Shown: positions 1-64,000 of the stretch, piece after piece | Position numbering within the stretch: the stretch's first letter is position 1 | Layout of the letters: each line of letters starts with the position of its first letter | Source: Candidatus Parcubacteria bacterium | GTDB lineage: Bacteria > Patescibacteriota > Saccharimonadia > UBA4664 > JBIOIQ01 | Direction: 5' to 3' | Assembly (NCBI GenBank): GCA_963718875.1 | Contig: OY970378.1 | Location: 477,373 to 541,372, forward strand | DNA length: 64,000 bases | Program-made: the position numbers and the translations under genes | The notes under the pieces: generated by a model | Told to the model about the DNA's origin: nothing | Database searches by the model: none | What the model saw: only the letters and a program-made list of their open reading frames with translations

Positions 1-810
1 GAATTAGGGCTTACTGGGTTATCGCTTCAGCTTAATAGTATTGGTGATGAAGCCTGTCGACCTCAGTATAAAAAAATCTTGGTGAGCTATTTGGAGGCGA
101 GTAAGTCGAAATTATGCGAAGTAGATCAAGCCCGGCTAAGTAAAAATCCCTTACGCGTGCTTGATTGTAAAGAACCTGGGTGCCAAGAAATTATTGCTCA
201 AGCCCCCCAAACGCTGAATCATCTATGCAAAGATTGCCAAGACCATTTTGCCAGCGTGCTGGAGTACCTTGATGCCCAAGAAGTTAGTTATGAGCTGAAT
301 CCCACTCTGGTAAGAGGTTTGGATTATTATACTCGAACGGTTTTCGAGTTTTTTGGTATGCGCGAAGGCGCGCAAAGCAGCGTTGGAGGTGGCGGCCGGT
401 ACGATGGGCTGGTTGAGTTGTTGGGAGGTCAGTCGACTCCGGCTGTTGGGTTTGGACTTGGAATTGAGCGGATTATGTTGGAGCTCAGCGCAGAGAATAG
501 CTTGTTGCCCGCTATCAATCCCGTACAGGTTTTTGTGGCTAGTCTGGGTGAACCGGCTCGTTTGGTAGCTTTTAAATTGGTAGAATCGTTGCTTGACTCT
601 GGGGTTGGAGCGGCGGGAGCGGTAGACAAAAATGGTATTGCTTCTCAGCTGGGCCGAGCGGATCGTTGGGGAGTGCCCTATGCTGTTATTATTGGACAAA
701 AAGAGGTACAGGACCGGGCAGTTATTTTGCGAGACATGGCTTCGGGAGCTCAAGAGATAGTTTTCTTAAATAAAATTGTGGGTGAGCTACAAAAACGCTT
801 TAAAACTTAA
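1..810 (+). CDS. hisS: Histidyl-tRNA synthetase, C-terminal part (5' end lies outside window)
   Basis: Frame 1 is open from base 1; NPLRVLDCK, class-II motif 3 GGGGRYDGL, then anticodon-binding domain; stop at 808-810. Confidence 0.9.
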
Positions 811-820
811 GGGAGATGAT

Positions 821-1579
821 ATGATTTGGTTTATTTTGACCATAGTATTTCTGGTAGTGGTTTTCGGTATTCGCATCGTTCAGCAGTACGAGCGGGGGGT
901 GGTGTTTAGGTTGGGTCGTGTGCAATCTGGAGTTAAAGGGCCAGGGCTAACAGTAATTATTCCTTTGATTGATGTCATGCGTAAGGTTAGCCTGCGGATT
1001 GTAACCTTGCCTATTCAGTCCCAAAAAATTATTACCAGAGATAGCGTATCGATAGACGTGGCGGCTGTGGCATACTACCAGATTAACGATCCAACTAAGT
1101 CGATTGTAGAGATTGAAAACGTGGTATCGGCTATTTATCAGGTAGCGCAAACCACCGTTCGTAATATTGTAGGACAGTCGACGCTTGATCACGTGTTGTC
1201 CAATACGGAGGACATAAACGAATCGATTAAAAAGATTCTAGATATAACTACCGAGCGGTGGGGAGCGGTTATTAATACCGTTGAACTTAAAGACATCCAG
1301 CTGCCAGATAGCATGCAGAGAGCAATGGCCAAAGAAGCAGAGGCTGAAAGGGAGAAGCGGGCCAAAATTATTGCAGCAGATGGTGAAAAACTTAGTGCCA
1401 AGGCTTTGGGAGAAGCAGCCGATATTATCTCGGCCCATCCGGTGGCAATGCAACTAAGAAACTTACAGGTCTTAAGCGAGATTGCAGTTGAGAAGAATTC
1501 AACAATCATCTTTCCTGCCCAGCTTATGGACTCGATTAACGATGTGCGGAACTTTGTTGCTGGCGAAAAGCCTAAATAG
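821..1579 (+). CDS. SPFH/band-7 (stomatin/prohibitin-like) membrane protein
   Basis: N-terminal TM helix, SPFH-type core, Ala/Glu-rich coiled C-terminus ([17 protein letters not shown]); GGGAG RBS at 811-815 before ATG 821. Confidence 0.85.
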
Positions 1580-1790
1580 GGAACAACAGATTTTGAAAGT
1601 TTTTTCGTGAATCCCTAAACCTCCAAGCATGTAAAACCTTCTTGTCATCTTCGATCGGAAGTTTTTGCCCTGGTGGGACGCTCCGGATCGGTCGATGTTT
1701 TGCTTTGACGCTAAGGTTCATTTAGCGTCAAATGATATGATTGTTTTGCTCATGCTTGCCTAGTTTTGGGGTGGTTGATACGATTGGTGC

Positions 1791-2048
1791 ATGAGTTTTT
1801 ATGACTTTTTTGTAAACTTATATAACCAGTTTTTGGCTTTGTTCCCGGAGCCATTGCAGTGGCTTATAACCTTGATTGTGGTGATAAGCCTGGTAATTGC
1901 ATTCATTAGCCTGATTCGTTCCAACTGGCTGTTTTTAATTGTTTTGATTTTGTTGCTGCCAGTGGTCTTTCCAGTGTTGCAGCGTTTCTTTGCTGATGTT
2001 TATAACTTTTTTCTGTATTTGCTCAGTTTGCTGCATTTTACGGGCTAG
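1791..2048 (+). CDS. Small hydrophobic membrane protein, unknown function
   Basis: 85-aa ORF with two to three hydrophobic helices; no recognisable motif. Confidence 0.5.
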   Translation: MSFYDFFVNLYNQFLALFPEPLQWLITLIVVISLVIAFISLIRSNWLFLIVLILLLPVVFPVLQRFFADVYNFFLYLLSLLHFTG

Positions 2049-2087
2049 CATGATTGGCGTATCTAACGAGTCTTACTCTAGGCTATC

Positions 2088-2130
2088 TTGATAATTACGA
2101 TTGACATAATTATCAAAATGCTCTTATAAT
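2088..2130 (+). promoter_or_regulatory. Near-consensus sigma70-type promoter with overlapping inverted repeat
   Basis: TTGACA 2101-2106, 18-nt spacer, TATAAT 2125-2130; 10-bp inverted repeat TTGATAATTA (2088-2097) / TAATTATCAA (2107-2116) brackets the -35. Confidence 0.65.
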
Positions 2131-2136
2131 CAGCCT

Positions 2137-2842
2137 AACCAGGTGAGGTGATCTGGTAGTCCGCAACTCGGCGGATGATTTGACTGTGGGGGTAGCTACG
2201 TGCAGTGCAGATCCAGTAAGGCTGTGATTTTAAGGCGAGCGTCCGTCAGGATCATACGACTTAGAGAGGAGCTTGATGCTATCCGGCGTGCGATTCGGGA
2301 TGTTCACCCTGGTCTCAAGATGGAAGATCTGGAGGGAATGAGTGGCAGTGAGCTACTTGAGCTTTGCGCTCTGGGCTTGATGGGTGAGCCCAGTTCACTC
2401 CGAACGGTTTATCCGGGTTGCGACCAGGAGGACTTTTCGATCACAGCTACTCGGCTCGCATGACCGCTCGCAGGGGTGGCCTTGTGCTGGTGCGAGTTGA
2501 AGGAGCGAAGGGCATTGGTTTCACGTTCCGAACCCTTGTTCCTGGCATCTGCCCGACCGACCGCATCAAGCCGGTGAGTGCACCGAGCGGGAAGCAGAAG
2601 TGGCGGCCGTGAAAGGTCAAGTCACGCTCCAGCAGGTGCGAGATCTCAGGGAAGGGCTGGTGGCGGCACTTGAGGCTGCCTTTCCAGGTTCGATGTTCTG
2701 CCACCTTTCCCTCAAAGAGCTCGCTCTTCTGGAATACGGGGACATTGACTGGCATCAGTACGTTTCCAGTCCATAAAGCATCAACGGATGCAGTCCCGCC
2801 ACCCCTGGGCTACCAAGCTCGGGGGTGGCGGGTTTCGCTTTT
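2137..2842 (+). ncRNA. G+C-rich ~700-nt transcription unit of unknown nature (structured RNA, long HIT leader or decayed foreign gene)
   Basis: Bounded by the promoter at 2101-2130 and the terminator at 2795-2842; only short overlapping ORFs in several frames and on both strands; composition visibly richer in G+C than the flanks. Confidence 0.35.
2795..2842 (+). terminator. Intrinsic terminator
   Basis: CCCGCCACCCC (2795-2805) pairs with GGGGTGGCGGG (2822-2832), followed by TTTCGCTTTT. Confidence 0.75.
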
Positions 2843-2861
2843 AATGAGTTATTATTGGGTT

Positions 2862-3212
2862 ATGAATGATTGTTTATTTTGTTCGATTGCCAATGGCGAT
2901 GTTGAAAAGTTGGTGTGGAGTAATGATGTGGCAGCGGCTTTTAATGATATTAACCCCAAGGCACCTGTACACATCCTGGTGGTGCCCAAGCAACATATTG
3001 AAAATCTCGATGAACTAGACGATCCGGGGCTCGCCGGTAAGCTTTTGATGGCAGTAAGGGAAGTGGCCGTGCAGGCGGGGGTAAAAGGGGCGTATCGCGT
3101 GCATTTGAATAACGGAGAAGCGGCTGGACAGGTTATTCCGCATCTGCATTGGCATATATTGGCGAGAAGTTCTGTAAATGAGTTGGATAAATTACGGGAT
3201 CAAGGGTTGTAA
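2862..3212 (+). CDS. HIT-family (histidine triad) nucleotide hydrolase
   Basis: MNDCLFCSIANGD start and histidine triad HLHWHIL near the C-terminus; upstream part of ORF 2670..3212 overlaps the terminator, so ATG 2862 is preferred. Confidence 0.85.
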   Translation: MNDCLFCSIANGDVEKLVWSNDVAAAFNDINPKAPVHILVVPKQHIENLDELDDPGLAGKLLMAVREVAVQAGVKGAYRVHLNNGEAAGQVIPHLHWHILARSSVNELDKLRDQGL

Positions 3213-3232
3213 GCTCAAAACGATCGTTTTTA

Positions 3233-3261
3233 TTGACCTTATGTGGATTCTAGCTTAGTAT
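3233..3261 (+). promoter_or_regulatory. Sigma70-type promoter
   Basis: TTGACC 3233-3238, 17-nt spacer, TAGTAT 3256-3261. Confidence 0.55.
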
Positions 3262-3267
3262 ATTTCT

Positions 3268-3606
3268 TGCTTTACAACTCAACCGAACCAGGGGGTCTTC
3301 GCTGTGTCAGGCAGAATCGACCGGCCAAGAAGCGGCAAGCATGCGGCGCACGATTCTACGAGGCATTACCGCAACTGGAGAGCTCTTCCCGATCAGGGTT
3401 CGGAAGCATCGACAGCTTCTGAGCTACAGAGTGGAGGTTCTTCGTCAACACCGGCGGTCCGTATTGACCGGAGGCGGTCTCTGAGCGCACTTCTGTCACC
3501 GCAACAGCTTCGTCGGCTTTCGTCGTAACCAACAACAGCCTGGGTTCTCGAGCTTTTGCCACCTGGCCTGCACGAAGTTGTGTGGGTCAGGTGGCTGTTC
3601 TTTTTT
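3268..3606 (+). ncRNA. G+C-rich ~340-nt candidate structured RNA, unclassified
   Basis: Promoter at 3233-3261; terminator GCCACCTG (3558-3565) / CAGGTGGC (3588-3595) plus T6 at 3601-3606; local hairpins (AGAATCG..CGATTCT, GAAGC..GCTTC) and a long-range GAACCAGG/CCTGGGTTC pairing; ORFs in both strands are Arg/Ser-rich and look like junk. Confidence 0.4.
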
Positions 3607-3705
3607 AGGTTGATTGAACGCATGTTTTGTTGTAAAATGCTTTAGTCGTAAGAGCATTGTCTCTTGGAAGCCATATAATAACTAATATGGCTTTATATCA
3701 CACTT

Positions 3706-3936
3706 TTGAAGGAGGTGATTGTATTGTTGCAAGTAGTCCGCAAGGATGAAAAAGAGTCTCTAGAAAATCTAATTCGCCGCTTTAATAAAAAAGTTCAGCA
3801 ATCGGGAATTCTAGGTATAGCTCGTCGTAAAAAATATTTTGAGAAGCCTTTAAGTAAGCGTGAACAGCGCGAAATTGCCATTCGCAAATCTGCCCGTAAG
3901 GAGCTTAAAGCTAAACAATATTTGGGTGTAAAATAA
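3706..3936 (+). CDS. rpsU: 30S ribosomal protein S21
   Basis: Basic 70-76 aa protein ..ESLENLIRRFNKKVQQSGI..; GGAGG at 3711-3715 suggests the true start is TTG 3724/3727 rather than 3706. Confidence 0.85.
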   Translation: MKEVIVLLQVVRKDEKESLENLIRRFNKKVQQSGILGIARRKKYFEKPLSKREQREIAIRKSARKELKAKQYLGVK

Positions 3937-4379
3937 TGTCATTATTTTCGCAAATTGAATCCGATCTCGTAACGGCTATGAAGGAGCATAATGAAGCTCG
4001 CACGGCCGTTTTGCGCTTGCTAAAAAATGCGCTCAAGAACGAAGAAATTAAGTTGCGCCGTGAACTTACGCCCGAGGAGTCATTAAAAATACTCCAGCGC
4101 GAATCAAAGCAGCGCCGTGATTCAATTACGGCTTATGAACAAGGAGGTAGGGTGGATTTGGCTGATGAAGAAAAGGCCGAACTTGTAGTAATATCGTCGT
4201 ATTTGCCCACCCTAATGAGTGAAGAAGAATTGAATACAATTATTGCTCAAGTAGTAAACGAAACCGGTGCACAGAGCATGAATCAAATGGGTGAGGTGAT
4301 TGGTAAGGTTATGGCTATAACGGCCGGCAAAGCCGAGGGTGGAACTGTATCACGCCTGGTAAAGCAAAAACTTGGCTAG
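3936..4379 (+). CDS. yqeY: GatB/YqeY domain protein
   Basis: 147 aa, typical YqeY start (..DLVTAMKEHNEARTAVLRLLKNALKNEEI..); rpsU-yqeY adjacency as in Firmicutes. Confidence 0.8.
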   Translation: MSLFSQIESDLVTAMKEHNEARTAVLRLLKNALKNEEIKLRRELTPEESLKILQRESKQRRDSITAYEQGGRVDLADEEKAELVVISSYLPTLMSEEELNTIIAQVVNETGAQSMNQMGEVIGKVMAITAGKAEGGTVSRLVKQKLG

Positions 4380-4857
4380 TTTAGAGCTTATTGTCGTGGG
4401 CGAAATTCCTGCTGCACTTGAATTAACGCCTACCTATGTAGTTATAAAACTGCTTAATGAAATAGCAGCCGAACGGCATCTAAGCGGGGTAATTAATCTC
4501 AAGCTAGTTGACGACAAGACTATACAAGCATTAAATGATACATATAGCGGTAATGATTACGCTACTGATGTATTAACTTTTAGCTATATTGAAAGTATGG
4601 AAAGTAAAAACCAAGTGCTAAATCATGAACCAGATGAACTGGGGGATATGCTAATAAGCATCGAGACGGCTCAGCGACAGGCGGATGTGGCCGGTACAAC
4701 TTTAGCCGATGAGCTGGCTACCCTGGTTTTACATGGAGTGTTGCATATATTTGGGTATGACCATGCTGAACCTAGAGATAGAGAGGCTATGGATTTACTC
4801 CAATCAGAGTTGCTCCAGCAAGCTAACGTAACTTATAGGAATTTTAATTGGGCCTAA
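4372..4857 (+). CDS. ybeY: rRNA maturation endoribonuclease YbeY
   Basis: Metal-binding motif HGVLHIFGYDH; TTG start overlapping the upstream stop. Confidence 0.85.
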   Translation: MASLELIVVGEIPAALELTPTYVVIKLLNEIAAERHLSGVINLKLVDDKTIQALNDTYSGNDYATDVLTFSYIESMESKNQVLNHEPDELGDMLISIETAQRQADVAGTTLADELATLVLHGVLHIFGYDHAEPRDREAMDLLQSELLQQANVTYRNFNWA

Positions 4858-5234
4858 GTCGTTTAGTTAAAGGCTTTAAGTATGCTTTTATAGGCTTGGG
4901 GAATATTTTGCGCACCGAGCAGAATGCTCGGGTTCATTTGGCGATTGCCGTAATTGTGCTGGCGTTAGGTTTTGCGTTTGGAATAAGTCCGGCCGAGCTA
5001 GCAGCTATATTCTTTGCTATTATTATTGTTTTTGTAGCGGAAGTTCTTAATACGGCCATTGAAAAAACACTTGATTTAATTGAGCCTGAGCACAACGGTA
5101 AGGTGGCAATTATCAAGGACATGGCAGCTGGTGCTGTTCTTGTGGCAGCTGGTGGAGCGATTATTATTGGTGCAGTTATCTTTTGGCCATATATACTGCC
5201 ATTTACGTTTGGAGCATCATGGCTGCCCCTGTAA
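4848..5234 (+). CDS. dgkA: Diacylglycerol/undecaprenol kinase (DagK family)
   Basis: 128 aa, three TM helices, E..LNTAIE motif; conserved ybeY-dgkA order. Confidence 0.8.
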   Translation: MGLSRLVKGFKYAFIGLGNILRTEQNARVHLAIAVIVLALGFAFGISPAELAAIFFAIIIVFVAEVLNTAIEKTLDLIEPEHNGKVAIIKDMAAGAVLVAAGGAIIIGAVIFWPYILPFTFGASWLPL

Positions 5235-5758
5235 TTATTGTTTTAGGTCCTCCTGGAGCTGGCAAGGGTACGCAATGTATACTTCTGGCTGATAGACTCG
5301 GTGCTGTGCATTTATCTAGCGGCGAAATACTACGCAAAAGTAAGGATCCATTGGTGCTGGACCGCCTTGCGTCAGGCAAGTTGATGCTTGTAAACCTATT
5401 TCGCCGAGCAGTTGAAGAAGCCTTGAATCAAATCCCTGATTCACAGCCAATCATATTGGATGGAGTTGGGCGTATGAGAAGTGAGGTTAAGTGGCTGTTG
5501 CGGCAATTACAACAACGAAAGCGGTCAATTAAAGCTGTAATAAACTTAGTCGTTGGGCAGAATGAGGCTTTGAAGCGTAATGCGGTACGGGGGCGTTTAG
5601 ATGACAATGCCGAGGTCCAAGGTGAGAGATGGAGAGAATATAATCGTCATATGCTGCAAACTATGGAGGTCTATCGACAACAAGGGTTATTGAGGGATGT
5701 GGACGGCATGGGTAGTGTCGAAGAGGTGGCCGAAAGAGTTCGGAGGGAGTTGGGTTGA
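5219..5758 (+). CDS. adk: Adenylate kinase (short, divergent)
   Basis: P-loop GPPGAGKGTQ immediately after ATG 5219 (GGAG at 5211); ORF track start 5183 overlaps dgkA. Confidence 0.8.
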   Translation: MAAPVIIVLGPPGAGKGTQCILLADRLGAVHLSSGEILRKSKDPLVLDRLASGKLMLVNLFRRAVEEALNQIPDSQPIILDGVGRMRSEVKWLLRQLQQRKRSIKAVINLVVGQNEALKRNAVRGRLDDNAEVQGERWREYNRHMLQTMEVYRQQGLLRDVDGMGSVEEVAERVRRELG

Positions 5759-6519
5759 AACCTAAAACGGCACAGGAAATCGTCAATATTCGTGAGAGCG
5801 GAAGCATATTAGCAACAATATTAAAGTTCCTAAAGAGTCAGGCTGTTGTGGGTATTACAACAGGTGAGCTGGCTGATATAGCATCAAGTGAACTTGAAAA
5901 GTACGGTGCGAGTTCGCCGTTTTTGCATTATGGCGCAGGTAGAGGTATACCACCATTTCCTAGTGTTATCTGCATATCTTTGAATGATGAAGTGGTTCAT
6001 GGCATACCTGGGGAACGGGAAATAAACTCAGGCGACATTGTCAGTTTAGATTTTGGCGTCAATTACAGCGGTATGATTACCGATAGCGCGGTTAGTTTTG
6101 GCGTGGGGAAGGTTCCGGCTGATGTGAAGCGCTTGTTGAGGGCTACATCTGACTCTTTGATGGAAGGGATTATGCAGGTTCGGGCTGGTGCAAGAGTTGG
6201 AGATATTTCGGCTGCGGTGGAAACTAGATTGCGTCAGGACAAGCTGGGTGTGGTAGAAGATTTGGCTGGTCATGGTGTGGGCCATTCATTACACGAGGAG
6301 CCTTGGATCCCCAATTTTGGGAAGGCTGGTAAAGGGATGAAGCTTAAAGCTGGCATGACCATTGCCATAGAGCCAATGGCTACTTTGGGTCGAAAGGATG
6401 TTTTGTGGGGGATGGATGGATGGACCATTACTACCTTGGATGGTTCGTTGGCGGCGCATTTTGAGCATTCAATTTTAGTAACGGACGAGGGTTATGAGGT
6501 CCTAACCGAGTGGAAGTAA
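5755..6519 (+). CDS. map: Methionine aminopeptidase type I
   Basis: VVHGIPG, D..G....G...D, GHGVGHSLHEEP metal-ligand motifs. Confidence 0.9.
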   Translation: MKPKTAQEIVNIRESGSILATILKFLKSQAVVGITTGELADIASSELEKYGASSPFLHYGAGRGIPPFPSVICISLNDEVVHGIPGEREINSGDIVSLDFGVNYSGMITDSAVSFGVGKVPADVKRLLRATSDSLMEGIMQVRAGARVGDISAAVETRLRQDKLGVVEDLAGHGVGHSLHEEPWIPNFGKAGKGMKLKAGMTIAIEPMATLGRKDVLWGMDGWTITTLDGSLAAHFEHSILVTDEGYEVLTEWK

Positions 6520-6623
6520 GTCAAAAGGTTTGATTAAAAGAAGTGCTATACTAGAAAAGCTTTAAAGGCTGTGCTTTTAGGGCATAAGCGTTATGATATA
6601 ATAAACTTAAGAAAAAAATTATT

Positions 6624-7859
6624 ATGGCAGCTAAACCGCAGGAACAAACCTACATAGGCCTTGATATAGGCAGCACAAAAGTGTGTTGTATTGTTGGTTT
6701 ACACGAAGAAGGCTCACCAACGCCTAGTGTTATTGGTGTGGGTATTGCACCTACTAACGGTATGCGGCGTGGCGTGGTTGTAGATATTGAAGAAACGGTC
6801 AGCTCTATAACAGCGGCGGTTGATGAAGCCGAGCGTATTTCGGGTATTGCGATTGATCGGGCTACTATAAGTATTGATGGTGCAAATGTTACCAGTATGA
6901 ACTCCAAAGGAGTAATAGCTGTAGGGAGGGCTGATCAAGAGATTACAGTAGAGGATTTACACCGGGCCGAAGAAGCGGCTACGGCGGTGCATTTGCCTCC
7001 TAATCGAGAAATTTTACAAGTATTTCCGCGGAGTTATACCGTAGACGGCCAAGTAAACATTAAGGACCCAGTTGGTATGAATGGGGTGCGACTTGAGGTT
7101 GAAACTCATATTATTACTGGAGCTACACCGGCGATAAAAAATCTTAACAGAAGTATTTACCAAGCGGGGATAGACATTGAAGGTCAGGTGTTAGTGCCAC
7201 TCGCCGCTGCACGGGCCGTGTTATCGAAACGCCAAAAAGAGCTTGGCGTGGCTTTGGTTGACATTGGAGGCGGTACCACGGGAGTAGCGGTTTATGAAGA
7301 GGGCGACGTGCTGTACAGTAGTGTTTTGCCGGTTGGTTCGTCTCATATTACTAATGATTTGGCTATAGGGCTAAGGACAAACGTTGATATTGCGGAAAAA
7401 ATTAAGCTTCGATATGCCAAGGCTGATCATCACAAATCAGGTGGTACTGAAAAAATTAGGATCGAAGAGCTTGAAGGGGATGAAGTGTTAGTTAGTCGGA
7501 GGGAGCTTAATAAAATTGTTGGTGCCCGGCTTGACGAGATATTTCAAATGGTGAGGGCGGAATTGCGCCAGGCTTCAAAGGATGTAATGTTACCGGCCGG
7601 AATCGTGCTCACGGGTGGAGGGGCCAAGCTAGAGGGGATAGAGGAATACGCACGAGAATCGCTTAAGCTGCCTGTGATTATAGGCAAGCCTGAAGGGCTG
7701 TCTGGAATGATTGATAAGATTAGTGATCCGGCTTTTGCTGCGCCTGTAGGTTTAATGCTCGAGAATATTGGCTATACTGGGTCTACCGACCGGACTAATG
7801 CCAAACTTGGCGCAACGGTCGATAAGATTAAACAGACTTTGCGCAATCTACTGCCATAA
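6624..7859 (+). CDS. ftsA: Cell division protein FtsA
   Basis: Actin-fold phosphate motifs GLDIGSTKV and DIGGGTTG; sits immediately upstream of ftsZ. Confidence 0.9.
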   Translation: MAAKPQEQTYIGLDIGSTKVCCIVGLHEEGSPTPSVIGVGIAPTNGMRRGVVVDIEETVSSITAAVDEAERISGIAIDRATISIDGANVTSMNSKGVIAVGRADQEITVEDLHRAEEAATAVHLPPNREILQVFPRSYTVDGQVNIKDPVGMNGVRLEVETHIITGATPAIKNLNRSIYQAGIDIEGQVLVPLAAARAVLSKRQKELGVALVDIGGGTTGVAVYEEGDVLYSSVLPVGSSHITNDLAIGLRTNVDIAEKIKLRYAKADHHKSGGTEKIRIEELEGDEVLVSRRELNKIVGARLDEIFQMVRAELRQASKDVMLPAGIVLTGGGAKLEGIEEYARESLKLPVIIGKPEGLSGMIDKISDPAFAAPVGLMLENIGYTGSTDRTNAKLGATVDKIKQTLRNLLP

Positions 7860-7993
7860 TATTTTTACATCTGATAATAAAATTAGTTTCAAAAAACAAA
7901 CATTGGCTTTTTTCTTTTCCCAATGCTAAAAAACATATTTTTTGAATAAAAAATATGTTCAGAAAATTTATAAAATAAAACTGAATAAACTAT

Positions 7994-8022
7994 TTGCATT
8001 ATTGTAACGCTAGTCATATACT
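7994..8022 (+). promoter_or_regulatory. Putative ftsZ promoter
   Basis: TTGCAT 7994-7999, 17-nt spacer, TATACT 8017-8022, at the end of a very AT-rich spacer containing palindromes. Confidence 0.5.
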
Positions 8023-8099
8023 GGTGATTGTACTTTTGACGCTTGTATTAAGCGATGTCCAGTCAAACTAAGTACTTGTGGTAAGGAGCCCTCACGTTT

Positions 8100-9416
8100 A
8101 TGGCGGAAATACTTCCAGAAGTCGAGACTTTTGCTCGAATCAAGGTGATCGGTGTTGGTGGCGGTGGTGGAGCCGCTGTCGAACGAATGATAAAGAGCAA
8201 GGTACAAGGCATAGAGTTCGTGGCCGTGAATACAGACGCGCAAGCTTTGCATTATTCACACGCACAAAGAAAGCTTAATATTGGGAAGCAAACAACCCGC
8301 GGGTTGGGAGCCGGAGCAGATCCAGAAGTTGGTCGAAAAGCAGCCGAAGAGAGCGAGAATGAAATTGCCGAGCTGCTCAAAGGTGCCGATATGGTTTTTA
8401 TTACAATTGGTGCTGGCGGTGGTACCGGTACCGGGGCGGCTCCTATAATTGCAGCAACAGCTCGTGAAACTGGGGCTTTAGTTGTTGGTATAGCTACTAA
8501 GCCATTTACCTTTGAAGGTGAGCGTCGTAGGCGTATTGCAGATGCTGGTATTATTGAGCTTAAAGACAATGTTGATACGCTAATAACAATTCCTAATGAT
8601 CGATTGTTGCAGATGATTGACCGAAAAACGTCGCTTTTGGACGCATTTAGTGTGGTTGATGAAGTTTTGCAACAAGGTGTACAAGGTATATCAGATCTTA
8701 TAACCATTAATGGGTTAATAAACTTAGACTTTGCTGATGTCAAAGCTATTATGCATAATGCGGGTTCGGCATTAATGGGAATCGGCCGTGCCTCTGGAGA
8801 CAATCGAGCGATTGAGGCTGCTCGTCAAGCTATCGATTCTCCTTTACTAGAAGTATCTATTGATGGCGCCAAAGGTGTCTTACTTAATATTACGGGTGGT
8901 CGTAATATGACCATGCATGAGATTGATGAGGCAGCTAAAACAATTACTGGCGCCGTTGATCCTGATGCCAATATTATTTTTGGAGCTGTTCTTGACGAGT
9001 CGTTGGATGATGATATAAAAATTACGGTAGTGGCAACCGGTTTTGAAAATAAGCCCCGTGAAAGGCTTGATCACCATCGAGTTCCTGAGCAAGAACCCGA
9101 ACCCGAGGTCTACACGAGTCCCGTGCTGGCGGAAAACCGTAAGCCCTTTATTGACGAACGCCCCCGCTTTAGTGAGCCGGATGAGGTTGTGGACGAGCCA
9201 GTCATTAGCCCAAGAACAGTTAGCCCACTTGGTAGCATTGAACCAGAGCCCGAAAATTACGATGAGCCGGATAGCTTTTTAAATGATACTCCTCGTCGAA
9301 TGCTGGAAGGGCCTATGATTGAAAAGGCTGAAGAACCCGCTGCTACGGCTAACCGTGATATACCTAGTGATGATGATTTAGATATACCTGCCTTTATTCG
9401 CCGCAAGGTTGAGTGA
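8100..9416 (+). CDS. ftsZ: Cell division protein FtsZ
   Basis: Tubulin signature [10 protein letters not shown]; long acidic/Pro-rich linker; C-terminal peptide [12 protein letters not shown]. Confidence 0.95.
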
Positions 9417-9423
9417 TAGACGC

Positions 9424-9530
9424 TTTCTAAGTGCGCTCTACAGGATCACTCCTGCGGCTATGCACTCCGCGTACCTAGTGTACGTCTCGCTTGCGTTGCT
9501 CGTCGTTCTTTGCAGTGCATCACTTAGAAA
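9424..9530. repeat. Imperfect palindromic intergenic repeat, family copy R1
   Basis: Outer arms TTTCTAAGTG / CACTTAGAAA; core GCACTCCGCGTAC..GTACGTCTCGCTTGCGTTGCTCG resembles the copies at 10201, 51167 and 55492. Confidence 0.7.
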
Positions 9531-9582
9531 TCCTCTATGAAGATTGCTTGCTCTTTTGTTCGCCAAGGGTGTTCATCTTTTT

Positions 9583-9854
9583 CCAATGTCGTCCCGACAC
9601 CTTGCCTTGATTAAGATAGGTACCACCAAACTGTCAGTACTTTTTATTTTTAGCTCTTTAGTCCAGCCTAAGACCGTTTGAGATGATTTATGTCTTTTTT
9701 GGTGTTATCTCAAGTTTATGGCATTCAAAGTCTAAGTTCTGTAGCGAGGGTAACTTATAATCCTTTTGGCTGCCTAAGGTAGTACTTTGACTACTGACAG
9801 TTTGGTGGTGCCTAGTTAAAACACCACCAGTGGATGTGTCTGGTTGATACTTTT
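9583..9854 (+). mobile_element. MITE-like ~270-bp element, copy 1
   Basis: Terminal inverted repeats GGTACCACCAAACTGTCAGTAC (9619-9640) and CTACTGACAGTTTGGTGGTGCC (9791-9812); whole segment recurs reverse-complemented at 26812-27083 with only about ten differences in the core, by hand alignment. Confidence 0.75.
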
Positions 9855-10002
9855 ATAAATGGTATTCGTGATGAATCCCGGCGTTAATTTAAAGAGAGCT
9901 CAAGGCCATTAAAAAGCCACCGTGAGCTCTTTGAAGATCCATTTCGCTACTTAAAAGTATGGCCGTTTTTCGTTTAAGTGGACAGAACCGAAGCCTTTGT
10001 GC

Positions 10003-10031
10003 TTGACAGGCTTAATGGGTTTCGCTAATAT
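10003..10031 (+). promoter_or_regulatory. Strong sigma70-type promoter
   Basis: TTGACA 10003-10008, 17-nt spacer, TAATAT 10026-10031. Confidence 0.6.
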
Positions 10032-10038
10032 AGCATTC

Positions 10039-10140
10039 ATGAAGTCTCAAAAAATGTGTGTACAACTAACCACGACTCGCCGACAAGCTTTGGCTCTTGG
10101 CGTTTTAATTGTGGCCGCACGCAGTGAGAGGCTTTTGTAA
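10039..10140 (+). CDS. Candidate leaderless 33-codon small hydrophobic peptide (or sRNA)
   Basis: ATG lies 7 nt after the -10; translation MKSQKMCVQLTTTRRQALALGVLIVAARSERLL; unit ends at the terminator 10167-10193. Confidence 0.3.
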   Translation: MKSQKMCVQLTTTRRQALALGVLIVAARSERLL

Positions 10141-10166
10141 CTTTTCCTAAAGAGTAGAATTTTTGC

Positions 10167-10193
10167 AAGAGCCTCCAACCGGAGGCTCTTTTT
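10167..10193 (+). terminator. Intrinsic terminator
   Basis: AAGAGCCTCC-AACC-GGAGGCTCTT followed by TTT. Confidence 0.8.
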
Positions 10194-10200
10194 AGTTTTA

Positions 10201-10320
10201 CAACTTACGTACTTGGCACATTTCTGCGGCAGCACTTGTGTTTCTCGCTCAACGTACTTTCGTGTACGTCTCGTTGCGATACTCGGTGCTTTCTTGAACT
10301 GTACTCAAGTGCATAAGTTG
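10201..10320. repeat. Imperfect palindromic intergenic repeat, family copy R2
   Basis: Arms CAACTTACGTACTTGG / CTCAAGTGCATAAGTTG; 5' arm nearly identical to R5 (AACTTACGYACKTGGCACATTTC). Confidence 0.7.
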
Positions 10321-10335
10321 TAAGAATAGCGTTAT

Positions 10336-10412
10336 GGGGACTAGGTGTCTGGGCTATGACACGTCTTGCATTATCGGTGCAAGGAAGGAGGTTCAAATCC
10401 TCAAGTCTCCAC
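10336..10412 (+). tRNA. tRNA-like gene: Ala-type acceptor stem, canonical D and T loops, aberrant anticodon arm
   Basis: Acceptor GGGGACT/AGTCTCC with G3:U70 and discriminator A; D stem GTGT/ACAC with a GG-containing loop; T loop GGTTCAAATCC; anticodon arm is a 7-bp helix with loop TTATCGG (central triplet ATC) and only a 2-nt variable region; CCA not encoded. Confidence 0.5.
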
Positions 10413-10890
10413 TGCAGTACCTACCAAAACCAAAAAAGGGGAAAGTAGTGAGAAATTCTGTTCGAAGCCTCCCTGGATGGACCACCTGTTCTCTTCACTT
10501 TGGGGCGAGTTCTATCGCAGAAGCTCGGGTGAAAGCTCTAGGGTTGGTGGGCATGGCCGATGACGCCTCAGTTAAGGCGGCATTAAGGGGCTGGACCATC
10601 AGGCAGGTGATAGTTCGGGATGAGCGTTTCATCGCTTTGGTCGCAGAGCTAGAAGTTCTTGGAGTACATCTCAAAGAAAAGGGCGTTCCGCGCTCGTGGA
10701 GGGTCTCGAAAGAAGAAGCTTCAACTCTCGCTGCTCAGTAGTACAGGGAGTCGTCCATCTGATGGGAGGAAGCCCAAACAGGGTGGACAAGGGTGCTGCA
10801 AAAAGTTTTAAAGTTGGCGATCCTAACTTTGAGACTTGGCCTCCGAAAGACGTGATAACAGCGTGTCTTTTGGGGGCCTTACCCATGTTA
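10413..10890 (+). other. G+C-enriched segment of uncertain coding status, downstream of the tRNA-like gene
   Basis: ORF 10334..10741 begins inside the tRNA-like element; only its C-terminal ~60 codons (MADDASVKAALRGW..EEASTLAAQ) look protein-like. Confidence 0.25.
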
Positions 10891-10901
10891 TAATTTACGT
10901 C

Positions 10902-11162
10902 ATGATAGCCTACATTTTGTACAATAAAGATACCCCAATGGAGCGCGATGTACGGTATTTTGCCAAGCGTCTCGAATCGTTACAGGTGCAAAGCAAACTA
11001 GTTGAAGCCGATTCAGTTGAAGGAATTAGTTTTACGGAAAATTATGACTTACTTGCTCGACCGTCGCTTGTTTTAGCTACAGACAATGGCGTACTTATTG
11101 AGCGTTGGCAGGGTGAGCTACCTTTGGTGGAAAATGTAAGTTATTTGGCTCACCAATCGTGA
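10902..11162 (+). CDS. Hypothetical 86-aa protein (leaderless start)
   Basis: Extended -10 TGTTATAAT at 10886-10894, ATG 7 nt downstream; lies between ftsZ and yggT, where sepF/ylm genes sit in Firmicutes, but no SepF motif was recognised. Confidence 0.55.
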   Translation: MIAYILYNKDTPMERDVRYFAKRLESLQVQSKLVEADSVEGISFTENYDLLARPSLVLATDNGVLIERWQGELPLVENVSYLAHQS

Positions 11163-11227
11163 CGCAAAAATGCTCTTGTCGCTCAATGGGCTGTCCCGGC
11201 AAGTACTTTCAAGAAAGTTGGTCGTAG

Positions 11228-11500
11228 GTGAGCCAGTTTGTAAGCATTCTGTTAGTGTTTTTTAACTTATTTGTTATTGCCTTTAATGCTATTTTGATTA
11301 TACGGATTGTTGTAAGCTGGATTATGCCCGACATGCAGGCAAATTGGTTTGGTCGCTTATTGATTGATACAACTGAACCAATATTGGCACCGGTGAGGAA
11401 AATTTTACCGGGGGGTGGAATGATTGATTTGGCGCCGATGGTGACAATAATTGGTCTTTACGCCTTGCGAACATTGATATTTAGTTTGCTATTTCGCTAG
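11228..11500 (+). CDS. yggT: YggT/YlmG family membrane protein
   Basis: 90 aa, two TM helices, typical YggT layout; conserved position between ftsZ and ileS. Confidence 0.75.
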   Translation: MSQFVSILLVFFNLFVIAFNAILIIRIVVSWIMPDMQANWFGRLLIDTTEPILAPVRKILPGGGMIDLAPMVTIIGLYALRTLIFSLLFR

Positions 11501-11559
11501 CAATGCGTCATTATGTGGGTACAAAGTAAAAGCGTGTCGACTAAATGACAAGTGGTTAT

Positions 11560-11711
11560 CAGCCACTAGCTAGCGAGAAGAACAGCAAGCTAATTGCCTA
11601 CTAGACCTTGCCGGTGTGCCCCGTAAGAGCACAAATGAAGTGTCCATCTGGATAAGCAGGGTGGTACCTCCCGTTAGAAGTAATGGGACCCTGCAAACGG
11701 ATGGTTTTTTT
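11560..11711 (+). promoter_or_regulatory. T-box leader upstream of ileS
   Basis: T-box sequence AGGGTGGTACC at 11658-11668, then a hairpin ending in T7 (11704-11710); RBS AGGAG at 11717-11721; 5' boundary approximate. Confidence 0.7.
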
Positions 11712-11728
11712 ATTGTAGGAGATGAAGA

Positions 11729-14700
11729 ATGAAAAAAGTCGAACAAGCTAACTTTCCCGAATTTGAGCAAGAGATGCTTAAAATATGGGATAAGGAAAAG
11801 ACTTTTGAACAAAGCCTAGAGCTACGAAAAGGATCCAAGCGGTTTAGTTTTTACGATGGGCCTCCTTTTGCTAATGGCCTGCCACATTATGGACACGTTG
11901 TAGCAATCACCGAAAAGGATTCGATGACACGTTACAAAACTATGCGTGGGTATTTTGTGCCTCGCCGGAATGGTTGGGACACTCATGGGCTACCGGTAGA
12001 GTATGAAGTCGAAAAACAGTTAGGTATTTCAGGGAAAAAACAGATACAGGAAATGGGAGTAGATAAGTTTAATGAAGCCGCCAGGGCCAGTGTCTTTAAA
12101 TACAAAGAGCATTGGGAAGATTTTATGACTCGTATTGGCCGATGGGCCGATAAAAACTCGTATGCTACTTTGGACGATAGCTATATTGAAAGTGTTTGGT
12201 GGGTTTTAGGTCAGCTTCATGAAAAGGGTTTGATATATCGAGGATTCCGCTCTAACCCGTATTGCCCACGATGCGCCACTCCTCTTTCTAATTTTGAGGT
12301 GAACCAGAATTATAAGGACAATGTGTTGGACCCAAGCGTTTTTGTGAAGTTCGCTTTGGTTGAAGATCCGAACACAAGCCTGCTGGCTTGGACGACGACT
12401 CCATGGACGCTTCCGGCCAATGCGGCTTTGGCTGTTGATTCGGCGGCTGAATACGTGACGGTAGAATTGTTGGCGGATGGTGATGGTTGGGAAAAGGGGG
12501 AGAAGCTGATACTCGCGAAGAAGCGGATTGGTGAACTGGATCTGAGGAAGGCTGAGTATAAGGTAGTTAAAACACAGCAGGGCAAAGAGTTAGTCAATAA
12601 AATGTACTCTTCATTGTATGACTTGGCGATGAAAAGGCCTCCCGTTGAGTGGTCAGGTGCATCCGAAGGTCAACCTGGCCGCCCCAGAGCCAACCAAGTT
12701 TATGAGGATGACTCGGTTAGTCTTGAGGATGGGACCGGTATTTTACATATTGCTCCAAGATATGGAGAAGCCGATCTAGATTTGGGCATTAGGGAAGACT
12801 TGCCACTAATAGAAAGCGTTGATGGTAATGGACTTATGGCGGAGTCTTTTAAAGAAATTTCCGGGCTTGAAGACATTGTCGGGATGTTTTTTAAGAAGGC
12901 TGACCCGTTAATTATCGAGGATCTAGCTAAAAAAGGTCGCATCTTTGCCGCCGAATCTTTTGAGCATACTTACCCGTTTTGTTGGCGCTGCGAAACGCCG
13001 TTGATGTATTTTGCTATGCCGAGCTGGTTTGTAAAGGTAACAGAATTAAGAGACAAGCTGGTGGCTAACAACGAAAAAATCAATTGGGTGCCTAAGCATA
13101 TTAAGACTGGTCGTTTTGGTAATTGGCTGGCCGAGGCGCGCGACTGGAATTTTAGCCGCAATCGGTTTTGGGGTGCGCCTATCCCAATTTGGGTTAATGT
13201 GGACGACGAAACTGACTTGATCATAATCAAGTCAGTCCAAGAGCTGGAAGAGCTTTCTGGAGTTAAAGGAATTGATTTGCATCGTCCGAGTATAGATGTG
13301 GTTATACTCGAGCGCGACGGCAAAACATATAAACGAGTGGAAGAGGTGTTTGACTGCTGGTTTGAAAGCGGGTCAATGCCTTATGCCCAAGATCATTATC
13401 CGTTTGATGATAAAGAGAATTTTGATGATAAATTTCCGGCGGAGTTTATAGCCGAAGGCTTGGATCAGACGCGGGGCTGGTTTTACACCCTCCATGTTCT
13501 TGGCACGGCTTTGTTTGACAAGCCGGCGTTTAAGAATGTTATTGTTCACGGAATGGTTCTGGCGGCAGACGGGAAAAAGCTTAGTAAAAGATTAAGAAAT
13601 TACCCTGAACCATCAGAAATTTTTAATGGGACTGGAGCTGATAGTCTAAGGTTTTTCCTTATGAGTAGCCCAGTTGAAAATGGCGAAGATGTTCGTTTTA
13701 GCTACGATGCAGTCAATGAAGTTAAGCGCAACGTCTTTATGACGCTATGGAACGTCTTATCCTTCTTTACGACCTATGCCGAAATTGATAAATGGAAACC
13801 GAATACAAAAATTGTACAGCCTAAATCAAATAATGTCTTAGACGAATGGATGCTTGTAAGGCTAAACCAAACAACAGCCATCATGACGAAAGCGGCGGAT
13901 AGCTACCAGATTTCAAAAGCCGTAGAACCTTTAAAGGACTTGATTGACGATTTATCCAATTGGTACGTAAGACGTAGTAGGCGAAGGTTTGCCAAGAACG
14001 AAAGTAAGGCTGATAAGCTTCAAGCATTTGAAACGTTGCACTACGTATTGTTGCGAACTTCACAACTACTTGCACCTTGGTCGCCGTTTGTAAGCGATAA
14101 GGTGTGGCGAATTATTACCGAGGGAATGGATATTCCCCGCTCTGTGCATTTGAGTGACTGGCCGGAAGTTGGAGAAATTAGTAATGGAATATTACTCAAT
14201 GACATGAAAGAAATGCGTGATTTAGTTACCGAAGGTTTGGCTCAGAGGGCGGCAGCAGGAATTAAGGTGCGCCAGCCTTTAGCAGATGCACGATACGCAG
14301 GCAAAAAGCTGGATGATAGGTTAGTTGAAATTGCGGCCGAAGAGCTCAACGTCAAGCGACTTATAAATGACCCCACAGAAGAGGAAATTTCAAGTCGATT
14401 TGAAAAGATTGTTCCCGGTTCGACTGGTTTCAAACATGAGCCAGGGTTGCCGTCCAAACTGGTTTCCGTAAGTCGATTGGATAATCTTGTTGATCAAGAT
14501 TCTGGTGTCGAACAACTTGAAGAAAGTTTGAGTATAAAAAAAATAATATTGAATACTGAAATGACTCAAGAGTTAAAGCTGGAAGGCTTGGCGCGGGATC
14601 TTATACGCCAAGTGCAAGTTGCGCGCAAAGAGGCCGATCTTCAAGCCAATGACGTCATAAATCTGCTACTTGGAGTTGAAGGCGAGGCTGCAGAGGCGGC

Positions 14701-14830
14701 AAAGGCTTATGCTGAGATGATAGGCCGCGAGACTCTTGCCCAAGACTTTAAGGTCAGTAACATTGATCCGAGTGTTGTTCCGATACGGTTGGCGGGACAC
14801 GATATTACAATTGATTTAAGTAAGGCCTGA
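11729..14830 (+). CDS. ileS: Isoleucyl-tRNA synthetase
   Basis: HIGH-type motif PHYGHV, KMSKS-type KLSKRL, CP1 editing region; 1033 aa. Confidence 0.95.
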   Translation: MKKVEQANFPEFEQEMLKIWDKEKTFEQSLELRKGSKRFSFYDGPPFANGLPHYGHVVAITEKDSMTRYKTMRGYFVPRRNGWDTHGLPVEYEVEKQLGISGKKQIQEMGVDKFNEAARASVFKYKEHWEDFMTRIGRWADKNSYATLDDSYIESVWWVLGQLHEKGLIYRGFRSNPYCPRCATPLSNFEVNQNYKDNVLDPSVFVKFALVEDPNTSLLAWTTTPWTLPANAALAVDSAAEYVTVELLADGDGWEKGEKLILAKKRIGELDLRKAEYKVVKTQQGKELVNKMYSSLYDLAMKRPPVEWSGASEGQPGRPRANQVYEDDSVSLEDGTGILHIAPRYGEADLDLGIREDLPLIESVDGNGLMAESFKEISGLEDIVGMFFKKADPLIIEDLAKKGRIFAAESFEHTYPFCWRCETPLMYFAMPSWFVKVTELRDKLVANNEKINWVPKHIKTGRFGNWLAEARDWNFSRNRFWGAPIPIWVNVDDETDLIIIKSVQELEELSGVKGIDLHRPSIDVVILERDGKTYKRVEEVFDCWFESGSMPYAQDHYPFDDKENFDDKFPAEFIAEGLDQTRGWFYTLHVLGTALFDKPAFKNVIVHGMVLAADGKKLSKRLRNYPEPSEIFNGTGADSLRFFLMSSPVENGEDVRFSYDAVNEVKRNVFMTLWNVLSFFTTYAEIDKWKPNTKIVQPKSNNVLDEWMLVRLNQTTAIMTKAADSYQISKAVEPLKDLIDDLSNWYVRRSRRRFAKNESKADKLQAFETLHYVLLRTSQLLAPWSPFVSDKVWRIITEGMDIPRSVHLSDWPEVGEISNGILLNDMKEMRDLVTEGLAQRAAAGIKVRQPLADARYAGKKLDDRLVEIAAEELNVKRLINDPTEEEISSRFEKIVPGSTGFKHEPGLPSKLVSVSRLDNLVDQDSGVEQLEESLSIKKIILNTEMTQELKLEGLARDLIRQVQVARKEADLQANDVINLLLGVEGEAAEAAKAYAEMIGRETLAQDFKVSNIDPSVVPIRLAGHDITIDLSKA

Positions 14831-14873
14831 TTCGGGTCGGCTTGATGCATAAAAAGCTGTACAATATACGGTA

Positions 14874-15983
14874 ATGCTTCGTAAACGGTTTTGGAAAAAC
14901 TTTGATTTTATTTTGCTAGTAGTAGCTTTGTTGCTGGCGCTTGTAGGCATATTGGTTTTGTACTCTATTGGTTTTAAGGTAGCGAACTTGGCTTCTCCTG
15001 TGGCTGTGCGTAACCAGATAGTTTTTGCCGTGATTGGTGTTGTGGGGCTGCTTGTTTTCGCGGTGGTTGATTATAGAAGTTGGACTAAGTTCACACCGTT
15101 CCTTTACGTTGCAATGGTAGTACTCCTAGGAGTTGTACTTATAGCAGGAAAGTCTGCACTGGGAGCAACCAGGTGGATCAACTTAGGGTTTTTCCAGTTT
15201 CAGCCTTCAGAATTAGCAAAATTGGTGTTGATTGTGATATTAGCGCGCTTTTTTGCAACACACTATGATCAAATGGACAAGCCTCGCTATATTATCCAAT
15301 CGGCTATTTATATGCTTATTCCAGCAGTCCTAGTTCTTACGCAACCCGATCTTGGTACAGCCATGGTTTTGGGCGTTATTTGGCTGGTAATGATTCTAAC
15401 CACAAAAGCGCCAAAAATGTTGTTTGTGGTGTTAGGAGTTGTGGGCTCAATGTTACTACCTACTGCATATCATTTTTTAGGCGACTATCAAAAAGCCCGC
15501 ATCGCGGTGTTTCTAAATCCTTCGGTTGATCCTCAAGGGCGTGGGTTCAATGTTATCCAATCGACTATTGCAGTAGGGAGTGGGCAGCTTTTTGGCCGGG
15601 GTCTAGCTGCTGGTAGCCAGAGCCAACTCAACTTTTTGCCCAGCCAGCATACTGACTTTATATTTGCGGTCTTGACCGAGAAGATGGGGTTTATCGGTGG
15701 TTCCTTGTTGCTGTTAATGTTTGGCTTGTTACTCGCCAGAGGACTATTAATAGCTTATCGTGCCCAAGATCGTTTTGGGCTATTTCTAGCGGTTGGTATA
15801 GTAACGATGTTTGCGTTTCATGTTTTTATTAATGTAGGGATGAACATGGGGATTATGCCGGTTACAGGGATACCATTGCCGTTTGTCAGCTACGGTGGCA
15901 CCAGCTTACTGATAGGAATGATTGGAGTGGGACTATTGGAGTCTGTTAATGTTCGGCGCAAAAAACTGGAGTTTGGAAACTAA
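14874..15983 (+). CDS. SEDS-family peptidoglycan polymerase (FtsW/RodA)
   Basis: About ten TM helices, FQPSELAK and DFIFAV motifs; cannot distinguish FtsW from RodA. Confidence 0.85.
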   Translation: MLRKRFWKNFDFILLVVALLLALVGILVLYSIGFKVANLASPVAVRNQIVFAVIGVVGLLVFAVVDYRSWTKFTPFLYVAMVVLLGVVLIAGKSALGATRWINLGFFQFQPSELAKLVLIVILARFFATHYDQMDKPRYIIQSAIYMLIPAVLVLTQPDLGTAMVLGVIWLVMILTTKAPKMLFVVLGVVGSMLLPTAYHFLGDYQKARIAVFLNPSVDPQGRGFNVIQSTIAVGSGQLFGRGLAAGSQSQLNFLPSQHTDFIFAVLTEKMGFIGGSLLLLMFGLLLARGLLIAYRAQDRFGLFLAVGIVTMFAFHVFINVGMNMGIMPVTGIPLPFVSYGGTSLLIGMIGVGLLESVNVRRKKLEFGN

Positions 15984-16052
15984 AAATTTATAAAACACTG
16001 GCTTTGTTTTTTTTGATATAATCGAGGTGGCGAAGAGGAGGAAGGTGGATCT

Positions 16053-16454
16053 ATGCAGACGAATGCTGTGCGTTTACGCCAGTTACGTCCGCGCAAGAAA
16101 GACTTGAATTTCTTCACGGTTGAGGACATGCAACGATGGGCTCGGAACCGCCGCAAACCTCCTTACATACCAGTGCAAACGGCAACAGCTGCTTTTGGCC
16201 TGATTTTGCAGCAGGCTAATATACTGGAAATTGAGGTGAGGTGTGCACTAGGCAGTAACTGTAGAATCAAGGTAGGGTGGACTCTAGGCAAGAAAAGATA
16301 TTGCACGGCGGTCCACTGGGTGAATCGTCGTGATTTTGTCCGCTGTCGGTTCGAAACGTTCCGCTCAGTTAAACGAGGTGGGCCTGTACTCGCCGGAACG
16401 CTTTGCCGCTACCAGGAGTACCTGAGGCATGGAGGGGGGAGGAAGGTCGCTTAA
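16053..16454 (+). CDS. Hypothetical basic Cys-containing 133-aa protein (alternatively a structured rplU leader)
   Basis: Extended -10 TGATATAAT at 16013-16021, purine-rich SD before the ATG; stop codon sits in the loop of hairpin GGAGGAAGGT..ACCTTCCTCC; the 5' GGAGGAAGGT at 16039-16048 could pair alternatively with the same 3' arm. Confidence 0.35.
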   Translation: MQTNAVRLRQLRPRKKDLNFFTVEDMQRWARNRRKPPYIPVQTATAAFGLILQQANILEIEVRCALGSNCRIKVGWTLGKKRYCTAVHWVNRRDFVRCRFETFRSVKRGGPVLAGTLCRYQEYLRHGGGRKVA

Positions 16455-16534
16455 GGGCTACCTTCCTCCCATGGTCTTTACATACGAGGCCAAACCTGGT
16501 ATTATTCCAAGGTTATCAATTTAAGAAAAGTTAT

Positions 16535-16834
16535 ATGCAAGCAATTATCACCACTGGTGGCAAACAATACATCGTAGCCAAGGACCAAACTCTAGAGGTA
16601 GAGTTATTGGGCGAAGTCAAAAAACTTGAATTTGACGTACTTATGACTATGGATGGGGATAAATTTCAAGTTGGCGCACCTTTTGTGGCTGGTGTTAAAG
16701 TAAAGGCCGAAGTGTTAGAGGAAACAAAGGGTGAAAAAATTAAAGTTTTAAAGTTTAAGGCGAAAAAGCGCGTCAAAAAGCTTACTGGCCACCGTCAGCA
16801 CTATTCCAAGATTAAAATCGTCTCCATCGGTTAA
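16535..16834 (+). CDS. rplU: 50S ribosomal protein L21
   Basis: MQAIITTGGKQYIV.. start; ORF track start 16403 is an upstream extension. Confidence 0.9.
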   Translation: MQAIITTGGKQYIVAKDQTLEVELLGEVKKLEFDVLMTMDGDKFQVGAPFVAGVKVKAEVLEETKGEKIKVLKFKAKKRVKKLTGHRQHYSKIKIVSIG

Positions 16835-16835
16835 A

Positions 16836-16861
16836 AAGCCGCCCAACCGGGCGGTTTTTTA
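16836..16861 (+). terminator. Intrinsic terminator after rplU
   Basis: GCCGCCC-AACC-GGGCGG followed by T6. Confidence 0.85.
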
Positions 16862-16953
16862 GTTAAGGCTCAAATATTGGATTGCTACTTGAAATATTTA
16901 TAATCAACACATATAATGGTGGTACCGTCAATCAAGCCTTAGGAGGCCGACGA

Positions 16954-17499
16954 ATGCTCAAGAGACCCCTTATCACGCGTCCGATTGAGGATGTTGTCGC
17001 GGACATCCTCGATCTCGATCTCGGACCGATCAGGTTCACGCTCGTTCGTCGAGGCTGGACCGGAGGTCTGGCTGACCGCTTCATCACGGAGTACCGCCGC
17101 CTTCTTGAGCTGATGGTGCGGTTTCCAGATGATGTCATCGTCCCTTCGGAGGACGTGGATACCGTCTGGCACACCCACATCCTCGACACGGCCAGGTACC
17201 GCGATGACTGCATGCGGATCTTCGGCTTCTTCCTCGACCATTTCCCGTATTTGGGCACGCGTGGATCTGACGACGAGGATGAACTTCGTCGGCTGTACAC
17301 CCGATCGCGGGAGCTGTATGAGCAGACGTTCGGCCATCGGACGGTGTCTACGGCATCGGCCTGCTCCGCGTTCGGAGCTGGGAATGGAGATGTACCCGTT
17401 CCAGCTCTGGTTGGAGCAGCCACAGTGGCGTATTGTGGCGGGGGTGGCGGAAAGCCGTCGTCTGCTCCTAGCTACCACCAAGGTGGTAGCTGTGGCTGA
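16954..17499 (+). CDS. G+C-rich foreign-looking gene: glycine-rich-domain (GRDP/DUF1399-like) protein
   Basis: AGGAGG 7 nt before ATG 16954; DTVWHTHILDT motif and Gly-rich tail; G/C-biased third positions; strong hairpin GTTGATGGTGGCGG..CCGCCACCATCAAC downstream. Confidence 0.6.
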   Translation: MLKRPLITRPIEDVVADILDLDLGPIRFTLVRRGWTGGLADRFITEYRRLLELMVRFPDDVIVPSEDVDTVWHTHILDTARYRDDCMRIFGFFLDHFPYLGTRGSDDEDELRRLYTRSRELYEQTFGHRTVSTASACSAFGAGNGDVPVPALVGAATVAYCGGGGGKPSSAPSYHQGGSCG

Positions 17500-17628
17500 G
17501 GGTCTTGAAGTAAGGTTGATGGTGGCGGTTACGGCCGCCACCATCAACTTGATACAAATGTTTATGAAGTTAGCTCGTTCGCACCATAACCGGTAATCTG
17601 GTACAATCTACTCTAGAAACGAGGGATT

Positions 17629-18387
17629 TTGAGTAAGATAATTGCCATCACAAATCAAAAAGGTGGAGTGGGTAAGACTACTACGACTATTAATTTGGGT
17701 ACGTATTTGGCTAAGGCCAAAAAGAAGGTCTTGATTGTTGATCTAGACCCACAAGGCAATACCTCTAGTGGATTAGGAATTGATAAACAAAGCTTGAAGC
17801 AAGATTTGTACAGCGTGATGGTTGATGGCTTGGACCCAGGCAAAGTGATTATCCGTACGCCTTTTCACGGTCTTGAGGTTTTGCCATCAGCACCGGTTCT
17901 CGCGGCAGCTGAGCTAGAGCTGGTGTCGGCTCCGGCAAGGGAGTTTCGTCTGAGTAAGGCTATTCGAGAGCTTCCATACGATTACGTTTTGATTGACTGT
18001 CCTCCGTCACTAGGGCTATTAACTATAAATGGTTTGGTTGCGGCACATTCCGTGATGATACCCGTGCAAGCTGAATTTTATGCGCTAGAGGGTTTAGGGC
18101 AGCTTATTACAACAGTCCAAAGGGTTAAGAAAGCCTTAAATCCTAATTTGGACCTTTTGGGTGTGCTTGTAACCATGCATAATGGACGTACTACTTTAAG
18201 CACTCAGGTGCATGATGAGGTGAAACGGCATTTTCCCGATAAGATTTTTTCAACAGTCATTCCACGAAATGTTCGCTTGGCTGAAGCGCCTAGCTACGGC
18301 AAGCCGATTAGCCACTACGATAAATGGAGCAAGGGTGCTAAAGGGTATAAGCAGCTAGCGACAGAAGTGATTAAGCGTACGAAATGA
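17629..18387 (+). CDS. parA: Chromosome partitioning ATPase ParA/Soj
   Basis: Deviant Walker A KGGVGKTT; TTG start after GAGGGA. Confidence 0.9.
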   Translation: MSKIIAITNQKGGVGKTTTTINLGTYLAKAKKKVLIVDLDPQGNTSSGLGIDKQSLKQDLYSVMVDGLDPGKVIIRTPFHGLEVLPSAPVLAAAELELVSAPAREFRLSKAIRELPYDYVLIDCPPSLGLLTINGLVAAHSVMIPVQAEFYALEGLGQLITTVQRVKKALNPNLDLLGVLVTMHNGRTTLSTQVHDEVKRHFPDKIFSTVIPRNVRLAEAPSYGKPISHYDKWSKGAKGYKQLATEVIKRTK

Positions 18388-18543
18388 CGAGCTTGCAAGG
18401 TAAGAGCATTAAGTCTTTATGTCCGCGTTCGACCACAGGGAATTTTATTAGTCATTCTCTCTGTAACAAACAAAACTTGCATAGGCTTAATGTTTTTAAC
18501 CGCATAGGTTATACTTGAAGCATGAGCAGTACAGAGGCACGAT

Positions 18544-19446
18544 ATGGGAGGTAATAAAGGTTTAGGACGAGGGTTTGATTCACTAATACCTACGCAGTTG
18601 GTGGAGGAAGAGTTTGACCCGACTGCTAGCACGAGTAATAGCGAAGGGTCTAGACCTTCGGCCGACTCTATTTATCAAATTGATTTAAAGTTGGTGGATC
18701 CAAACCCGCACCAGCCGCGGTTAGTGTTTGATGATGCGGCACTAGACGAACTTGCTGCATCGATAAGACAACACGGCATACTACAGCCAATTATTGTTAC
18801 CGAACAAGGCGAGGGACGTTATCAGTTGATTGCGGGCGAGCGGCGTCTGCGAGCAGCGAAATTAGCGAGCCTTAAAACAATCCCTGGCATAGTGCGTAGT
18901 TTTACCGATCAACAGAAGCTTGAGCTGGCTTTGATTGAAAATCTCCAACGCCAAGATCTTAACCCTATCGAAACAGCCACAGCTTACCGTAAACTGGTTG
19001 ATCAATTTAACCTTACGCTAGACACTATTGGAAAAAAAGTTGGGAAGGATACTTCAACTATCTCAAACAGTATGAGATTGCTTAATTTGCCGCTTGAAGC
19101 CAAGAGGGCGGTGGCTAGCGGCCAGATGACTGAGGGGCATGGGCGGACGATTCTAACAGTTCTTAATCCTGAAAAGCAGCTGGTGTTATGTAGGATGATT
19201 ATTGCTAATGATTGGTCTGTGCGTCAAGCTGAGGAGTTTGCTCGCGGATTTAAAGAGCCGAGTGCAACAAAAGACACGGCTTTGAAAAGGATTGCCGAGA
19301 CCAATGAAGTTACCCAGTCTCTGAGTAACTATTTGGGCGCAAAGGTAACCTTGCGTCATACTGCAAGAGGGGGGCGTTTAACAATTGAATACTACTCTGA
19401 AGAGGAATTAGATCGCATTTACCGGGCGATTAAATCGGATAGCTAA
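18544..19446 (+). CDS. parB: Chromosome partitioning protein ParB/Spo0J
   Basis: GERRLRAA and LIENLQRQDLNP motifs, HTH region. Confidence 0.9.
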   Translation: MGGNKGLGRGFDSLIPTQLVEEEFDPTASTSNSEGSRPSADSIYQIDLKLVDPNPHQPRLVFDDAALDELAASIRQHGILQPIIVTEQGEGRYQLIAGERRLRAAKLASLKTIPGIVRSFTDQQKLELALIENLQRQDLNPIETATAYRKLVDQFNLTLDTIGKKVGKDTSTISNSMRLLNLPLEAKRAVASGQMTEGHGRTILTVLNPEKQLVLCRMIIANDWSVRQAEEFARGFKEPSATKDTALKRIAETNEVTQSLSNYLGAKVTLRHTARGGRLTIEYYSEEELDRIYRAIKSDS

Positions 19447-19452
19447 GATTTG

Positions 19453-20298
19453 CTACAGCAGGGATTGAACTAGCTTTGGTAGGTCTTGAGATACTAGAGA
19501 AAAGAGGCGGAACTTGTCGAGTGGCAGCAACCGAACAGCAGCAGTGCCAACAATTTGTTTTGAGGGTAAAAATCCCCATTCTCGAGAGTCAAAAGATCCA
19601 TTTGGACTGCGGTTATCTCCGAGGACAAAAATACTTCCTTCGGGAACGATGTCGTCAAAAGTGCCTTGAGTGGTCTCGGTTGCGCGTTGGTAAGTTGTAA
19701 GGTCCGGGTCGATACCCTGTGGGTTGAGTTTATTAAAAACTCTGACACGGCCATCTTTTATAACTACATGCTCACCCGGCAGACCAATAACTCGTTTTAC
19801 AAAAATTAGGTTAGGATCTCTAGGGTAGTGGAACACAACGACGTCATAGCGATTAGGTATATAGGCGGAGTTCTTAAATCCGCTAATAGATTTTCCAATT
19901 TTTGACACTATGAGGTAATCAGTGTCATGGAGCGTTGGGTCCATGCTTTGGCCTACAACGTGAAAGGCTTGAAAGACAAAATTGTGCAGAATAAATACTA
20001 TGATAATCGGTATAATAACCCAGTTTAAGATACCAAAGAATATTGACGATATGGCCGAGAAGGCAGTTGATCCCATGTGATTTGACTTGGCCTCGGGTTC
20101 GCTCGAAACACTTTCTGCTGCACCTACTGGGTTTGCCGGGCTGTTACTTTGTTCGTTGTCTGGTGGACTGGGCGGATTGGTTATAGGCTGAGGTGTGGAG
20201 GGTAAAGGCTCCACTTGGCTCGCGAGAGAATTGGTATTCACCGGCTGAGTTGGCGGTACTTGGTTTGGGTTCGGGTTGGTGGGAGTATCGTCATTCAT
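19453..20298 (-). CDS. lepB: Signal peptidase I with Pro-rich N-terminal extension
   Basis: GQSMDPTL (Ser box), GDNRSPNGSFDSREWG; about 75-aa Pro/Asn/Ser-rich segment before the TM helix. Confidence 0.9.
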   Translation of the reverse strand: MNDDTPTNPNPNQVPPTQPVNTNSLASQVEPLPSTPQPITNPPSPPDNEQSNSPANPVGAAESVSSEPEAKSNHMGSTAFSAISSIFFGILNWVIIPIIIVFILHNFVFQAFHVVGQSMDPTLHDTDYLIVSKIGKSISGFKNSAYIPNRYDVVVFHYPRDPNLIFVKRVIGLPGEHVVIKDGRVRVFNKLNPQGIDPDLTTYQRATETTQGTFDDIVPEGSIFVLGDNRSPNGSFDSREWGFLPSKQIVGTAAVRLLPLDKFRLFSLVSQDLPKLVQSLL

Positions 20299-20425
20299 AC
20301 TTAAACTACTATACGCGTTGCATAGATTTGCAGCAAGCTACGAGCTAAGGCTAGTTGTGCTTTTTGGTAAATTATAGCTGTTAATGGTTTACTCTTAACG
20401 GTTATGTCGTTTATACTTAAGCGTA

Positions 20426-21862
20426 ATGGATGAACTCAGCCGACAAAAAATGCGTCGCGCCAACGGCTTCGCAAGGACTACTTTTGGTGGATTTGAACAT
20501 ACTAGAGCAGCAGAAAGGATTGCGCCTGCGGTAGTAGCCTCGCCAAAGGAAGTCTTTGATTATAAAAAAACCAAAATGCCTAAAGTGCATCGATATCGTT
20601 CGACAAAAACGATTGCAGTTATGTCCGCTGCCGTACTAGGCATAACAGTGGTATTTTTTGGGGTAAAAATTGTTTTAGCGACTAATAAGGTTATAACTCG
20701 GAATAATACTGGTGGAGCGCCGGCGCTTTCTAGTGGTACCGTGGTACCAAGTAAACTAAAAGGGGAAGGTGACGGTCGGGTAAACATTTTGCTTATGGGT
20801 ATTGGTGGTGCTGGACATCCCGGAGGATTGCTTAGTGACACCATGATGGTTGTAAGTATTGACCCAAATACCAAAGACACAGCAATGTTAAGCATCCCGA
20901 GAGACTTATGGGTGCAAATTCCCGGTAAGGGAATGAGTAAAATTAATGCCGCGAACGCTTATGGAGGGCCTGAGGTGGCCAAGACGGTGGTCGCTAAAAC
21001 ACTAGATATACCAATACATTACTACGTTCAGCTTGATTTCCAGGGTTTCAAACTGGCAGTTGATCAAGTGGGGGGGATAAACGTTGTGAATGCGACGGCA
21101 TTAAATGATTCTGGGTATCCATGTGATGATGGCGGCGCCTGTCCTTATTATTTGGCCGCTGGAGAGCATTTGCTCAATGGTGCGCAAGCACTTAAGTTTG
21201 CGCGTTGTCGCGAAGGTACATGTGGTAGTAACTATGGTCGGGAAGATCGGCAGCGTCAAAGTTTGCTGGCTTTACGCCAAAAAGCTATGGCTATTTCAAC
21301 TCTCACAAATCCGGTAAAAATTGCCAGCTTAATTGACATTGTTGGCGGGCATCTAAAAACTGATTTACAAATAGCTGATATGGCTAAATTGGCAACTATT
21401 GCAAAATTAGTGGATCCGGATTCTGTTGTGATGAAGGGTCTTGATGATTATACCCTTAGTGGTATGGTGGCTGGTCAAAGTGTAGTGTTGCCAAAGACTG
21501 GAAACTTTGGCGAGATTCGTAATTTTGCTCATTCGATCTTTATCGACACTTATATAAAGCAAGAAAACGCTAGTATAGCGGTGCAAAACGGTACTTCAAG
21601 ATCAGGGTTAGCGGCTACGGTAGGGGCGTTATTAGAAGATACGTACAAATATAACGTAGTTTCAACTACGACTGCTGACAACCAAAACTACCCCACGACT
21701 ATAATTTTTGATTACAGTAATGGTAAAAAGCCCTACACGGTCAATTATTTGGCAACAAGGTTTGGTGTCAAGGTTCAGCGTGCTACGGCTCCGGCTGGAA
21801 ATGTTGCTGACATAAAAATTATTCTTGGAGCCGATTATCATCCTACCGTCATTTCTCGTTAA
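20426..21862 (+). CDS. LytR-CpsA-Psr (LCP) family cell-wall polymer transferase
   Basis: TM anchor, RVNILLMGIGG..SDTMMVVSIDP..LSIPRDL core, LytR_C-like tail. Confidence 0.85.
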   Translation: MDELSRQKMRRANGFARTTFGGFEHTRAAERIAPAVVASPKEVFDYKKTKMPKVHRYRSTKTIAVMSAAVLGITVVFFGVKIVLATNKVITRNNTGGAPALSSGTVVPSKLKGEGDGRVNILLMGIGGAGHPGGLLSDTMMVVSIDPNTKDTAMLSIPRDLWVQIPGKGMSKINAANAYGGPEVAKTVVAKTLDIPIHYYVQLDFQGFKLAVDQVGGINVVNATALNDSGYPCDDGGACPYYLAAGEHLLNGAQALKFARCREGTCGSNYGREDRQRQSLLALRQKAMAISTLTNPVKIASLIDIVGGHLKTDLQIADMAKLATIAKLVDPDSVVMKGLDDYTLSGMVAGQSVVLPKTGNFGEIRNFAHSIFIDTYIKQENASIAVQNGTSRSGLAATVGALLEDTYKYNVVSTTTADNQNYPTTIIFDYSNGKKPYTVNYLATRFGVKVQRATAPAGNVADIKIILGADYHPTVISR

Positions 21863-21909
21863 CGACTATAAAGCTACGGTAGGTAAATGTAGTATAATCG
21901 TAAAAACAG

Positions 21910-22662
21910 ATGAAATCGTGGAAGTTAAATTTCTCTTCGGCAACTATTTATAACAGCCTACTTACTTTTATAATAGTGCTACTAGCTATCGCCCATCAAC
22001 CGGCTTTAGCAGTCGGTGTGTTGCTTGCAGATGAGGCGTGGCGCTGGTGGCGACATGATGAGCGGAGCTTGGAATTTATACAAGCTGATAGCTGGTTATG
22101 GCTTAGCGGCATCGCTAGTATAATAATTATTAGCCTTAGCCCAAATTTTGCGATGCAGTTAATATTGTCTATTCTGTTTAGTACCTGGCGCTGGTGGCTC
22201 TTGGCTCGTTTTGAGGTTTCGGAAAATCCCCCTATGATCGTAGCCGCTATTACTCAATCACTAGTGTTGTGGGCGGTGTTTCTAGCTACCGCGGTTTGGC
22301 ATTGGCCAACTATTTTAGTATTAGTCATCATATGGGGGTGCAGCTGGACTATAGCTTGGCAGGTGTTTGCATCCGTAAAGGACAGGGCGGCTGGAGCCTT
22401 AGCTTTGACTTGGGCTTTGATTGTGGCAGAGAGCTCTTGGGTGTTCTCGCTTTGGCTGGTTAATTACGTGGTCTTTAATGGACTACTTATAATTCCTCAG
22501 CCGGCGCTTGTAATAAGTGCCTTGGGTTATTGCTTGGCGGGTATTTATACCTCGCATCGCCGAAGCCAGTTGACTCGCAAACGTTTAGTTGAGTATCTGA
22601 CCATCGGTTTGGTGATCTTGGTTATTGTCATAGCTGGGACTAAATGGAATGGGGTTATTTAG
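21910..22662 (+). CDS. Trp-rich polytopic membrane protein, unknown function
   Basis: 250-aa ORF with six to seven hydrophobic helices; no motif recognised. Confidence 0.55.
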   Translation: MKSWKLNFSSATIYNSLLTFIIVLLAIAHQPALAVGVLLADEAWRWWRHDERSLEFIQADSWLWLSGIASIIIISLSPNFAMQLILSILFSTWRWWLLARFEVSENPPMIVAAITQSLVLWAVFLATAVWHWPTILVLVIIWGCSWTIAWQVFASVKDRAAGALALTWALIVAESSWVFSLWLVNYVVFNGLLIIPQPALVISALGYCLAGIYTSHRRSQLTRKRLVEYLTIGLVILVIVIAGTKWNGVI

Positions 22663-22798
22663 AATTTTTAACTTAAATAGTTTTTATTTGTGAAAGCTTA
22701 AGTTCAAAAACTGGAATGTAGGTGGGTTAAAGTAAGGTCTTTCTCAGCTCATTGTTGGTATAATAAGTTTGTAATCATTTTGTAAACGAAGGACTCTC

Positions 22799-23998
22799 AT
22801 GGAAGTACATCAGGACGACGGATCCGAGCATAAATTAGATGAAAAACCAAGGTTATCTTCCAATGATAATGTTTTGCCTAGAAACGTTTCTAGCCCTGCC
22901 GGACAACTGGTCTTACTAAGCCTAATTTTTGGTCTTTTGGGTGGGCTTGGAGGAGGGTTTTTAATAGCAAAGTATGGCTCAAGCATCTCTAAGGCAGACC
23001 AAAAAAAGGTGGTCTTGCAAGATAGTTCCGCCATTATTGATGTAGTAAAATCGACTTCTCCAAGTGTCGTTAGTATAAGTTCGCAAACAACCGGGATAGG
23101 CTTATTTGGGCTGCAAACTAGTCAAACAGGGGCAGGAACGGGAATCATTGTCAGCTCGGATGGCTTAATATTAACCAACAATCATGTCGTGAGTGATCAG
23201 GGGGCTACTTTTAGTGTCTTTACGTCGAATGGCCAGGAATATAAGGATGCAACGGTTGTTGCGACTGACCCAACCAGAGATATAGCTTTCATCAGAATTA
23301 AAGCTAAAGGGCTAAAGGCTGCTACATTGGGAGACTCTAGTAATTTAGTAGTAGGGGCTAGGGTTATTGCTATTGGAAACGCCCTGGGCCAGTTTCAGAA
23401 TAGTGCTACTGAAGGGATTATTTCTGGCTTAGGCAGACCGATTGAAGCAGCGAGTGGCAGTAGTGACGGGAGCGGTGTAGAGTCTCTGGATAACCTTATC
23501 CAAACAGATGCTGCCATTAACCCTGGTAACTCTGGTGGTCCACTTGTAAATATTAGTGGGCAGGTGATTGGCATGAATACAGCCATTGCCGGACAAGCTC
23601 AAAATATCGGTTTTGCTATACCAATTAATCTTGCTAAAACGGCCCTCGAAAGTGTCAAGAGTAAAGGCAGGATCACGCGACCTTACTTAGGGGTGCGATA
23701 TCTCGATATTACACCAAGCTTTGCTGCCAGGAATAATATTAAGCAGACTGCTGGTGCTTATGTTTCAGGAGACCGAAACAACTTGGCGGTTTTGCCGGAT
23801 AGTCCTGCTGCTAAAGCTGGCCTCAGAGAAGGAGATATTATTATCAAAATCAATAAGGATACTATTGATGCCAATCACCCCTTGTCTGGCCTGGTGTCGA
23901 AATATGGTATCGGCGACAAGCTAACTATTACCTATATCAGGGACGGTAAGACTCAAACTGTCACCGCCACTCTTGCTGAAGCACCAAGTAATGGCTAA
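22799..23998 (+). CDS. HtrA/DegP-like serine protease with PDZ domain
   Basis: LTNNHV (His), GNSGGPL (Ser), C-terminal PDZ (GLREGDIIIKIN). Confidence 0.9.
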   Translation: MEVHQDDGSEHKLDEKPRLSSNDNVLPRNVSSPAGQLVLLSLIFGLLGGLGGGFLIAKYGSSISKADQKKVVLQDSSAIIDVVKSTSPSVVSISSQTTGIGLFGLQTSQTGAGTGIIVSSDGLILTNNHVVSDQGATFSVFTSNGQEYKDATVVATDPTRDIAFIRIKAKGLKAATLGDSSNLVVGARVIAIGNALGQFQNSATEGIISGLGRPIEAASGSSDGSGVESLDNLIQTDAAINPGNSGGPLVNISGQVIGMNTAIAGQAQNIGFAIPINLAKTALESVKSKGRITRPYLGVRYLDITPSFAARNNIKQTAGAYVSGDRNNLAVLPDSPAAKAGLREGDIIIKINKDTIDANHPLSGLVSKYGIGDKLTITYIRDGKTQTVTATLAEAPSNG

Positions 23999-24360
23999 AC
24001 TTGTTTAAGTTGAGCAATTTCCGCTTGAAGTTTAGTGGCTTTTTCTAAGCTAACATCGTAAATGTTCTTGCCATAGGCCTCGACAATGACATGGTCATGT
24101 CTGAGTAAGTAGTGCTCCACCTTTGAACTTACCTTGATGGTTATTTCGGCTTTCCATTCAAATCTAGGATTTGCATAAGGGGTAGTCAGGGTTAATTCAA
24201 TGGTGCCGTCAAGGTAGTCGAGCTTAGTCCCATATAAAATAAGCTTGTCATCTGGCAAGTCAATTAAGTCCCGTCCATAAACCTTGTTTGCTTTACCACT
24301 ATTGGGACTTTTTAAAATCTCAACAATATCGGCATAAATAATGTTCCAAATCTGCTCCAT
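23995..24360 (-). CDS. Hypothetical 121-aa protein
   Basis: Last gene of the minus-strand rpmE-prfA-prmC operon; no motif recognised. Confidence 0.5.
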   Translation of the reverse strand: MEQIWNIIYADIVEILKSPNSGKANKVYGRDLIDLPDDKLILYGTKLDYLDGTIELTLTTPYANPRFEWKAEITIKVSSKVEHYLLRHDHVIVEAYGKNIYDVSLEKATKLQAEIAQLKQV

Positions 24361-24364
24361 TAGG

Positions 24365-25168
24365 TTATTTTAGTTGGAATCCCAAAATAAAGTAACCTTG
24401 TTCTGTTAAGGCTAGGCCTGCCTGTGCGGCTTCGTGTATAAGTTCTGGCTGTTGCCAAGGGTCGGATTCGATAAAAACGTATCCGTTGGGGGCTAAGTGG
24501 TTGCCAAGTTGATGAAAAAAACGGCGGTATAGTTCCAAGCCATCGTTTCCGCCAAATAAAGCTACGGCAGGCTCACGCCGTACTTCTGGCATAAGTTCGG
24601 CATCGTTTTTAAGGTAGGGGAGGTTGGTTACGATGGTGGAGAACTTCCCTGAAATATCATCAAATAAGTCTGATTGAATAAACTTAGTATTCAATTTAAG
24701 CTGAGCTGCATTTTTCTTTGCAAGTGTCATTGCTGTGGGTGAAATTTCGGTGGCTGTAATACTTAGATCAGGACGGTGGTGGGCTATGCTCAAAGCTATG
24801 GCGCCTGATCCGGTTCCAATATCAATAAGATCTGAATTTTTAAATGCATATTGAATGGCCCATTCAACCATTTGTTCAGTTTCAACCCTGGGGGTTAAAA
24901 CATCGGGAGTAATCATAAACATTAAACCATAAAACTCTCGCTGATTTATAAGGTGGACGAGAGGGACGCGCTGCGCACGTTGGGCGATAAAAAAATTGAA
25001 CTCTGTTACGATCTTTTTGTCTAAATCGCTATTTGGGTTGGCTAGCAGATGCTCTCTAGACCGGTTGGAAGCATATTCTAATAATACGAGCGTATCAAGG
25101 CGGTGACTAGATATCCCGGCTTTTTCAAGAGTCTGTGATGAATTTTTTAATACATGTCCAATTGTCAT
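24365..25168 (-). CDS. prmC: Release-factor glutamine N5-methyltransferase
   Basis: SAM motif [10 protein letters not shown], catalytic NLPY (variant of NPPY); overlaps the prfA stop. Confidence 0.85.
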
Positions 25169-26223
25169 AGAGCGGCTGCGTTTAAAGCTGATTCAAGTTC
25201 GGTTTTTCGCAAAGCTTCAATCATTTCGCCAATGTTGCCATCCATATAGCCGGGTAAATTGTGTCGGCTTATACCAATGCGATGGTCCGTTACTCTATCC
25301 TGAGGAAAATTGTAAGTCCGAATTTTTTCGCTGCGATCGCCTGAGCCAATTTGGCTACGACGTGCTGAATCAGTTTCGCTACGTTCTTGTTCAAGTTTCA
25401 TTGCTAGCAGACGCGAGCGTAGTACCCCCATGGCCTTGGTCTTGTTTTTTAGTTGGCTTTTTTCGTCTTGGCAGGTAACTACTAGTCCTGTGGGAAGATG
25501 GGTTATTCGAACTGCAGAATCGGTGGTATTTACAGATTGTCCTCCGTTGCCGCCTGATCGATATACATCAATTCGCAAGTCATTAGGATTTATTTCAAGC
25601 TCAGTTTCTTCGGCTTCGGGAAGAACTGCTACTGTAACGGTAGATGTGTGTATTCGGCCTCCAGATTCTGTGACGGGTATACGCTGAACCCTATGAACTC
25701 CTGATTCAAATTTAAGCTCTCCATAGGCGTTTGAGCCGTGGATACCAAAGATTATTTCTTTAAAACCACCGACATCACTAGGGCTTTCTGAGATAAGCTC
25801 TAAGCGCCAGCCTTTGCTTTCCGAATAGTGGCTATACATGCGAAAAAGTTCTCCAGAAAATAATGATGCCTCGTCTCCACCAGCGCCTGCGCGAATTTCG
25901 ACAATGGCATTCTTGGCATCATGAGGGTCAGTCGGTACTAGAGCAAGCTTAAGCGCCTCTTGAGTTTGATTAAGCTGATGCTCAAGCTCGGGGATTTCTG
26001 CTTCGGCTAGATCGTGCAATTCTGGATCGGATAGTGCTTGCCGGTTTTCTTCTAGGTCTGAGCTTAACTTAGCCCTTCGGTCGTACAGCTCAATCGTAGA
26101 GGCTAGTTCAACCTGCCTCTTGCCGAGGTTGGCCGCTTCAGGTGTACCATAAACTGTGGGATCTTGCATCCGCTCGTTTAACTGGGTGTATTCGTCTCGT
26201 AGTTTACGTTCTGTTTCGTCCAT
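25165..26223 (-). CDS. prfA: Peptide chain release factor 1
   Basis: PVT tripeptide, GGQ ([12 protein letters not shown]); start at MDETERK.. preferred over ORF start 26241. Confidence 0.9.
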
Positions 26224-26289
26224 GGTTTTTACTCTAATCAAAATGCGCTGCTTCTATTGTAGCAGCGCATTTTGATTAATTTCTGTTAA

Positions 26290-26631
26290 TTACTTATTGT
26301 TTTCGAGCTGCTTTATATCCACAGTTTCTGTGGCCAGCTCCGCTTCTATTTTTTCAATTGAATCTTCGACTAAAGCCTCGGAATTGCCCTTTCTTGGAGC
26401 TTTTGGCTTTGACTTAGATTTTAACTTTTCAGCTTGACTGCGGCGGGCGTTAAATTTATCGACTCGGCCAGCAGTGTCGATTAGTTTTTGCTTACCGGTA
26501 TAGAAAGGATGACAATTTGAGCAAATTTCAACAGTAATTTCTGGAACCGTTGAATGGGTTTGGAATGTCGTGTTACAGCCGTTGCAATGTACCTTGGTGT
26601 CGATGTAATTTGGATGGATTCCGGTTTTCAT
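26290..26631 (-). CDS. rpmE: 50S ribosomal protein L31 with Lys-rich C-terminal extension
   Basis: MKTGIHPNY.., CxxC...CxxC zinc motif; ORF track start 26739 is a spurious extension. Confidence 0.85.
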
Positions 26632-26811
26632 GGATAGGAGTATATCAGGAAATCGCTCGGCAGGCAACATTAGTGGGTCTGGGTGCTGTCCACTTAAATG
26701 GAACGACCAAGCTTTTAAGTGGCGTAAATGGATCTTCAAAGCGCTCTCGGCGGCTTCTTCTTGGCCCTAAGCTCTCTTATAATTCCGGGAATCATCACTA
26801 ATGTCATCTCT

Positions 26812-27083
26812 AAAAGTATCAACCAGACACATCCACTGGTGGTGTTTTAACTAGGTACCACCAAACTGTCAGTAGTCAAAGTACTGCCTTAGGCAGCCAA
26901 AAGGATTATAAGTTACTCTCGCTTTAAAGCTTAGACTTTAAATGCCATAAACTTGAGATAACACCAAAAAAGACATAAATCATCTCAAGCGGTCTTAGGC
27001 TGGCCTAAAGAGCTAAAAATAAAAAGTACTGACAGTTTGGTGGTACCTGCCTTAATCAAGGTAAGATGGCAGGGCGACATAGG
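26812..27083 (-). mobile_element. MITE-like ~270-bp element, copy 2 (inverted relative to copy 1)
   Basis: TIRs GGTACCACCAAACTGTCAGTAG (26854-26875) and GTACTGACAGTTTGGTGGTACC (27026-27047); reverse complement aligns with 9583-9854. Confidence 0.75.
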
Positions 27084-27246
27084 AACTTAAAAGGATGCCG
27101 CCAACCAACTGTTGGTATTGTTTGAGTAGTAAAAACCTGGTATAGTGGTTTGACATTACAAACTAACCATCAACTTTGGGTTATTAATTCCTCCGCGGCC
27201 TTAAACGAAAGGTGCGGCTGCCTGAAGTGAAGATAAGGAAAAAATT

Positions 27247-28062
27247 ATGACAGAAGTAAGCCTTAAAGAGCTACTCGAGGCTGGTGCGCACTTTGGCCAT
27301 CAGACAAGGCGTTGGAACCCCAAGATGAAACAATATATTTATGGGGAGCGTGGTGGGGTTCATATCATTGATTTAACTCAAACGGCAACCGGTTTAACTG
27401 AGGCTGCTAAATTTGCCCAAGATGTAACTGCTAGTGGGGGTTTAATTCTATTTGTTGGTACTAAGCAACAAGTTCGAACGATTGTTAGGCAAGCAGCAGT
27501 GGATGCTAATATGCCGTTTGTGACGGAGCGTTGGTTGGGTGGAATGTTAACCAATTACCGCACTATCAAAGCACGTATTAATCGTTTAGTTAAACTTGGA
27601 GCTCAGGCTGATTCGGGTGAGTTAGCGGCAAATTATAATAAAAAAGAACAAAGTGTATTAAACGAAGAAATGAGTAAGCTAGAAAATATTTTTGGTGGTA
27701 TCAAGGCTATGGAAGGCTTACCCAAGGCATTATATGTGATTGATGCGCCGCGAGAGCACATTGCCATAGCTGAGGCAAAAAAATTGGGGATAAAAGTTAT
27801 TGCAATTGCCGATTCGAATGCCAACCCTGACCTAATTGACTATTTAATACCTGCAAATGATGACGCGCTTCGTTCCGTAGCCGTTATAACAGGGGTTATT
27901 TCGGAAGCCGCAAAGTCGGGGCGGTCTAGCTATAAGGCCAAGTCGGCTGAGCCAGATCAAGAAAAACCTGATAAATTAATTGCGGCTAATTCGACCGCAA
28001 AAGCGACGGAGCCAAAAAAAGTTAGCGAGAAAGAATCAGTCGCATCTGGGGAAAAAAAATAG
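27247..28062 (+). CDS. rpsB: 30S ribosomal protein S2
   Basis: HFGHQTRRWNPKM; Lys/Glu-rich tail. Confidence 0.95.
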   Translation: MTEVSLKELLEAGAHFGHQTRRWNPKMKQYIYGERGGVHIIDLTQTATGLTEAAKFAQDVTASGGLILFVGTKQQVRTIVRQAAVDANMPFVTERWLGGMLTNYRTIKARINRLVKLGAQADSGELAANYNKKEQSVLNEEMSKLENIFGGIKAMEGLPKALYVIDAPREHIAIAEAKKLGIKVIAIADSNANPDLIDYLIPANDDALRSVAVITGVISEAAKSGRSSYKAKSAEPDQEKPDKLIAANSTAKATEPKKVSEKESVASGEKK

Positions 28063-28064
28063 CT

Positions 28065-28649
28065 ATGGTAGACATTCAAGATATAAAAAAATTACGTGAC
28101 CAAACCGGAGCTGGCATGATGAGCGCAAAAAAGGCTTTGGAAGAAGCGGGTGGAGATTTTGAGCAAGCTGTAACGCTATTGCGAAAAGCTGGAGAGGCTA
28201 GTGCTGCCAAAAAAGCTGACCGCGAGGCTAGCCAAGGGGCTATTGAAGCTTACGTGCACTCCAGTCGTATTGGCGTGTTAGTCGAAATTAACTGTGAAAC
28301 GGATTTTGTTGCTCGAACAGAAGATTTTAAGCAGTTTGTTCATGACATTGCTATGCATATAGCTGCAGCTGATCCTAAATACGTTTTACCATCGGAGGTG
28401 CCGGAGCCGGTGATTGAAAAAGAAAAAGAGATTTACTTATCAGAAGTGGCAGACAAGCCTGCCGAAGTCGTAGAAAAAATCGTAATGGGTAAACTGGATA
28501 AATTTTATTCAAGTATTTGTTTGGTGCGCCAACCGTTTGTAAAAGATCCAGAGAAGACTATTGAAGCCCTCACTACCGAACTAATTGCAAAATTGGGTGA
28601 AAATATTGTTATTCGTCGGTTCGAACGTCTTGAACTAGGGGTCTTGTAA
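28065..28649 (+). CDS. tsf: Elongation factor Ts (short form)
   Basis: IKKLRDQTGAGMMSAKKALEEAGGD UBA-like N-terminus. Confidence 0.9.
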   Translation: MVDIQDIKKLRDQTGAGMMSAKKALEEAGGDFEQAVTLLRKAGEASAAKKADREASQGAIEAYVHSSRIGVLVEINCETDFVARTEDFKQFVHDIAMHIAAADPKYVLPSEVPEPVIEKEKEIYLSEVADKPAEVVEKIVMGKLDKFYSSICLVRQPFVKDPEKTIEALTTELIAKLGENIVIRRFERLELGVL

Positions 28650-28693
28650 TAGTAAGTTTGGTTTTTTGAGCTTCCCGGGCTAGAATTAATATT

Positions 28694-29257
28694 ATGGACG
28701 TAAGAACGCTTATAAATTCTGCTGATGCTAAAATGTTAAAAGCCATTGGTCACTTGCGTGAGGAGCTGAATGGTTTAAGGACTGGAAGAGCGAGTGTTGT
28801 AATGGTTGATGGAGTAATCGTGGACTATTATGGGCAGTCGATGCAACTCAAAACCCTAGCTACTATCGGAACGCCAGATGCAAAAACGATTTCGATTACC
28901 CCATGGGATAGGAATGCACTGGAGCCGATCGAAAAAGCTATTCGGGAAACGCAGTCCCTTGGTCTTGTACCAAACAGCGATGGACACACTATTAGGCTTA
29001 ATATACCGCCTATGACAGAGGAAAGGCGACGTGATGTTGTAAAACAATTGGGTGAAAAGGTAGAGGCTTGTCACATTAGTTTACGAAATGTGCGCCATGA
29101 AATCCTTAATGACGTCAAAAAAATGGAGAAGAATAAGCAGGCTACGCAAGATGATGTAAAATTCGCGGAAGGTGAGCTAAATAAAAAAATTGACGGTCAT
29201 AGGTTGGTTATCAATGAAATTGAAGCTATAAAAACTACTGAAATAATGCAGGTATAG
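28694..29257 (+). CDS. frr: Ribosome recycling factor
   Basis: 187 aa, ..LRTGRASVVMVDGV.., PPMTEERRRD. Confidence 0.9.
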   Translation: MDVRTLINSADAKMLKAIGHLREELNGLRTGRASVVMVDGVIVDYYGQSMQLKTLATIGTPDAKTISITPWDRNALEPIEKAIRETQSLGLVPNSDGHTIRLNIPPMTEERRRDVVKQLGEKVEACHISLRNVRHEILNDVKKMEKNKQATQDDVKFAEGELNKKIDGHRLVINEIEAIKTTEIMQV

Positions 29258-29262
29258 CAAGC

Positions 29263-30366
29263 ATGATAATTACTACTCTCTTGGTAGTTGCGATTTTTTC
29301 GCTGTTGGTCTTTGTACACGAGTTGGGGCATTTTTTGGTTGCTAGACGCAATGGCGTTGAAGTTGACGAATTTGGTTTTGGGTTTCCACCCCGTGTAGTG
29401 GGGAAAAAGGTAGGAAAGACCCTTTATAGCATTAACGCTATACCACTGGGTGGGTTTGTACGCTTAAGAGGCGAAGATATGCGTGATACTTCGCCCGGTA
29501 GTTTTGGAAGTGCGAGTATGTGGGTAAAAACCAAAATAATGTTGGCTGGGGTAGTTATGAATACCCTCCTTGCTTATTTATTATTGCTCGTGCTGTGCCT
29601 AACGGGGTTGCCGTCGGCTTTTACAGCTGGTTTTAAGTTACCTGCTCCGATAACTTCGACAGCTAAGCAGGTTATGGTTTTAAATGTTAGCGAGGACACA
29701 CCGGCAGGGAAGGCAGGACTATCGAAGGGGGATATAATTGTGGCGGTTAATGGTAAGAGCTTAAGTAGTGAGTCGGATTTAACCAGTTTCACGAAAGCTC
29801 ATGCCGGCGAAACGGTTAAGTTTAGTCTTGAACAAGACGGAAAGAGTCGAGTAATTGACATTAAGCTAAATGATAAGGAAGTGGGTAAAAAAGCCGGCTA
29901 TTTAGGAGTGCTGCCACTTCAAGTACACAACCAGCGTTATGGACTCAACTCTATTTGGGTAGCAGCATCATTGACTGTTCAAATGTTGGGGTTGACAGCT
30001 TTAGGAGTATTACAAATGTTTGCCAATTTGCCAGGGCTCATGGCTGGGGTTTTTCAAGCTGGGGTGCCGCAAGCAGCAGAGACAGTTGCTGGTCCGATTG
30101 GTATTTTTACGGCTCTGCAAAATATCAAGCTTTTAGGCTTCAATTATTTAGTGTTCTTTATAACCACTATATCTATAGCCTTGGCCGTTTTTAATGTTTT
30201 ACCAATTCCTGTTTTAGACGGGGGAAAACTGGCTTTGATTTGGTTACAGCGCTTGTTAAAGCGGACATTTTCGCCAGAAACGGAAGGAAAAATTTATGCT
30301 ATTAGCTTTGCTTTGTTGGGTGTATTGGTCCTGGTTGTCAGCGTTTTTGACATTCGGAGATTGTAA
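29263..30366 (+). CDS. rseP: Site-2 protease RseP/RasP (M50) with PDZ
   Basis: HELGHF zinc motif in TM1, PDZ (GLSKGDIIVAVNG), NVLPIPVLDGG. Confidence 0.9.
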   Translation: MIITTLLVVAIFSLLVFVHELGHFLVARRNGVEVDEFGFGFPPRVVGKKVGKTLYSINAIPLGGFVRLRGEDMRDTSPGSFGSASMWVKTKIMLAGVVMNTLLAYLLLLVLCLTGLPSAFTAGFKLPAPITSTAKQVMVLNVSEDTPAGKAGLSKGDIIVAVNGKSLSSESDLTSFTKAHAGETVKFSLEQDGKSRVIDIKLNDKEVGKKAGYLGVLPLQVHNQRYGLNSIWVAASLTVQMLGLTALGVLQMFANLPGLMAGVFQAGVPQAAETVAGPIGIFTALQNIKLLGFNYLVFFITTISIALAVFNVLPIPVLDGGKLALIWLQRLLKRTFSPETEGKIYAISFALLGVLVLVVSVFDIRRL

Positions 30367-30371
30367 AACCG

Positions 30372-31097
30372 ATGAAAAAACTGGCTGCGCTTGAAGTTCC
30401 TTGGCGCCCAATCGACGCCATCGTGGCGTTTTTACTTGCTTGGATAGGCGCTCCTATTGCTATTGTGTATGGGTTAAAGCTAACCTCACCCTATGTTCCA
30501 GTTTTCAATGCTTTTTTGGTGGGTTTGCGCGGTGGGGGCATTGAGGTAAGCTTTATTTTTGCTGTCATTAACGGCCTAGTAACCTTATCTATATTGGCAC
30601 TATATTTGAGGAAATATACTGCTCGGTGGCGGGATTTGGGCTGGAAAAAATTTAACGTTTTTAAAGCGGCACTATATATTGTTCTGGCGTTTGTATTGTT
30701 TATAGCATCAGTTGAAGCTGCATTTTGGCTTGTAACGTACGTTTTTCCCCAGTTCAACGCCAACCAGGCCCAGACCAATGAGTTTACCAGCCCTACTTCG
30801 TCCACCGCTCGTACGCTAAGCTTGATTGCCTTGGTGGCATTGCCACCGGTTATCGAAGAAACTTTGTTTAGAGGTTTTATTTTTCCGGCTCTTTCCAAAT
30901 GGGGGGGTGTAGTGGTTGGGGCGGTACTTACTAGCTTAATGTTTGGTTTTGCGCATCTTCAGTACAACGTGGGGCTTTATACCATAATTTTGAGTTTAAT
31001 TTTGTGTGCCATGTACTATCGTTTACGCAGTATATGGCCGGGTGTATTACTACATATGATAAACAACTACATTGCTTTCATGGCTAACATCAAGTAA
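30372..31097 (+). CDS. CPBP (CAAX) family intramembrane protease
   Basis: EETLFRG, FGFAH and HMINN motifs in TM helices. Confidence 0.8.
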   Translation: MKKLAALEVPWRPIDAIVAFLLAWIGAPIAIVYGLKLTSPYVPVFNAFLVGLRGGGIEVSFIFAVINGLVTLSILALYLRKYTARWRDLGWKKFNVFKAALYIVLAFVLFIASVEAAFWLVTYVFPQFNANQAQTNEFTSPTSSTARTLSLIALVALPPVIEETLFRGFIFPALSKWGGVVVGAVLTSLMFGFAHLQYNVGLYTIILSLILCAMYYRLRSIWPGVLLHMINNYIAFMANIK

Positions 31098-31374
31098 GAG
31101 CGAGCTTGATATTTAGAGTCTAACTCGCTTACTGTAAGAGGGCGAGCTATTTCACTTGAAGGTACTTAGCTTTCTATAGGTCTAAAGCACACACGTTTAA
31201 AGTGCTTAAAAACCAGTCTACATTAGACTTATAGTTTAAATGATAACAACCACACTTCCTTGAATTTAGAGCCTAGCCTGTCAGTTGGCGGTTTAGGACG
31301 GCAGCGGCGGAGGGGTTTTGAGTTTAGGGATTATGATAAATATATTTAGATGTCCTTAATTAACCTCATCGTTT

Positions 31375-31646
31375 AGATCGATGTAGCTTAGATTTGACGG
31401 GGTGACGGGGGTTTGATAGGCTAGAGTCAAAGCTGTGAAGGGGTATCCCGCCCTGGAGCCGTCGCCGATGGCGAGGCGAGCTGCCGGTGATGAGCCGAGC
31501 CGGACCCCAACCGTTATAGTGGGGCTGAAAGTATGTTTCAGCATTAAGGCTGTATTAGTAATAATGCAGTGAAGGCAAGATGGTACCGCGACTCTTTAAT
31601 CGCTCTTGCTAAACACTTTTTGTGTTTAGAGAAGAGTGGTTTTTTA
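31375..31646 (+). promoter_or_regulatory. T-box leader upstream of the tRNA-binding protein and proS
   Basis: T-box sequence GATGGTACCGCG at 31579-31590; terminator CTAAACAC-TTTTT-GTGTTTAG extended by AGAAGAGTGG and T6 (31640-31645); G+C-rich stem region upstream; 5' boundary approximate. Confidence 0.7.
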
Positions 31647-31661
31647 ATTGGGAGAGGTTTT

Positions 31662-31997
31662 ATGACTATAAGTTACGCAGACTTTGAAAAGGTGGATATC
31701 AGGAGTGGAAAAATTATTGGAGTTGAGGACTTTCCGGAAGCCCGCAAGCCTGCCTTCAAATTAACGATTGATTTTGGCCCTGAGATTGGAGTAAAACGAT
31801 CATCGGCGCAGATAACCGAGTACTATAGTAAAGCTGATCTTGAAGGAAAAATGGTTTTGGGCGTGGTTAATTTTGCTCCAAAACAAATAGGGCCATTTAT
31901 TTCTGAGTGTTTAACTTTAGGACTACCTGATGATAATAATAATGTAATTTTGGTTACTCCTGAGAGGGATGTAGCCGTAGGAAGGAAACTGTTTTAA
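31662..31997 (+). CDS. CsaA/Trbp111-like tRNA-binding domain protein
   Basis: 111 aa, ..FEKVDIRSGKII..AEDFPEARKPAFKLTIDFG.. OB-fold tRNA-binding signature; GGAGAGG RBS; ORF track start 31569 overlaps the T-box. Confidence 0.8.
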   Translation: MTISYADFEKVDIRSGKIIGVEDFPEARKPAFKLTIDFGPEIGVKRSSAQITEYYSKADLEGKMVLGVVNFAPKQIGPFISECLTLGLPDDNNNVILVTPERDVAVGRKLF

Positions 31998-33244
31998 TGA
32001 GATTATCGCAAACGTTTGGTTCGACAATCAAAAATGTATCTAAAGAAGGTGGAGATAGCTTAAATTACCAGTTTTTGACTCGAGGTGGCTTTGTAAATCA
32101 GCTAATGGCTGGGGTTTACTCATATCTACCTTTAGGGTTAATGGTTCTAAGAAACATTGAGCAGGTCGTGCGCGAAGAGATGGATGCTTTGGGCTCCAGC
32201 GAGATTCTCATGCCAACGCTTCATCCAAAAGTTAACTGGGCCACTACTGGTGGCTGGGACAATATCGATGTCTTATTTAAAATTAAAAGTCGCACTGGCC
32301 ATGAATACGCATTAGGGCAAAGCGAAGAAGAAGTTGTGACGCCTCTCGTAATGAGCAGAGCTGTTTCTTATAAGGATTTTCCAATAAGTGTTTATCAAAT
32401 TCATTGGAAATACCGCGACGAGTTGAGGGCGAAATCTGGCATCATGCGAGGTCGTGAATTCTTGATGAAGGATATGTATAGTTTTCATGCAACTCAAGAG
32501 GATTTTTTAGCATACTATGAGCGAGCAAAAAAGGCTTATTTACGTATTTACGATCGTTTGGGGTTGGTGGCGAAAGTAACAGAGGCTTCGGGGGGCAATT
32601 TTTCGGAAAAAATTTCCTATGAGTTCGAGGTTCTTACTGAGGCCGGGGAAGATGTTATCTACTATTGCGATGAGTGTGATTTTTGCGTGGAAGATGAGAT
32701 TGCCAAGGTAAAGCCGGGTGATAAATGCCCATCGTGTGGCAAAAGTGAGCTTAAGGAGGCTAAAGCTAGTGAAGTAGGCAACGTTTTTGATCTCGGACAA
32801 AAATATGGTAAAGACTTTGATTTAGGGTTTGTTGACGAGCATGACCAAAAACAATATCCAGTCATGGGCTGCTACGGTATTGGCGTTTCGCGAATTATGG
32901 GGGTAATTGTTGAAAAATACAATGATGAACGCGGAATTATATGGCCAGAAAGCGTGGCCCCAGCGAAGGTACACCTCGTATCTCTGGGAGAAGATAAGAC
33001 AATCAACGATGAGGCGGAAAGGTTGTACGAAAAATTAATAGCTTCCGGAGTAGCGGTAGTCTACGATGATCGCTCTGGCGTTGGAGCAGGAACTAAATTT
33101 GCAGACGCTGATCTGATTGGCTGCCCAATTCGTGTTGCAGTGAGCGCAAAAACTTTGAATCAAAATTCGGTTGAGCTCAAAAAGCGCAATAGCGTTGATA
33201 GTGAGCTAATAAAGATTTCTGACGCTGTAAAGTTTTTGTCATAG
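31997..33244 (+). CDS. proS: Prolyl-tRNA synthetase lacking the INS editing domain, with a zinc-ribbon insert
   Basis: Bacterial ProRS N-terminus (MRLSQTF..), class II motifs, CDECDFC...CPSCG insert, C-terminal anticodon-binding domain; only 415 aa. Confidence 0.85.
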   Translation: MRLSQTFGSTIKNVSKEGGDSLNYQFLTRGGFVNQLMAGVYSYLPLGLMVLRNIEQVVREEMDALGSSEILMPTLHPKVNWATTGGWDNIDVLFKIKSRTGHEYALGQSEEEVVTPLVMSRAVSYKDFPISVYQIHWKYRDELRAKSGIMRGREFLMKDMYSFHATQEDFLAYYERAKKAYLRIYDRLGLVAKVTEASGGNFSEKISYEFEVLTEAGEDVIYYCDECDFCVEDEIAKVKPGDKCPSCGKSELKEAKASEVGNVFDLGQKYGKDFDLGFVDEHDQKQYPVMGCYGIGVSRIMGVIVEKYNDERGIIWPESVAPAKVHLVSLGEDKTINDEAERLYEKLIASGVAVVYDDRSGVGAGTKFADADLIGCPIRVAVSAKTLNQNSVELKKRNSVDSELIKISDAVKFLS

Positions 33245-33394
33245 TGCTCATGCAACCATGATCTGGCAAGCAGCATGGATTTTTGAATAAAATAGTTGTG
33301 CTTATTTAGGTCAAAACAAAGCATAATCATATTGAACACTTTATTTAACCTTGTTATGCTCTAAGCCCCACGGTAAACTACAGATATGCTCTGG

Positions 33395-33426
33395 CAAGAT
33401 ACAAGATACAAGATACAAGATACAAA
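33395..33426 (+). repeat. Tandem heptad array (CAAGATA)x4 abutting the mreB start codon
   Basis: CAAGATACAAGATACAAGATACAAGATACAAAG ends 3 nt before ATG 33430; no SD present. Confidence 0.9.
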
Positions 33427-33429
33427 GTC

Positions 33430-34482
33430 ATGATTAATCGTTTTCTAGGACTGTTTTCGCACGACATTGGTATTGACTTAGGTACAGCTAATACGCTGGT
33501 CTATGTCCGTGGTAAAGGCATAGTCATCAACGAGCCGAGCGTGGTGGCGATCAATTCCAAAACTAACCAAGTTTTGGCTATTGGTGACGAAGCAAAGAAA
33601 ATGGTGGGACGCACACCGGCTAATATTGTAGCGACCCGACCGCTGGTAGATGGAGTTGTGAGCGATTTTGAAGTGACCGAACAAATGTTGAAATACTTCA
33701 TTGATAAGGTACATAAAGAGACGTTTAGCATTTTGCCTCGTCCCAGAGTGGTAATTGGTATACCTAGCGGTGTTACTGAGGTAGAAAAACGGGCCGTGGA
33801 AGACGCTGCTACTAATGCTGGTGCGCGTCAAACTTTTTTAATTGAGGAACCAATGGCAGCAGCGATTGGCAGTCGGTTGCCAATTCAAGATGCCGCCGGG
33901 AGTTTGATTGTTGATATTGGAGGAGGCACCACTGAAGTAGCAGTAATATCATTGGGTGGCATTGTGTCGTCGCGCAGCTTGAGAATTGCTGGAGACGAGC
34001 TGTCTGAGGATATAATCCAATATGCTCGTGATGAGTTTAGCCTGCAGATAGGCGAGAGAACGGCTGAAAATATTAAGATTGCCATAGGGTCGGCTTATCC
34101 ACTCCAAACAACGATGGAGGCTCCTATGCGGGGACGGGATCTAGTAACTGGTTTGCCAAAGGAAATTATCGTTAATTCGGATCAAATTCGGTCAGCCTTA
34201 GCTAAGAGCGTGCGGACAATTGTAGAAGCGATTAAAATTACGGTTGAAGAAACACCGCCAGAGCTAGTGGCCGACATTATGGATCGGGGGATTATTTTGG
34301 CTGGTGGAGGTGCGTTATTGAAAGGTCTAGACCTTTTGATTCATCGCGAGACTAAAATGCCAGTATACATAACTGACGATCCGTTGACGGCGGTGGCGCG
34401 CGGGACGGGGTTGGTTTTAGAGGACATTGATAGCTTGAAAGATGTGCTGGTATCAACGCAATTTGGAAAAGTTCCGCGATGA
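33430..34482 (+). CDS. mreB: Rod-shape protein MreB
   Basis: Actin-fold motifs DLGTANT and DIGGGTTEVA. Confidence 0.95.
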   Translation: MINRFLGLFSHDIGIDLGTANTLVYVRGKGIVINEPSVVAINSKTNQVLAIGDEAKKMVGRTPANIVATRPLVDGVVSDFEVTEQMLKYFIDKVHKETFSILPRPRVVIGIPSGVTEVEKRAVEDAATNAGARQTFLIEEPMAAAIGSRLPIQDAAGSLIVDIGGGTTEVAVISLGGIVSSRSLRIAGDELSEDIIQYARDEFSLQIGERTAENIKIAIGSAYPLQTTMEAPMRGRDLVTGLPKEIIVNSDQIRSALAKSVRTIVEAIKITVEETPPELVADIMDRGIILAGGGALLKGLDLLIHRETKMPVYITDDPLTAVARGTGLVLEDIDSLKDVLVSTQFGKVPR

Positions 34483-34524
34483 AATTGCTTGGGCTAGCGA
34501 GATTGGTCGGGTTTCGGAGGGTAG

Positions 34525-35319
34525 ATGAAAAAACGTCCGGCTAATCGCATAATCATTATTGTAGCTATTGGAGTTGCCTTGGTTGGGCTAGGCAGATTGG
34601 GCGCATTACGGCCAATAACACAGACGTTGGGAGTCGTTACATCTCCGGTGATGAAGCTCATGGCTGGTAGTGGGAGTAGTGTAAGTAATTTTTTTGATTT
34701 TATGGGGAAAATAAAAGATCTAAACCGACGCAATATTGAGCTTACAAGTGAAGTGCGGGATTTAAAACAACAGCTGGCGGCTGATGTTGAAATGAGGGTT
34801 CAAAATACTGCCTTAAGAAAGCAGCTTGGGTTCTCAAATCCAAGTAATCAAGCCGTTGTGCCGGCTGAAATCGTGGCCTATCAGCCTGATAACTTTCGGG
34901 CATTTGTTACCATCAACCGTGGTAGGCGTGACGGTTTGCGCAATGGTATGGCTGTAACAAGCCAAGGATCGTTGTTGGGTAAACTTGTAAATACCCAAGA
35001 AAACACTTCCCAAGTTTTTTTACTTAATGATCCGGATTTTAAAGTAGCTGCTATTGACCAGAATACGCGCACTACAGGTATTGTACACGGACAGATAGGT
35101 AAAGGATTGGTCTTAACAAATGTGCCTCAAGATCAAATAGTTAAGACTGGTGACATGCTGGTCACAAGCGGATTGGGTGGGGACTTTCCTAAGGGACTTA
35201 TTATTGGGAAAATCGAGACAATTAGCCGTCAAGACAACGCCATCTTTCAGAGTGCCGCGGTAGTACCAAGCGTTAAGATAAACCAGCTTGAGTTAGTGTT
35301 TATTATGATTTCGCCATGA
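34525..35319 (+). CDS. mreC: Rod-shape protein MreC
   Basis: N-terminal TM, coiled coil, beta-barrel domains; position after mreB. Confidence 0.85.
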   Translation: MKKRPANRIIIIVAIGVALVGLGRLGALRPITQTLGVVTSPVMKLMAGSGSSVSNFFDFMGKIKDLNRRNIELTSEVRDLKQQLAADVEMRVQNTALRKQLGFSNPSNQAVVPAEIVAYQPDNFRAFVTINRGRRDGLRNGMAVTSQGSLLGKLVNTQENTSQVFLLNDPDFKVAAIDQNTRTTGIVHGQIGKGLVLTNVPQDQIVKTGDMLVTSGLGGDFPKGLIIGKIETISRQDNAIFQSAAVVPSVKINQLELVFIMISP

Positions 35320-35834
35320 GGTATTTAAGGCTACTAGGCTTAACTGTTTTAACGGTATGGTTGGGTGTAAGTTTTTTGGGAGCCTGGCGTCCATTAGGGG
35401 TTGTTCCGGACTTATTTTTAGTGGTTTTAGTAGTAGCAGCAAGCTCAAAGATTCATGCGAGTGAGCTTATGTCCATGGCAATAGGCGGCGGGTTTTTGCT
35501 CGATTATGTGAGCGGGATAGATTTTGGTTTAAGAATAGCTTTTTTTTGCTTCATTGCGCTTCTAATGGTAATTATAAGGCGTACGGGTGCCGATTTTGAA
35601 CGGTTGAGCACGAAGCTTGTGGCTGTGTTGGGGTTTACCGTGCTTTATGACGCAGTTATTTTGGTGCCTTTGCTTTGGCTAAAAAATTCAATTAGTTTGA
35701 GCACTGTTTTAAATAGAGTCGGTATGCAGCTTGTCCTTAATGCAGTGCTGTTAGGTTTGCTTTATTGGCCGTTACGCCGACTATTTGACATTGGAGCCGG
35801 GACTGCGCCGGTTATTAATCAAAGACATCCATAA
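35316..35834 (+). CDS. mreD: Rod-shape protein MreD
   Basis: Polytopic 172-aa protein between mreC and PBP2. Confidence 0.7.
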   Translation: MRYLRLLGLTVLTVWLGVSFLGAWRPLGVVPDLFLVVLVVAASSKIHASELMSMAIGGGFLLDYVSGIDFGLRIAFFCFIALLMVIIRRTGADFERLSTKLVAVLGFTVLYDAVILVPLLWLKNSISLSTVLNRVGMQLVLNAVLLGLLYWPLRRLFDIGAGTAPVINQRHP

Positions 35835-37906
35835 TGGCAAAACAGCGCTTCAGTTATGGCAACGAAAGCCTCTCCCATAAGCGGTGGCGGATAAAACATA
35901 AGTTGGCTGGGACGGAACAGTGGGCAGATGCTATTATGCCGTCAGAGAGAGGGGTTGGATCGGTAGAAGAGGAGACCAATCGTCGGCCATTACTCATGAT
36001 TGGGGTTGTGTCCGTGTTGGCTTTTTCCATTTTGGCCGCAAGGCTAGCCATGTTGCAGCTGCTAGACGGAGGTCGCAACCTTAGCTTGGCTGACTCGCAG
36101 CGAATCCGCCAAAAAGTCATCAGGGCTCCTCGCGGGGTGGTGTATGATCGCAACCGATCTATTTTGATCCAAAATGAGTCCAACTATGATATTACGGTAG
36201 TCCCTCAAGTGCTTCCAAAGTCTGAATCAAGCCGTCTGAATTTGTATCAGAAAGTCAGCGCTGCGGCTGGTGTGTCGGTAACAGATATAGCCAATGCTGC
36301 AGAAATTACTTGTATTGAAACTAGTAAAAAAAACGGCATAAAGCCCGATGAGGCCAAGCTGGATTGCCTTAGCCGTACTCAGCCTCAGTTAGTGGCGAGT
36401 AATATTAAACGAGATCAGGCGTTATTATTTGACCAAAGGTCCTTGGATTTTCCGGCTTTTGCACTTGACGTTAACCCGATTAGGCGCTATCTCGATAATG
36501 GAGCGCTTGCTCAGACATTGGGCTATGCTGGGCGTATTTCGCCGGACGAATTAAAACATAATCTGACCTATTTACCAACCGACTATATTGGCAAGCTTGG
36601 CATTGAAAAACAGTATGAATCGATATTACGAGGCCTTGATGGAAGCCAGCAAACTGAAGTTGACGTGACGGGGAGGCCGGTTAAGGTGCTGGCAAATCGA
36701 CCGGCTGTGGCAGGAAAAAACTTAGTCCTATCAATTGATATGGGGTTAGAGCAGCATATGACCGAAGCCATAAACCAGCAGCTGGCTGCTGCCCAGGCAA
36801 AGGGCGTGGCCGCCAAACAAGCATCAGGTGTGGCTTTGGATCCTACAACTGGAGAAATATTGGCTTTGGTTAGTTTACCGACTTACGACAATAATTTATT
36901 TGCTCGGGGCATCTCCCAAACCGACTTTTCTAAACTTGTTGAAGATTCGGCGCAACCTTTGTTTAATAAGCCAGTAGATGGAGCTTATCCGACGGGATCA
37001 ATCATTAAGCCCTTAATTGCTTCTGCTGCACTCCAAGAACGCGTTATTTCGACGTCGACTACCGTTAATGATACGGGGTCGTTACAATTGCCCAACCCGT
37101 ATGATCCGGCCAATCCTTATATATTTCGAAGCTATGAACAGGGTGGTTTTGGGGCCATAAATATTACAAATGCGATTCGTCTCAGCTCTAATGTGTTTTT
37201 TTTCACCATGGGCGGTGGGTTTGGTAATTTGGCTGGACTGGGTGTGGATAGGCTGACAAAGTATTATCGCAGCTATGGGCTGGGGAGTAGGCCCGGAATT
37301 GATTTACCGAGCAAAACGTCCGGACTTGTGCCAACTCCTGACTGGAAGAAAAAGAGCCTGGATCAAGATTGGTATGTCGGTGACACTTACAATATTTCGG
37401 TTGGGCAGGGCGATCTCAAGGCCTCGCCATTGCAAATGGCTAATGCAATTGCGGCCGTAGCTAATGGCGGGTTGGTTTATAAACCGCATCTTGTAACCCA
37501 AGTTTTAGACGACCAAAACCGCGTAATAAAGACTATTAAGCCCGAAATAGAACATAAGGTTCCGGTTTCAAATGATGTTTATAAGGTTATTCAAAACGCA
37601 ATGCGATTAGTTATATCTAGCCCTGATGGCACAGGGTGTTGTTTAATGGAAAAAACTTTACCAGGTCTCGTGGCTGGCAAGACCGGAACGGCGGAAACTG
37701 GTGGTTACACTGGTACGGCCTTGCCGCATTCCTGGTTTGAGGCGTATGCGCCGTATAGTAACCCCCGTATTGTGGTGGTTGTCTTGATTCAGAATGCCGG
37801 AGAGGGAGCTCAGTTTGCACTTCCGGCAGTACGTCAAACCTTACAGTATTATTTTACCCGAGGAGCGGGCAAGCAGTATCTGACGGAACCCTTGCCAGCA
37901 TCCTAA
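35834..37906 (+). CDS. mrdA: Penicillin-binding protein 2 (class B transpeptidase)
   Basis: SIIKP (SxxK) and KTGTA motifs, N-terminal dimerisation domain. Confidence 0.9.
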   Translation: MAKQRFSYGNESLSHKRWRIKHKLAGTEQWADAIMPSERGVGSVEEETNRRPLLMIGVVSVLAFSILAARLAMLQLLDGGRNLSLADSQRIRQKVIRAPRGVVYDRNRSILIQNESNYDITVVPQVLPKSESSRLNLYQKVSAAAGVSVTDIANAAEITCIETSKKNGIKPDEAKLDCLSRTQPQLVASNIKRDQALLFDQRSLDFPAFALDVNPIRRYLDNGALAQTLGYAGRISPDELKHNLTYLPTDYIGKLGIEKQYESILRGLDGSQQTEVDVTGRPVKVLANRPAVAGKNLVLSIDMGLEQHMTEAINQQLAAAQAKGVAAKQASGVALDPTTGEILALVSLPTYDNNLFARGISQTDFSKLVEDSAQPLFNKPVDGAYPTGSIIKPLIASAALQERVISTSTTVNDTGSLQLPNPYDPANPYIFRSYEQGGFGAINITNAIRLSSNVFFFTMGGGFGNLAGLGVDRLTKYYRSYGLGSRPGIDLPSKTSGLVPTPDWKKKSLDQDWYVGDTYNISVGQGDLKASPLQMANAIAAVANGGLVYKPHLVTQVLDDQNRVIKTIKPEIEHKVPVSNDVYKVIQNAMRLVISSPDGTGCCLMEKTLPGLVAGKTGTAETGGYTGTALPHSWFEAYAPYSNPRIVVVVLIQNAGEGAQFALPAVRQTLQYYFTRGAGKQYLTEPLPAS

Positions 37907-38046
37907 TTACACATTTTATTTCGAAGCATAGAAATTAAAAATATAACCTAATAATGAGACTAGAAAGCCACTTAAACATAAGTTAATTTATTTTGACAAT
38001 AGTAACTATTGACACCTTTTTAAGACAGAGTGAAAATGGATGAGCG

Positions 38047-38074
38047 CTGGGAGATTATCCCAGGTATTTTTTTT
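38047..38074 (+). terminator. Intrinsic terminator inside the greA 5' leader
   Basis: CTGGGA-GATTA-TCCCAG then GTA plus T8; lies about 110 nt upstream of greA and downstream of TTGACA boxes at 37993 and 38009. Confidence 0.7.
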
Positions 38075-38182
38075 CAATCCGCTCATTACCAGCACCGTCA
38101 CGAGGGCATATTGCCGGGAGGGTGAAGCGCTTTGTCGTGGTTTTAAGGGTTGAGATAGTAAGTCTTAAACATTTCAGGAAGG

Positions 38183-38665
38183 ATGGTAATAGCCATGCAA
38201 GCCATGAAAAAAGAATTTTATTTAACCGACGAAGGAGTTGTAAGACTCCGAGAAGAGTTGGCTGATTTAGTGCATAACAAGCGGGTAGAAATTGCAGCCC
38301 GTCTCAAAGAAGCAAAAGAATATGGGGATTTGAGTGAAAACATCCAGTGGGACGACGCCAAAGATCAACAGGCTTTTATAGAGGGTCGTATTGCTGAAAT
38401 TGAAAATATTCTTAAGCACTCTAGTAGAATTGAACATCCCAAAGGTTCTAGTGTGGTGGCTCTAGGGTCAACAGTGCACCTTGAGCTAGAAGATGGTGTT
38501 CAACGTTACGTTATTGTAGGCTCGACTGAAGCCAATCCGGAACAGGGAAGAATTTCAAATGAGTCTCCTATAGGCCAAGCGCTATTGGGTAAGAAACCTG
38601 GTGAAGAAGTTGAAGTCGAAGTGCCTTCTGGAACTCTTAAATACAAAATCACCAAAATCGAATAA
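38183..38665 (+). CDS. greA: Transcription elongation factor GreA
   Basis: Coiled-coil N-domain (..EYGDLSEN..) and C-terminal FKBP-like domain; three in-frame ATGs, so the start is uncertain. Confidence 0.9.
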   Translation: MVIAMQAMKKEFYLTDEGVVRLREELADLVHNKRVEIAARLKEAKEYGDLSENIQWDDAKDQQAFIEGRIAEIENILKHSSRIEHPKGSSVVALGSTVHLELEDGVQRYVIVGSTEANPEQGRISNESPIGQALLGKKPGEEVEVEVPSGTLKYKITKIE

Positions 38666-38795
38666 AACTTAATCTTTTGCGCACTTCGGCGTCGTAGCCT
38701 CTAGTTCGCATTCGGCGTATGTCTAATACGCCTCTTTCGTCAGCTGACGGATACGATCTTCGGTTCCTCCTTGAATTGCATCAAAACCTTAAGTT
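38666..38795. repeat. Imperfect palindromic intergenic repeat, divergent family copy R3
   Basis: Outer arms AACTTAA / TTAAGTT, apical hairpin GGCGTATGTCTAATACGCC, ..CACTTCGGCG.. resembles R2/R5. Confidence 0.5.
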
Positions 38796-38891
38796 TCAAT
38801 AACAATGAATAAATAAAGTATTCAAGCATAAGCGTAATGAAAGGACCCCTACGAGGGTCCTTTCTCGTTATAGGGAGAATGGTTTGCTACA

Positions 38892-41237
38892 ATGGCTAGT
38901 ATGAATTTAGAAAGTAATTATTGGCTCAATTTGGCAGTTCGCCAAATTGTACAAAAATACCCGGAAGGTGATTTGGTAGTTTCAAGTGGGATTTCCCCTT
39001 CGGCGTCCTATCATATAGGCCATTTCCGCGAAACACTAACTGCTGATGCTTTAGCTTGGGGTTTGAGGCAGGCTGGGCGCAAAGTTATCCATAAGCACGT
39101 GGTAGATAATTTTGATCCATTGCGTCGCCGCTATGACTTCCTGCCGGAAGAGTATGAGCAGTATGTGGGTTGGCCAATCTGTCTATTGCCCGACCCGTTC
39201 GAGAAATGTATTGATGAGCACAAAACCTACGCCGAGCATTTTTACCGCGAATTTGAGAAGTATGCAGTCGCTATGGGAGTTGGTGGGGAGAAAGAGGAAA
39301 AAGCCGGAAATTTTGTAGCCATCCGCAGTTATGAGCAACTTTACGCCAGTGGCAAGATGGCTCCTCAGATAGAAAAGGTTGTAGATAAAAGTGATCTTAT
39401 TCGTCAAATTTTCAAAGAAGTCTCGAATCGCGATTTGCGTGAGGGGTGGTTGCCGTTACAGCTACTGGGACCAAATAAAAGCTTTAATGAGCTCAAGTTT
39501 AAATCTATCGATGTAGCTGCAAAGATAATAGTTGGAGTTGACGAAAGTGAACACGAGCATAGCCTAGATTACACACGAGGCGAAGTTAAGTTAAACTGGC
39601 GACTAGATTGGCCTGCTCGGTGGCAGATACTTGGTGTCCAAGTGGAGCCATTTGGGGTTCAGGAGCATGGTGCTGCCGGAAGCTCGTATGATACGGGAGT
39701 GGCTTTTAGCGAAAAAGTTTTTGGCTATCCTGCTCCAATGCCAGCCGCGCCTTACGGCAATATTCACCTGCTGGGTGATAATACTAAGATGAGCTCGTCT
39801 AAAGGTAATTTAATCACTCCAGAGCAGGCACTTCAAATAATGCCGGCCGAAATACTCCGATATTTCATTGTCCGAAGCAAGCCTGAGCGGACACTCTATT
39901 TTGATTCCGGGGTTGGACTATTCAACTTAATCGATGAGTTTTCGCAGATTCAAGAGGCCTTATCGAAAGACTTGACACATGAATTTGCTGATGCTTATTA
40001 CTTTGCTACCGCCAATACTACAGCAGAAAAGGTGATCTCAAGTGTGCCGTTTAACCACTTGGTAACGGCATATCAGACCGCTAGAGGTGATTTGAGTCAG
40101 GTCGTGGATATCCTGGCTAGAACAGGCTGGAAGCCGGCTGATAAGGCCGAGGAAGAGGTCTTGGGACGAGAAATCGTCTTTGTCAGTTCCTGGCTGGAGC
40201 GATATGCTCCGGACAGTATAAAGTTTCAAATCCAGCCAAGTTTGCCCAAGGTGCAGTTATCTGATACTCAGAGAGCTTTTTTAGGCCTGTTAGCGGCAGC
40301 GCTAGATAAAGAGGTAATAGCGGATGGTCAAAAAATGCACAATGAAATTTATACGGCTTCTGAAGGGGCTAAAATCAAACCGGCAGAGGCTTTTGAGGCA
40401 CTATATTTGGTGATTCTGAATAAAAAAGCCGGCCCTAAAGCGGGGTGGTTTTTAGCAAGTCTTGAGCACGAGTGGCTGGTGAAGCGATTACGGGAGGCTA
40501 CAGAACAGACTTCGGTGCAATCCGAGGCGGAACCGGTGCAAGATTTGGTGGCTCAGCTTGATCAAGGTAGGCAATTTAAGGTTGAGAGTGATTTGTTGAA
40601 GGCTTTTCCAAATACAGCCATTGGTTATTGCGTGGCGGATATTGAGGTAGAGGGTCGCTCTGATTATGATTTCGAAGGATTAAAATTGGCGCTGGAAATG
40701 GCGGGAGTGACGCTGGATAATATAGCTAATCAACCAGAAATAAAAGCTTGGCGTGAGGCTTACAAGATTTTTGGCGTAAAACCAAGTGATTATCGCAGCT
40801 CGGTCGAGGCATTAGTGAGGCGGGTGTTGGCTGATAAACCTTGGCATGTAAACAGTATTGTAGATACGTATAACGCTGTCTCGGTTAAGTATGTGGTGGC
40901 TATGGGTGCTATGGATTTGGATGAGGCTCATGGGGATATTAATCTTAGATTTGGCAAAGATGGTGAACTGGCTAATTTGATGGGGGTGGAGGAGCCTGTT
41001 GTTGTGAGCTCAAGACAGCCGGTCTATGCTGATGATGAGCAGATTATTACATGGTTGTGGAATTACCGTGACGCGGCAGCTACAGCTGTTACAGCTAAGA
41101 CTAAAAAGGCGGTTTTCTTTATCGATTCGGTGCGAGGGCGAGAGGCTGTTGAGACGGCTTTGAAAGAGCTAGTCAGAGAGCTGGAGCAGAAGCATAGAGC
41201 AAATGTGTTGACTCAAGGGATTCTATCGGCTAGTTAA
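38892..41237 (+). CDS. lysK: Class-I lysyl-tRNA synthetase fused to a C-terminal B3/4 (COG3382-like) domain
   Basis: HIGH (SYHIGH), KMSKS variant KMSSSKG; C-terminal ~220 aa with AWREAYKIFGVKPSDYRSSVEALVRRVL..VNSIVDTYNAVS typical of stand-alone B3/4 proteins; start may be the leaderless ATG 38901. Confidence 0.8.
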   Translation: MASMNLESNYWLNLAVRQIVQKYPEGDLVVSSGISPSASYHIGHFRETLTADALAWGLRQAGRKVIHKHVVDNFDPLRRRYDFLPEEYEQYVGWPICLLPDPFEKCIDEHKTYAEHFYREFEKYAVAMGVGGEKEEKAGNFVAIRSYEQLYASGKMAPQIEKVVDKSDLIRQIFKEVSNRDLREGWLPLQLLGPNKSFNELKFKSIDVAAKIIVGVDESEHEHSLDYTRGEVKLNWRLDWPARWQILGVQVEPFGVQEHGAAGSSYDTGVAFSEKVFGYPAPMPAAPYGNIHLLGDNTKMSSSKGNLITPEQALQIMPAEILRYFIVRSKPERTLYFDSGVGLFNLIDEFSQIQEALSKDLTHEFADAYYFATANTTAEKVISSVPFNHLVTAYQTARGDLSQVVDILARTGWKPADKAEEEVLGREIVFVSSWLERYAPDSIKFQIQPSLPKVQLSDTQRAFLGLLAAALDKEVIADGQKMHNEIYTASEGAKIKPAEAFEALYLVILNKKAGPKAGWFLASLEHEWLVKRLREATEQTSVQSEAEPVQDLVAQLDQGRQFKVESDLLKAFPNTAIGYCVADIEVEGRSDYDFEGLKLALEMAGVTLDNIANQPEIKAWREAYKIFGVKPSDYRSSVEALVRRVLADKPWHVNSIVDTYNAVSVKYVVAMGAMDLDEAHGDINLRFGKDGELANLMGVEEPVVVSSRQPVYADDEQIITWLWNYRDAAATAVTAKTKKAVFFIDSVRGREAVETALKELVRELEQKHRANVLTQGILSAS

Positions 41238-41315
41238 ACTTGTGAAGACACTTTTTTTGCGCTAAATTAAAGCCAGCGCCGGACCAGCCGTCGCCTGTTT
41301 CGTGGAGGATGAATC

Positions 41316-41723
41316 TTGAGCCCACTTGAGGTTGCCGCTCTGAAGAGCCTGAATAAGGCTCGCAGAGCATGGGGATTGCCTTCGTGGCCGGCGCTGGTTC
41401 CGGCTACACCGTCCGACCCCTGTGGATGCGAGTTCTGGAAGGGGCTGGTCGACGGAGACCCATTGGTCTCGGTCGGAGCAGATCACATCATTGCTGGCCG
41501 AGATGCTGCTCGAGTCATCTATGCCGCCTTTGGCAGACTTGATGACGAGGGGAGAAGATGGGAGGTTCTGAGGGGAGATCTGGTCAAGATCAGGATGAGA
41601 GATACTCTCGCGAGCTTCGTGGAGGCCTTCGACGAGCGCCGTTTTCCTCATCTCATCGACGACGAGGCGGACGAGGCGTACCGGGTTAAGAGGGCGGCCG
41701 AGCAGACATTGGTTTCTGCCTAA
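41316..41723 (+). CDS. G+C-rich foreign-looking hypothetical 135-aa protein
   Basis: GGAGG 7 nt upstream of TTG 41316; acidic C-terminus; composition differs from flanking lysK/serS; the overlapping minus-strand ORF is judged an artefact. Confidence 0.5.
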   Translation: MSPLEVAALKSLNKARRAWGLPSWPALVPATPSDPCGCEFWKGLVDGDPLVSVGADHIIAGRDAARVIYAAFGRLDDEGRRWEVLRGDLVKIRMRDTLASFVEAFDERRFPHLIDDEADEAYRVKRAAEQTLVSA

Positions 41724-41738
41724 TTGCTGCGCAACATG

Positions 41739-41780
41739 ATCCACCGTCGGTGGGGGGTTATCCCTCCACCGACGGTGGAT
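41739..41780. terminator. Strong G+C-rich palindrome / terminator
   Basis: ATCCACCGTCGGTGG..CCACCGACGGTGGAT, 15-bp perfect arms. Confidence 0.7.
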
Positions 41781-41830
41781 TTAAGGTCACGGATTTATTA
41801 TTTAGCTACAAAGACGTATAATAGTAGTCA

Positions 41831-43141
41831 ATGATTGACATTAAACATCTACGAGATCAGCCGAAACTTTATAAAGACTCCGCGCACAGTCGCGGAGTAG
41901 TTGTTGATATCGATAAACTGCTTGAGCTCGATAAGCGACGAACTGAGCTTATTGGCCAGATTGAGGCTTTGCGGGCTAAGCTGAACGTCAAAGGTAAGCC
42001 GAGCGAGGAAGAGCTCAAAGAGCTGCAAGAATTCAAAGCTGAGCTAGGCTCACTCGATAAAGAGTTCAGTAAAATTGACTCTCAGTTCCAGAAGTTGCTT
42101 TATTCAGTGCCAAACCTCCATTCGTCCGATACTCCGATAGGGAAAGATGAGTCAGAAAATGTCGTAGTAAGGCAAGTGGGAGAAATTCCTGTTTTTGATT
42201 TTAGCCCAAAAGAGCATTGGGAGCTTGGTGCTGATTTGGACGTTATAGATAACGAACGTGCTGCCGAAGTTGCAGGCGGCCGGTTTACCTACCTTAAAGG
42301 TGGGTTGGTTAAACTACAGTTTGCACTAATCAGCTTTATTACTCAAAATCTGACCGATCAGGCTACCATTGCGGAGATTATTTCGGATGCGGGTATACCA
42401 GTTGATCCAACGCCCTTTGTGCCGGTCGTACCACCTGTAATGATCCGCAGAAGTATACTGGAGCGTATGGCACGGCTTGACCCCATTGAGGATCGGTATA
42501 GGGTAATTCCTGGAGATGCCAAAACTTTGCCAGATGAATTCGACAACGACCTTTTTTTGGTTGGAAGTGCCGAACATACGTTAGGGCCACTTCATATGGA
42601 TGAAGCCATCTCAGAGTCAAGGCTGCCGCTTCGATATTTAGGCTACTCAACGGCTTTTAGGGGTGAGGCTGGAAGCTATGGAAAAGATGTAAGAGGGATC
42701 TTGCGCGTCCATCAGTTTGATAAACTGGAGATGGAATCGTTTAGCACTCCTGATACATCAATTGCTGAGCAAGACTTTTTTGTAGCCGTCCAAGAGTTTA
42801 TTCTTCAGTCTTTAGAGTTACCTTATCAGGTTGTGGCCATTTCTACTGGCGACATGGGTGATCCCGATTATCGCCAAGTCGATATCGAGACCTGGATGCC
42901 TGGTCAAAATAAGTATCGCGAAACGCATACGGCCGATTTAATGACGGATTATCAATCGAGACGATTGAGAATAAAACTTAAGCGAGAAGATGGTCAAACT
43001 GAATTTGTCCACATGAATGACGCTACAGCATGTGCTGTTGGGCGTCTACTCATAGCTATAATGGAAAACTATCAAACAGCTGAGGGGAAAATTAAGGTCC
43101 CCAAAGTTTTGCAACCATACTATGGAGGTGAGTTTTTATAA
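41831..43141 (+). CDS. serS: Seryl-tRNA synthetase
   Basis: N-terminal coiled-coil arm, class II motifs (..FRGEAGSYGKDVRGILRVHQF..); TATAAT 8 nt before the ATG. Confidence 0.9.
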   Translation: MIDIKHLRDQPKLYKDSAHSRGVVVDIDKLLELDKRRTELIGQIEALRAKLNVKGKPSEEELKELQEFKAELGSLDKEFSKIDSQFQKLLYSVPNLHSSDTPIGKDESENVVVRQVGEIPVFDFSPKEHWELGADLDVIDNERAAEVAGGRFTYLKGGLVKLQFALISFITQNLTDQATIAEIISDAGIPVDPTPFVPVVPPVMIRRSILERMARLDPIEDRYRVIPGDAKTLPDEFDNDLFLVGSAEHTLGPLHMDEAISESRLPLRYLGYSTAFRGEAGSYGKDVRGILRVHQFDKLEMESFSTPDTSIAEQDFFVAVQEFILQSLELPYQVVAISTGDMGDPDYRQVDIETWMPGQNKYRETHTADLMTDYQSRRLRIKLKREDGQTEFVHMNDATACAVGRLLIAIMENYQTAEGKIKVPKVLQPYYGGEFL

Positions 43142-43185
43142 TAAACCAGCACGTAGCTAATAGTAATTAAATCAGGAGGTATGCA

Positions 43186-43557
43186 ATGATTGAGGTACAG
43201 GTTAGTGGTAATAATTACGAGTTGAACGATAAAATTACCGATTACGTGCAGGAAAAAATTGGCAACCTAGAAAAATACTTACCTAAACAAGTTCGAAATG
43301 GCATTAAAGGTAGTGTAACCTTAACCACTGACGTTTCAGGAAAAGAAGGTAATCAATGCGTTTGTGAAGCTATTATTCCGGTAAAAGGAGCGGTGATTGA
43401 GGCTAAGGAAGCCACAATGAATATGTTTGCGGCCGTTGATATTTGCGCTGCTAAGTTAAAAGCTCAAATGGTTAAGTACAAAGACAAAAACAGTCCGCGT
43501 CAAAACCGAGCTAAGGTTTTTGTGGCTAAATTGACCAGGCGTTATGTCGAGGAATAA
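43186..43557 (+). CDS. hpf: Ribosome hibernation factor (HPF/RaiA, short form)
   Basis: 123 aa, sigma-54-modulation-protein-like fold pattern; AGGAGG RBS. Confidence 0.75.
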   Translation: MIEVQVSGNNYELNDKITDYVQEKIGNLEKYLPKQVRNGIKGSVTLTTDVSGKEGNQCVCEAIIPVKGAVIEAKEATMNMFAAVDICAAKLKAQMVKYKDKNSPRQNRAKVFVAKLTRRYVEE

Positions 43558-43679
43558 CGTGATCTTGAAGTAGAAGTCAGACTTCTAATCTAGAGGTCAT
43601 CTAACTGGATTTATAAGTCTGACTTTCGAAGGATCGCCTGCGTGACCTTGCTTGCCAAAAGCTGTATAATTACTTGAAC

Positions 43680-46319
43680 ATGAGTATTTTTACTAAAATA
43701 TTAGGTGATCCCAACGCGCGGGAAGTTAAAAAGGCCCAGCCCCTGGTAACCAAGACTAATGAGCTGGAAGACCAGATAAAAAAGCTATCCGATGCAAAAC
43801 TACGTGATCAAACTAGTTCTTTGCGAGATAGGGTCAAAAAAGGCGAATCGCTTGATAAACTTCTGCCGGAGGCGTTTGCTACTGTACGTGAAGCAGCGCG
43901 AAGGGCTATTGGCCAGCGCCACTTTGATGTGCAGCTGATTGGTGGAATTGTGCTTCATGAAGGTAAAATAGCTGAGATGCGGACTGGTGAAGGTAAGACC
44001 TTGGTTGCAACAGGGCCGGTATATCTTAACGCCTTGGAGGAAAAGGGCGTACATGTTGTAACCGTCAACGATTACCTAGCGAGTTTGCATGGGGCCTGGA
44101 TGGGTCAGGTCTATCATGCTTTAGGGCTAACTACCGGGGTAATTATCCACGACCAAGCTTTTTTGTATGATCCCGAATTTAGCAATGACGACCATTCAGA
44201 TGAGCGCATGAAGCCCTTGCGTCCGGTAAGTCGCCAGGAAGCGTATAAGGCAGATATTACTTATGGTACCAATAATGAGTTTGGGTTTGATTATTTGCGC
44301 GACAACATGGTAGATGACGTCAGCCGGATGGTGCAACGTGACTTACATTACGCCATTGTTGATGAGGTGGACTCAATCTTGATTGATGAGGCGCGTACTC
44401 CTTTGATAATTTCGGCTCCAGCCGAGGAAAGTACCGATAAGTATTTGCGTTTTGCTCAGATTGCTCGACGCTTAATTCCAGACAAGCATTATAGCGTCGA
44501 CGAGAAGCTCAAAGCTGTTAGCCTGACAGATGAAGGTATCATGGAGATCGAGAAAATACTGGGAGTAGAAAACATCTATGAAGCTGGTCGAATAGATGAT
44601 GTCCACCACATAGAGCAGTCACTGAAGGCGGAGGCATTATTTAAAATTGATCGAGATTACGTTGCTCGTGAAGGTGAAATTATTATTGTGGATGAGTTTA
44701 CGGGTAGGTTGATGCCTGGTAGACGGTACAGCGAGGGGCTACATCAGGCAATTGAAGCCAAGGAGAACGTCCAGATTCGTAATGAATCCTTGACGCTAGC
44801 GACAATTACATTTCAAAATTATTTTCGACTGTATAGCAAGCTAGCCGGTATGACAGGTACGGCGGCTACGGAAGCAGAAGAATTTGGAAAAATATACGAA
44901 CTGGACGTAACCAATATTCCCACTCATCGACCAATGGTGCGTCAAGATCTGCCGGATCGAATTTACAAGTCTGAGCTGGGCAAGTTTAAGGCTGTGGCTA
45001 AAGAAGTCGCCGAGCGTCATACTAAGGGACAGCCGGTACTTCTAGGTACGGTCTCGATTGAAAAAAACGAGCTTTTGTCGGAAGTTTTGAGCCAGCTCAA
45101 AGTGCCACATCAGGTATTGAACGCCAAGAATAATGAGGCCGAAGCAGGTATTATTGCCTCGGCTGGGCAAAAAGGTCAAGTAACTCTTGCGACCAACATT
45201 GCCGGGCGAGGTACCGATATTATGCTGGGGGAGGGCGTGTCAGAGCTAGGGGGATTGCATGTCATAGGGACTGAGCGGCACGAATCGCGCCGGATTGACA
45301 ATCAACTTCGAGGAAGAAGTGGCCGGCAAGGGGATCCAGGTTCCAGCCAATTCTATGTATCCCTAGAAGACGATCTGATGCGTATATTTGGTGGCGAGCG
45401 TATAGGTAGCCTTATGAACACTCTGGGCCTTGACGAAGAGACGCCAATCGAGAATGGCATAATCACACGCTCGATCGAAAGTGCCCAAAAGAAGGTGGAA
45501 GGGCATAATTTTGATATTCGTAAGTCCCTAGTGGAATATGATGACGTTATGAATAAGCACCGGACGGCGATATATGTGCGTCGCCGCAAAGCTTTGGAAA
45601 ATGCTGATCTGAGGCCCGAGATTCAGGGGTTTGTGGAGCACGAAGTCGAATTAGCCGTAAATGCACATACCGATAGCCGTACAAGAGTTACTGATATTGC
45701 GGCTGTAGTGGAGGCAGTAGCTGGGATTATGCCTTTGGATCATGATTTGATCAAAAAACTTGAAGCGGCTCATCCCAACGAAGTTATCGATATATTAAAG
45801 AAAACTACTCATGATCTGTATCAGCAACGGATTGTCCAGTTTGGCGAAGAGCACATGCATATACTGGAGAAACTGATCTACCTGCGTATTCTTGATAACC
45901 TTTGGATAGAGCACTTGGAGGCTATGGATAGCCTGCGTAGCGGCATTGGCCTGAGGGCAATTGGGCAGCGGGATCCGTTGGTGGAGTATAAAAGTGAGGG
46001 ATACAAGATGTATCGCAATTTAATTGCCATTATGGAGGCTGAAGTAGCTTCTTCAATCTTTAAAGCTTCAATTGGACCGGCAGAAGGGGCGGAGGTTCCC
46101 TTCGACTCCGCTCAGGGTTTGCAGCCTGTAGAAACGGCTTTAACTAAAGCAGCTCAGGCAGCTGCTACTAACGCTCCTGACGAGCAGGTTAAAAAACCTC
46201 AAAGGTCAAAAGTCAAAAGCGAAGGCAAAAAAGTGGGTAGAAACGATATGTGTCCTTGCGGATCCGGCCTTAAGTACAAGAAATGCGGCATGATAAACTC
46301 GCCGTCGCATAAGGGTTAA
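43680..46319 (+). CDS. secA: Preprotein translocase ATPase SecA
   Basis: MRTGEGKTL Walker A, DEVDSILIDEARTPLIIS, C-terminal zinc finger CPCGSGLKYKKCG. Confidence 0.95.
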   Translation: MSIFTKILGDPNAREVKKAQPLVTKTNELEDQIKKLSDAKLRDQTSSLRDRVKKGESLDKLLPEAFATVREAARRAIGQRHFDVQLIGGIVLHEGKIAEMRTGEGKTLVATGPVYLNALEEKGVHVVTVNDYLASLHGAWMGQVYHALGLTTGVIIHDQAFLYDPEFSNDDHSDERMKPLRPVSRQEAYKADITYGTNNEFGFDYLRDNMVDDVSRMVQRDLHYAIVDEVDSILIDEARTPLIISAPAEESTDKYLRFAQIARRLIPDKHYSVDEKLKAVSLTDEGIMEIEKILGVENIYEAGRIDDVHHIEQSLKAEALFKIDRDYVAREGEIIIVDEFTGRLMPGRRYSEGLHQAIEAKENVQIRNESLTLATITFQNYFRLYSKLAGMTGTAATEAEEFGKIYELDVTNIPTHRPMVRQDLPDRIYKSELGKFKAVAKEVAERHTKGQPVLLGTVSIEKNELLSEVLSQLKVPHQVLNAKNNEAEAGIIASAGQKGQVTLATNIAGRGTDIMLGEGVSELGGLHVIGTERHESRRIDNQLRGRSGRQGDPGSSQFYVSLEDDLMRIFGGERIGSLMNTLGLDEETPIENGIITRSIESAQKKVEGHNFDIRKSLVEYDDVMNKHRTAIYVRRRKALENADLRPEIQGFVEHEVELAVNAHTDSRTRVTDIAAVVEAVAGIMPLDHDLIKKLEAAHPNEVIDILKKTTHDLYQQRIVQFGEEHMHILEKLIYLRILDNLWIEHLEAMDSLRSGIGLRAIGQRDPLVEYKSEGYKMYRNLIAIMEAEVASSIFKASIGPAEGAEVPFDSAQGLQPVETALTKAAQAAATNAPDEQVKKPQRSKVKSEGKKVGRNDMCPCGSGLKYKKCGMINSPSHKG

Positions 46320-46423
46320 AAACAATTTAGCTTTCTTAATCTAGCCGCTGTCAAAAGTCAGTGGGTACATGTCAATTGTTACTTGAGTGCTATAATTAAA
46401 GCATAACTAGGATTTTTACAGAT

Positions 46424-46690
46424 ATGCGTCAGATTGACGCCAAAACTCAAACTACAGGAGAGTTGCAAAAGATTGACGGGACCCCAATCCCGGAAGATGA
46501 GCCGTTAATATTGTTTAGGGGTAAGGACAAGCTATTACCTGATATGTTGCGTAGCTATAATGAGCTCTGTCGAGCTGCTGGGGCTGATGAGGCTCAGCTA
46601 TCGGTGGTCGAGGCTAAGATTAAGTCGATTGAGGCGTGGCAAAGGGCTAACCAAGATAAGGTTAAGGTTCCAGATTATGTCGCGAAGTGA
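46424..46690 (+). CDS. Hypothetical 88-aa protein
   Basis: ORF translationally coupled to the next gene (ATG 46677 overlaps); no motif recognised. Confidence 0.5.
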   Translation: MRQIDAKTQTTGELQKIDGTPIPEDEPLILFRGKDKLLPDMLRSYNELCRAAGADEAQLSVVEAKIKSIEAWQRANQDKVKVPDYVAK

Positions 46691-47069
46691 TTCTAGCTCT
46701 ACGCTCGGATATCAGATTAGGCACTTTTTTATTTACTTTGCCATTATGGTGAGCGTGATAGTGCTTTTTAAACCTGGTGGCGACGGACCGCTTCCGTTCC
46801 CTCAGGCCGATAAGGTAATTCACGCTTTGACGTTTGCTTTGCTGGCGCTGGGGATGAGGTGGCGAATTCTAAGCTGGAAAGTAATCTTTGTGAGCCTAGC
46901 ATCATATGCCGCATTAAGTGAACTTATTCAGCGTTACTTTGTTCCAGGAAGAGAGTTTGATTTGGTAGATATTACAGCTGATTTGTCGGGCGTGATTTTT
47001 ATCCTGATTTGGGTGATGCTGTCTAAATTGTCATCCCGAGCCGTCGGTCGAAGGACGAGGGAACTATGA
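46677..47069 (+). CDS. VanZ-like membrane protein
   Basis: DKVIHALTF and E..Q......R.FD..D...D motifs in four TM helices. Confidence 0.7.
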   Translation: MSRSDSSSTLGYQIRHFFIYFAIMVSVIVLFKPGGDGPLPFPQADKVIHALTFALLALGMRWRILSWKVIFVSLASYAALSELIQRYFVPGREFDLVDITADLSGVIFILIWVMLSKLSSRAVGRRTREL

Positions 47070-47362
47070 AGGAATATAGCGTCTATATCACAACTAATAA
47101 CACAGGCACACTTTATGTGGGTATGACTGGTGACCTGCCACATCGCATGGACCAACATAAGGCGAAAACATTTCCGGGGTTTACCAACAAGTACTGGGTG
47201 GATAAATTGGTATACTTCGAGATGACTTCTGATCCGATCGCTGCAATCTCACGAGAGAAACAACTCAAAGGCTGGCGACGATCGAAAAAGATTAGCTTAA
47301 TAGAATCGATGAATCCTGGCTGGCTAGATCTGTCCATAGATACTTCGGCAGGCTCAGCATGA
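47066..47362 (+). CDS. GIY-YIG nuclease-superfamily protein (UPF0213-like)
   Basis: YSVYITTN..GTLYVGMT..R...H motif. Confidence 0.8.
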   Translation: MKEYSVYITTNNTGTLYVGMTGDLPHRMDQHKAKTFPGFTNKYWVDKLVYFEMTSDPIAAISREKQLKGWRRSKKISLIESMNPGWLDLSIDTSAGSA

Positions 47363-47418
47363 CAGGTAAAAAATCTGATATCAAAGAAGGCGTCGTTGGA
47401 GTAAGGGCCGGAGGTATC

Positions 47419-49995
47419 ATGACAGGTCAAAAAGTGGCTATTTTGGGTTTTGGCGTTGAAGGAAAGGCGGCGTATGAATATTGGAATGGCCAAGGGGCTG
47501 AAATTACAATTTGTGATGCCAAAACCGATTTGAAGCTTCCTGGTGGTGTCAAAAGCAATCTTGGGCCAGATTATCTACAAGACCTTGGTTCGTATGACCT
47601 AGTGGTACGCTCCCCAGGAGTGCCATTTTACCAGGTAAAAACGAGTGTGCCTATTACCAGTGTTACCAGGGAGTTCATGGCCAAATGCCCGGCACAGATT
47701 ATCGGGGTTACAGGAACTAAGGGAAAGGGCACAACCGCTACGCTGATTGCAAAGATATTGGAAGCTGATGGGCATAAAGTGTGGTTGGGGGGTAATATTG
47801 GTACGCCAGCTCTTGATTTCCTGGCTTCCGTACAGCCAACAGATTACGTGGTACTAGAGTTATCAAGCTTCCAGCTCGAAGATGTTACACAAAGCCCTCG
47901 GGTAGGAGTTTGCCTGATGATTGCTCCAGATCATCTGGACCACCATCGCCATATGGAGGAGTATATTCAGGCCAAGGGCAACATTTTTCGCTATCAAACC
48001 AAACAAGATGTGGCGGTCTATCATGGTGGCCAGCCTGAAACCGTCAGGTTGGGGCAGCTTTCTGTGGGGAATCACATTCCATACTGTACCCCCGGAGGGG
48101 CTTATATCCGGGACGAGCAGGTGTGGTTTCGCGACCAATCAATTTGCCCTGTGGCGTCGGTTGGATTGTTGGGGAGGCATAATCTGGAAAATGTCTGTGC
48201 GGCGGTGTCGGTTACTTATGGCCTTGTGCGCTCAAAAGAGAGCGTTGCTAGGATGGTCGCTGAGTTCAAAGGCCTGCCGCACCGGCTAGAGGAAGTCGGT
48301 GAGATAAATGGGGTGCGGTTTATCAACGACTCGTTTGCTGCCAATCCGGTTTCGGCAGTGGCGGCATTAAAGGCCTTGTCTGGGCCAAAGGTGGTGATAT
48401 TAGGTGGGTTTGACCGCCATATAGATCAATCTGAGCTTATCCAAACGGTTAAGCATGAGAACGTTCGTCAGGTGGTTTTGGTGGGGCAAACTGCTAAGAA
48501 CCTAGCGGCTTTACTTAAAAGCGAAAACTTTAGCAATTATGAGATGGGCGGGAAAACCATGGCCGAGATTGTTGAGGCTGCCAGTAACCAGGCTAAGCCC
48601 GGTGATACGGTGCTACTTTCTCCCGGAAGCCCAAGTTTTGATATGTTTCAAAATTTTAGTGATAGGGGGAACAAATTTCGGGACGCGGTTAAGCTCCTTG
48701 AGCGACAGCCTGGGGAGTACAATACGTTTATTTTTGAAGGTTACGGCTTTGACCCTGACATAAAGCAACTTGAGCTCAAGTACAGTTTTGATGGTTTGGT
48801 GCAATTTGTCGAGACTTTTAGCTTTGATTTTGAGTTTGCGCCAGACTATGACCAAGCTGCTTTAGAGCGAGCTTGTTTTGGCTTATTTATGATGGCGGGA
48901 GTGTCTTACTATAAGGCGGGTTTACCATCTGAAATTAAGATTCGTCAAGGCAGGCTGTCTCAATCTCAAGCTGATTTTTTTCAAAAGACCTACAGGTTGG
49001 GTTTAGGTGAGTTTTGTTATCGTAACAACTTACCCCTGGTAAAGCTCATGCTCCCAGTTAGCTTAGAAGTGGAGGAAGTAAGTGATATTAATGGTCTTTA
49101 TGGCAGTTTGGTGCCGGTTGGTGGCGGTAAGGACTCGCTAGTAACGATTGAGCTGCTCAGGGAAGCGGGTGAGGATATGGTTACCTGGATGGTCAATCAT
49201 AACGACCAGGTCGAGCCCCTAATAGCTAAAACCGCCCTGCCTCATATGTCGGTAACTAGACAGGTTGCCCCTGAACTGATTAGGCTGAATCAACAAGGGG
49301 CTTTAAACGGTCATGTGCCAATTTCGGCCATTCTTAACTTTGCGGGGGTAATTTCGGCCATCTTATCGGGTAGAGCAAGCCTGGTGTTGTCCAATGAGTG
49401 GTCGGCCGGAGAAGGTAATACCGAATACGAGGGAGTAATGGTCAATCATCAGTATTCAAAAAGCTTTGAGTTTGAGCAGGATTTTCAAGAATATGTAAAA
49501 TCATCGATTTCACCTTCAATTGACGTGTTTTCACTGCTGCGACCGTTGAGTGAGCTCAAAATTGCTGAAACGTTTTGTACTAAACACTTTGATAAATACG
49601 CGGAGGTGTTTTCCTCGTGTAATCGAAATTTTCACCTGGAGGATCATGCTGCTCTGTATTGGTGTGGAGAGTGTCCAAAATGCGCCTTTGTTTTTTTAAT
49701 ATTTTCGCCGTTTTTATCAAAACAAGCCTTAGTCGGCTTGTTTGAGGGTAAAAACTTGTTTGCTTCTGAAGAGCTTGAGCCTACATTTGACGAACTGCTG
49801 GGGCTCTCAGGCCACAAACCCTTTGAGTGTGTAGGTGAAATAAAGGAATGCCGGCAGGCGTTATTAATGGCTAAGGCCAAGGGAGAATACCCTGAACTTG
49901 CTCGCTACAGCTTTCCCGACCCTGAATTTGATTATAAAGAGAAACACTCAAACAATATTCCAGATCAGTTTAAGTCCTTGATTGATAAATTATGA
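47419..49995 (+). CDS. murD: MurD (UDP-MurNAc-L-Ala:Glu ligase) fused to a ~420-aa PP-loop-like domain
   Basis: N-terminal Mur ligase (GVTGTKGKGTT); from about 48715 a second domain with VPVGGGKDSLV (PP-loop-like) and CGECPKC; ORF opens at 47359. Confidence 0.8.
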   Translation: MTGQKVAILGFGVEGKAAYEYWNGQGAEITICDAKTDLKLPGGVKSNLGPDYLQDLGSYDLVVRSPGVPFYQVKTSVPITSVTREFMAKCPAQIIGVTGTKGKGTTATLIAKILEADGHKVWLGGNIGTPALDFLASVQPTDYVVLELSSFQLEDVTQSPRVGVCLMIAPDHLDHHRHMEEYIQAKGNIFRYQTKQDVAVYHGGQPETVRLGQLSVGNHIPYCTPGGAYIRDEQVWFRDQSICPVASVGLLGRHNLENVCAAVSVTYGLVRSKESVARMVAEFKGLPHRLEEVGEINGVRFINDSFAANPVSAVAALKALSGPKVVILGGFDRHIDQSELIQTVKHENVRQVVLVGQTAKNLAALLKSENFSNYEMGGKTMAEIVEAASNQAKPGDTVLLSPGSPSFDMFQNFSDRGNKFRDAVKLLERQPGEYNTFIFEGYGFDPDIKQLELKYSFDGLVQFVETFSFDFEFAPDYDQAALERACFGLFMMAGVSYYKAGLPSEIKIRQGRLSQSQADFFQKTYRLGLGEFCYRNNLPLVKLMLPVSLEVEEVSDINGLYGSLVPVGGGKDSLVTIELLREAGEDMVTWMVNHNDQVEPLIAKTALPHMSVTRQVAPELIRLNQQGALNGHVPISAILNFAGVISAILSGRASLVLSNEWSAGEGNTEYEGVMVNHQYSKSFEFEQDFQEYVKSSISPSIDVFSLLRPLSELKIAETFCTKHFDKYAEVFSSCNRNFHLEDHAALYWCGECPKCAFVFLIFSPFLSKQALVGLFEGKNLFASEELEPTFDELLGLSGHKPFECVGEIKECRQALLMAKAKGEYPELARYSFPDPEFDYKEKHSNNIPDQFKSLIDKL

Positions 49996-50813
49996 CTTCG
50001 AAACGAGTTGTTATTATAACAGGTGTGTCCCGGGGGATAGGCTTGGCTACGGCTAGGTTGTTTAGCGAGCAGGGCTGGGTAGTGGTGGGAACAGTGCGTA
50101 GCCATCCGTCCAAAGGTGATAATAAAGGCAAAAAATATCCACCTGAGCTGGCGGCTACGGCCATTGATGTGCAGATAGCGGAAATGACTAGTTTGACAGA
50201 TATAGAACGGGTGACAAAAAAAACCTTTACGACCTATGGTCGTATTGACGCTGTAGTGGCAAATGCTGGCTACGGTTTACTGGGGGCCTTGGATACCCTG
50301 GATCATGATCAGATTGTTGATCAAATTGCGGTTAATACTGTGGCTGTAGCTGATCTCGCTCGTGTCGTTTTACCAATTATGCGCAAACAAAAAAATGGTG
50401 TGGTTGTGGCCGTATCGAGCGTGGCGGGTCGTATAGGGTTCCCCGGATATAGCATATACAATGCCAGTAAATTTGCGATTGAGGGCATGTTTGAGGCGCT
50501 CAGCTACGAGGTGGAGGGCAGCGGTATTAGGGTCAAGTTGATAGAGCCGAGTACGGTTAAAACTGATTTTTGGGGTCCGAGCGCTCATTTTAGTAAAATT
50601 GTTAAAAATTACTGGACGCAGCGGACCATGAGACACGCACAGGGAGTTACCCGGGGGCTTTCGAGTGATGGGGTCGCTAAGGTGGTGTATAAAGCCGCAA
50701 CGGATAAAAAAGCTAAATTACACTACCCAGTTGGCTTGACCCGGTGGGGAGTACTGGTAAAGCGTTTTTTACCCGACCGTTGGTTTAGAGGCATTGTTAA
50801 GCGCTTTTTATAA
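49992..50813 (+). CDS. Short-chain dehydrogenase/reductase
   Basis: TGVSRGIG cofactor motif, catalytic YNASK. Confidence 0.85.
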   Translation: MTSKRVVIITGVSRGIGLATARLFSEQGWVVVGTVRSHPSKGDNKGKKYPPELAATAIDVQIAEMTSLTDIERVTKKTFTTYGRIDAVVANAGYGLLGALDTLDHDQIVDQIAVNTVAVADLARVVLPIMRKQKNGVVVAVSSVAGRIGFPGYSIYNASKFAIEGMFEALSYEVEGSGIRVKLIEPSTVKTDFWGPSAHFSKIVKNYWTQRTMRHAQGVTRGLSSDGVAKVVYKAATDKKAKLHYPVGLTRWGVLVKRFLPDRWFRGIVKRFL

Positions 50814-50963
50814 AGTTTAAATCTGTTGGCACATCCTCCTAAATTAGTTGGCATAGTGCTAGTAAAATTCGCTATAAAAGGTATAAAGTTTGTAATTGTA
50901 ACCAATTATACTTACCGTGTCATTGAATTTTAAAGCTTATGTTTAGCACAAGTACTAAAAGTA

Positions 50964-50992
50964 TTGACTTTAATTACTCAATGTGGTATATT
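50964..50992 (+). promoter_or_regulatory. Sigma70-type promoter with extended -10
   Basis: TTGACT 50964-50969, 17-nt spacer ending in TGG, TATATT 50987-50992. Confidence 0.55.
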
Positions 50993-51010
50993 GAATTATC
51001 TTCGTTTTTT

Positions 51011-51113
51011 GCGGGGATTTGTGAGAGTGGCCAATGCCATATGGCCTTGATGCGAGAGTATCAAATAACTATTTTTCCGAACCGCTAAGATCGTTCGGCT
51101 CACAAACCCCCGC
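51011..51113 (+). ncRNA. ~100-nt multi-helix structured RNA candidate (riboswitch-like or sRNA)
   Basis: Closing helix GCGGGGATTTGTGAG (51011-51025) / CTCACAAACCCCCGC (51099-51113) enclosing hairpins GGCCA..TGGCC, TTGAT..ATCAA and CCGAAC..GTTCGG. Confidence 0.4.
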
Positions 51114-51166
51114 ATTAAAGACGGCGACCTTTGACAGTCGAATAATCTAAGATCATTAGAGAAACG

Positions 51167-51282
51167 GCTTGCAACTTTGGCTTATTTCGTCGTTGCAGCT
51201 TGCGCTCCGCACTCACCGTACCATTAAGTACGGTTCGCTTGCGGTGCTCGCTGCGCCTAGAACTAAGTCCAGATTTGCAAGC
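51167..51282. repeat. Imperfect palindromic intergenic repeat, family copy R4
   Basis: Arms GCTTGCAA / TTGCAAGC; core TGCGCTCCGCACTC..CGCTTGCGGTGCTCG shared with R5. Confidence 0.7.
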
Positions 51283-51336
51283 CTTGCAAGAAGTACAAAT
51301 ACAAATCTAATACAAAATACTTGCTTCGCATTAACC

Positions 51337-51403
51337 TGCAAGCAGTTATTGTTTCGTTAACTAGGGGAGACCTATGATGTTAGCGAAACGTTATCTGCTT
51401 GCA
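51337..51403 (+). promoter_or_regulatory. 25-nt inverted repeat upstream of the G+C-rich island
   Basis: TGCAAGCAGTTATTGTTTCGTTAAC (51337-51361) vs reverse complement of GTTAGCGAAACGTTATCTGCTTGCA (51379-51403); four mismatches. Confidence 0.5.
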
Positions 51404-51512
51404 TGAAACTGTGCAAGCGAGGATTCGACACTTAGTCGAATTCAGTTGCTCTACCGAACATACAGAAACCACAGACCAGGGTGAGAACTCTGGCAGAGCA
51501 AAGGAAAAGACC

Positions 51513-52448
51513 ATGTCCGACCAGACCGGAGGACCCGGTACCACCGCCCCACCCCGCCGACCCACGCTCCAGGAGCTCGCCGACCAGGCGAGAGCCACGA
51601 TCGAGGAGCAGGCTCGACAGGCGAATGACCTCCAGGGTCAGCGCTCCGCCATCAACGCGATCAGCGGTCGAGTGGCGCAGCACGACGACGCCATCGCTGA
51701 CCTCCGGGACGCTTCGGCCCAGCAGGCCGACGCCGTGGACCGCCTCGGCCAGCGCACGCTGGTGGTCGAGGGACGCACGGACTCGTTGGAGGACTTGGCT
51801 CGCGCCAACGCCGCCGGCGTGGCCGGGCTGACCGCCAACATGGCTGACCTGACCACCAACGTCAACACGCTGGCCACCACGGTGGGCCAGCACGACACCC
51901 GTCTCGACGCCGTCGAGGACGCCGTGACGCCGGCCGCTATGCGGACGGTCGTCACCGAGGTGGTCGAGGAGCGCATGCGCGCTGTTCGGTTCAACTGGGT
52001 GGCCTTCGCCGTGGTGGCGATCGTGGGCTTCATCATCGACCTGTTGGTGTTCTCCGAGATGGGGAGCTTCAACAGCGCCGAGGCGCCGAAGCTCTCCAAG
52101 CACCTCACGGACGTCATGCACACGCAGAACTTCCTGGCCGTCATGCTCGTTGTCCTGGCCCTCGCCATACTCATCGCCCTCATCGTTCCGGTGGTCGGGC
52201 AGGACGAGCGTCCCAGGCAGGACCGCCAGCCCAGGCCGCCTCGGCAGCCCGGATCCGGCGGTGGTTTCATGGCCGGTCTTCGCAACGTTTGGAGGAGGGG
52301 TCGCGGTACGCCCGCTGCCACTGCGCCCATCCCGGCCAACTCCACGCCGGTGGCGACGACGAACCCGTCGGCCTCGTCCAACGCGCCCACTCAGGTGCTG
52401 CCGGCGGTGCCGACGTCCGGTCCGACGCCCTCATCGGGCAACCCGTAG
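51513..52448 (+). CDS. High-G+C island gene A: coiled-coil protein with two TM helices and a Pro-rich tail
   Basis: AAGGAAAAG before ATG 51513; third codon positions almost all G/C; Ala/Asp/Leu periodic N-terminal ~160 aa, TM helices FNWVAFAVVAIVGFIIDLLVF and FLAVMLVVLALAILIALIVPVV, then RPRQDRQPRPPRQPGSGGG.. Confidence 0.7.
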   Translation: MSDQTGGPGTTAPPRRPTLQELADQARATIEEQARQANDLQGQRSAINAISGRVAQHDDAIADLRDASAQQADAVDRLGQRTLVVEGRTDSLEDLARANAAGVAGLTANMADLTTNVNTLATTVGQHDTRLDAVEDAVTPAAMRTVVTEVVEERMRAVRFNWVAFAVVAIVGFIIDLLVFSEMGSFNSAEAPKLSKHLTDVMHTQNFLAVMLVVLALAILIALIVPVVGQDERPRQDRQPRPPRQPGSGGGFMAGLRNVWRRGRGTPAATAPIPANSTPVATTNPSASSNAPTQVLPAVPTSGPTPSSGNP

Positions 52449-52517
52449 TCCACGCGGTTCTTCAAGTGGATTGTCCCAATTCAAATACCTCCTAGCGTCA
52501 AGCAAAGAGGGAACAAC

Positions 52518-52547
52518 CCTCTGTCCGCCCTTCGGGGCGGACAGAGG
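52518..52547 (+). terminator. Hairpin terminator after island gene A
   Basis: CCTCTGTCCGCCC-TTCG-GGGCGGACAGAGG. Confidence 0.7.
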
Positions 52548-52647
52548 AGCAACTTTTACTTCCATGGATAGTAGTCCGCGTGAGAAGCAATTCTTACTCG
52601 GTTTCTGTTCATGGTGCAATCGGCACCCAAACGATAAGGAGGGTGCC

Positions 52648-53826
52648 ATGAGCACCAGAAGAGGTCCTGTTCTGATCATCGTGTGTCTGCTGATGGCAGC
52701 GGGGGCTTTGCTGTTCAAGTACGGCAACGGCCCAACGCCGGCAGTGGCACAGACGCCGCCCACGGTGCCCGTTTCGGACGTCTGCAAGGACGTCCCGGGC
52801 AACGTGCCGAGGTGGTTTGCCAAGGAGACCGACGGCAACAAGTTCGGTCCGGCGGCTCCGTTTGACCTTGGTCCCGCCAGGAAGGCTCAGCACGAGGTCC
52901 TGTGCCTCGACCCGGCCAACCTGGTGATCACCCAGGAGACCATCGACGGGAAGTTCAGCAGTCCGGCAAACCGGGCTGCCCGGACTCGCGTTCTCGTTGC
53001 CAACCCCACTGCGCGGTTGGCAGCGGTGGCCTATGTGCAGGCAGAGTTGGCCAAGGCCAAGGAGGTTCGGCTGGAGGTCCACACGGGACCCTACCAGACC
53101 TTCTACATGACCACCGACGGCGACGTGCCGGAGGTGTTCCAGTCTGCAGGGAGCTTCACCGAGGCACGGCACGTTCTCGTGTACGACTTCGGTAACGGTC
53201 GCACGGTCAACTTCGTACTGGAGTGCAACTTCCAGGGGGAGTTCCCCGGGCCGGTCAAGAACGTGCCGGTGGCAACGCCGGGCACTGTGCCGGCGCTGGT
53301 TCAGCCGGGGCCCACCAGCCCGCCGCCGACGACGTGCCAGTCGACCAACACCTGTTCGACCGTGACCAGCCCACCGCCCGTGTGCTGCGGACCGCCCCCG
53401 ACGACGTGTCAGGTCAACTGCGGTCCGCCCCCGACGACGTGTCAGGTCAACTGCGGTCCGCCGCCGACGACGTGTCAGGTCAACTGCGGTCCGCCGCCGA
53501 CGACGTGTCAGGTCAACTGCGGTCCGCCGCCGACCGTTTGCACACACAAGTGCGCGGGAGAGGACGTTGCGGTCAGTCCGAGTCTGGATCCTGTCGTTTC
53601 GGGACTGGCTGCGGGCAATGCCGCACCCACTGCGGTGGCAACACCGGTCGTGACGGCGCCTCCGGCGCCGCCTCCGCCCGTGACCACAGCCACGCCACCC
53701 GTGACGGCTCTGCCGTCCTCCGATGGCGTGGCAGCTCCACCGCCTGTAGTGGCTCCACCGTACGTGGCGCCCGATGCGGGCACTCCGTCCAACCCGACGA
53801 CGGGAACCATTCCGCCGCCGCCGTAG
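52648..53826 (+). CDS. High-G+C island gene B: secreted or anchored protein with CGPPPTTCQVN tandem repeats and a Pro/Ala/Val-rich tail
   Basis: AAGGAGGG RBS 5 nt before ATG 52648; N-terminal signal/anchor MSTRRGPVLIIVCLLMAAGALLF; ~220-aa globular region; 11-aa Cys/Pro repeats; ORF track start 52150 overlaps gene A and the terminator. Confidence 0.7.
   Translation: MSTRRGPVLIIVCLLMAAGALLFKYGNGPTPAVAQTPPTVPVSDVCKDVPGNVPRWFAKETDGNKFGPAAPFDLGPARKAQHEVLCLDPANLVITQETIDGKFSSPANRAARTRVLVANPTARLAAVAYVQAELAKAKEVRLEVHTGPYQTFYMTTDGDVPEVFQSAGSFTEARHVLVYDFGNGRTVNFVLECNFQGEFPGPVKNVPVATPGTVPALVQPGPTSPPPTTCQSTNTCSTVTSPPPVCCGPPPTTCQVNCGPPPTTCQVNCGPPPTTCQVNCGPPPTTCQVNCGPPPTVCTHKCAGEDVAVSPSLDPVVSGLAAGNAAPTAVATPVVTAPPAPPPPVTTATPPVTALPSSDGVAAPPPVVAPPYVAPDAGTPSNPTTGTIPPPP
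53386..53535 (+). repeat. 33-bp tandem repeat, about 4.5 copies, in frame within gene B
   Basis: TGCGGTCCGCC(C/G)CCGACGACGTGTCAGGTCAAC repeated head to tail with one or two substitutions. Confidence 0.95.
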
Positions 53827-54037
53827 GACACCACTTCTGCCCATTCGGGCAGGGGTCTACCCCAGGGTCTGGGGTGGTGCGCAAGCGCCACCCCGCCCTG
53901 TGGGTATACATATTCTTAATGATTTTGGATTATTCGATTGCTCCAAGGGTTAGTGCCCTTTAACATTTAGCGTCCAACTTAACTTGTAGATCATATTAAA
54001 TTCATTTTAACGTTCATTATTTAAAAGGAGAGCACAT

Positions 54038-55318
54038 ATGAAAGCTCAAATTCTCAAGCGAATTGCTGCTAGTGTTGCAGTGCTCGCTATCGGCCTGGTT
54101 CCTTTTGTTGCTGGCGCTGCTAGCAACTGGGGTCCTGCCCGTCCTGCTCTAACCTACAATGGCAACAACACTCCAGGTGCTGACCATGTAGTGTTTAACT
54201 CATTTACCAATAACCCTAACTATGGTGATGAGCGTGCGTTTTTTGATGGTAAGTCTGCCACTAACACCACAACTGGTGGTTACCAAGACACCATTAACGT
54301 AGATACTAATGGCGAATATCTGTTACGCATTTACGTTCACAACAATGCCGATCCTACGCTTAACGCTGGTGGTACCGGTATTGCTCGTAACACTAAAGTT
54401 CGGGTAGCTTTGCCGACCAATACAGATCGTAGCCTACGGGCCAACGCCTTTATTTCGGCTGACAATGCTAATCCAGGTACGGTGTTTGACTCAGTCGATT
54501 TCCAGACTACTGGAGCTTCAAACTTTGGTTTAAGCTATGTGCCTGGCTCGGCTAAAATCTACACTAATGTTACCCCCGCTGGCCGGGCTGTTAACGATAG
54601 TATCGTTGGCGCCGGTGCCCCTATTGGTTACGAAACCAACGATGGCAATATGCCTGGATGTTTCCAGTTTACTGCCTTCGTGACCTTGAAAGTTAGGGTT
54701 AACGCCCCTTTGTTAACGCTCAAAAAACAAGTTAAGTTAAACGACAGTGACGCTTGGACCTCAAGCGTTAACGCTAAACCCGGTGATTCAGTTTCATGGT
54801 TGATAACATTTAACAACACTGGAACTGCTCAAGTTGACAACATGATTGTCCGTGACCAATTACCTCCTCATGTAACGGTGGTCCCTGGATCAGTTATGTG
54901 GTTCGACACCCGCCGCCCTAATGGTCAACAGATGCCAGATGGTGCGCTGTTTACCACGGGAGGTATAAATGTCGGTAGCTACGCTGCTGGTGGTGGCGGT
55001 TACATCCGTTTCCGTACCACGTTGAACAATGACTTTACTGCTTGCAGTACAACCATTAACAACAACAGCTTTGTAAAAGCTACTAACATGCCTGAGATTT
55101 CAGCTTCAGCTGGAGTGGTAGTAACAAAGGTTTGTACAACTACAACTACTGTTACTCCTCCTCCTGTAGTGACCCCTCCTCCGGTAACCCCTCCCGCTCT
55201 TCCTGCTACTGGTGCCGAAGGTGCCTTAGCTGGAATATTCGGTACAGCCGGTATCGGTTACAGTCTGCGCTCATACTTGCGCAGCAAACGTGGCCTTATC
55301 GATTCTTTGAAACGATAA
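54038..55318 (+). CDS. LPXTG-anchored surface protein with a DUF11-like repeat domain
   Basis: Signal peptide, beta-rich domains, Thr/Pro linker, sorting signal LPATG plus hydrophobic stretch plus RSKRG tail. Confidence 0.85.
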   Translation: MKAQILKRIAASVAVLAIGLVPFVAGAASNWGPARPALTYNGNNTPGADHVVFNSFTNNPNYGDERAFFDGKSATNTTTGGYQDTINVDTNGEYLLRIYVHNNADPTLNAGGTGIARNTKVRVALPTNTDRSLRANAFISADNANPGTVFDSVDFQTTGASNFGLSYVPGSAKIYTNVTPAGRAVNDSIVGAGAPIGYETNDGNMPGCFQFTAFVTLKVRVNAPLLTLKKQVKLNDSDAWTSSVNAKPGDSVSWLITFNNTGTAQVDNMIVRDQLPPHVTVVPGSVMWFDTRRPNGQQMPDGALFTTGGINVGSYAAGGGGYIRFRTTLNNDFTACSTTINNNSFVKATNMPEISASAGVVVTKVCTTTTTVTPPPVVTPPPVTPPALPATGAEGALAGIFGTAGIGYSLRSYLRSKRGLIDSLKR

Positions 55319-55447
55319 GCATCAAAGTCGAGAGTCGAAAGTTGTGAGCTGGGGTTTGTCCCTCACTCATGACTCAACACTCAAAACTCATGACGTTTAG
55401 GATCGGGGCTTGCCCCGTAACAGGCGCTTGCCGCAAAGCAAGTAATC

Positions 55448-55479
55448 AAAAAGACTCCCCATTGAACGGGAGTCTTTTT
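55448..55479 (+). terminator. Intrinsic terminator
   Basis: AAAAAGACTCCC-CATTGAAC-GGGAGTCTTTTT. Confidence 0.8.
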
Positions 55480-55491
55480 GTGTCTGAGGCA

Positions 55492-55623
55492 GAACTTACG
55501 CACGTGGCACATTTCGGCGCAAAGACTGCGCTCCGCACTCGTCCCCGGATCAAGTCCGGGGCAGGCTAGCGCTTGTTGCGGTGCTCGTCTTTGCATCCGA
55601 ACTGCACTCACGTGCGTAAGTTC
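55492..55623. repeat. Imperfect palindromic intergenic repeat, family copy R5
   Basis: Perfect 15-bp outer arms GAACTTACGCACGTG / CACGTGCGTAAGTTC; core TGCGCTCCGCACTC..GCGGTGCTCG; apical hairpin CCCCGGAT-CAA-GTCCGGGG. Confidence 0.8.
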
Positions 55624-55773
55624 TGGGGCAGGATCTGGACGCTCATCCGGCTAAGAGTTACTGAAACGGAGCATCCTCACCAGGGCGGGGACTTCCTGTT
55701 TAGCATGACAATTGGAGGTTAGATGCTCTTAAAACGAAGGTGATTTAGTCGTTGCTAGGGTATAATTAGGCTT

Positions 55774-56895
55774 ATGGCAGATTTAACCGAAATTAGTTCT
55801 CAGCTCAAAAGCTTACTCGCTCGCGTGCAGCAGGCTATTTTGCAACTCGATGTTACAAGCGACGAAGTTAAAATTGCGGAGCTGACAAAGATTACACTCG
55901 AACCCACATTTTGGAACGACCAAGCTAAAGCTACCGAAATTTCTCAGGAACTAGCCCAGCTTACAAAACATGTAGGCGGTTGGCGAGATTTGGAAAAGAC
56001 GGTGGCTGAAGCGCTAGAACTAGTGACTTTAAGCCGAGAAGAAGAGAATCTGGACGAGTCTCTGGTGGCCGAAATAGCCTCGCAGCTTGAATGGGCGGAG
56101 GGCGAATTTCGTGAACGGGAATTTGAATTAAAACTATCGGGACCGTACGACAAAAACTCAAGTATCGTATCTATTTATGCAGGTACTGGCGGTACTGATG
56201 CTCAAGATTGGGCTGAGATGCTGTTGCGTATGTATTTGCGCTATGGCGAAAAAGCTGGTTTCAAAACTGCCATATTGGATCAATCGCCGGGCGAAGAAGC
56301 CGGCATAAAGAGCGTTACTTTTGAGGTAAATGGCTCCTTTGCTTACGGAAAACTCAAAAGCGAGAAGGGTGTACATAGGCTGGTACGATTAAGTCCTTAT
56401 AATGCCGATAATTTACGTCAGACGTCATTTGCGCTAGTGGATGTTTTGCCGCAGCTAGACGCACAGCATGAATTTGAAATTGACCCCAAAGAGTTAAGGA
56501 TAGATGTCTATCGTTCTGGAGGACATGGCGGACAGTCAGTTAATACCACCGATTCAGCTGTGCGAATTACTCATATTCCTACAGGAGTGGTGGTGGCAAT
56601 TCAAAACGAACGCTCCCAGCTGCAAAATAAAGAAAAAGCCATGGCGATTCTGAAAGCTCGTTTGACCGTTTTGATGATAGAGCAGCAAAAGGCGGCCGTG
56701 TCGGAGATTCGCGGCGAAACGCAATCGGCGGCTTGGGGCAATCAAATCCGTTCTTATGTTTTGCATCCGTATACCAAGGTGAAGGATCACCGGACTGGGG
56801 CGGAGACGTCCCAAGCACACGAAGTGCTAGAAGGCGATATAGATATGTTTATAGAGGCTTATTTGCAGAGTCAAATTGGGCAAAGAGACATTTAA
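55774..56895 (+). CDS. prfB: Peptide chain release factor 2, encoded in a single frame
   Basis: GGQ ([12 protein letters not shown]), SPY in place of SPF; continuous 373-aa ORF from the N-terminus; TATAAT 7 nt before the ATG. Confidence 0.9.
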   Translation: MADLTEISSQLKSLLARVQQAILQLDVTSDEVKIAELTKITLEPTFWNDQAKATEISQELAQLTKHVGGWRDLEKTVAEALELVTLSREEENLDESLVAEIASQLEWAEGEFREREFELKLSGPYDKNSSIVSIYAGTGGTDAQDWAEMLLRMYLRYGEKAGFKTAILDQSPGEEAGIKSVTFEVNGSFAYGKLKSEKGVHRLVRLSPYNADNLRQTSFALVDVLPQLDAQHEFEIDPKELRIDVYRSGGHGGQSVNTTDSAVRITHIPTGVVVAIQNERSQLQNKEKAMAILKARLTVLMIEQQKAAVSEIRGETQSAAWGNQIRSYVLHPYTKVKDHRTGAETSQAHEVLEGDIDMFIEAYLQSQIGQRDI

Positions 56896-57018
56896 CTTTT
56901 AACATCTGGCCCTTCGACTTCGCTCAGGGCAGGTATTTGACACTTCAGTTCCTAAAAAATCAAAAGGTCAAATATAACTGTTACGCTTCATATCTTAAAT
57001 TTGTGGTAGAATAGCAGC

Positions 57019-57699
57019 GTGATTTTGTTTGATCGTGTGACAAAAATGTATGCCAATAAAAGTGTTGCCTTAAGTGGTGTGAATTTGCACATTCAGCCCA
57101 AGGAGTTTGTAACCATTGTGGGATCAAGTGGGGCGGGTAAATCCACGCTTATAAAGCTGTTGACGAGGGAAGAAACCCAGACTTCTGGAAAAATAATTGT
57201 TGGGGGGATTGATTACGACACTATTGATAAAGCTCATGTGCCGCAGCTAAGACGCAAAATCGGGGTAGTGTTTCAAGATTTTAAATTACTACCTAATCGC
57301 AGTGTATTTGAGAACGTTTCATTTGCATTGGAGGTCTCTGGAACGCGCAGTCGTGAAATTAAGCGGAGTGTGCCAAAAGTGCTCCAGCTGGTGGGCTTGC
57401 GCGGTAAGGATAAAAATTTCCCCGAAGAACTTTCAGGGGGGGAGCGACAAAGGGTAGCAATCGCCAGAGCGTTGATTCGCCAGCCCAAGATCTTGATCGC
57501 TGACGAGCCAACCGGGAACTTGGATCCTAAAAATGCTTGGGAAATTATCGAGTTATTGCTTAAAATTAATCGTTTTGGAACAACGGTATTGCTGACAACT
57601 CATAATAAAGAGATAGTTAATGCCTTGAAAAGGCGCGTCATAACGATTAATCGAGGTAGGATTGTGAAGGACGAAGAACAGGGTCGCTATGCTATTTAG
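57019..57699 (+). CDS. ftsE: Cell-division ABC ATPase FtsE
   Basis: Walker A GSSGAGKST, signature LSGGERQR, Walker B ILIADEP; GTG start 6 nt after TAGAAT. Confidence 0.9.
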   Translation: MILFDRVTKMYANKSVALSGVNLHIQPKEFVTIVGSSGAGKSTLIKLLTREETQTSGKIIVGGIDYDTIDKAHVPQLRRKIGVVFQDFKLLPNRSVFENVSFALEVSGTRSREIKRSVPKVLQLVGLRGKDKNFPEELSGGERQRVAIARALIRQPKILIADEPTGNLDPKNAWEIIELLLKINRFGTTVLLTTHNKEIVNALKRRVITINRGRIVKDEEQGRYAI

Positions 57700-57708
57700 G
57701 ATTGTGAA

Positions 57709-57842
57709 TCAAGATACAAGATACAAGATGCAAGATGCAAGCAAACCACAAGTAGCAAGTCTCAAACTGCAATTGTTTGGATCTTGGGGATTTGAAGCCA
57801 GGGCGTTGTTTGTGTCTTGTGTTTTGTTTCTTGTTTCTTGCA
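57709..57842 (+). repeat. CAAG-periodic heptad arrays in inverted orientation (ftsE-ftsX spacer)
   Basis: CAAGATACAAGATACAAGATGCAAGATGCAAG (57709-57740) and CTTGTGTTTTGTTTCTTGTTTCTTG (about 57808-57840); the arms form an imperfect long hairpin. Confidence 0.8.
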
Positions 57843-57852
57843 GGAGGGCTGC

Positions 57853-58755
57853 ATGATTACTTTTTGGCGGATTTTGCAAGCGGGTGGACATAATTTCTTG
57901 CGTAATGCTTGGTTGTCAACCGCAGCTACAGCGGTAATGACCATTACGCTGATTTTGATGACGTTTTCTTTTATTTCTAGTTCAACATTAACGGCGACTA
58001 TTAAAAACGAGACCGATAAGATAGATATATCGGTGTATTTAAAAGATGATGTAACGTCGGAACAAGTTAAGGCGTTACAGGCAAAGCTGCGCGCAAATGC
58101 CAATGTCGGAAGAGTTCAATATTTAACTAAGGCTGAAGTTAATGCAAATTTTAAGGCTACGGCCGACAAAGGTACTCAACAAGCCATAACAGTTACCGGT
58201 AACCCGCTTCCTGCCACTATGAAGATTAAAGTTAAGGATCCAAATAATTTAAATGCCGTAGCAGCAGTTATTAATGAACCAAGTATTAAAGAGATCCAAA
58301 GCGACGCCCCCAGCTATAGTGGCACGCAAAAAACGACGGTTGATCGAATAGTGCATGTCAGTAATTTCTTTAAGAGCACCAGCTTAATTGCCAGTATTAT
58401 TTTTGTGGTAGTGTCGGTTTTGATAATTTTTAACACTATTCGGATGGCAATCTTTACTAGACGAAGCGAGATTGAAATTATGCAGTTGGTGGGTGCGACA
58501 AACTGGTTTATTCGCGGACCTTTTATTATCGAGGCGGCCTTATACGGGATTATAGCCGCCATATTGGCGTTGTTCTTTTGTTATAGCTTGCTTTTAGTTG
58601 GCGCTTCAAAATTGAGTAGCTTTATTGATATTCAGTCTACTGTGTCTTTATTTCAAACCCACTCCTTGTTAGTAATACTAGCGGAGGTTGGGGCGGGAGT
58701 TTTGATTGGAATTGGCGCTAGCTTATTCGCAATGAGTCGGCATTTGAAGCTGTAG
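57853..58755 (+). CDS. ftsX: Cell-division permease-like protein FtsX
   Basis: TM1, large extracytoplasmic loop, three C-terminal TM helices; AGGAGGG RBS before ATG 57853. Confidence 0.9.
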   Translation: MITFWRILQAGGHNFLRNAWLSTAATAVMTITLILMTFSFISSSTLTATIKNETDKIDISVYLKDDVTSEQVKALQAKLRANANVGRVQYLTKAEVNANFKATADKGTQQAITVTGNPLPATMKIKVKDPNNLNAVAAVINEPSIKEIQSDAPSYSGTQKTTVDRIVHVSNFFKSTSLIASIIFVVVSVLIIFNTIRMAIFTRRSEIEIMQLVGATNWFIRGPFIIEAALYGIIAAILALFFCYSLLLVGASKLSSFIDIQSTVSLFQTHSLLVILAEVGAGVLIGIGASLFAMSRHLKL

Positions 58756-58904
58756 GAGTTAGGGACTAGTAGATCGTAGAGTAGATAGGTAAATTTCTCA
58801 ACACTAGCTACACAATCTCTGGATCAAATAAAGCAATAGCGGTTTGACAGCGTAACTGTTATGGATATAATGTAAAGCGTGTGATGAACCTGGGGGAGGA
58901 ATAG

Positions 58905-60017
58905 TTGAACGCAATGTCGAAGAATATTAGATTAAAAAAATTATTTACAACACTGATGGCAGCATCGGTGTTATTGTCTTTGGGTTTCCCGGTACACGCC
59001 GATGATTTTGATACCCAAATTAATAATTTACAGGCTAAAATTAGTGAGCAAAAGGCTGCTTTGGGTGCGTTGCAAACCCAAGCTGATACACTGGAAAACA
59101 AGTTAGCTGGAATAAATGCCCAGGTAACAGCTATTACTAACCAACTGGAACTAACATCGGCTCAGCTACGGCAAGTCAATATTCGCATAGAACAGCTGAA
59201 TCAACAGATGGCCAAACAAAAAGCTTTCTTAGCCAATAATATTAAAACTATGTATTTGCAAAGTTCAACTTCGCCACTAGAGGTTTTGCTATCCAGTGAG
59301 AGCCTGAGTGACTATTATAATAAGCAAGAATATCTAGAAAAGATCAAGGAAAAGATTCAGGAGACTTTAGAAAGTTTACTGGCTACCAAGAAAGACCTGG
59401 ACGGGCAGCAGAAACAGCTGGCTGATTTAACTGATCAACAAAAAACCCAGCAACAAGCGTTAGTAGCCCAACAGCAAGAGGCTAGCAATCTCCTAGCCCA
59501 GACGCAAGGGCAAGAAGCGGCTTATCAATCGATGGTGGTGGAAACCAATAAACAGCTGCAAGGAATTGTGGCTGCTCGTGCCGAAGCTATCCGTAGGGCT
59601 GGTATTAAGTTTTCATCGTCGGGCTGTGGAGGGTACCCGGCCGTTTGGTGTAATGCCGTTCAAGATTCAATGGTAGACGACTGGGCTTTTTATAATCGAG
59701 AGTGCGTTAGTTATGTAGCCTGGAAGCGTTGGGCGTTAGGTATGAAGCCTCAGCCAAACTACTGGGGTAATGCGGCTGACTGGTATCGATATGTAAACTC
59801 CAGCACACCTCACAGCGGCGATATAATTGTTTGGCGGGCCTATGCCAACCCATACGTAGGGTGGGCTGGTCACGTAGCGTTTGTAGAATCGGTAAATGGG
59901 TCAACTGTCACAATGAGCCAATTCAATTTTGATGTCGGGACTGGCCCAGGTAGGTTCAGTATTCTAACATTGAATATTGGCGATCCAATCCTTCAGGGCG
60001 CTGGATACATCCGTTAA
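58905..60017 (+). CDS. PcsB-like secreted coiled-coil plus CHAP-domain peptidoglycan hydrolase
   Basis: Signal peptide, ~200-aa Gln/Leu-rich coiled coil, C-terminal CHAP (..RECVSYVAWK.. Cys, ..GHVAFVESV.. His). Confidence 0.8.
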   Translation: MNAMSKNIRLKKLFTTLMAASVLLSLGFPVHADDFDTQINNLQAKISEQKAALGALQTQADTLENKLAGINAQVTAITNQLELTSAQLRQVNIRIEQLNQQMAKQKAFLANNIKTMYLQSSTSPLEVLLSSESLSDYYNKQEYLEKIKEKIQETLESLLATKKDLDGQQKQLADLTDQQKTQQQALVAQQQEASNLLAQTQGQEAAYQSMVVETNKQLQGIVAARAEAIRRAGIKFSSSGCGGYPAVWCNAVQDSMVDDWAFYNRECVSYVAWKRWALGMKPQPNYWGNAADWYRYVNSSTPHSGDIIVWRAYANPYVGWAGHVAFVESVNGSTVTMSQFNFDVGTGPGRFSILTLNIGDPILQGAGYIR

Positions 60018-60039
60018 GAAAGAAGGAAACCCAAAAGAA

Positions 60040-61197
60040 ATGCCCAAAACGATTCAGATAAAAGCTGAAACGCTGGTAATTATTGTCCTGGCAGGCTTAG
60101 CCCTCTTTACTGGTGGGTACTATACTAGGGGCTATTTGGCTACATATGGCGCCAAGGCCAATCTAACCGGTTTACAAGAGCTCGAGTCAGTTTTACGGAG
60201 CAAGTTTGATGGAAATATTGACACCAATAAATTAGTTGATGGCGCTAAAAGTGGATTAGTTGGAGCCGCCGGGGATCCTTACACGGCTTATTTGAATGCC
60301 AAAGCCGCTAAAACACTTAAAGATGACCTGGAGGGTACGTTGTCAGGCATAGGTGCTGAGGTGGGAATCCGAAAAAACCAGTTGACGGTGATTTCACCAG
60401 TACCTGGTGCTCCGGCTGCTAAAGCCGGTTTACGCAGCGGTGACGTGATATTAAAAATTAATGGGACGGATCCGTCGAACTTAAGTTTAGATGAGGCAGT
60501 TTCCAAGATTCGTGGTCCGCAAGGCTCCAAAGTAACTTTAAATATAAGTCGCGGCAAAGGTGCTCCTTACGATCTTGTTATAACCCGTGAAAACATTAAT
60601 GTACCAAGCGTAAATTACAGTCTCAAAAATGATTCGGTTGGTTATATCCAGTTAGTGCGGTTTGGGCCTGACACTGGCACTAAAGTTGAACAGGCGGCGG
60701 TTGACTTGTTGGCTCAAGGAGCGAAAAAAATTATTTTGGATGTACGTGACAATCCGGGTGGATATTTAGACGAAGCCACTAAGGTAGCTAGTCAATTCAT
60801 GGCCAGCGATAAAATGGTAGTAGAGGTGCGTCGTGGGGGTAAAACAACCGAACGTGAATACTCAACTGGTGGAGGTAAGCTTGTAGGTGTTACTACCGTG
60901 GTTTTAATAAATGGCGGAAGTGCCTCTGCCAGCGAAATATTAGCCGGGGCCTTGCATGATAACGTAGGGGCAAAACTGGTGGGGGTAAAAAGTTTTGGTA
61001 AAGGGAGTGTGCAGGAAATCGTTAATTTGGCCGGCGGCGCAGAACTAAAGGTTACAATAGCTCATTGGTATACGCCAAACGGCATAAACATAAACAAAGA
61101 AGGTATTAAGCCTAACATCTCGGTAGAGCTAACCGAGGATGATTTCAGCGCCGGGCGAGATCCGCAGCTCGACAAGGCCTTGGAGCTGCTTAAGTAA
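60040..61197 (+). CDS. ctp: Carboxy-terminal processing protease (S41) with PDZ
   Basis: TM anchor, PDZ (GLRSGDVILKING), GGSASASEI serine motif. Confidence 0.9.
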   Translation: MPKTIQIKAETLVIIVLAGLALFTGGYYTRGYLATYGAKANLTGLQELESVLRSKFDGNIDTNKLVDGAKSGLVGAAGDPYTAYLNAKAAKTLKDDLEGTLSGIGAEVGIRKNQLTVISPVPGAPAAKAGLRSGDVILKINGTDPSNLSLDEAVSKIRGPQGSKVTLNISRGKGAPYDLVITRENINVPSVNYSLKNDSVGYIQLVRFGPDTGTKVEQAAVDLLAQGAKKIILDVRDNPGGYLDEATKVASQFMASDKMVVEVRRGGKTTEREYSTGGGKLVGVTTVVLINGGSASASEILAGALHDNVGAKLVGVKSFGKGSVQEIVNLAGGAELKVTIAHWYTPNGININKEGIKPNISVELTEDDFSAGRDPQLDKALELLK

Positions 61198-61288
61198 GGC
61201 GTTGTGCTAAAAAAGAAAAGGTGGTTGGTCTCTGCTTGCGCCTGGGTTAGCGACTGGGGTATAGTGTATACAATTGTTTTAAACGGTA

Positions 61289-62962
61289 ATGTTTGGAGGA
61301 GGGCTATTGGCCAGTCGTAAGCAAACAAAATACGTGTTTGTTACAGGGGGTGTTATATCGGGCTTGGGCAAAGGGATTACAGCGGCTTCAATTGGCAACC
61401 TCTTAAAATCACGCGGTTTGTCCGTAAACATTCAAAAATGCGACCCTTATTTAAATGTTGATGCTGGGACATTAAATCCTAGAGAACATGGTGAGTGTTT
61501 TGTGACTAAGGACGGAGCTGAAACAGACCTGGACCTTGGTCATTATGAGCGTTTTTTGGATGTTGAGTTAAGCAACACTAGCTCACTTATGGCAGGGAGG
61601 GTGCTTCAGAAAGTTATTCAAGACGAGCGAGCAGGCAAGTATGAGGGCGAAGATGTGCAAATCATCCCTCATCTGACAGCGGCAATCCAAGATTATTTTT
61701 TGGCTGCTGGCAGTGGTTTCGATATTCATATCGTGGAGATTGGCGGTACAGTGGGTGATTATGAGTCGTTGAGCTTTTTGGAAGCAATTAGAGAATTTGG
61801 GCTCAAGGTGGGGCAAAAGAATTGTTTGTATGTACATCTTGTATATTTGCCGTTTTTGGGTGCCAGTCAAGAAATTAAAACTAAACCAGCTCAAAACTCG
61901 GTGCGAGATTTACGGGGCTTGGGTATTACCCCTGATATTCTGGTGGCCCGAAGCGAGCAGGCGGCCAATCCAAGCGTAAAGCGAAAGCTTAGTCAGTTTT
62001 GTGGGGTTGATGAAGCGGCCATTGCGTTATTGCCGAATGCACAAAGTATTTATCAGGTGCCACTAACTTTGGAAGATACCGAGATTGCGGATGTGATGTG
62101 TCGTAAGTTGGGTATAAAAGTTTTACGTCCAAATCACCGGGTGTGGCGAGAAATGGTTACCAGATCAATGCAGCCGTACGAACACAGAGTAAAAATTGGG
62201 GTTGTAGCTAAGTACATGGATAACCAAGACACCTATTTGTGTGTGTTTGAGGCTTTAAAAGCCGCTGGGTGGTGGAACGAGGTTATTGTTGACATTGAGT
62301 GGATTGATTCCGAAGTATTGGAACGCAAAGGCAATTTTAAGGAACTTGTCGGGTCAATGGATGGGATTGTGGTGCCTGGAGGGTTTGGAGTGAGAGGGCT
62401 TGAAGGAAAGATTCAAGCGGCTGGTTATGCATTAGAACATAAGATCCCGTATTTAGGGCTGTGCCTTGGGCTGCAAATGGCGGTAATTGCAGCAGCTCGT
62501 CGGGCTGGTTTTAAAAGTGCAACCACGTTTGAGCTTGATCGTAATAGCACCGATCAAGTTATTACTACTATGTCGGATCAATTAGGCAAAGAAAATACCG
62601 GTGGTACTATGAGACTTGGTGATTATCCTTGCGTCATTGCAAAAGGCAGCGTAGCGGCCAAAGCATACGGAAAAATGGACGCAGTTGAGCGTCATCGCCA
62701 TCGAGGTGAGTGTAATAATGATTATCGGTCACTATATGAACAATGGGGGATAAGAGTCGTTGGCACTAGTCCTGATGGAAATTTGGTTGAAATAATTGAA
62801 GGTATCAACCATCCGTTTTTCTTAGCAAGCCAGTTTCACCCTGAATTTAAATCGCGTCCAAATCGTCCACACCCTATGTTTGACGGTTTTATAAAAGCCT
62901 CTGCAGCCGGTAACGGCAACAAAAAACCTAAGAAAGTTCCCTCTGTAGCAAAAATCGCCTAA
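61289..62962 (+). CDS. pyrG: CTP synthase
   Basis: KYVFVTGGVISGLGKG, glutamine amidotransferase GLCLGLQ, HRHRGE. Confidence 0.95.
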   Translation: MFGGGLLASRKQTKYVFVTGGVISGLGKGITAASIGNLLKSRGLSVNIQKCDPYLNVDAGTLNPREHGECFVTKDGAETDLDLGHYERFLDVELSNTSSLMAGRVLQKVIQDERAGKYEGEDVQIIPHLTAAIQDYFLAAGSGFDIHIVEIGGTVGDYESLSFLEAIREFGLKVGQKNCLYVHLVYLPFLGASQEIKTKPAQNSVRDLRGLGITPDILVARSEQAANPSVKRKLSQFCGVDEAAIALLPNAQSIYQVPLTLEDTEIADVMCRKLGIKVLRPNHRVWREMVTRSMQPYEHRVKIGVVAKYMDNQDTYLCVFEALKAAGWWNEVIVDIEWIDSEVLERKGNFKELVGSMDGIVVPGGFGVRGLEGKIQAAGYALEHKIPYLGLCLGLQMAVIAAARRAGFKSATTFELDRNSTDQVITTMSDQLGKENTGGTMRLGDYPCVIAKGSVAAKAYGKMDAVERHRHRGECNNDYRSLYEQWGIRVVGTSPDGNLVEIIEGINHPFFLASQFHPEFKSRPNRPHPMFDGFIKASAAGNGNKKPKKVPSVAKIA

Positions 62963-63006
62963 GCCAAATAGGGATGTGTAATTTTAATAATTTTACAGTA
63001 GTGTTA

Positions 63007-63291
63007 TTAGGTGCTGATAGGTTTAATTGTGACGATGGTGTGTCGGACTGGCTTGCCAGTAAAATTTTTGATTTTGGATGTTTTGAAATCGACTGTACCT
63101 GCATTTTGGGCGTAGATAGTATGATCTTTCCCTATACCGGTGCCGTTGCCGGCAATCATACGGGTGCCGCGCTGGCGGACAATTATATTTCCACTTTTAA
63201 CTACCTGACCACCAAAAAGCTTAACCCCTAAACGTTGGGATTGGCTATCTCGGCCAAGTTTTGTTGATCCGCCGGCTTTTGTATGGGCCAT
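63007..63291 (-). CDS. rpmA: 50S ribosomal protein L27
   Basis: [24 protein letters not shown].. Confidence 0.95.
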
Positions 63292-63295
63292 GGCT

Positions 63296-64000
63296 CTATG
63301 CGCTCCTTAATGCAATTAACTCTCGGCCAACTAGTTGATCTTCTCTCGAGTAGAGAAGATCGGTTTGTTTGACCGGTAAAAACTGTTTTAAAGTATAACC
63401 TAAAGCCTCAATCCGGTCAATGATATTAAGTCGCTCAAAGCTTTTTCCGCTACGCCAAGCAGGCAAGGATAAGCAGACTGGAGTATTTATATCAATTTGC
63501 TTGCGTAAGTTACTTAAAAAATTTAGCGTGAGGCTCTTGGCTTCGTTTGAGAGGTTGGTTAGCTCAGAGGCAGAGGGCTGAGAGGAAAGGGCTGGCCCTA
63601 AATAACCCTCGGTTACGACTGCCTGAAAGGGCTGGCGCCAAGACATTGAGGTAGCGTCACCGGTATCAAGTTGATAGGTGTCAGTAAAGTTAAAGTTTGT
63701 AGCTAGCCATTCTAGATTACGTTTAGTCATATCCATGAGATCGCTACTTATATCACTACCTAGTACCGGATGACCAATCAAAAGCGCCTCTTGGAGTATG
63801 ACACCAGTACCGCAAAAAGGGTCTAAGATAGTGCTCCCAGCATCAGGGTTGGCTAAGTTTATCATTATCTGAGCTAATTTGGGTGGTAACATGCCAACTT
63901 TGGAGCTTCTAGCGGGGCGGCCGTAGTCGCGTAGACCGTAGTTGGCAATGTCTTGGACGGCAATGGTTTGGCCGATATAAATATCAGAGCTAGAAGCTAC
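63296..64000 (-). CDS. Class-I SAM-dependent (THUMP/UPF0020-type) nucleic-acid methyltransferase, N-terminus outside window
   Basis: [18 protein letters not shown] motif; frame stays open upstream of M at 63892 (..[21 protein letters not shown]..) to the window edge. Confidence 0.75.

Follow-up and report, generated by a model that had tools for sequence, protein, structure and literature searches.

Within the 64-kb stretch of DNA that was analyzed here (the window), a short G+C-rich unit directly precedes the HIT gene, in a neighborhood that also encodes HisRS, a Band-7 protein, an 85-aa membrane protein and S21 as well as YqeY, YbeY, DAGK, adenylate kinase and methionine aminopeptidase. The host is a TM7-type candidate-phyla bacterium (Saccharimonadia), since the public HIT proteins nearest to that of the window belong to metagenome-assembled genomes of Candidatus Saccharimonadia and Patescibacteria. 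A preliminary description of this DNA had drawn attention to a G+C-rich unit of about 700 nt, and the composition of the segment bears this out: G+C amounts to 56.6% over positions 2137-2790, with 300-nt windows reaching up to 60.7%, versus 45.9% for the whole 64-kb window. The further proposal that this is an autonomous plus-strand transcription unit with its own promoter, operator-like repeat and terminator is supported by the features collected in Table 1. The unit is real and tidy, if only moderately unusual, and it looks like a locus encoding two or three tiny lineage-specific proteins. Relatives were gathered by using HIT as an anchor and fetching its closest homologs together with their flanks; the resulting loci are designated below by L numbers.

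Table 1. Features of the unit and of the adjoining HIT region (positions in the window)
Feature	Position	Strand	Details
Operator-like inverted repeat	2088..2116	none	Arms TTGATAATTA (2088-2097) and TAATTATCAA (2107-2116), flanking the -35
Sigma-70-type consensus promoter TTGACA-18-TATAAT	2101..2130	+	-35 at 2101-2106, -10 at 2125-2130; 12/12 match
5'-terminal transcript stem-loop	2138..2157	+	ACCAGGU/AUCUGGU, 7 bp
Shine-Dalgarno-like GGGGG	2188..2192	+	7 nt before the GTG of ORF1
ORF1, 87 aa, orphan small helical protein, GTG start	2200..2463	+	Best-supported gene of the unit
ORF2, 50 aa from ATG 2460 (64 aa from TTG 2418), net charge +8	2460..2612	+	Coding status uncertain
ORF3, 58 aa from GTG 2600, GGGAAG 5 nt upstream	2600..2776	+	Probably coding
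Intrinsic terminator	2795..2842	+	17-bp stem (13 G-C) at 2795-2832, then TTTCGCTTTT
HIT gene with its own -10-like TATTAT (2850-2855)	2850..3212	+	ATG 2862-3212; Pfam HIT E=6e-23
Second analogous cassette, downstream of HIT	3233..3605	+	Promoter TTGACC-17-TAGTAT, GGGGG SD

Promoter, inverted repeat and 5' stem-loop

The promoter, introduced as near-consensus in the preliminary description, is present and proved to agree with the consensus at every one of its 12 positions. Perfect TTGACA-N16-18-TATAAT arrangements are found at two sites in the 64-kb window versus 0.02 expected and, judging from the spacing, transcription of the unit would start near A2137. The 10-bp inverted repeat said to straddle the -35 was likewise recovered; it extends to 13-nt arms with 92% complementarity, and its right arm together with the -35 itself forms the arrangement TTGACA-N4-TATCAA. 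With spacers of up to 12 nt, perfect inverted repeats of 10 bp give 28 overlapping matches at 14 sites in the window (about one in shuffled sequences), the others being mostly terminators.

The arrangement TTGACA-N4-TGTCAA is perfect in L082 (TTGACAATATTGTCAA) and present at five of six positions in L081, and L085 carries ACAAATTTGT immediately 3' of its TTGACA. L081 and L085 retain a similar repeat (TTGACA-N4-TGTCAA or ACA-N4-TGT) despite the unrelated ORFs of these loci, which would argue against a repressor encoded by the cargo and suggest shared ancestry or a host factor instead. Should the repeat be an operator, a host factor would be a more likely binder than a cargo protein. Just downstream of the presumed transcription start, the 5' stem-loop is found in the MFE and centroid folds alike, and CCAGG/CCTGG arms occupy the equivalent place in L082 and L081. 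Its role may be one of mRNA stabilization.

ORF1 and its homolog in L082

The preliminary description had listed an 87-aa plus-strand ORF at 2200-2463, which is present (ORF1), and had yet concluded that the unit holds no convincing ORF. This conclusion did not survive comparison with L082, where ORF1, which opens behind a GGGGG site, has an end-to-end homolog. The homolog (P0098, positions 233-478 of L082, 81 aa) is aligned by BLASTP at E=2e-5 with 27% identity over 78 aa and a single gap, the alignment taking in 78 of its 81 residues, and the Smith-Waterman score of the pair (54) is reached by none of 2000 shuffles (23.6 +/- 4.2). The two ORFs have their start in common (GGGGG-N7-GTG in the window, GTGGGGGT-N6-GTG in L082), and their C-termini, ending ...LA-stop, are homologous and overlap the start of the next ORF by 4 nt in both loci.

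The interior of the unit cannot be aligned with L082 as nucleotides and ORF1 aligns as protein; among the 22 residues identical between the two proteins, 12 are specified by different codons (e.g. TTA/CTC and AGG/CGT). Identity by codon position, as read from this single pair of loci, is 0.46/0.52/0.40 for ORF1 and 0.74/0.91/0.42 for HIT, a coding-type substitution pattern that would constitute modest evidence, one pair being involved. The near equality of ORF1 and HIT at third positions is what would be expected of an orthologue of equal divergence time whose first and second positions are weakly constrained. The in-register antisense frames of the ORF1 pair score 57 versus 54 for the sense frames, so that the strand assignment rests on the open frames and on the conserved SD, GTG and stop signals.

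In its G+C content by codon position (0.66/0.45/0.52), ORF1 resembles the coding islands of the window, the G+C-rich intact genes at 16954-17499 and 41316-41723 giving 0.65/0.49/0.65. AlphaFold2 models the protein with a pLDDT of 72 overall, and above 85 for residues 11-50, as a long helix (residues 6-35) followed by two short ones; the Arg-rich character of the first helix is not conserved in L082. Public pipelines annotate ORF1 as a gene. Its family counts two members among 5.8 billion protein clusters, for which reason comparative support rests on one pair, and an exhaustive phmmer search of 1.84 billion representative proteins returned only ORF1 itself and two tandem-repeat artefacts. Taken together, these sequence comparisons support ORF1 well as a real gene conserved at the protein level. 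An intact homologous ORF in a relative was the very observation that the preliminary description had named as speaking against its reading; with the one in L082, the premise that the unit lacks a convincing ORF is unsupported, and hence so are the three explanations built upon it, namely a large structured noncoding RNA, an unusually long regulatory leader of HIT and a frameshifted foreign gene.

ORF2, ORF3 and the antisense frame

Downstream of ORF1, two shorter ORFs follow, the three lying in three different frames. The TGA of ORF1 (2461-2463) overlaps the ATG of ORF2 as ATGA, and the TGA of ORF2 (2610-2612) overlaps as GTGA a second GTG in the ORF3 frame, at 2609. Plus-strand ORFs cover 88% of the unit versus 52 +/- 23% in shuffled sequences (p=0.036); ORF length as such is not significant, the longest measuring 87 aa against a shuffle mean of 83 aa. 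No SD of its own and no homolog was found for ORF2, whose codon-position signal is weak and whose place is taken in L082 by a GTGA-overlapped second ORF of unrelated sequence. That ORF2 is coding is doubtful. ORF3, by its codon-position G+C of 0.71/0.37/0.61, shows the clearest coding-like pattern in the unit, similar as is that of ORF1 to these intact G+C-rich genes, and a single-sequence AlphaFold2 model folds it into two helices with a pLDDT of 79. No homolog of ORF3 was found in the loci of the relatives or in phage and plasmid searches; ORF3 is a probable coding sequence. A protein search with ORF1, ORF2 and ORF3 concatenated, the sole database search covering ORF2 and ORF3, gave no match at E<=10 and is unreliable, having also missed the database entry of ORF1 itself.

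ORF1 and ORF3 look alike by eye (a helix, PG, L-S-x-x-EL) and were considered as internal duplicates; BLASTP finds no alignment between them, and the idea was dropped. The 102-aa antisense ORF noted earlier (2447-2755) is present; it shares its codon register with ORF3, and its product abounds in R, P, H and C. Shadow ORFs typically lie in codon register with the true gene. Given its odd composition and the lack of start signals and of a homolog, we read this ORF as a probable shadow of ORF3 and consider it less likely to be the real gene.

Terminator and HIT gene

A terminator made of an 11-bp G+C stem and a T-tract had been reported; the terminator itself is confirmed, and its stem had been understated in length. 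The T-tract ends some 19-20 nt before the ATG of HIT, as described. The stem core CCCGCCAC/GTGGCGGG is kept upstream of HIT in six loci, with compensatory changes in six of its 11 pairs across loci.

HIT had been thought to have neither promoter nor SD. It indeed has no SD, but it is not promoterless: a TATTAT of its own ends 6 nt ahead of the start codon, though a consensus -35 was not recognized. In each of the 12 related loci, six of which have no upstream cassette, a -10 hexamer (TATTAT, TATATT or TATAAT, often preceded by TGn) ends 6-7 nt ahead of the HIT start codon. A -10 box placed directly before the start codon is the geometry characteristic of leaderless mRNAs (PMC3160421, PMC4633059). 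This geometry explains the missing SD, and the HIT mRNA, which lies outside the unit, is probably leaderless. The leaderless-gene geometry of HIT in this clade is a reusable observation in its own right.

Variable small ORFs on both sides of HIT

The relatives differ in what they carry upstream of HIT. L082, whose HIT is 77% identical to that of the window, has the same TTGACA-18-TATAAT promoter with 12 of 12 matches and its perfect TTGACAATATTGTCAA palindrome, then the CCTGG/CCAGG 5' hairpin, the GTGGGGGT-N6-GTG start of the 81-aa ORF, a second ORF overlapped by GTGA, another one preceded by AGGAGG, and a terminator that can be aligned with that of the window. L081 (HIT 80%) combines TTGACA..TATAGT and TGACA-N4-TGTCA with two ORFs joined by ATGA and a terminator, and in L085 (HIT 63%) TTGACA-17-TAGGAT is followed by ACAAATTTGT, by a pair of overlapping ORFs (94 and 95 aa) and by a terminator. 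In L083 (HIT 90%), only the end of a different last ORF is seen, with the same terminator behind it. The site is empty in L091, which runs from the membrane-protein gene straight to HIT and then S21, and in L001, L002, L086 and L087 an antisense SLT-type gene stands upstream of HIT in place of the unit. Of the GTDB species representatives reached through HIT, the nearest two (70% and 60% identity) have an antisense SLT-like gene there and the remaining matches are from unrelated taxa; the promoter/hairpin pattern met with a single, chance match in JGI metagenomes, on an unrelated A+T-rich contig. The empty site and the different genes found at this place in other relatives agree with the foreign or accessory character earlier ascribed to the unit. 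The differences in cargo may reflect replacement or rapid divergence, of which the third-position divergence of ORF1 would favor divergence for the ORF1 cistron.

A second, analogous cassette lies downstream of HIT and consists, behind its promoter and SD, of a 74-aa Arg-rich ORF (GTG, 3304-3528) and a 17-bp terminator (3558-3595). It is absent in L083, L084, L088, L091 and L096, where HIT is directly followed by the S21 promoter region, and other small ORFs take its slot in L081, L082, L089 and L092. A far-reaching reading, which we put forward as speculative and rather unlikely, is that the intergenic regions on both sides of HIT are dedicated "expression slots" that frame rapidly diversifying or exchangeable orphan mini-protein genes in this clade. 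Each slot would, on the same tentative footing, consist of a conserved operator-controlled consensus promoter, a 5' hairpin and a conserved terminator. If this were true, the unit would be one allele of a hypervariable small-protein locus whose cargo might be, for instance, effectors or immunity factors of an episymbiotic lifestyle.

Weighing of alternative explanations

High G+C in a genome of lower G+C, the strength of promoter and terminator, ORFs of no more than chance length and a plus strand that folds better than the minus strand (z=-5.4 vs -1.5; -2.8 vs -0.4 without the terminator) would all suit a large structured noncoding RNA of some 700 nt in which the ORFs are incidental, and in its size class (about 0.6-0.8 kb), G+C-rich setting, absence of a long ORF and strong promoter and terminator the unit resembles OLE, GOLLD, ROOL, HEARO and raiA. 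However, searches of the whole window with the covariance models of Rfam 15, a set of 4227 families that includes RNase P, tmRNA, SRP, 6S, OLE, GOLLD and ROOL as well as HEARO, raiA, group I and II introns and riboswitches, gave no match at the gathering score, and no family was matched by the unit. Even at E<=10 none of these families emerged with credit, the four matches over 1900-3750 being at chance level, all to hairpins or the terminator and far below threshold; eight related loci yielded nothing, and ARAGORN found no tmRNA. RNase P, tmRNA, SRP and group II introns, whose signatures had been reported as absent from the unit, gave no match in Rfam 15 either. The excess in folding energy is owed mostly to the terminator hairpin and what is left (z=-2.8) is no better than the two G+C-rich coding controls of the window (z=-6.2 and -2.75), so that folding energy cannot separate the unit from an mRNA. 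Only the 5' leader, in an uninformative alignment of three sequences, and the terminator can be aligned among the homologs. Unlike in the large RNAs named above, no conserved nucleotide or structural core was found between relatives; the interior aligns with L082 as protein with synonymous codon differences, and the conserved SD, start codon and stop/start overlaps are features of an mRNA. We consider the noncoding RNA improbable. From composition and ORF length alone, the unit would be mislabeled as such an RNA; it is a few uncultured relatives that reveal a small-protein operon, one which gene finders call only in part.

An explanation that keeps ORF1 as the only gene, and takes the 330 nt at 2464-2790 for decayed cistrons, for a small RNA derived from the 3' end or for a long 3' UTR, is unlikely in our view although several observations would accommodate it: ORF2 has neither SD nor homolog and a weak codon-position signal, public gene finders call neither ORF2 nor ORF3, the MFE and centroid folds share a strong local hairpin at about 2646-2716, and the period-3 signal in the ORF3 frame sets in at about 2521, upstream of any start, as would fit a longer ORF that has decayed. 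What speaks for the downstream ORFs is the exactness with which ATGA and GTGA chain all three, similar coupling being seen in L082 and L081, together with the coding-like composition of ORF3 and its confident helical model. That the three successive ORFs, spanning the unit, are the remains of one horizontally acquired gene disrupted by two frameshifts (frame 1 to frame 3 to frame 2) could be thought of given the foreign-looking composition and the fact that other G+C-rich islets carry horizontally spread genes, such as a GRDP-like one. In L082, nevertheless, the ORFs are spread over the frames in the same way and the stop of ORF1 falls at the homologous residue, which makes this stop ancestral rather than a lesion; no longer intact homolog turned up in Pfam, NCBIfam, PHROGs or PADLOC or by tblastn against phages and plasmids, nor any longer homolog of ORF1 in the 1.84 billion representative proteins; and the exact ORF1 sequence is on record twice, on a contig of 1.19 Mb and in an independent short-read assembly of 29 kb, the latter with an unchanged distance between ORF1 and HIT, which speaks against indels from assembly. 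The frameshifted foreign gene put forward earlier is accordingly a poor candidate. The least probable explanation, to which we give hardly any weight, is a long regulatory leader or attenuator of HIT. The unit does end 19 nt before HIT, which has no SD and no recognizable consensus -35, but the -10 hexamer of HIT recurs in all 12 loci, including those with antisense-gene neighbors and those free of a cassette, so that HIT needs no leader from the unit. The terminator, a G+C-rich hairpin of 17 bp for which the predicted folds offer no rival antiterminator and whose stem is conserved through compensatory changes, argues together with this -10 geometry against any such role.

A candidate small-protein operon and its possible functions

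On balance, we lean toward reading the unit as an autonomous accessory operon for very small proteins that occupies a variable slot beside HIT. A consensus sigma-70-type promoter, with the inverted repeat lying on its -35 and spacer, would drive a plus-strand transcript of about 700 nt that opens with the short stem-loop and a 63-nt leader. The GGGGG site and GTG would then open ORF1, to which ORF2 and ORF3 are chained by ATGA and GTGA, and the three cistrons may be translated by coupling. At the far end, the terminator could insulate the probably leaderless HIT promoter from read-through. The small-protein module is probably repressible, and the inverted repeat may be the operator of a repressor encoded elsewhere in the genome. 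The products would be cytoplasmic helical mini-proteins with no signal peptide or membrane segment, which probably bind other macromolecules.

Our best guess as to function is that of a fast-evolving accessory module of regulatory or addiction/defense-like nature. Searches of Pfam, NCBIfam, PHROGs and PADLOC found no domain or defense-system match for the products, a fold search gave no significant match, no hydrophobic segments were detected in them, and blastn and tblastn against phages and plasmids with a scan of viral contigs returned nothing for the unit. The literature on Saccharibacteria small proteins, leaderless genes and G+C islands offered nothing specific. A palindrome overlapping a strong promoter is the classic autoregulatory layout of type II toxin-antitoxin modules, and the unit resembles these in its small adjacent genes with stop/start overlap, in the palindrome over its strong promoter, in its patchy distribution and in its atypical composition. 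From this layout, one may reasonably guess at a regulatory or type II toxin-antitoxin-like role, but the domain test failed, no toxin or antitoxin domain being found in the unit with Pfam, NCBIfam, PADLOC, PHROGs or the fold search.

With orphan small-protein operons of flexible islets, the unit shares ORFs of 50-90 aa, 4-nt overlaps, a promoter and terminator of its own, a composition atypical of the host, a presence and content that differ from one close relative to the next, and the absence of any database family; it differs from them in that its promoter and repeat, hairpin and terminator stem are conserved and the ORFs in between are barely or not alignable. We know of no described equivalent in Saccharimonadia. 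A fixed promoter upstream of short cargo genes that vary between relatives is also reminiscent of integron cassettes, from which the unit departs in having no integrase and no attI/attC (no integrase or attC-like repeat was found near the unit), in a terminator hairpin devoid of R'/R'' core, and in a cargo that may be orthologous and fast-evolving, since ORF1 has diverged at third positions as far as HIT has. The genomes of candidate-phyla bacteria are tiny. In such a genome, an accessory operon furnished with one of the two perfect promoters of the window is probably worth its cost. The operon could bear on host interaction or defense; current understanding is not overturned by it.

Other G+C-rich islets of the window

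The unit is one instance of the horizontally flavored accessory islets of this reduced genome, whose G+C-rich islets comprise several self-contained promoter-gene-terminator cassettes, at least one of them horizontally spread. Several further G+C-rich islets in the window are promoter-gene-terminator units. One of them encodes a GRDP-like protein with homologs on Proteobacteria and Streptomyces plasmids, and an island of 72% G+C at 51.4-53.9 kb encodes a repeat-bearing secreted protein.

The HIT gene and the cassette downstream of it

Upstream of the HIT gene (Pfam HIT; ATG 2862-3212), which lacks a Shine-Dalgarno (SD) sequence, a -10 hexamer, often TGn-extended, ends 6-7 nt 5' of the start codon, both in the window (2850-2862) and in the related loci L001, L002, L081-L089 and L091. 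Judged from sequence, this placement, together with the absent SD, is a leaderless-mRNA signature kept across the clade. The second G+C-rich cassette [Table] has a folding z-score of about 0, and its Arg-rich product is predicted to be unstructured. The cassette is missing in L083, L084, L088, L091 and L096, and other small ORFs occupy its slot in L081, L082, L089 and L092; those of L081 and L082 (MSxxxRRGKH...) bear a weak likeness to the 74-aa ORF (E ~0.2).

Features recorded in the window outside the probable small-protein operon and the HIT gene
Feature	Position	Description
Second G+C-rich cassette	3233-3605	directly 3' of HIT
Its promoter		TTGACC-17-TAGTAT
Its start signal		ACCAGGGGG ahead of GTG 3304
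Its ORF	from GTG 3304	74 aa, Arg-rich
Its terminator		17-bp
tRNA-like element	10336-10411	ARAGORN: tRNA-Asp, odd anticodon AUC
G+C-rich islet, 62%	16867-17560	own TTGAAA..TATAAT promoter, AGGAGG SD, terminator
G+C-rich islet, 60%	41262-41790	strong terminator
Orphan ORF	41316-41723	135 aa, in the 60% islet
72% G+C island	51350-54000	surrounding genome 46% G+C

Related repeats, promoters and intergenic sequence

A perfect 11-bp inverted repeat (TTTGACGCTAA-N7-TTAGCGTCAAA, 1704-1732) lies 5' of the gene for the 85-aa membrane protein upstream of the operon and resembles the repeat around the -35 of the operon promoter, both having a TTGAC...GTCAA flavour. The only other perfect promoter of the operon's type in the window, TTGACA-N16-TATAAT at 58844-58871, stands just 5' of a gene starting near 58905. 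At the L081 locus, the membrane-protein gene is separated from the cassette promoter by about 300 nt (580-880) that hold hairpins and recurring CATAAGCC motifs and no called ORF; Rfam at gathering score returned no match for this stretch.

The tRNA-like element and G+C-rich islets

No standard tRNA was found in the whole 64-kb window. The tRNA-like element, which scored only 22.9 bits with the Rfam tRNA model against a threshold of 29 bits and is followed by a G+C-richer segment (10440-10745) with an ORF, may be a degenerate tRNA or the remnant of an integration site.

Among the G+C-rich islets, the 62% one, probably acquired horizontally, has as its product a GRDP-like protein of 181 aa (Pfam PF07173). 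Homologues of this protein occur in an uncultured phage and on plasmids from Variovorax, Cupriavidus, Azospirillum, Pseudomonas and Streptomyces. Pfam and phage searches found no match for the orphan ORF of the 60% islet. The 72% island codes for a 349-aa protein that has a membrane segment and for a large protein rich in Pro and Thr; neither has a Pfam match, and the latter carries 4.5 near-perfect 33-nt repeats (CGPPPTTCQVN; 53385-53534). The composition of this island suggests acquisition from a high-G+C organism.

Follow-up and report, generated by a model that had tools for sequence, protein, structure and literature searches.

What fills the stretch between ftsZ and the next conserved gene at positions 9417-10901, and where does this material originate? 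The interval is the largest gene-poor gap of the window, by which the whole analyzed stretch of 64,000 nucleotides is meant, and it still amounts to 917 nt when an annotated 135-aa ORF is counted as a gene. The gaps between ORFs of at least 80 aa in the window showed a median of 48 nt, and 17 of the 61 gaps exceeded 150 nt, which makes the statement of the preliminary description that spacers are usually under 150 bp roughly correct with several exceptions. On its 3' side, the interval is bounded by a conserved 86-aa ORF followed by yggT and ileS. Each of the six features previously listed within the interval was found again in its place, and the earlier reading as an accessory insertion site is partly supported. 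With moderate confidence, we consider the interval to be a composite, in which an older module shared with relatives would have received three recent, genome-specific repeat insertions, and in which the leader of this module would act as a ribosome-dependent attenuator. The interval comprises the following features:

9416-9538, plus strand: R1, a long-hairpin repeat of ~125 nt (inverted repeat) beginning at the ftsZ stop codon (nhmmer E 1.9e-22)
9581-9990, plus strand: copy A of a ~410-nt repeat, consisting of a 216-nt hairpin core and two smaller hairpins behind it
10003-10031, plus strand: leader promoter of the sigma-70 type (TTGACA-17-TAATAT; 10/12 matches)
10039-10140, plus strand: leaderless small ORF of 33 codons, MKSQKMCVQLTTTRRQALALGVLIVAARSERLL, the proposed leader peptide
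10128-10137, plus strand: segment 2, GAGGCUUUUG, with two alternative pairing partners, namely 10041-10048 at the start of the transcript and the terminator's 5' arm
10167-10197, plus strand: leader terminator of the intrinsic type, with a G+C-rich stem of 10 bp (10167-10190) and a T run behind it
10193-10328, plus strand: R2, second copy of the hairpin family, inserted past the leader terminator and ahead of the tRNA-like RNA (nhmmer E 2.6e-27)
10336-10411 or 10412, plus strand: tRNA-like RNA, likely from tRNA-Ala, a cloverleaf according to folding
10448-10741, plus strand: ORF97, a probable small orphan protein gene of ~97 codons with GTG start and the ribosome-binding site AAGGGGA at ~10436-10442
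10840-10876, plus strand: hairpin of high G+C past ORF97 and ahead of the next promoter, found by reading the sequence
10889-10904, plus strand: TATAAT box, 7 nt and ATG, where the conserved 86-aa gene has its leaderless start

The repeat insertions (R1, R2 and the ~410-nt repeat) make up ~45% of the interval, and the remainder recurs 3' of ftsZ in Saccharibacteria-like relatives whose FtsZ is 76-88% identical. An alignment of the ftsZ-yggT interval with relatives had been proposed earlier as a check. Compared to L084, the nearest relative with sequence (FtsZ 88% identical), the window comprises two additional blocks, one of ~575 nt, in which a spacer separates R1 from the 410-nt repeat, and one of ~125 nt (R2), and all three repeats are missing from L084 at exact junctions. 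R1 is also missing in L105. The junction between leader and tRNA-like RNA is free of R2 in L081 as well as in L084, and the 873-nt interval of L081 consists of the module alone. Judged from these sequence comparisons, all three repeats entered the joints of the module recently, as insertions specific to this genome.

A variable content at this place was also observed for other relatives. In L083, a hairpin of the R family lies directly 3' of ftsZ, and the position that R2 takes in the window is occupied by a hairpin of another kind with a direct repeat of 10 nt on its flanks. Some relatives have only 14-470 nt at the locus, others an operon of GCS2 and an M20 peptidase, and more distant relatives nrdR-nrdJ together with tRNA genes. 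Across the clade, the distance from ftsZ to the next gene ranges from 14 nt to ~5.6 kb, and therefore the proposed insertion hot spot between ftsZ and the next conserved gene is borne out by both content and spacing. For P0004, the closest relative with a long contig (87% identical), the gene table shows a gene-free gap of 1120 nt after ftsZ. The species-representative genome collection contained no relative above 69% FtsZ identity. A metagenome scan queried with the C-terminal codons of FtsZ yielded 14 loci, mostly from relatives of higher G+C; the module was absent from all 14, which can serve as "empty" sites. A short-read contig of the same genome breaks at ~9826, inside the 410-nt repeat, and the present analysis accounts for the breakage of short-read assemblies at the interval. 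No match to the whole interval was obtained by blastn in phage and plasmid collections, and the inverted-repeat arm was absent from the viral contigs searched.

The interval had furthermore been suggested to hold a cluster of small RNA genes. This applies to one tRNA-like RNA and one terminator-bounded leader transcript, but not to the palindromes R1 and R2 and the MITE-like element, which are dispersed repeats rather than demonstrated RNA genes. In a search against Rfam, no family reached its gathering score anywhere in the window, and the matches within the interval were restricted to a sub-threshold tRNA match and a chance match driven by a terminator.

The tRNA match belongs to the tRNA-like RNA, which ARAGORN names 'Asp-ATC' and which Rfam scores with 22.9 bits, below the gathering score of 29. 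Counterparts are present in L083, L084 (first 16 nt) and L081, and for the sequences from the window, L083 and L081, folding at minimum energy gives a cloverleaf. In the window copy, the acceptor stem GGGGACU/AGUCUCC contains G3·U70 and precedes A73, and the T loop reads UUCAAAU; in L083, the acceptor stem is GGGGCCG/CGGCUCC plus A. According to a list of the cloverleaf pairs made by hand for these two copies, they share GGGG, G3·U70, A73 and the T loop, whereas positions 5-7 of the acceptor stem and the D, anticodon and T stems differ and yet stay paired. The bacterial alanine identity set, consisting of A73, G2-C71, G3·U70 and G4-C69 (PMC9976931), is complete in both copies. The copy of L081 carries G3-C70 and G73 and fails this set.

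The anticodon arm of the window copy comprises a 7-bp stem and the loop UUAUCGG, which contains no Ala anticodon and in which the anticodon would be AUC. At the same place, L083 has a UUCG tetraloop and L081 an extended arm of 50 nt. In addition, the window copy shows A8 in place of U8, and no CCA is encoded at its 3' end, where the sequence continues with ACUG. L090 has a canonical tRNA-Ala(UGC) upstream of the orf86 homologue, and its acceptor stem is almost identical. Altogether, the tRNA-like RNA is likely derived from tRNA-Ala, would keep the alanine acceptor identity and would be unable to decode. Its release from the transcript would probably be the work of RNase P and RNase Z, and charging of the processed RNA with alanine could follow. 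A bona fide tRNA gene was rejected on account of the low Rfam score, the missing usable anticodon and the lack of conservation in the loop. A tmRNA was rejected as well, with no candidate from ARAGORN in the window, no match to the tmRNA family of Rfam and a contiguous cloverleaf. The tRNA-like domain of tmRNA and alanine minihelices share with the window RNA the acceptor stem with G3·U70 and A73, the T arm and the missing usable anticodon. In contrast to tmRNA, the window RNA builds its cloverleaf, D and anticodon arms included, from 76 contiguous nt that are not split around an mRNA-like region, and it shows neither a tag ORF nor an SmpB context.

The same features could belong to a functionless remnant, either a decaying tRNA-Ala pseudogene or a leftover attachment site of an integrated element that had carried the G+C-rich ORF as cargo. 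The sub-threshold Rfam score and an AUC anticodon that is never used by bacterial tRNA-Asp or tRNA-Ala point in this direction, as do the real tRNA genes at the same locus in L090, the position of the locus in an insertion hot spot, and the fact that ORF97 and its counterparts are of higher G+C than their surroundings and without relatives. On the other hand, many substitutions separate the copies of the window and L083, yet all four stems have stayed paired, G3·U70 and A73 are kept in both, and the anticodon has been disabled in three different ways while the fold was otherwise kept. Moreover, the surroundings showed neither an integrase nor a direct repeat of the tRNA 3' end. A functionless remnant is an unlikely explanation, although one to be taken seriously. 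Recent independent decay of real tRNA-Ala genes is conceivable, since only two full copies of the alanine type are available.

Upstream of the tRNA-like RNA, the leader unit of ~155 nt is bounded by its promoter and terminator. Its small ORF starts 7 nt past the -10 box, and the mRNA is therefore leaderless. Six genomes retain TTGACA, the -10 box, an ATG or GTG 7 nt further on, GAGGCTT and the G+C-rich terminator; among these, the -35 box and the core of segment 2 are invariant. The length of the small ORF varies between 21 and 33 codons, and its stop codon lies on or beside the conserved GAGGCUUU segment. In this frame, no stop codon occurs in any of the six genomes between +1 and a point -4 to +13 nt from GAGGCTT (product of probabilities against shuffles 2e-4), while the other frames close early. 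The codons of a G-L-[LF]-[IVF]-V motif vary mainly at third positions. Near the C-terminus, the peptide carries a motif rich in Leu, Ile, Val and Phe (36-45% L+I+V+F+M) without a tandem run of a single codon.

Segment 2 (GAGGCUUU) has two alternative partners. It would bind either the initial ~10 nt of the transcript (1:2) or the 5' arm of the terminator (2:3), and the latter pairing forms an antiterminator that would exclude the terminator hairpin (3:4). The 2:3 duplex was calculated at -16.4 to -21.0 kcal/mol, a value reached by at most 1.8% of the shuffles in each of the six genomes. The 1:2 duplex was significant in four of six and no better than shuffles in L084 and L086. Among the minimum-energy folds, those of four genomes showed 1:2 together with the terminator, and those of the other two the antiterminator. 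One pair covaries, position 9, with U-A in the window and L105 and C-G in L084 and L081. Since only six genomes of one clade are compared, the covariation is thin, with this one clean pair and differing helix extensions. On the level of sequence, the components of an attenuator are thus present, namely a translatable short ORF proximal to the promoter, an intrinsic terminator and a mutually exclusive antiterminator, and the 155-nt unit likely represents a ribosome-dependent leader-peptide transcription attenuator.

Such an attenuator would work as follows. The sigma-70 promoter would give rise to a leaderless transcript, the first codon of which opens the ORF of 21-33 codons. If no translation takes place, 1:2 and 3:4 would form and transcription would stop. 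A ribosome that has arrived at the stop codon would cover segment 2, and transcription would stop again. A ribosome stalled earlier, in the Leu/Ile/Val-rich motif, would leave segment 2 free for segment 3 and permit read-through, which in the window would yield the tRNA-Ala-derived cloverleaf RNA and the mRNA of ORF97. We infer both this response to the position of the ribosome and the signal that would be read. Several observations speak against the attenuator: the thin covariation; the 1:2 pairing that resembles shuffles in two of six genomes; the lack of a tandem run of one regulatory codon in the peptide; a cargo (tRNA-like RNA and orphan ORF, or GCS2 and M20 peptidase) that is not made up of obvious genes of amino-acid biosynthesis; a weak promoter-like site on the terminator of L081; and the nearby ileS, which has a T-box-like leader of its own. 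This divergent leader, 1.6 kb downstream, was the only one of its kind found; a T-box as the identity of the 155-nt unit was rejected, with no Rfam T-box match in 8500-11480. A weak Phe_leader match in L081 (E 4.4) was not significant.

Alternatively, the 155-nt unit could be an independent gene that encodes a trans-acting small RNA, a functional micropeptide or both and is closed by an ordinary terminator, with the tRNA-like RNA and ORF97 expressed separately. It possesses its own promoter and a strong terminator, its peptide motif is conserved at the amino-acid level, the cargo downstream differs among genomes, and in L081 a weak promoter-like site overlaps the leader terminator. Furthermore, the similarity of segment 2 to the terminator's 3' arm makes some 2:3 complementarity automatic. 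Nevertheless, the 2:3 pairing reaches past the terminator stem and covaries, and the stop codon is always positioned on or beside segment 2, though the peptide tails vary in frame and length. Separate expression is also opposed by L081 and L084, where the tRNA-like RNA follows the T run without room or a consensus promoter in between; likewise, a promoter scan of the window revealed no further consensus promoter on the plus strand between the leader and ORF97. A free-standing gene is improbable, with some weight left to it.

The proposed attenuator can be compared to known leaders. Classical trp, his and leu leaders contain a tandem run of one regulatory codon. The window leader shares with the trp, leu and ilv attenuators a short ORF at the extreme 5' end, an intrinsic terminator before the genes, an exclusive antiterminator with its 5' strand at the end of the small ORF, and a third pairing that hides the antiterminator strand without translation; as in the ilv and leu leaders, the peptide is rich in Leu, Ile and Val. 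It deviates from them in that segment 1 coincides with the very beginning of the transcript and takes in the start codon instead of lying inside the ORF, in that a tandem run of one regulatory codon is missing, and in that the cargo is neither a biosynthetic operon nor a tRNA synthetase. Leaderless leader-peptide attenuators have been documented in Deinococcus deserti (PMC4007540) and mycobacteria (10.1101/834739) and described in Corynebacterium glutamicum (PMC3890552). A literature search gave no description of such leaders in the Saccharibacteria-like CPR clade. Saccharibacteria and other CPR have tiny genomes, and little is known about their gene regulation. If true, the conserved leaderless leader-peptide switch would provide a testable case of ribosome-coupled transcription control in CPR. 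In two relatives, the same leader stands ahead of the GCS2/M20-peptidase operon, which would mean that one regulatory leader stays in place while the genes under its control are swapped.

The repeats that interrupt this module belong to two families. Copies beyond the interval are located as follows:

51166-51286, plus strand: R4, a copy of the hairpin family (nhmmer)
55490-55624, plus strand: R3, a copy of the hairpin family with a fold z of -7.6 (nhmmer)
26682-27085, minus strand: copy B of the ~410-nt repeat, ~92% identical to copy A

For the hairpin family, four clear copies and one weak copy were found in the 64 kb, and further copies in L083 and L085. R1 has outer arms of 18 nt with 89% complementarity and on its own folds no better than shuffles (z -0.77), compared to a z of -4.8 for R2. 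In the family alignment, 90% of the cells are paired versus 70% in shuffles. Multi-copy intergenic imperfect palindromes with a conserved core, as found here, are of the REP/ERIC-like type. An integron attC was rejected, as the outer stems of R1-R4 lack the core sites RYYYAAC and GTTRRRY and no cassette array is present.

Copy A of the ~410-nt repeat carries core arms at 9608-9639 and 9792-9823 (32 nt, 84% complementary). Considering both copies, the arms of the 216-nt core measure 22-32 nt with 84-100% complementarity and thus represent terminal inverted repeats as expected for a MITE; a target-site duplication was not observed, since no direct repeat flanks the ~410-nt copies. Only two copies are visible, both of which share a further ~190 nt beyond the hairpin core, and 1.1 Mb of related loci contained no copy. 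Copy A ends 13 nt 5' of the -35 box of the leader promoter, and copy B lies at the same 13-nt distance upstream of a leaderless rpmE promoter.

This regular placement raises the question whether R1, R2 and the 410-nt repeat are recruited functional structured RNAs, for instance 3'-UTR stabilisers or processing sites, rather than selfish insertions. Besides the identical orientation and 13-nt distance to a -35 box in both 410-nt copies, all seven clear or probable copies of the R family share the direction of the flanking genes and are situated just past stop codons or terminators, and the hairpin has persisted through 21 double-sided changes in 37 pairs. However, the pairing of a palindrome can also be maintained by template switching at the DNA level without selection on an RNA, none of the three matches an Rfam family, all three are present or absent at orthologous sites of close relatives, and the 410-nt repeat is restricted to this genome in the data compared. 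A recruited RNA function is rather improbable. As insertions, they resemble the REP, ERIC, Correia and RUP repeats and MITEs, which are likewise short, non-coding, multi-copy and intergenic, form long hairpins, and are present or absent at orthologous sites; the L083 hairpin with its flanking 10-nt direct repeat fits this group. The R family differs from MITEs in having a conserved apical part and an outer stem that varies between copies, whereas MITEs conserve their terminal inverted repeats. Also unlike MITEs, none of the three repeats was found to be flanked by a target-site duplication, and no partner transposase was identified in the 64 kb covered of the 1.19-Mb genome. Both families are now defined and can be used as lineage markers.

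Combining the attenuator with the tRNA-like RNA leads to a more speculative proposal, which we regard as quite unlikely: a dedicated non-decoding alanine carrier that a clade of Saccharibacteria-like bacteria would maintain beside its cell-division genes, with the full acceptor identity for AlaRS, no anticodon, a T stem weakened in EF-Tu binding and a supply gated by the attenuator. It would deliver alanine for a non-ribosomal reaction, e.g. peptidoglycan cross-bridge formation or lipid alanylation, or could titrate AlaRS, RNase P or the CCA-adding enzyme. A non-proteinogenic tRNA-Gly used for cell-wall synthesis is known from S. aureus, where certain features weaken EF-Tu binding (PMC4052509). 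These features are echoed by a mismatched or missing 49:65 pair in both alanine-type copies and by the D loop of L083, which lacks the GG pair; the non-proteinogenic tRNA-Gly keep their anticodons, whereas the window RNA does not. No gene of the Fem or MprF type was found among the 20 large ORFs of the window, which covers 5% of the genome. In the tRNA-tufB operon of E. coli, tRNA genes are co-transcribed with a protein gene. Compared to this operon and to mitochondrial tRNA punctuation, the window likewise shows a tRNA-shaped element directly 5' of an ORF, probably on one transcript, from which cleavage by RNase P and RNase Z would separate the pieces. The window differs in that the element is non-decoding and that an attenuator ahead of it would control its expression. 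If charged, a tRNA-Ala derivative that keeps its charging identity without an anticodon would add to the few tRNAs for non-translational work.

The last part of the interval is characterized by its composition. Across ~10400-10800, the G+C content is 0.52-0.555, compared to 0.37-0.47 in most adjacent windows, and this stretch is most likely accounted for by ORF97, whose G+C at the three codon positions is 0.61/0.49/0.51. The ORFs of L081 and L083 at the same position are homologous to each other (E 1e-6) and gave a weak colinear alignment with ORF97 (hhalign P 0.009, probability 4%). ORF97 had no match in Pfam, PHROGs, NCBIfam or PADLOC and no BLASTP match to P0122. Two database searches for relatives returned only the three positional counterparts, and the AlphaFold model was poor (pLDDT 58). 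The description of the interval as apparently non-protein-coding consequently needs to be qualified, as the 155-nt unit contains a conserved leaderless small ORF and the G+C-rich stretch is most likely an orphan gene of 97 codons, but it is right in so far as the two ORFs take up only ~27% of the interval. Conserved protein genes do not fill the interval, and the larger ORF is without relatives beyond three genomes.

That ordinary protein genes, missed or badly annotated, fill the interval is very improbable: although automatic annotation calls a 135-aa ORF at 10334-10741 (recorded as P0001), its first 26 codons traverse the cloverleaf and it has no relatives in 5.8 billion proteins (word-index) or 1.84 billion representatives (profile search), ORFs of at least 50 aa elsewhere in 9417-10330 have no Pfam match, and pseudogene remnants of nrdR/nrdJ, searched for in the interval by tblastn, were not found. 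The annotation of the 135-aa ORF has to be corrected, because this ORF runs through the tRNA-like RNA.

Behind ORF97, hairpins comparable to the one at 10840-10876 are located at the same place in L081 and L083. The leaderless layout of the following 86-aa gene is the same in relatives, and leaderless starts of the form TAnnnT plus ATG are common in the window.

The gene order ftsA-ftsZ-[interval]-86-aa ORF-yggT-ileS-ftsW was common to the window and its relatives. The nearest named relatives of FtsZ (8100-9416) belong to Candidatus Saccharimonadales (76% and 69% identity), and the organism, whose source contig comprises 1,189,924 bp, is Saccharibacteria-like and belongs to the Candidate Phyla Radiation. 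With a median intergenic gap of 48 nt in the window, the interval between ftsZ and the 86-aa ORF (orf86) is the largest gap; further large gaps without an ORF of at least 80 aa lie at 3213-3935 (723 nt) and 31098-31568 (471 nt). Inverted-repeat, promoter/terminator, ARAGORN/Rfam and G+C evidence showed all six features listed in the preliminary description to be present at their coordinates:

9416-9538, hairpin repeat R1
9581-9990, repeat of ~410 nt, the core of which is the MITE-like hairpin
10003-10197, promoter/terminator-bounded unit of ~155 nt, the putative leader (promoter 10003-10031, small ORF 10039-10140, segment 2 10128-10137, terminator 10167-10197)
10193-10328, hairpin repeat R2
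10336-10411, tRNA-like RNA
G+C-rich stretch, with the probable gene ORF97 at 10448-10741

The proposed insertion hot spot was borne out, since the content between ftsZ and the 86-aa gene varies from 14 nt to several genes among the related loci:

Spacing of 14-33 nt: L104, L094, L100
Spacing of about 95-470 nt, where several sites hold long palindromes of unrelated sequence as well as a small conserved hairpin: L091, L092, L095, L096, L099, L102, L103
Leader module alone: L081
Module and other inserts: window, L083
GCS2 and M20 peptidase: L086
~300-aa gene, nrdR, nrdJ and tRNAs: L088, L090

In L083, a 144-nt hairpin (12246-12409) occupies exactly the position of R2 in the window, at the junction of leader terminator and tRNA-like RNA. 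The perfect 10-nt direct repeat TAGTTCTAGG on its flanks has the look of a clean target-site duplication, and the hairpin would represent a second family of palindromic elements. Other unrelated palindromes of 100-200 nt directly follow the ftsZ stop codon in L091/L097 and L095 (richer in G+C). Because unrelated palindromes follow ftsZ in relatives, it is suggested that the ftsZ 3' end repeatedly attracts hairpin elements. A TATGGT-like box precedes the small hairpin CCGGGACACUAG-UGGAGGGUG-CUAGUGUGCCGG and its U run, which stand closely 5' of the orf86 homologue (L091, L092, L095, L096, L099, L102). The hairpin shows covariation (CACGAG/CUCGUG in L099), displays a Shine-Dalgarno-like GGAGG in its loop and could represent either a tiny sRNA or a terminator.

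In the alignment with L084, the nearest relative with sequence (FtsZ 88% identical), R1, spacer and ~410-nt repeat formed a single window-only block and R2 a second one; all three repeats were also missing from L105 (FtsZ 85%) and L081 (81%). The sole second copy of the ~410-nt repeat (26682-27085, inverted) is about 92% identical, and no copy was found in 1.1 Mb of related loci. Both copies lie in the same orientation 13 nt upstream of a -35 box, which for the second copy is that of leaderless rpmE, and a contig from short-read assembly of this genome breaks at the inner arm of the repeat. R1 and R2 are members of a ~125-nt hairpin family with copies at 51166-51286 (R4), 55490-55624 (R3) and, weakly, 38674-38786, and in relatives directly 3' of ftsZ (L083) and between rpsU and yqeY (L085). 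All are co-oriented with the flanking genes, just past stop codons or terminators. The family keeps its apical part (TGCGCTCCGCACTC, a short hairpin, then GCTTGCGGTGCTCG), and the 17-bp outer stem varies in sequence between copies with its pairing preserved. Paired cells amounted to 90.4% compared to 70.3% in shuffles and 31-43% with slid partners, and double-sided changes affected 21 of 37 pairs, a value reached by none of 500 shuffles.

The leader (~155 nt in the window) was common to six genomes, namely the window and L084, L105, L081, L083 and L086, whose FtsZ is 88-76% identical. In all six, TTGACA stands 17 nt before a -10 box, and ATG or GTG follows 7 nt behind that box; each also has an open frame of 21-33 codons, the invariant GAGGCTT and a G+C-rich terminator with T run; in the window the promoter matches the consensus at 10 of 12 positions and the terminator stem has 10 bp. 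In each genome the frame is open from +1 to between -4 and +13 nt of GAGGCTT, while the other frames close early (product of shuffle probabilities for the open frame 2e-4). The peptide starts with MKSQ in three genomes and VKSQ in a fourth, and five of six contain G-L-[LF]-[IVF]-V, the codons of which vary chiefly at third positions (one Leu is CTA, CTG, CTT or CTC). By these signs the small ORF looks translated. Since TAnnnT-plus-ATG starts recur at several further window genes, including the 86-aa ORF, leaderless translation looks normal here.

Segment 2 (GAGGCUUU) can pair with the transcript 5' end AAGUCUC (1:2) or with the terminator 5' arm (2:3). The 1:2 duplexes have -5.9 to -15.2 kcal/mol and in four of the six genomes outdo 98% of shuffles; the 2:3 duplexes have -16.4 to -21.0 kcal/mol, a stability attained by no more than 1.8% of shuffles in each of the six. 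Position 9 covaries from U-A to C-G, and helix extensions are lineage-specific. By minimum energy, four genomes fold into 1:2 plus terminator and the other two into the antiterminator. Judged from sequence, the three competing pairings (1:2, 2:3 and the terminator hairpin) have the logic of a putative leader-peptide attenuator. The same leaderless leader-peptide logic is found in Deinococcus deserti, with 14 predicted attenuators for tRNA-synthetase and amino-acid genes (PMC4007540), and in mycobacteria (10.1101/834739). The Leu/Ile/Val-rich motif, which holds no codon run, suggests branched-chain amino acids as a possible effector; beside this reading stands the divergent T-box of ileS itself. 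This T-box-like leader (11528-11695) scored 26 bits compared to a gathering score of 93, with an E of 3e-4 in a 261-nt search, and was not picked up by the whole-window Rfam scan. It contains the conserved AGGGUGGUACC, and the GGAG ribosome-binding site is potentially masked by a stretch of CCUCC.

Behind the leader, L086 and L105 carry a GCS2 carboxylate-amine ligase and an M20 peptidase, and the window, L081 and L083 a tRNA-like RNA and a ~100-codon ORF; in L084 the first 16 nt of the tRNA-like RNA precede the contig end. Past the leader terminator, the GCS2 5' UTRs (L105 1880-1998, L086 4055-4188) have in common a conserved stretch, GGCTTCAGGTCAAYCGAYCTG ... GAGTACWTCGA, possibly another regulatory RNA element.

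The tRNA-like RNA of the window was called by ARAGORN and scored 22.9 bits with the Rfam tRNA model (threshold 29). Both this RNA and that of L083 fold into cloverleaves, and they share a canonical T loop and GGGG, G3·U70 and A73, the bacterial alanine acceptor determinants (PMC9976931). Between the two, acceptor pairs 5-68 and 7-66 and the D, anticodon and T stems changed yet still pair. The loop of the anticodon arm reads UUAUCGG in the window; L083 has a UUCG tetraloop there. The RNA of L081 is distinct (43 bits, 50-nt extended anticodon arm, G3-C70). At the corresponding place 5' of the orf86 homologue, more distant relatives hold real or odd tRNA genes, among them a canonical tRNA-Ala(UGC) in L090 with the acceptor stem GGGGACG/CGUCUCC. 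We conclude that the window RNA is probably a descendant of tRNA-Ala that lost decoding and kept the tRNA shape. A proper 49:65 pair is missing in both alanine-type copies, and the D loop of L083 also lacks GG, resembling features that mark the cell-wall-dedicated, EF-Tu-evading tRNA-Gly of S. aureus (PMC4052509). This likeness offers a lead towards a possible non-translational role; 20 large ORFs of the window included none of Fem or MprF type. Between nrdJ and the orf86 homologue, tRNA genes and odd tRNA-like genes form arrays (L090 16562-16710, L088 16640-16987), which include a 73-nt 'Leu-AAG' tRNA without long variable arm, 2 nt before the canonical tRNA-Ala, one copy with a 27-nt anticodon-arm insert and one with an oversized anticodon loop. 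The arrays also hold a class-II-like cloverleaf, at about 16750-16850, that ARAGORN did not call.

In the G+C-rich stretch, the annotated 135-aa ORF has its start within the cloverleaf. If translation begins instead at the GTG at 10448, which follows the ribosome-binding site AAGGGGA, 97 codons result (ORF97), with coding-like codon-position G+C (0.61/0.49/0.51). The ORFs at this position in L081 and L083 are mutual homologues (E 1e-6), to which ORF97 aligns colinearly and weakly (P 0.009). No other relatives were found in two protein libraries (5.8 billion by word index, 1.84 billion representatives by profile), no family matched in Pfam, PHROGs, NCBIfam or PADLOC, and the structure model was unusable. 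The interval had been described as apparently non-protein-coding, which is only in part correct in view of the leader small ORF and the probable gene ORF97; the repeat insertions (R1, R2, ~410-nt repeat) are about 45% of it and ordinary in kind. Of the presumed small-RNA gene cluster there remain a single tRNA-like RNA and a single, putatively regulatory leader. Novel within their known classes are the putative attenuator and the alanine-type tRNA look-alike that has no anticodon.

Elsewhere in the window, at 50965-51110, TTGACT-17-TATATT resembles a promoter and has behind it an RNA-like hairpin of ~115 nt that GCGGGGAUUUGUGAG/CUCACAAACCCCCGC close. Rfam gave no match to it up to an E of 5; R4 lies just downstream. 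The region 51399-53963, with long overlapping ORFs on both strands, a 558-aa ORF without Pfam match and a tandem array of 33-nt units (53352-53549), is rich in G+C and thereby looks compositionally foreign. Short CAAGATA heptamer tandem repeats occur in two intergenic regions (33395-33425 and 57696-57740).

Follow-up and report, generated by a model that had tools for sequence, protein, structure and literature searches.

Related palindromic repeats

Correia/NEMIS elements of Neisseria and RUP of S. pneumoniae are non-coding, intergenic repeats of 100–155 bp, and by description the family reported here is likened to them (PMC2229807). Common to all are inverted arms, a frequent terminal TA, a transcript consisting of one long stem-loop, strain-variable sites and internal-deletion variants (PMC2229807). 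The present family differs in that its arms vary and its interior is conserved, it spans phyla instead of one genus, its association with stop codons is polar, and its hosts are Patescibacteria and high-GC soil bacteria rather than Neisseria, the host of Correia. RUP has a cognate insertion sequence, IS630-Spn1; no cognate IS was found for the family within a few kb around the copies. Of the features by which bacterial MITEs are described (PMC2229807), the family shows a size below 200 bp, absence of coding capacity, multiple dispersed copies, terminal inverted repeats with a long stem-loop, and sites that are filled or empty.

REP, REPIN and BIME sequences are likewise hairpin-forming extragenic palindromes. 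Most REPs are found 3′ of ORFs, where the neighboring genes are unidirectional or convergent, and a REP terminus often provides the TAG stop codon of the flanking ORF (PMC3733652). REP dimers fold into hairpins of ~100 nt and can be located within longer palindromes, and modules form mosaics (PMC3733652, PMC3337134). The RAYT enzyme of REP/REPIN systems is encoded elsewhere as a single copy. An earlier note on this DNA had proposed REP/BIME- or Correia-like behavior. This stands for a dispersed intergenic repeat, as the family is multi-copy, lies downstream of genes, has filled and empty sites and forms BIME-like mosaics, but the repeats are not REPs: the REP unit measures 20–40 bp with a stem of 5–13 bp and a short loop (PMC3733652), and the element is a single hairpin of 113–137 bp.

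PATEs, non-autonomous elements derived from IS200/IS605, may resemble the family in their polar insertion 3′ of a short target, possibly without duplication, and in the recognition of structure rather than sequence. They carry two separate short hairpins in subterminal positions and lack terminal inverted repeats, whereas the family is a whole-length foldback. The known ends of IS200/IS605 and REPs are hairpins of 20–40 nt, not one hairpin of 120 nt. ERIC/IRU and the RPEs of Rickettsia are imperfect palindromes of ~105–150 bp located near genes in transcribed regions, some of which add codons (PMC2229807). RPEs insert in-frame within genes, whereas the family stays just outside the gene or at its stop codon, and the host range and sequences of ERIC/IRU and RPE differ from those of the family. 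Full-text literature searches found no description of this repeat family.

Five copies in the window

The window, i.e., the whole 64-kb stretch of DNA that was analyzed, belongs to a 1.19-Mb genome of Saccharimonadales (Patescibacteria). All five palindromes listed in the earlier note are present. A covariance model made from the five copies and run over both strands of the 64 kb with filters off gave exactly five full matches (81–118 bits), all on the + strand, and the next-best unrelated match reached 14 bits; the count of five is therefore exact. Mean column identity over the full length of the five copies is 65% (MAFFT). The internal blocks said to be shared were found as quoted, with 27 nt common to R2 and R5 at 89%, and GCRCTCCGC and CGCTTG..GYTGCTCG common to R1, R4, and R5.

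Copies of the family are 113–137 bp long and non-coding. Each window copy folds into one long hairpin, with minimum free energies for R1 to R5 of -32.6, -43.6, -38.4, -56.9, and -79.7 kcal/mol and z-scores against dinucleotide shuffles of -2.0, -5.2, -4.3, -6.6, and -10.9, and the two strands fold equally well. Outermost MFE pairs were not used to set the element ends, because stems spuriously extend into the flanks, which makes such ends too noisy. The self-complementary outer arms noted earlier do form hairpins, and the perfect arm of R5, first given as 15 bp, is a perfect 17-bp stem.

The first copy, R1 (9419–9535, + strand, 117 bp, 81 bits), starts 3 nt past the stop codon of ftsZ (TGA, 9414–9416). 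It has the arms GACGCTTTCTAAGTG and CACTTAGAAATCCTC and is flanked by TA on both sides (9417–9418 and 9536–9537). R2 (10201–10320, + strand, 120 bp, 118 bits), also with TA on either side (10199–10200 and 10321–10322), is found between the terminator of a small ORF (10167–10190) and a tRNA-like sequence (10336–10412). R3 (38665–38796, + strand, 132 bp, 97 bits) is the divergent copy and has one more hairpin in its interior. Its first base is the final base of the greA stop codon (TAA, 38663–38665), and a terminator-like hairpin of greA (about 38843–38870) follows downstream; R3 is therefore transcribed with greA. R4 (51166–51283, + strand, 118 bp, 117.5 bits) is situated just within the left boundary of a high-GC island, and its 5′ flank, ending in GATCATTA, is host sequence conserved in the relative L209. 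R5 (55490–55625, + strand, 136 bp, 99.6 bits) begins 10 nt past the terminator of an LPATG-protein gene, so named for the C-terminal LPATG of its product, with a release-factor gene downstream. In place of the apical hairpin it has CCCCGGAT..GTCCGGGG and a side hairpin.

The placement of copies just after genes, as first described, is thus seen at ftsZ, greA, and the LPATG gene; the flanking genes run in tandem, however, and not convergently as the earlier note had it. A T-run follows none of the five copies, which are therefore not intrinsic terminators, and the terminator scan found the hairpin at 10167–10190 and not the elements.

Filled and empty sites in relatives

Compared with close relatives, the elements are insertions. 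At the R1 site, L204, L206, L205, and L201 have no element, and L203 has a copy with different arms. R2 is absent from L204, the FtsZ of which is 88% identical, and from L201. Its junctions read AGTTT-TA-element-TA-AGAAT, and the empty site of L204 reads AGTTC-TA-AGCTG, i.e., it has a single TA, which fits duplication of TA and a TA borne by the element alike. L208 and L209 lack R3, with only 64–79 nt between greA and lysS, and the contig of L207 (GreA 93% identical) ends 4 nt after the greA stop codon, in the first bases of the element. Relatives also have private copies, after rpsU in L205 and after mreB in L209, and the window is empty at both sites. Contigs of the relatives break at elements.

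The copies of L203 and L048a have TA on both sides, as do R1 and R2; TA is missing from the junctions of the mreB copy of L209, the rpsU copy of L205, and R5. Insertion of a core into pre-existing host hairpins was considered and rejected: the empty R2 site of L204 has no arms, and within a clade the arms can be aligned.

Anatomy and covariation

The outermost layer of the element consists of complementary, fast-evolving arms. They enclose a conserved internal loop, with 5′ C-K-K-C-G-T opposite 3′ G-C-C-T-Y-G, and a second conserved loop, with CTCAM opposite NCTCG, the two being separated by a variable stem that carries compensating changes. The tip is the apical hairpin CGTAC-loop-GTACG. The interior is 85–90% conserved between genomes, and conservation across lineages is lowest in the arms. 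REPINs show the reverse pattern, with conserved arms and a variable spacer, whereas here the apex and loops are conserved and the arms vary; moreover, the left CKKCGT and right GCCTYG motifs are not mutual reverse complements, and the family was not classified with REPINs. The apical core was seen independently of the pattern search in the window, L048, L054, L203, L205, and L209; among metagenome copies the conservation of the apex is partly by construction, because these were retrieved through the apical pattern.

Covariation was counted on a model-based alignment, which leans towards structure and was used because the arms are too divergent to be aligned by sequence; on it, 83.3% of helix cells are paired (57.5% in shuffles, 32–45% in slid controls; 86.7% in outer helix 1, of 14 pairs), double-sided changes number 832 against 266 in shuffles, and the covariation score is 0.489 against 0.130, a value reached by none of 500 shuffles. 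RNAalifold, run on 21 diverse copies that had been aligned by sequence with MAFFT, yielded just the apical stem. G-T and A-C mismatches make up 3.3% and 2.5% of helix cells, respectively, and are about equally rare, which therefore indicates a DNA palindrome without an RNA-strand signature. To the question raised by the earlier note, RNA structure or DNA palindrome, the double-sided changes without G-T excess give an answer: the evidence points to a DNA-level palindrome. Compensation in the stems could arise without selection, via template switching at quasi-palindromes.

Hosts and spread of the family

Related copies were found in genomes outside the model set, with E-values of 1e-12 to 1e-8, and later in dozens; the elements are thus a real family and not a product of chance. 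The former copies came from Uhrbacteria and another MAG. The earlier note had proposed a covariance-model scan and had named two outcomes that would speak against the family; as it turned out, the similarity is real and further copies do exist, in relatives and in other genomes.

Matches to the apical-core pattern number more than 120 among metagenome stretches; from the metagenome loci, 94 full copies were extracted with an improved covariance model, on contigs of 39–76% GC. Some of the hosts are probably Methylomirabilota-like diderms, and the distantly related uncultured hosts live in soil and groundwater. Within Patescibacteria the distribution is patchy, with the element at 2 of 80 ftsZ loci. 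High-GC lineages show mosaics of modules in a BIME-like arrangement, elements of some lineages have three arm copies, and an internal-deletion variant is present in L048 (9927–9993).

Rfam 15 gave no match in the window at the gathering score and nothing but noise on the elements in E-value scans (E ≤ 10 and E ≤ 1). A curated RNA family was accordingly rejected, and the family has no name in Rfam, in agreement with the earlier note, which could not name it. The apical-core pattern had no match in viral contigs, and blastn with two high-GC copies had none in a plasmid collection. The neighbors of the copies are housekeeping genes unrelated to one another (173 and 145 different Pfam families in two batches of ORFs), and no recurrent gene family was found among 286 of them (batches of 136 and 150 proteins). 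Ten minus-strand or unassigned ORFs of the window are housekeeping genes.

Position, orientation, and flanks

In roughly 40 of 87 copies with a called upstream gene, the 5′ end of the element falls between -13 and +9 nt from a co-oriented stop codon. In the high-GC clade, TAG stands before the outer arm designated arm A in 54% of cases, and CTAG does so in 35%, compared to a background of 0.46% and 0.07%. The 40 TAG-preceded copies of arm A comprise 26 with CTAG, 9 with TTAG, 3 with GTAG, and 2 with ATAG, which speaks against the GTAG/CGTC head of REPs, as do the flanks in the window, with TA or variable sequence. (C)TAG occurs at both outer ends in this clade, the 3′ outer arm included.

The two ends are not equivalent with respect to genes. 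Of 74 cases of arm A, 50 have a long ORF ending there, 22 of them exactly at position 0, and 20 of these 22 at TAG; at the other outer arm an ORF ends in 2 of 20 cases, and exactly there in none (P ~ 0.001 if the ends were symmetric). Copies of the Saccharimonadales clade are co-directional with genes in 8 of 8 cases, and those of the window are also on the G-rich leading strand, gene direction and replication direction being inseparable in this strand-biased genome. In IS200/IS605 the orientation is tied to the lagging-strand template, and the location of the window copies on the G-rich strand is consistent with this. Divergent gene pairs enclose just 3 of the 64 fully flanked copies. Orientation is not uniform in tandem-gene intervals, which hold 29 sense and 16 antisense copies.

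Probable mobilization in trans

The family is a foldback repeat comparable in general type to bacterial MITEs and REPINs, and its copies are probably non-autonomous elements mobilized in trans. The element encodes nothing and would have to be moved by an enzyme whose gene lies elsewhere in the genome, one that might recognize the structure and conserved loops of the folded single strand rather than the sequences of the arms. Insertion would be polar and directed to the 3′ side of a short TAG-like target, in the manner of the HUH (Y1) transposases of the IS200/IS605 and RAYT type. An insertion in sense orientation would then land just past the stop codon and do no harm; at this site, a reversed element would come to lie within the gene and hence be purged. 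Once inserted, the element would persist as a strong hairpin in the 3′ untranslated regions of genes, a benefit to the host being hypothetical.

Single-strand mobilization of HUH type is suggested tentatively, at somewhat less than even odds. It is favored because insertion appears to be polar, and TA or CTAG at both outer ends of many copies counts against it. Neither a transposase among the 286 ORFs within a few kb around each copy nor long-range arm pairs enclosing an ORF, as expected of an autonomous copy, were found at the loci around the copies.

TA at both ends is the classic signature of TA-duplicating DDE transposons (IS630, Tc1/mariner), and a cut-and-paste MITE moved by such a TA-targeting transposase, with the arms as terminal inverted repeats bound in double-stranded form and insertion into CTAG duplicating the central TA, is a rather unlikely alternative. 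It would account for the TA on both sides of R1, R2, and the L203 and L048a copies, for the single TA of the empty R2 site, and for (C)TAG beside both outer arms in the high-GC clade. In that clade the arms are well conserved and begin with CAGG, which we take to resemble Tc1/mariner ends. Size, non-coding nature, TA termini, and the long stem-loop also match the description of bacterial MITEs (PMC2229807). A symmetric TA/CTAG duplication predicts, however, that both orientations are equally harmless at a stop codon, and stop codons coincide exactly with arm A only (22 of 74 against 0 of 20). The arms, which should be the binding sites, are least conserved across lineages and the interior is kept at 85–90%, pairing is maintained along the entire length and not just at the ends, and no transposase with such ends was met among the loci around the copies. 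A start at or a few nucleotides from a co-oriented stop codon, together with the transcription of R3 with greA, would suit a cis-acting RNA module of the 3′ UTR, kept for its function rather than selfish, that protects the 3′ end of mRNA, offers a site to RNase III or another protein, or modulates the termination of translation or transcription. REP elements near stop codons affect translation and mRNA decay. RNA roles of REPs have been discussed (PMC3733652), the hairpins are predicted to have high stability, the conserved nucleotides outside the pairs could well serve for recognition by a protein, and sense copies outnumber antisense ones between tandem genes. This function is nevertheless improbable: G-U is not in excess over A-C, R2 and R5 are downstream of intrinsic terminators, a third of the copies between tandem genes are antisense, and no T-run follows the hairpin. 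Furthermore, the housekeeping genes ftsZ, greA, mreB, and rpsU are followed by the element in some relatives and not in others, the element is tied to no gene family, and its occurrence in Patescibacteria is patchy (2 of 80 ftsZ loci).

Conserved loops within covarying helices, and the location of all five window copies on one strand, could also be read as signs of genes that encode either a self-cleaving ribozyme or, in multiple copies, a trans-acting small RNA. We consider this very improbable, given that no Rfam family was hit even at E ≤ 1, pairing statistics are symmetric between the strands, and the element abuts stop codons and differs among close relatives in which sites are filled and which are empty; neither R1 nor R2 is preceded by a promoter-like site, the only one in 9300–10500 being that of the small ORF. 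Still less can be said for integron-type attC or other tyrosine-recombinase sites marking gene cassettes, for which the length (within the range of 57–141 bp), the imperfect palindromes with unpaired bases, and a start that coincides with a co-oriented ORF's stop codon would be fitting. The R″ RYYYAAC and R′ GTTRRRY of attC are absent from the ends, which read GCAGAAC … GTTCTGG in R5 and GCAGG … CCTGC in the high-GC clade; the flanking ftsZ, greA, lysS, prfB, and mreB are syntenic housekeeping genes of the core and not promoterless cassettes, and there is no integrase nearby.

Implications for Patescibacteria and beyond

Small palindromic repeats are usually confined to a genus, and the reduced genomes of Patescibacteria are thought to be poor in repetitive DNA. 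The family takes up about 1% of the 64-kb window, and one intergenic region is expanded about four-fold compared to a close relative. Elements break metagenome assemblies at gene ends, and the covariance model can be used to mask or annotate them in MAGs.

Beyond mobilization in trans as such, it is conceivable, if rather doubtful, that the family represents an unrecognized class of single-strand, hairpin-recognized mobile elements, inserted in a polar way just 3′ of stop codons and spread between phyla. In such a class the apical core and the two internal loops may be the recognition site of an HUH-type or other structure-specific enzyme, and the spread may span Patescibacteria to Methylomirabilota-like bacteria, with the arms evolving freely. 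If polar insertion at stop codons holds true, a selfish element would be able to multiply in a gene-dense genome without damage to genes, and the conserved core would provide a handle for finding the mobilizing enzyme.

Five copies in the window

The five imperfect palindromes claimed in the earlier note are all present and align over their full length at 65% mean column identity, and the shared blocks quoted there are found in the copies. A covariance model built from them and run on both strands of the window with all filters off gives full matches only at R1 (9419–9535), R2 (10201–10320), R3 (38665–38796), R4 (51166–51283) and R5 (55490–55625), these being refined ends. All five are on the + strand and score 81–118 bits; reverse-strand echoes at the same loci reach 21–38 bits, and the top unrelated match 14 bits. 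Each copy is predicted to fold as one long irregular hairpin (MFE -32.6 to -79.7 kcal/mol; z = -2.0 to -10.9 against dinucleotide shuffles). The same model recovers further copies in other genomes.

Genes near R1–R5 include ftsA, ftsZ, ileS, greA, class-I lysS, an SDR and release factors. The nearest named relatives of the window FtsZ and GreA belong to Candidatus Saccharimonadales/Saccharimonadia, and the top FtsZ match among GTDB species representatives is just 69% identical. GC skew is positive throughout on the + strand, which encodes almost all genes.

Anatomy and pairing

The element consists of complementary outer arms of ~20–25 nt at the base, internal loop 1 (5' C-K-K-C-G-T opposite 3' G-C-C-T-Y-G), a middle stem that differs among copies with perfect compensation (e.g., CCGCACGC/GCGTGCGG, CTGCCCGC/GCGGGCAG, CAGCCGGC/GCCGGCTG), internal loop 2 (CTCAM opposite NCTCG) and, at the tip, an apical CGTAC-loop-GTACG hairpin. 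Copies of the window clade at different loci and in different genomes are 85–90% identical in the CATTTC-to-GAACTG interior; they include R4 and the copies 3' of ftsZ in L203, of rpsU in L205 and of mreB in L209, three syntenic relatives. In these copies the arms are almost unrelated sequences, yet complementary in every copy.

In a 94-copy alignment, whose fit to the covariance model favours structure, though the margin is nonetheless large, standard pairs make up 83.3% of pair cells, versus 57.5% in column shuffles and 32–45% with slid partners. Double-sided changes occur at 35 of the 39 pairs (832 cells observed, 266 expected), and the covariation score is 0.489 versus 0.130, with none of 500 shuffles as high. 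G-T and A-C are similarly frequent in helix cells (3.3 and 2.5%) and minus strands are predicted to fold as well as plus strands; therefore there is no sign of pairing selected in a one-strand RNA. The palindrome appears to be preserved as a DNA feature, or in both strands, which is the answer that sequence comparison gives to the choice between RNA structure and DNA palindrome posed in the earlier note.

Elements of the high-GC clade, an abundant one, have three arm copies, A (CAGGMTGCTGAAAAAG), followed by the core, A' (CTTTTTGAGCAKCCTG) and then A'' (GTTTTTCCGCAGCCTG), A' and A'' being spaced by 0 or ~60 nt. The same arms enclose other, unrelated interior modules (e.g., loci L116 4912–5062 and L131 640–822), so these elements are mosaics.

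Filled and empty sites

Insertion sites were compared among syntenic relatives with FtsZ 80–88% and GreA 81–93% identical. The R2 site reads ...TTTTTAGTTT-TA-[120 bp]-TA-AGAATAG...GGGGACTAGG in the window and ...TTTTTTAGTTC-TA-AGCTGAAC...GGGGACTAGG in L204 (FtsZ 88%); the comparison shows a clean insertion, in which TA flanks R2 on either side and the empty site has one TA. At the R3 site, the window has ~147 extra nt from the greA stop to the conserved AGTAYTCAAGCATAAGCG, and the greA-lysS gap is only 79 nt in L208 and 64 nt in L209; in the closest relative, L207 (GreA 93%), the contig breaks off 4 nt past the greA stop, and its last bases are the first of R3. Four relatives (L204, L206, L205 and L201) lack an element at the R1 site, 3' of the ftsZ stop; L203 has one there, with arms quite unlike those of R1. 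Relatives also have private copies. That of L205 separates rpsU from yqeY, which overlap as TAATG in the window and L201; that of L209 directly follows the mreB stop, a site that is empty in the window and L208. The spacer from ftsZ to a tRNA-like sequence is ~225 nt in L204 versus ~920 nt in the window, because the latter holds R1, an unrelated 365-nt repeat and R2. The 286 ORFs neighbouring copies include no transposase, and no protein family is seen among them more than three times. The copies are therefore insertions, variable among close relatives and non-autonomous.

In L203 (11300–11440), the palindrome after ftsZ includes the last three ftsZ codons, GTAGAATAG, which pair with a downstream ...CTAGTTATTCTAC; host coding sequence is therefore found inverted beyond the element, which suggests that the palindrome was extended, e.g., by template switching. 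L206 carries at ~1880–1900, downstream of a small-ORF terminator, a 17-nt mini-palindrome, TA-TAACTTGATAAGTTG-TA, like the R2 outer arms with the entire interior missing; it could have been left by a deletion or by excision. Short metagenome contigs of the close relatives L204, L205, L206 and L207 end 4–390 nt downstream of ftsZ or greA, at or near repeat positions, and the family probably fragments metagenome assemblies.

Other features of the window

The unrelated repeat is present as two inverted copies (9581–9944 and 26726–27085) matching over 306 nt at 92% and 59 nt at 83%, each with an internal inverted repeat of 22–32 nt, GGTACCACCAAACTGTCAGTA...TACTGACAGTTTGGTGGTRCC. The copy 3' of ftsZ is missing in L204, and is therefore also an insertion; the other lies upstream of rpmE. 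The tRNA-like sequence (10336–10412), whose 5' part is conserved in L204, is called by ARAGORN as tRNA-Asp with an odd ATC anticodon, and scores 22.9 bits on the Rfam tRNA model, under the 29-bit cut-off. Between the 9581–9944 copy and the tRNA-like sequence (10003–10195) lie a near-consensus promoter, TTGACA-17-TAATAT, a 33-codon ORF (MKSQKMCVQL...) and an intrinsic terminator (10167–10190); this small gene is conserved in the same place in L204, L201 and L206.

The class-I lysyl-tRNA synthetase of the window (38892–41237) has 781 aa with a C-terminal B3_4 domain, and L208 (10551–12652) and L209 (10536–12611) have a synthetase of 524–527 aa followed by a separate ORF of 132–135 aa; this may be a gene fusion or, in the relatives, a gene split. 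R4 is positioned just within the left edge of a high-GC island (51400–53950; 58–65% GC versus ~45% elsewhere) with reversed GC skew and 33-nt tandem repeats (53352–53549) in an ORF without Pfam match (52150–53826). The island, which may have been acquired horizontally or may be a chimera of assembly, is bounded by a 24-nt inverted repeat (51135–51158 and 53917–53940), the left arm of which is host sequence conserved in L209.

Distribution in other genomes

The first model finds copies in two of 80 ftsZ loci of other genomes: L048, a Candidatus Uhrbacteria MAG with two full copies and a 67-nt internal-deletion derivative, and L054, a second MAG. Their copies have in common the apical motif CTCAMCGTAC-N5-7-GTACGNCTCG. 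This exact pattern has no match in viral contigs and occurs in more than 120 stretches of metagenome contigs among the matches listed. A second model, from 38 copies, finds 94 copies in 80 metagenome loci among the matches listed, with GC contents from 39% to 76%. The apex is invariant among these metagenome copies by construction, as they were fetched via the apical pattern; independently found copies (window, L048, L054, L203, L205, L209) carry the motif too.

Several metagenome contigs have two to four copies each, including three head-to-tail within 400 nt (L093 2579–2979) and three or four per 10–14 kb in other high-GC contigs (e.g., L134, L139). Neighbouring genes include those for LptF/LptG, a heptosyltransferase, SurA, Pup ligase and proteasome subunits, which indicates that some hosts are diderm and non-Patescibacteria; the EgtB flanking one high-GC copy has its nearest named relatives in Methylomirabilota (61–63% identity). 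Two metagenome loci (L141, L103) have genuine tRNA genes at 4–9 nt from family copies. The elements match no Rfam family, permissive thresholds included, and two family copies have no match in a plasmid collection.

Position and polarity

Genes are called on both sides of 64 copies: 45 of these copies sit between tandem genes (29 in sense, 16 in antisense), 16 between convergent genes and only three between divergent genes. The 5' end falls -13 to +9 nt from the stop of the co-oriented gene in ~40 of the 87 copies with a called upstream gene; the 3' end, when facing a convergent gene, is typically 20–230 nt away.

In the high-GC clade, TAG flanks the outer 5' arm A in 40 of 74 cases (54%; CTAG 26, 35%), the outer 3' arm A'' in 9/20 (45%; CTAG 7, 35%) and the inner arm A' in 3/66 (5%; CTAG 1, 2%), the background in these loci being 0.46% for TAG and 0.07% for CTAG. 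Despite similar TAG flanks, the two outer ends behave differently. A long ORF (≥80 codons) terminates between -12 and +14 of arm A in 50/74 cases; in 22 the end of the stop coincides with the arm boundary (TAG in 20 of those), and in 13 the stop is the arm's own built-in TGA. At arm A'', such an ORF ends nearby in only 2/20 cases and never at the exact boundary, where symmetric ends would give six (P about 0.001). In the Saccharimonadales clade, 8/8 copies are co-directional with genes, and stop-codon contact is seen with TAG, TAA and TGA.

Mechanism of insertion

The family is judged, with moderate confidence, to be a non-autonomous mobile foldback element. Its insertions depend on a trans factor, the hairpin is kept by DNA-level compensation, unpaired positions are conserved, and contact with TA/(C)TAG, which is usually a stop codon, is polar. 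Polar insertion 3' of a short target by enzymes that read a folded single strand is known from the HUH/Y1 transposases of IS200/IS605 and from RAYTs. By analogy, mobilisation by an HUH-type enzyme is proposed tentatively. Such an enzyme would read the folded single strand of the element and insert it 3' of a TAG-like target; sense insertions would land directly after the stop codon, and at the same CTAG an element inserted the other way round would end up within the gene and be lost. Structure and loops would thereby be conserved and arm sequences not. The location of all window copies on the G-rich leading strand is consistent with this reading and does not discriminate. Against it stand the different build of known HUH-type elements, the TA at both ends and the absence of an enzyme from the 286 ORFs near copies.

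In a MITE moved by an IS630- or Tc1/mariner-type DDE enzyme, symmetric duplication of TA or CTAG would account for the TA at both ends. Both orientations should then be equally harmless at a stop codon, which the stop counts at arms A and A'' contradict, and the arms, as binding sites, should be conserved, whereas they are variable around an interior 85–90% identical; such an origin is unlikely. Copies between a stop codon and a terminator, e.g., R3, are surely transcribed, and may affect mRNA fate as a by-product; that the family is kept for a selected 3'-UTR RNA function is more doubtful still, given the pairing pattern of both strands.

Comparison with known repeats

Bacterial MITEs such as Correia and RUP are <200 bp, with inverted termini, TA ends and a long stem-loop (PMC2229807), and the family resembles them in behaviour, with TA at the ends of many copies. 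REP/REPIN sequences are mostly downstream of ORFs, with termini supplying TAG stops and dimers within longer palindromes (PMC3733652); the family resembles them in its position downstream of ORFs and its TAG-stop termini, and the high-GC-clade elements are mosaics like BIMEs. The REP/BIME-like behaviour proposed in the earlier note thus holds for position and mosaic structure, and REP membership does not, the unit being too long and without GTAG or CGTC head. REPIN membership is rejected by a reversed conservation pattern, and an attC site by the absence of core sites and cassette context. Full-text literature searches returned no description of the family, which is weak evidence given their coverage. 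The unnamed dispersed repeat of the earlier note is borne out by the multi-copy family, the filled and empty sites and the positions downstream of genes.

The family is best filed under small non-autonomous palindromic repeats. It is unusual in having a core common to different phyla with free-running arms, in its polar contact with stop codons and in its abundance in a reduced Patescibacteria genome.
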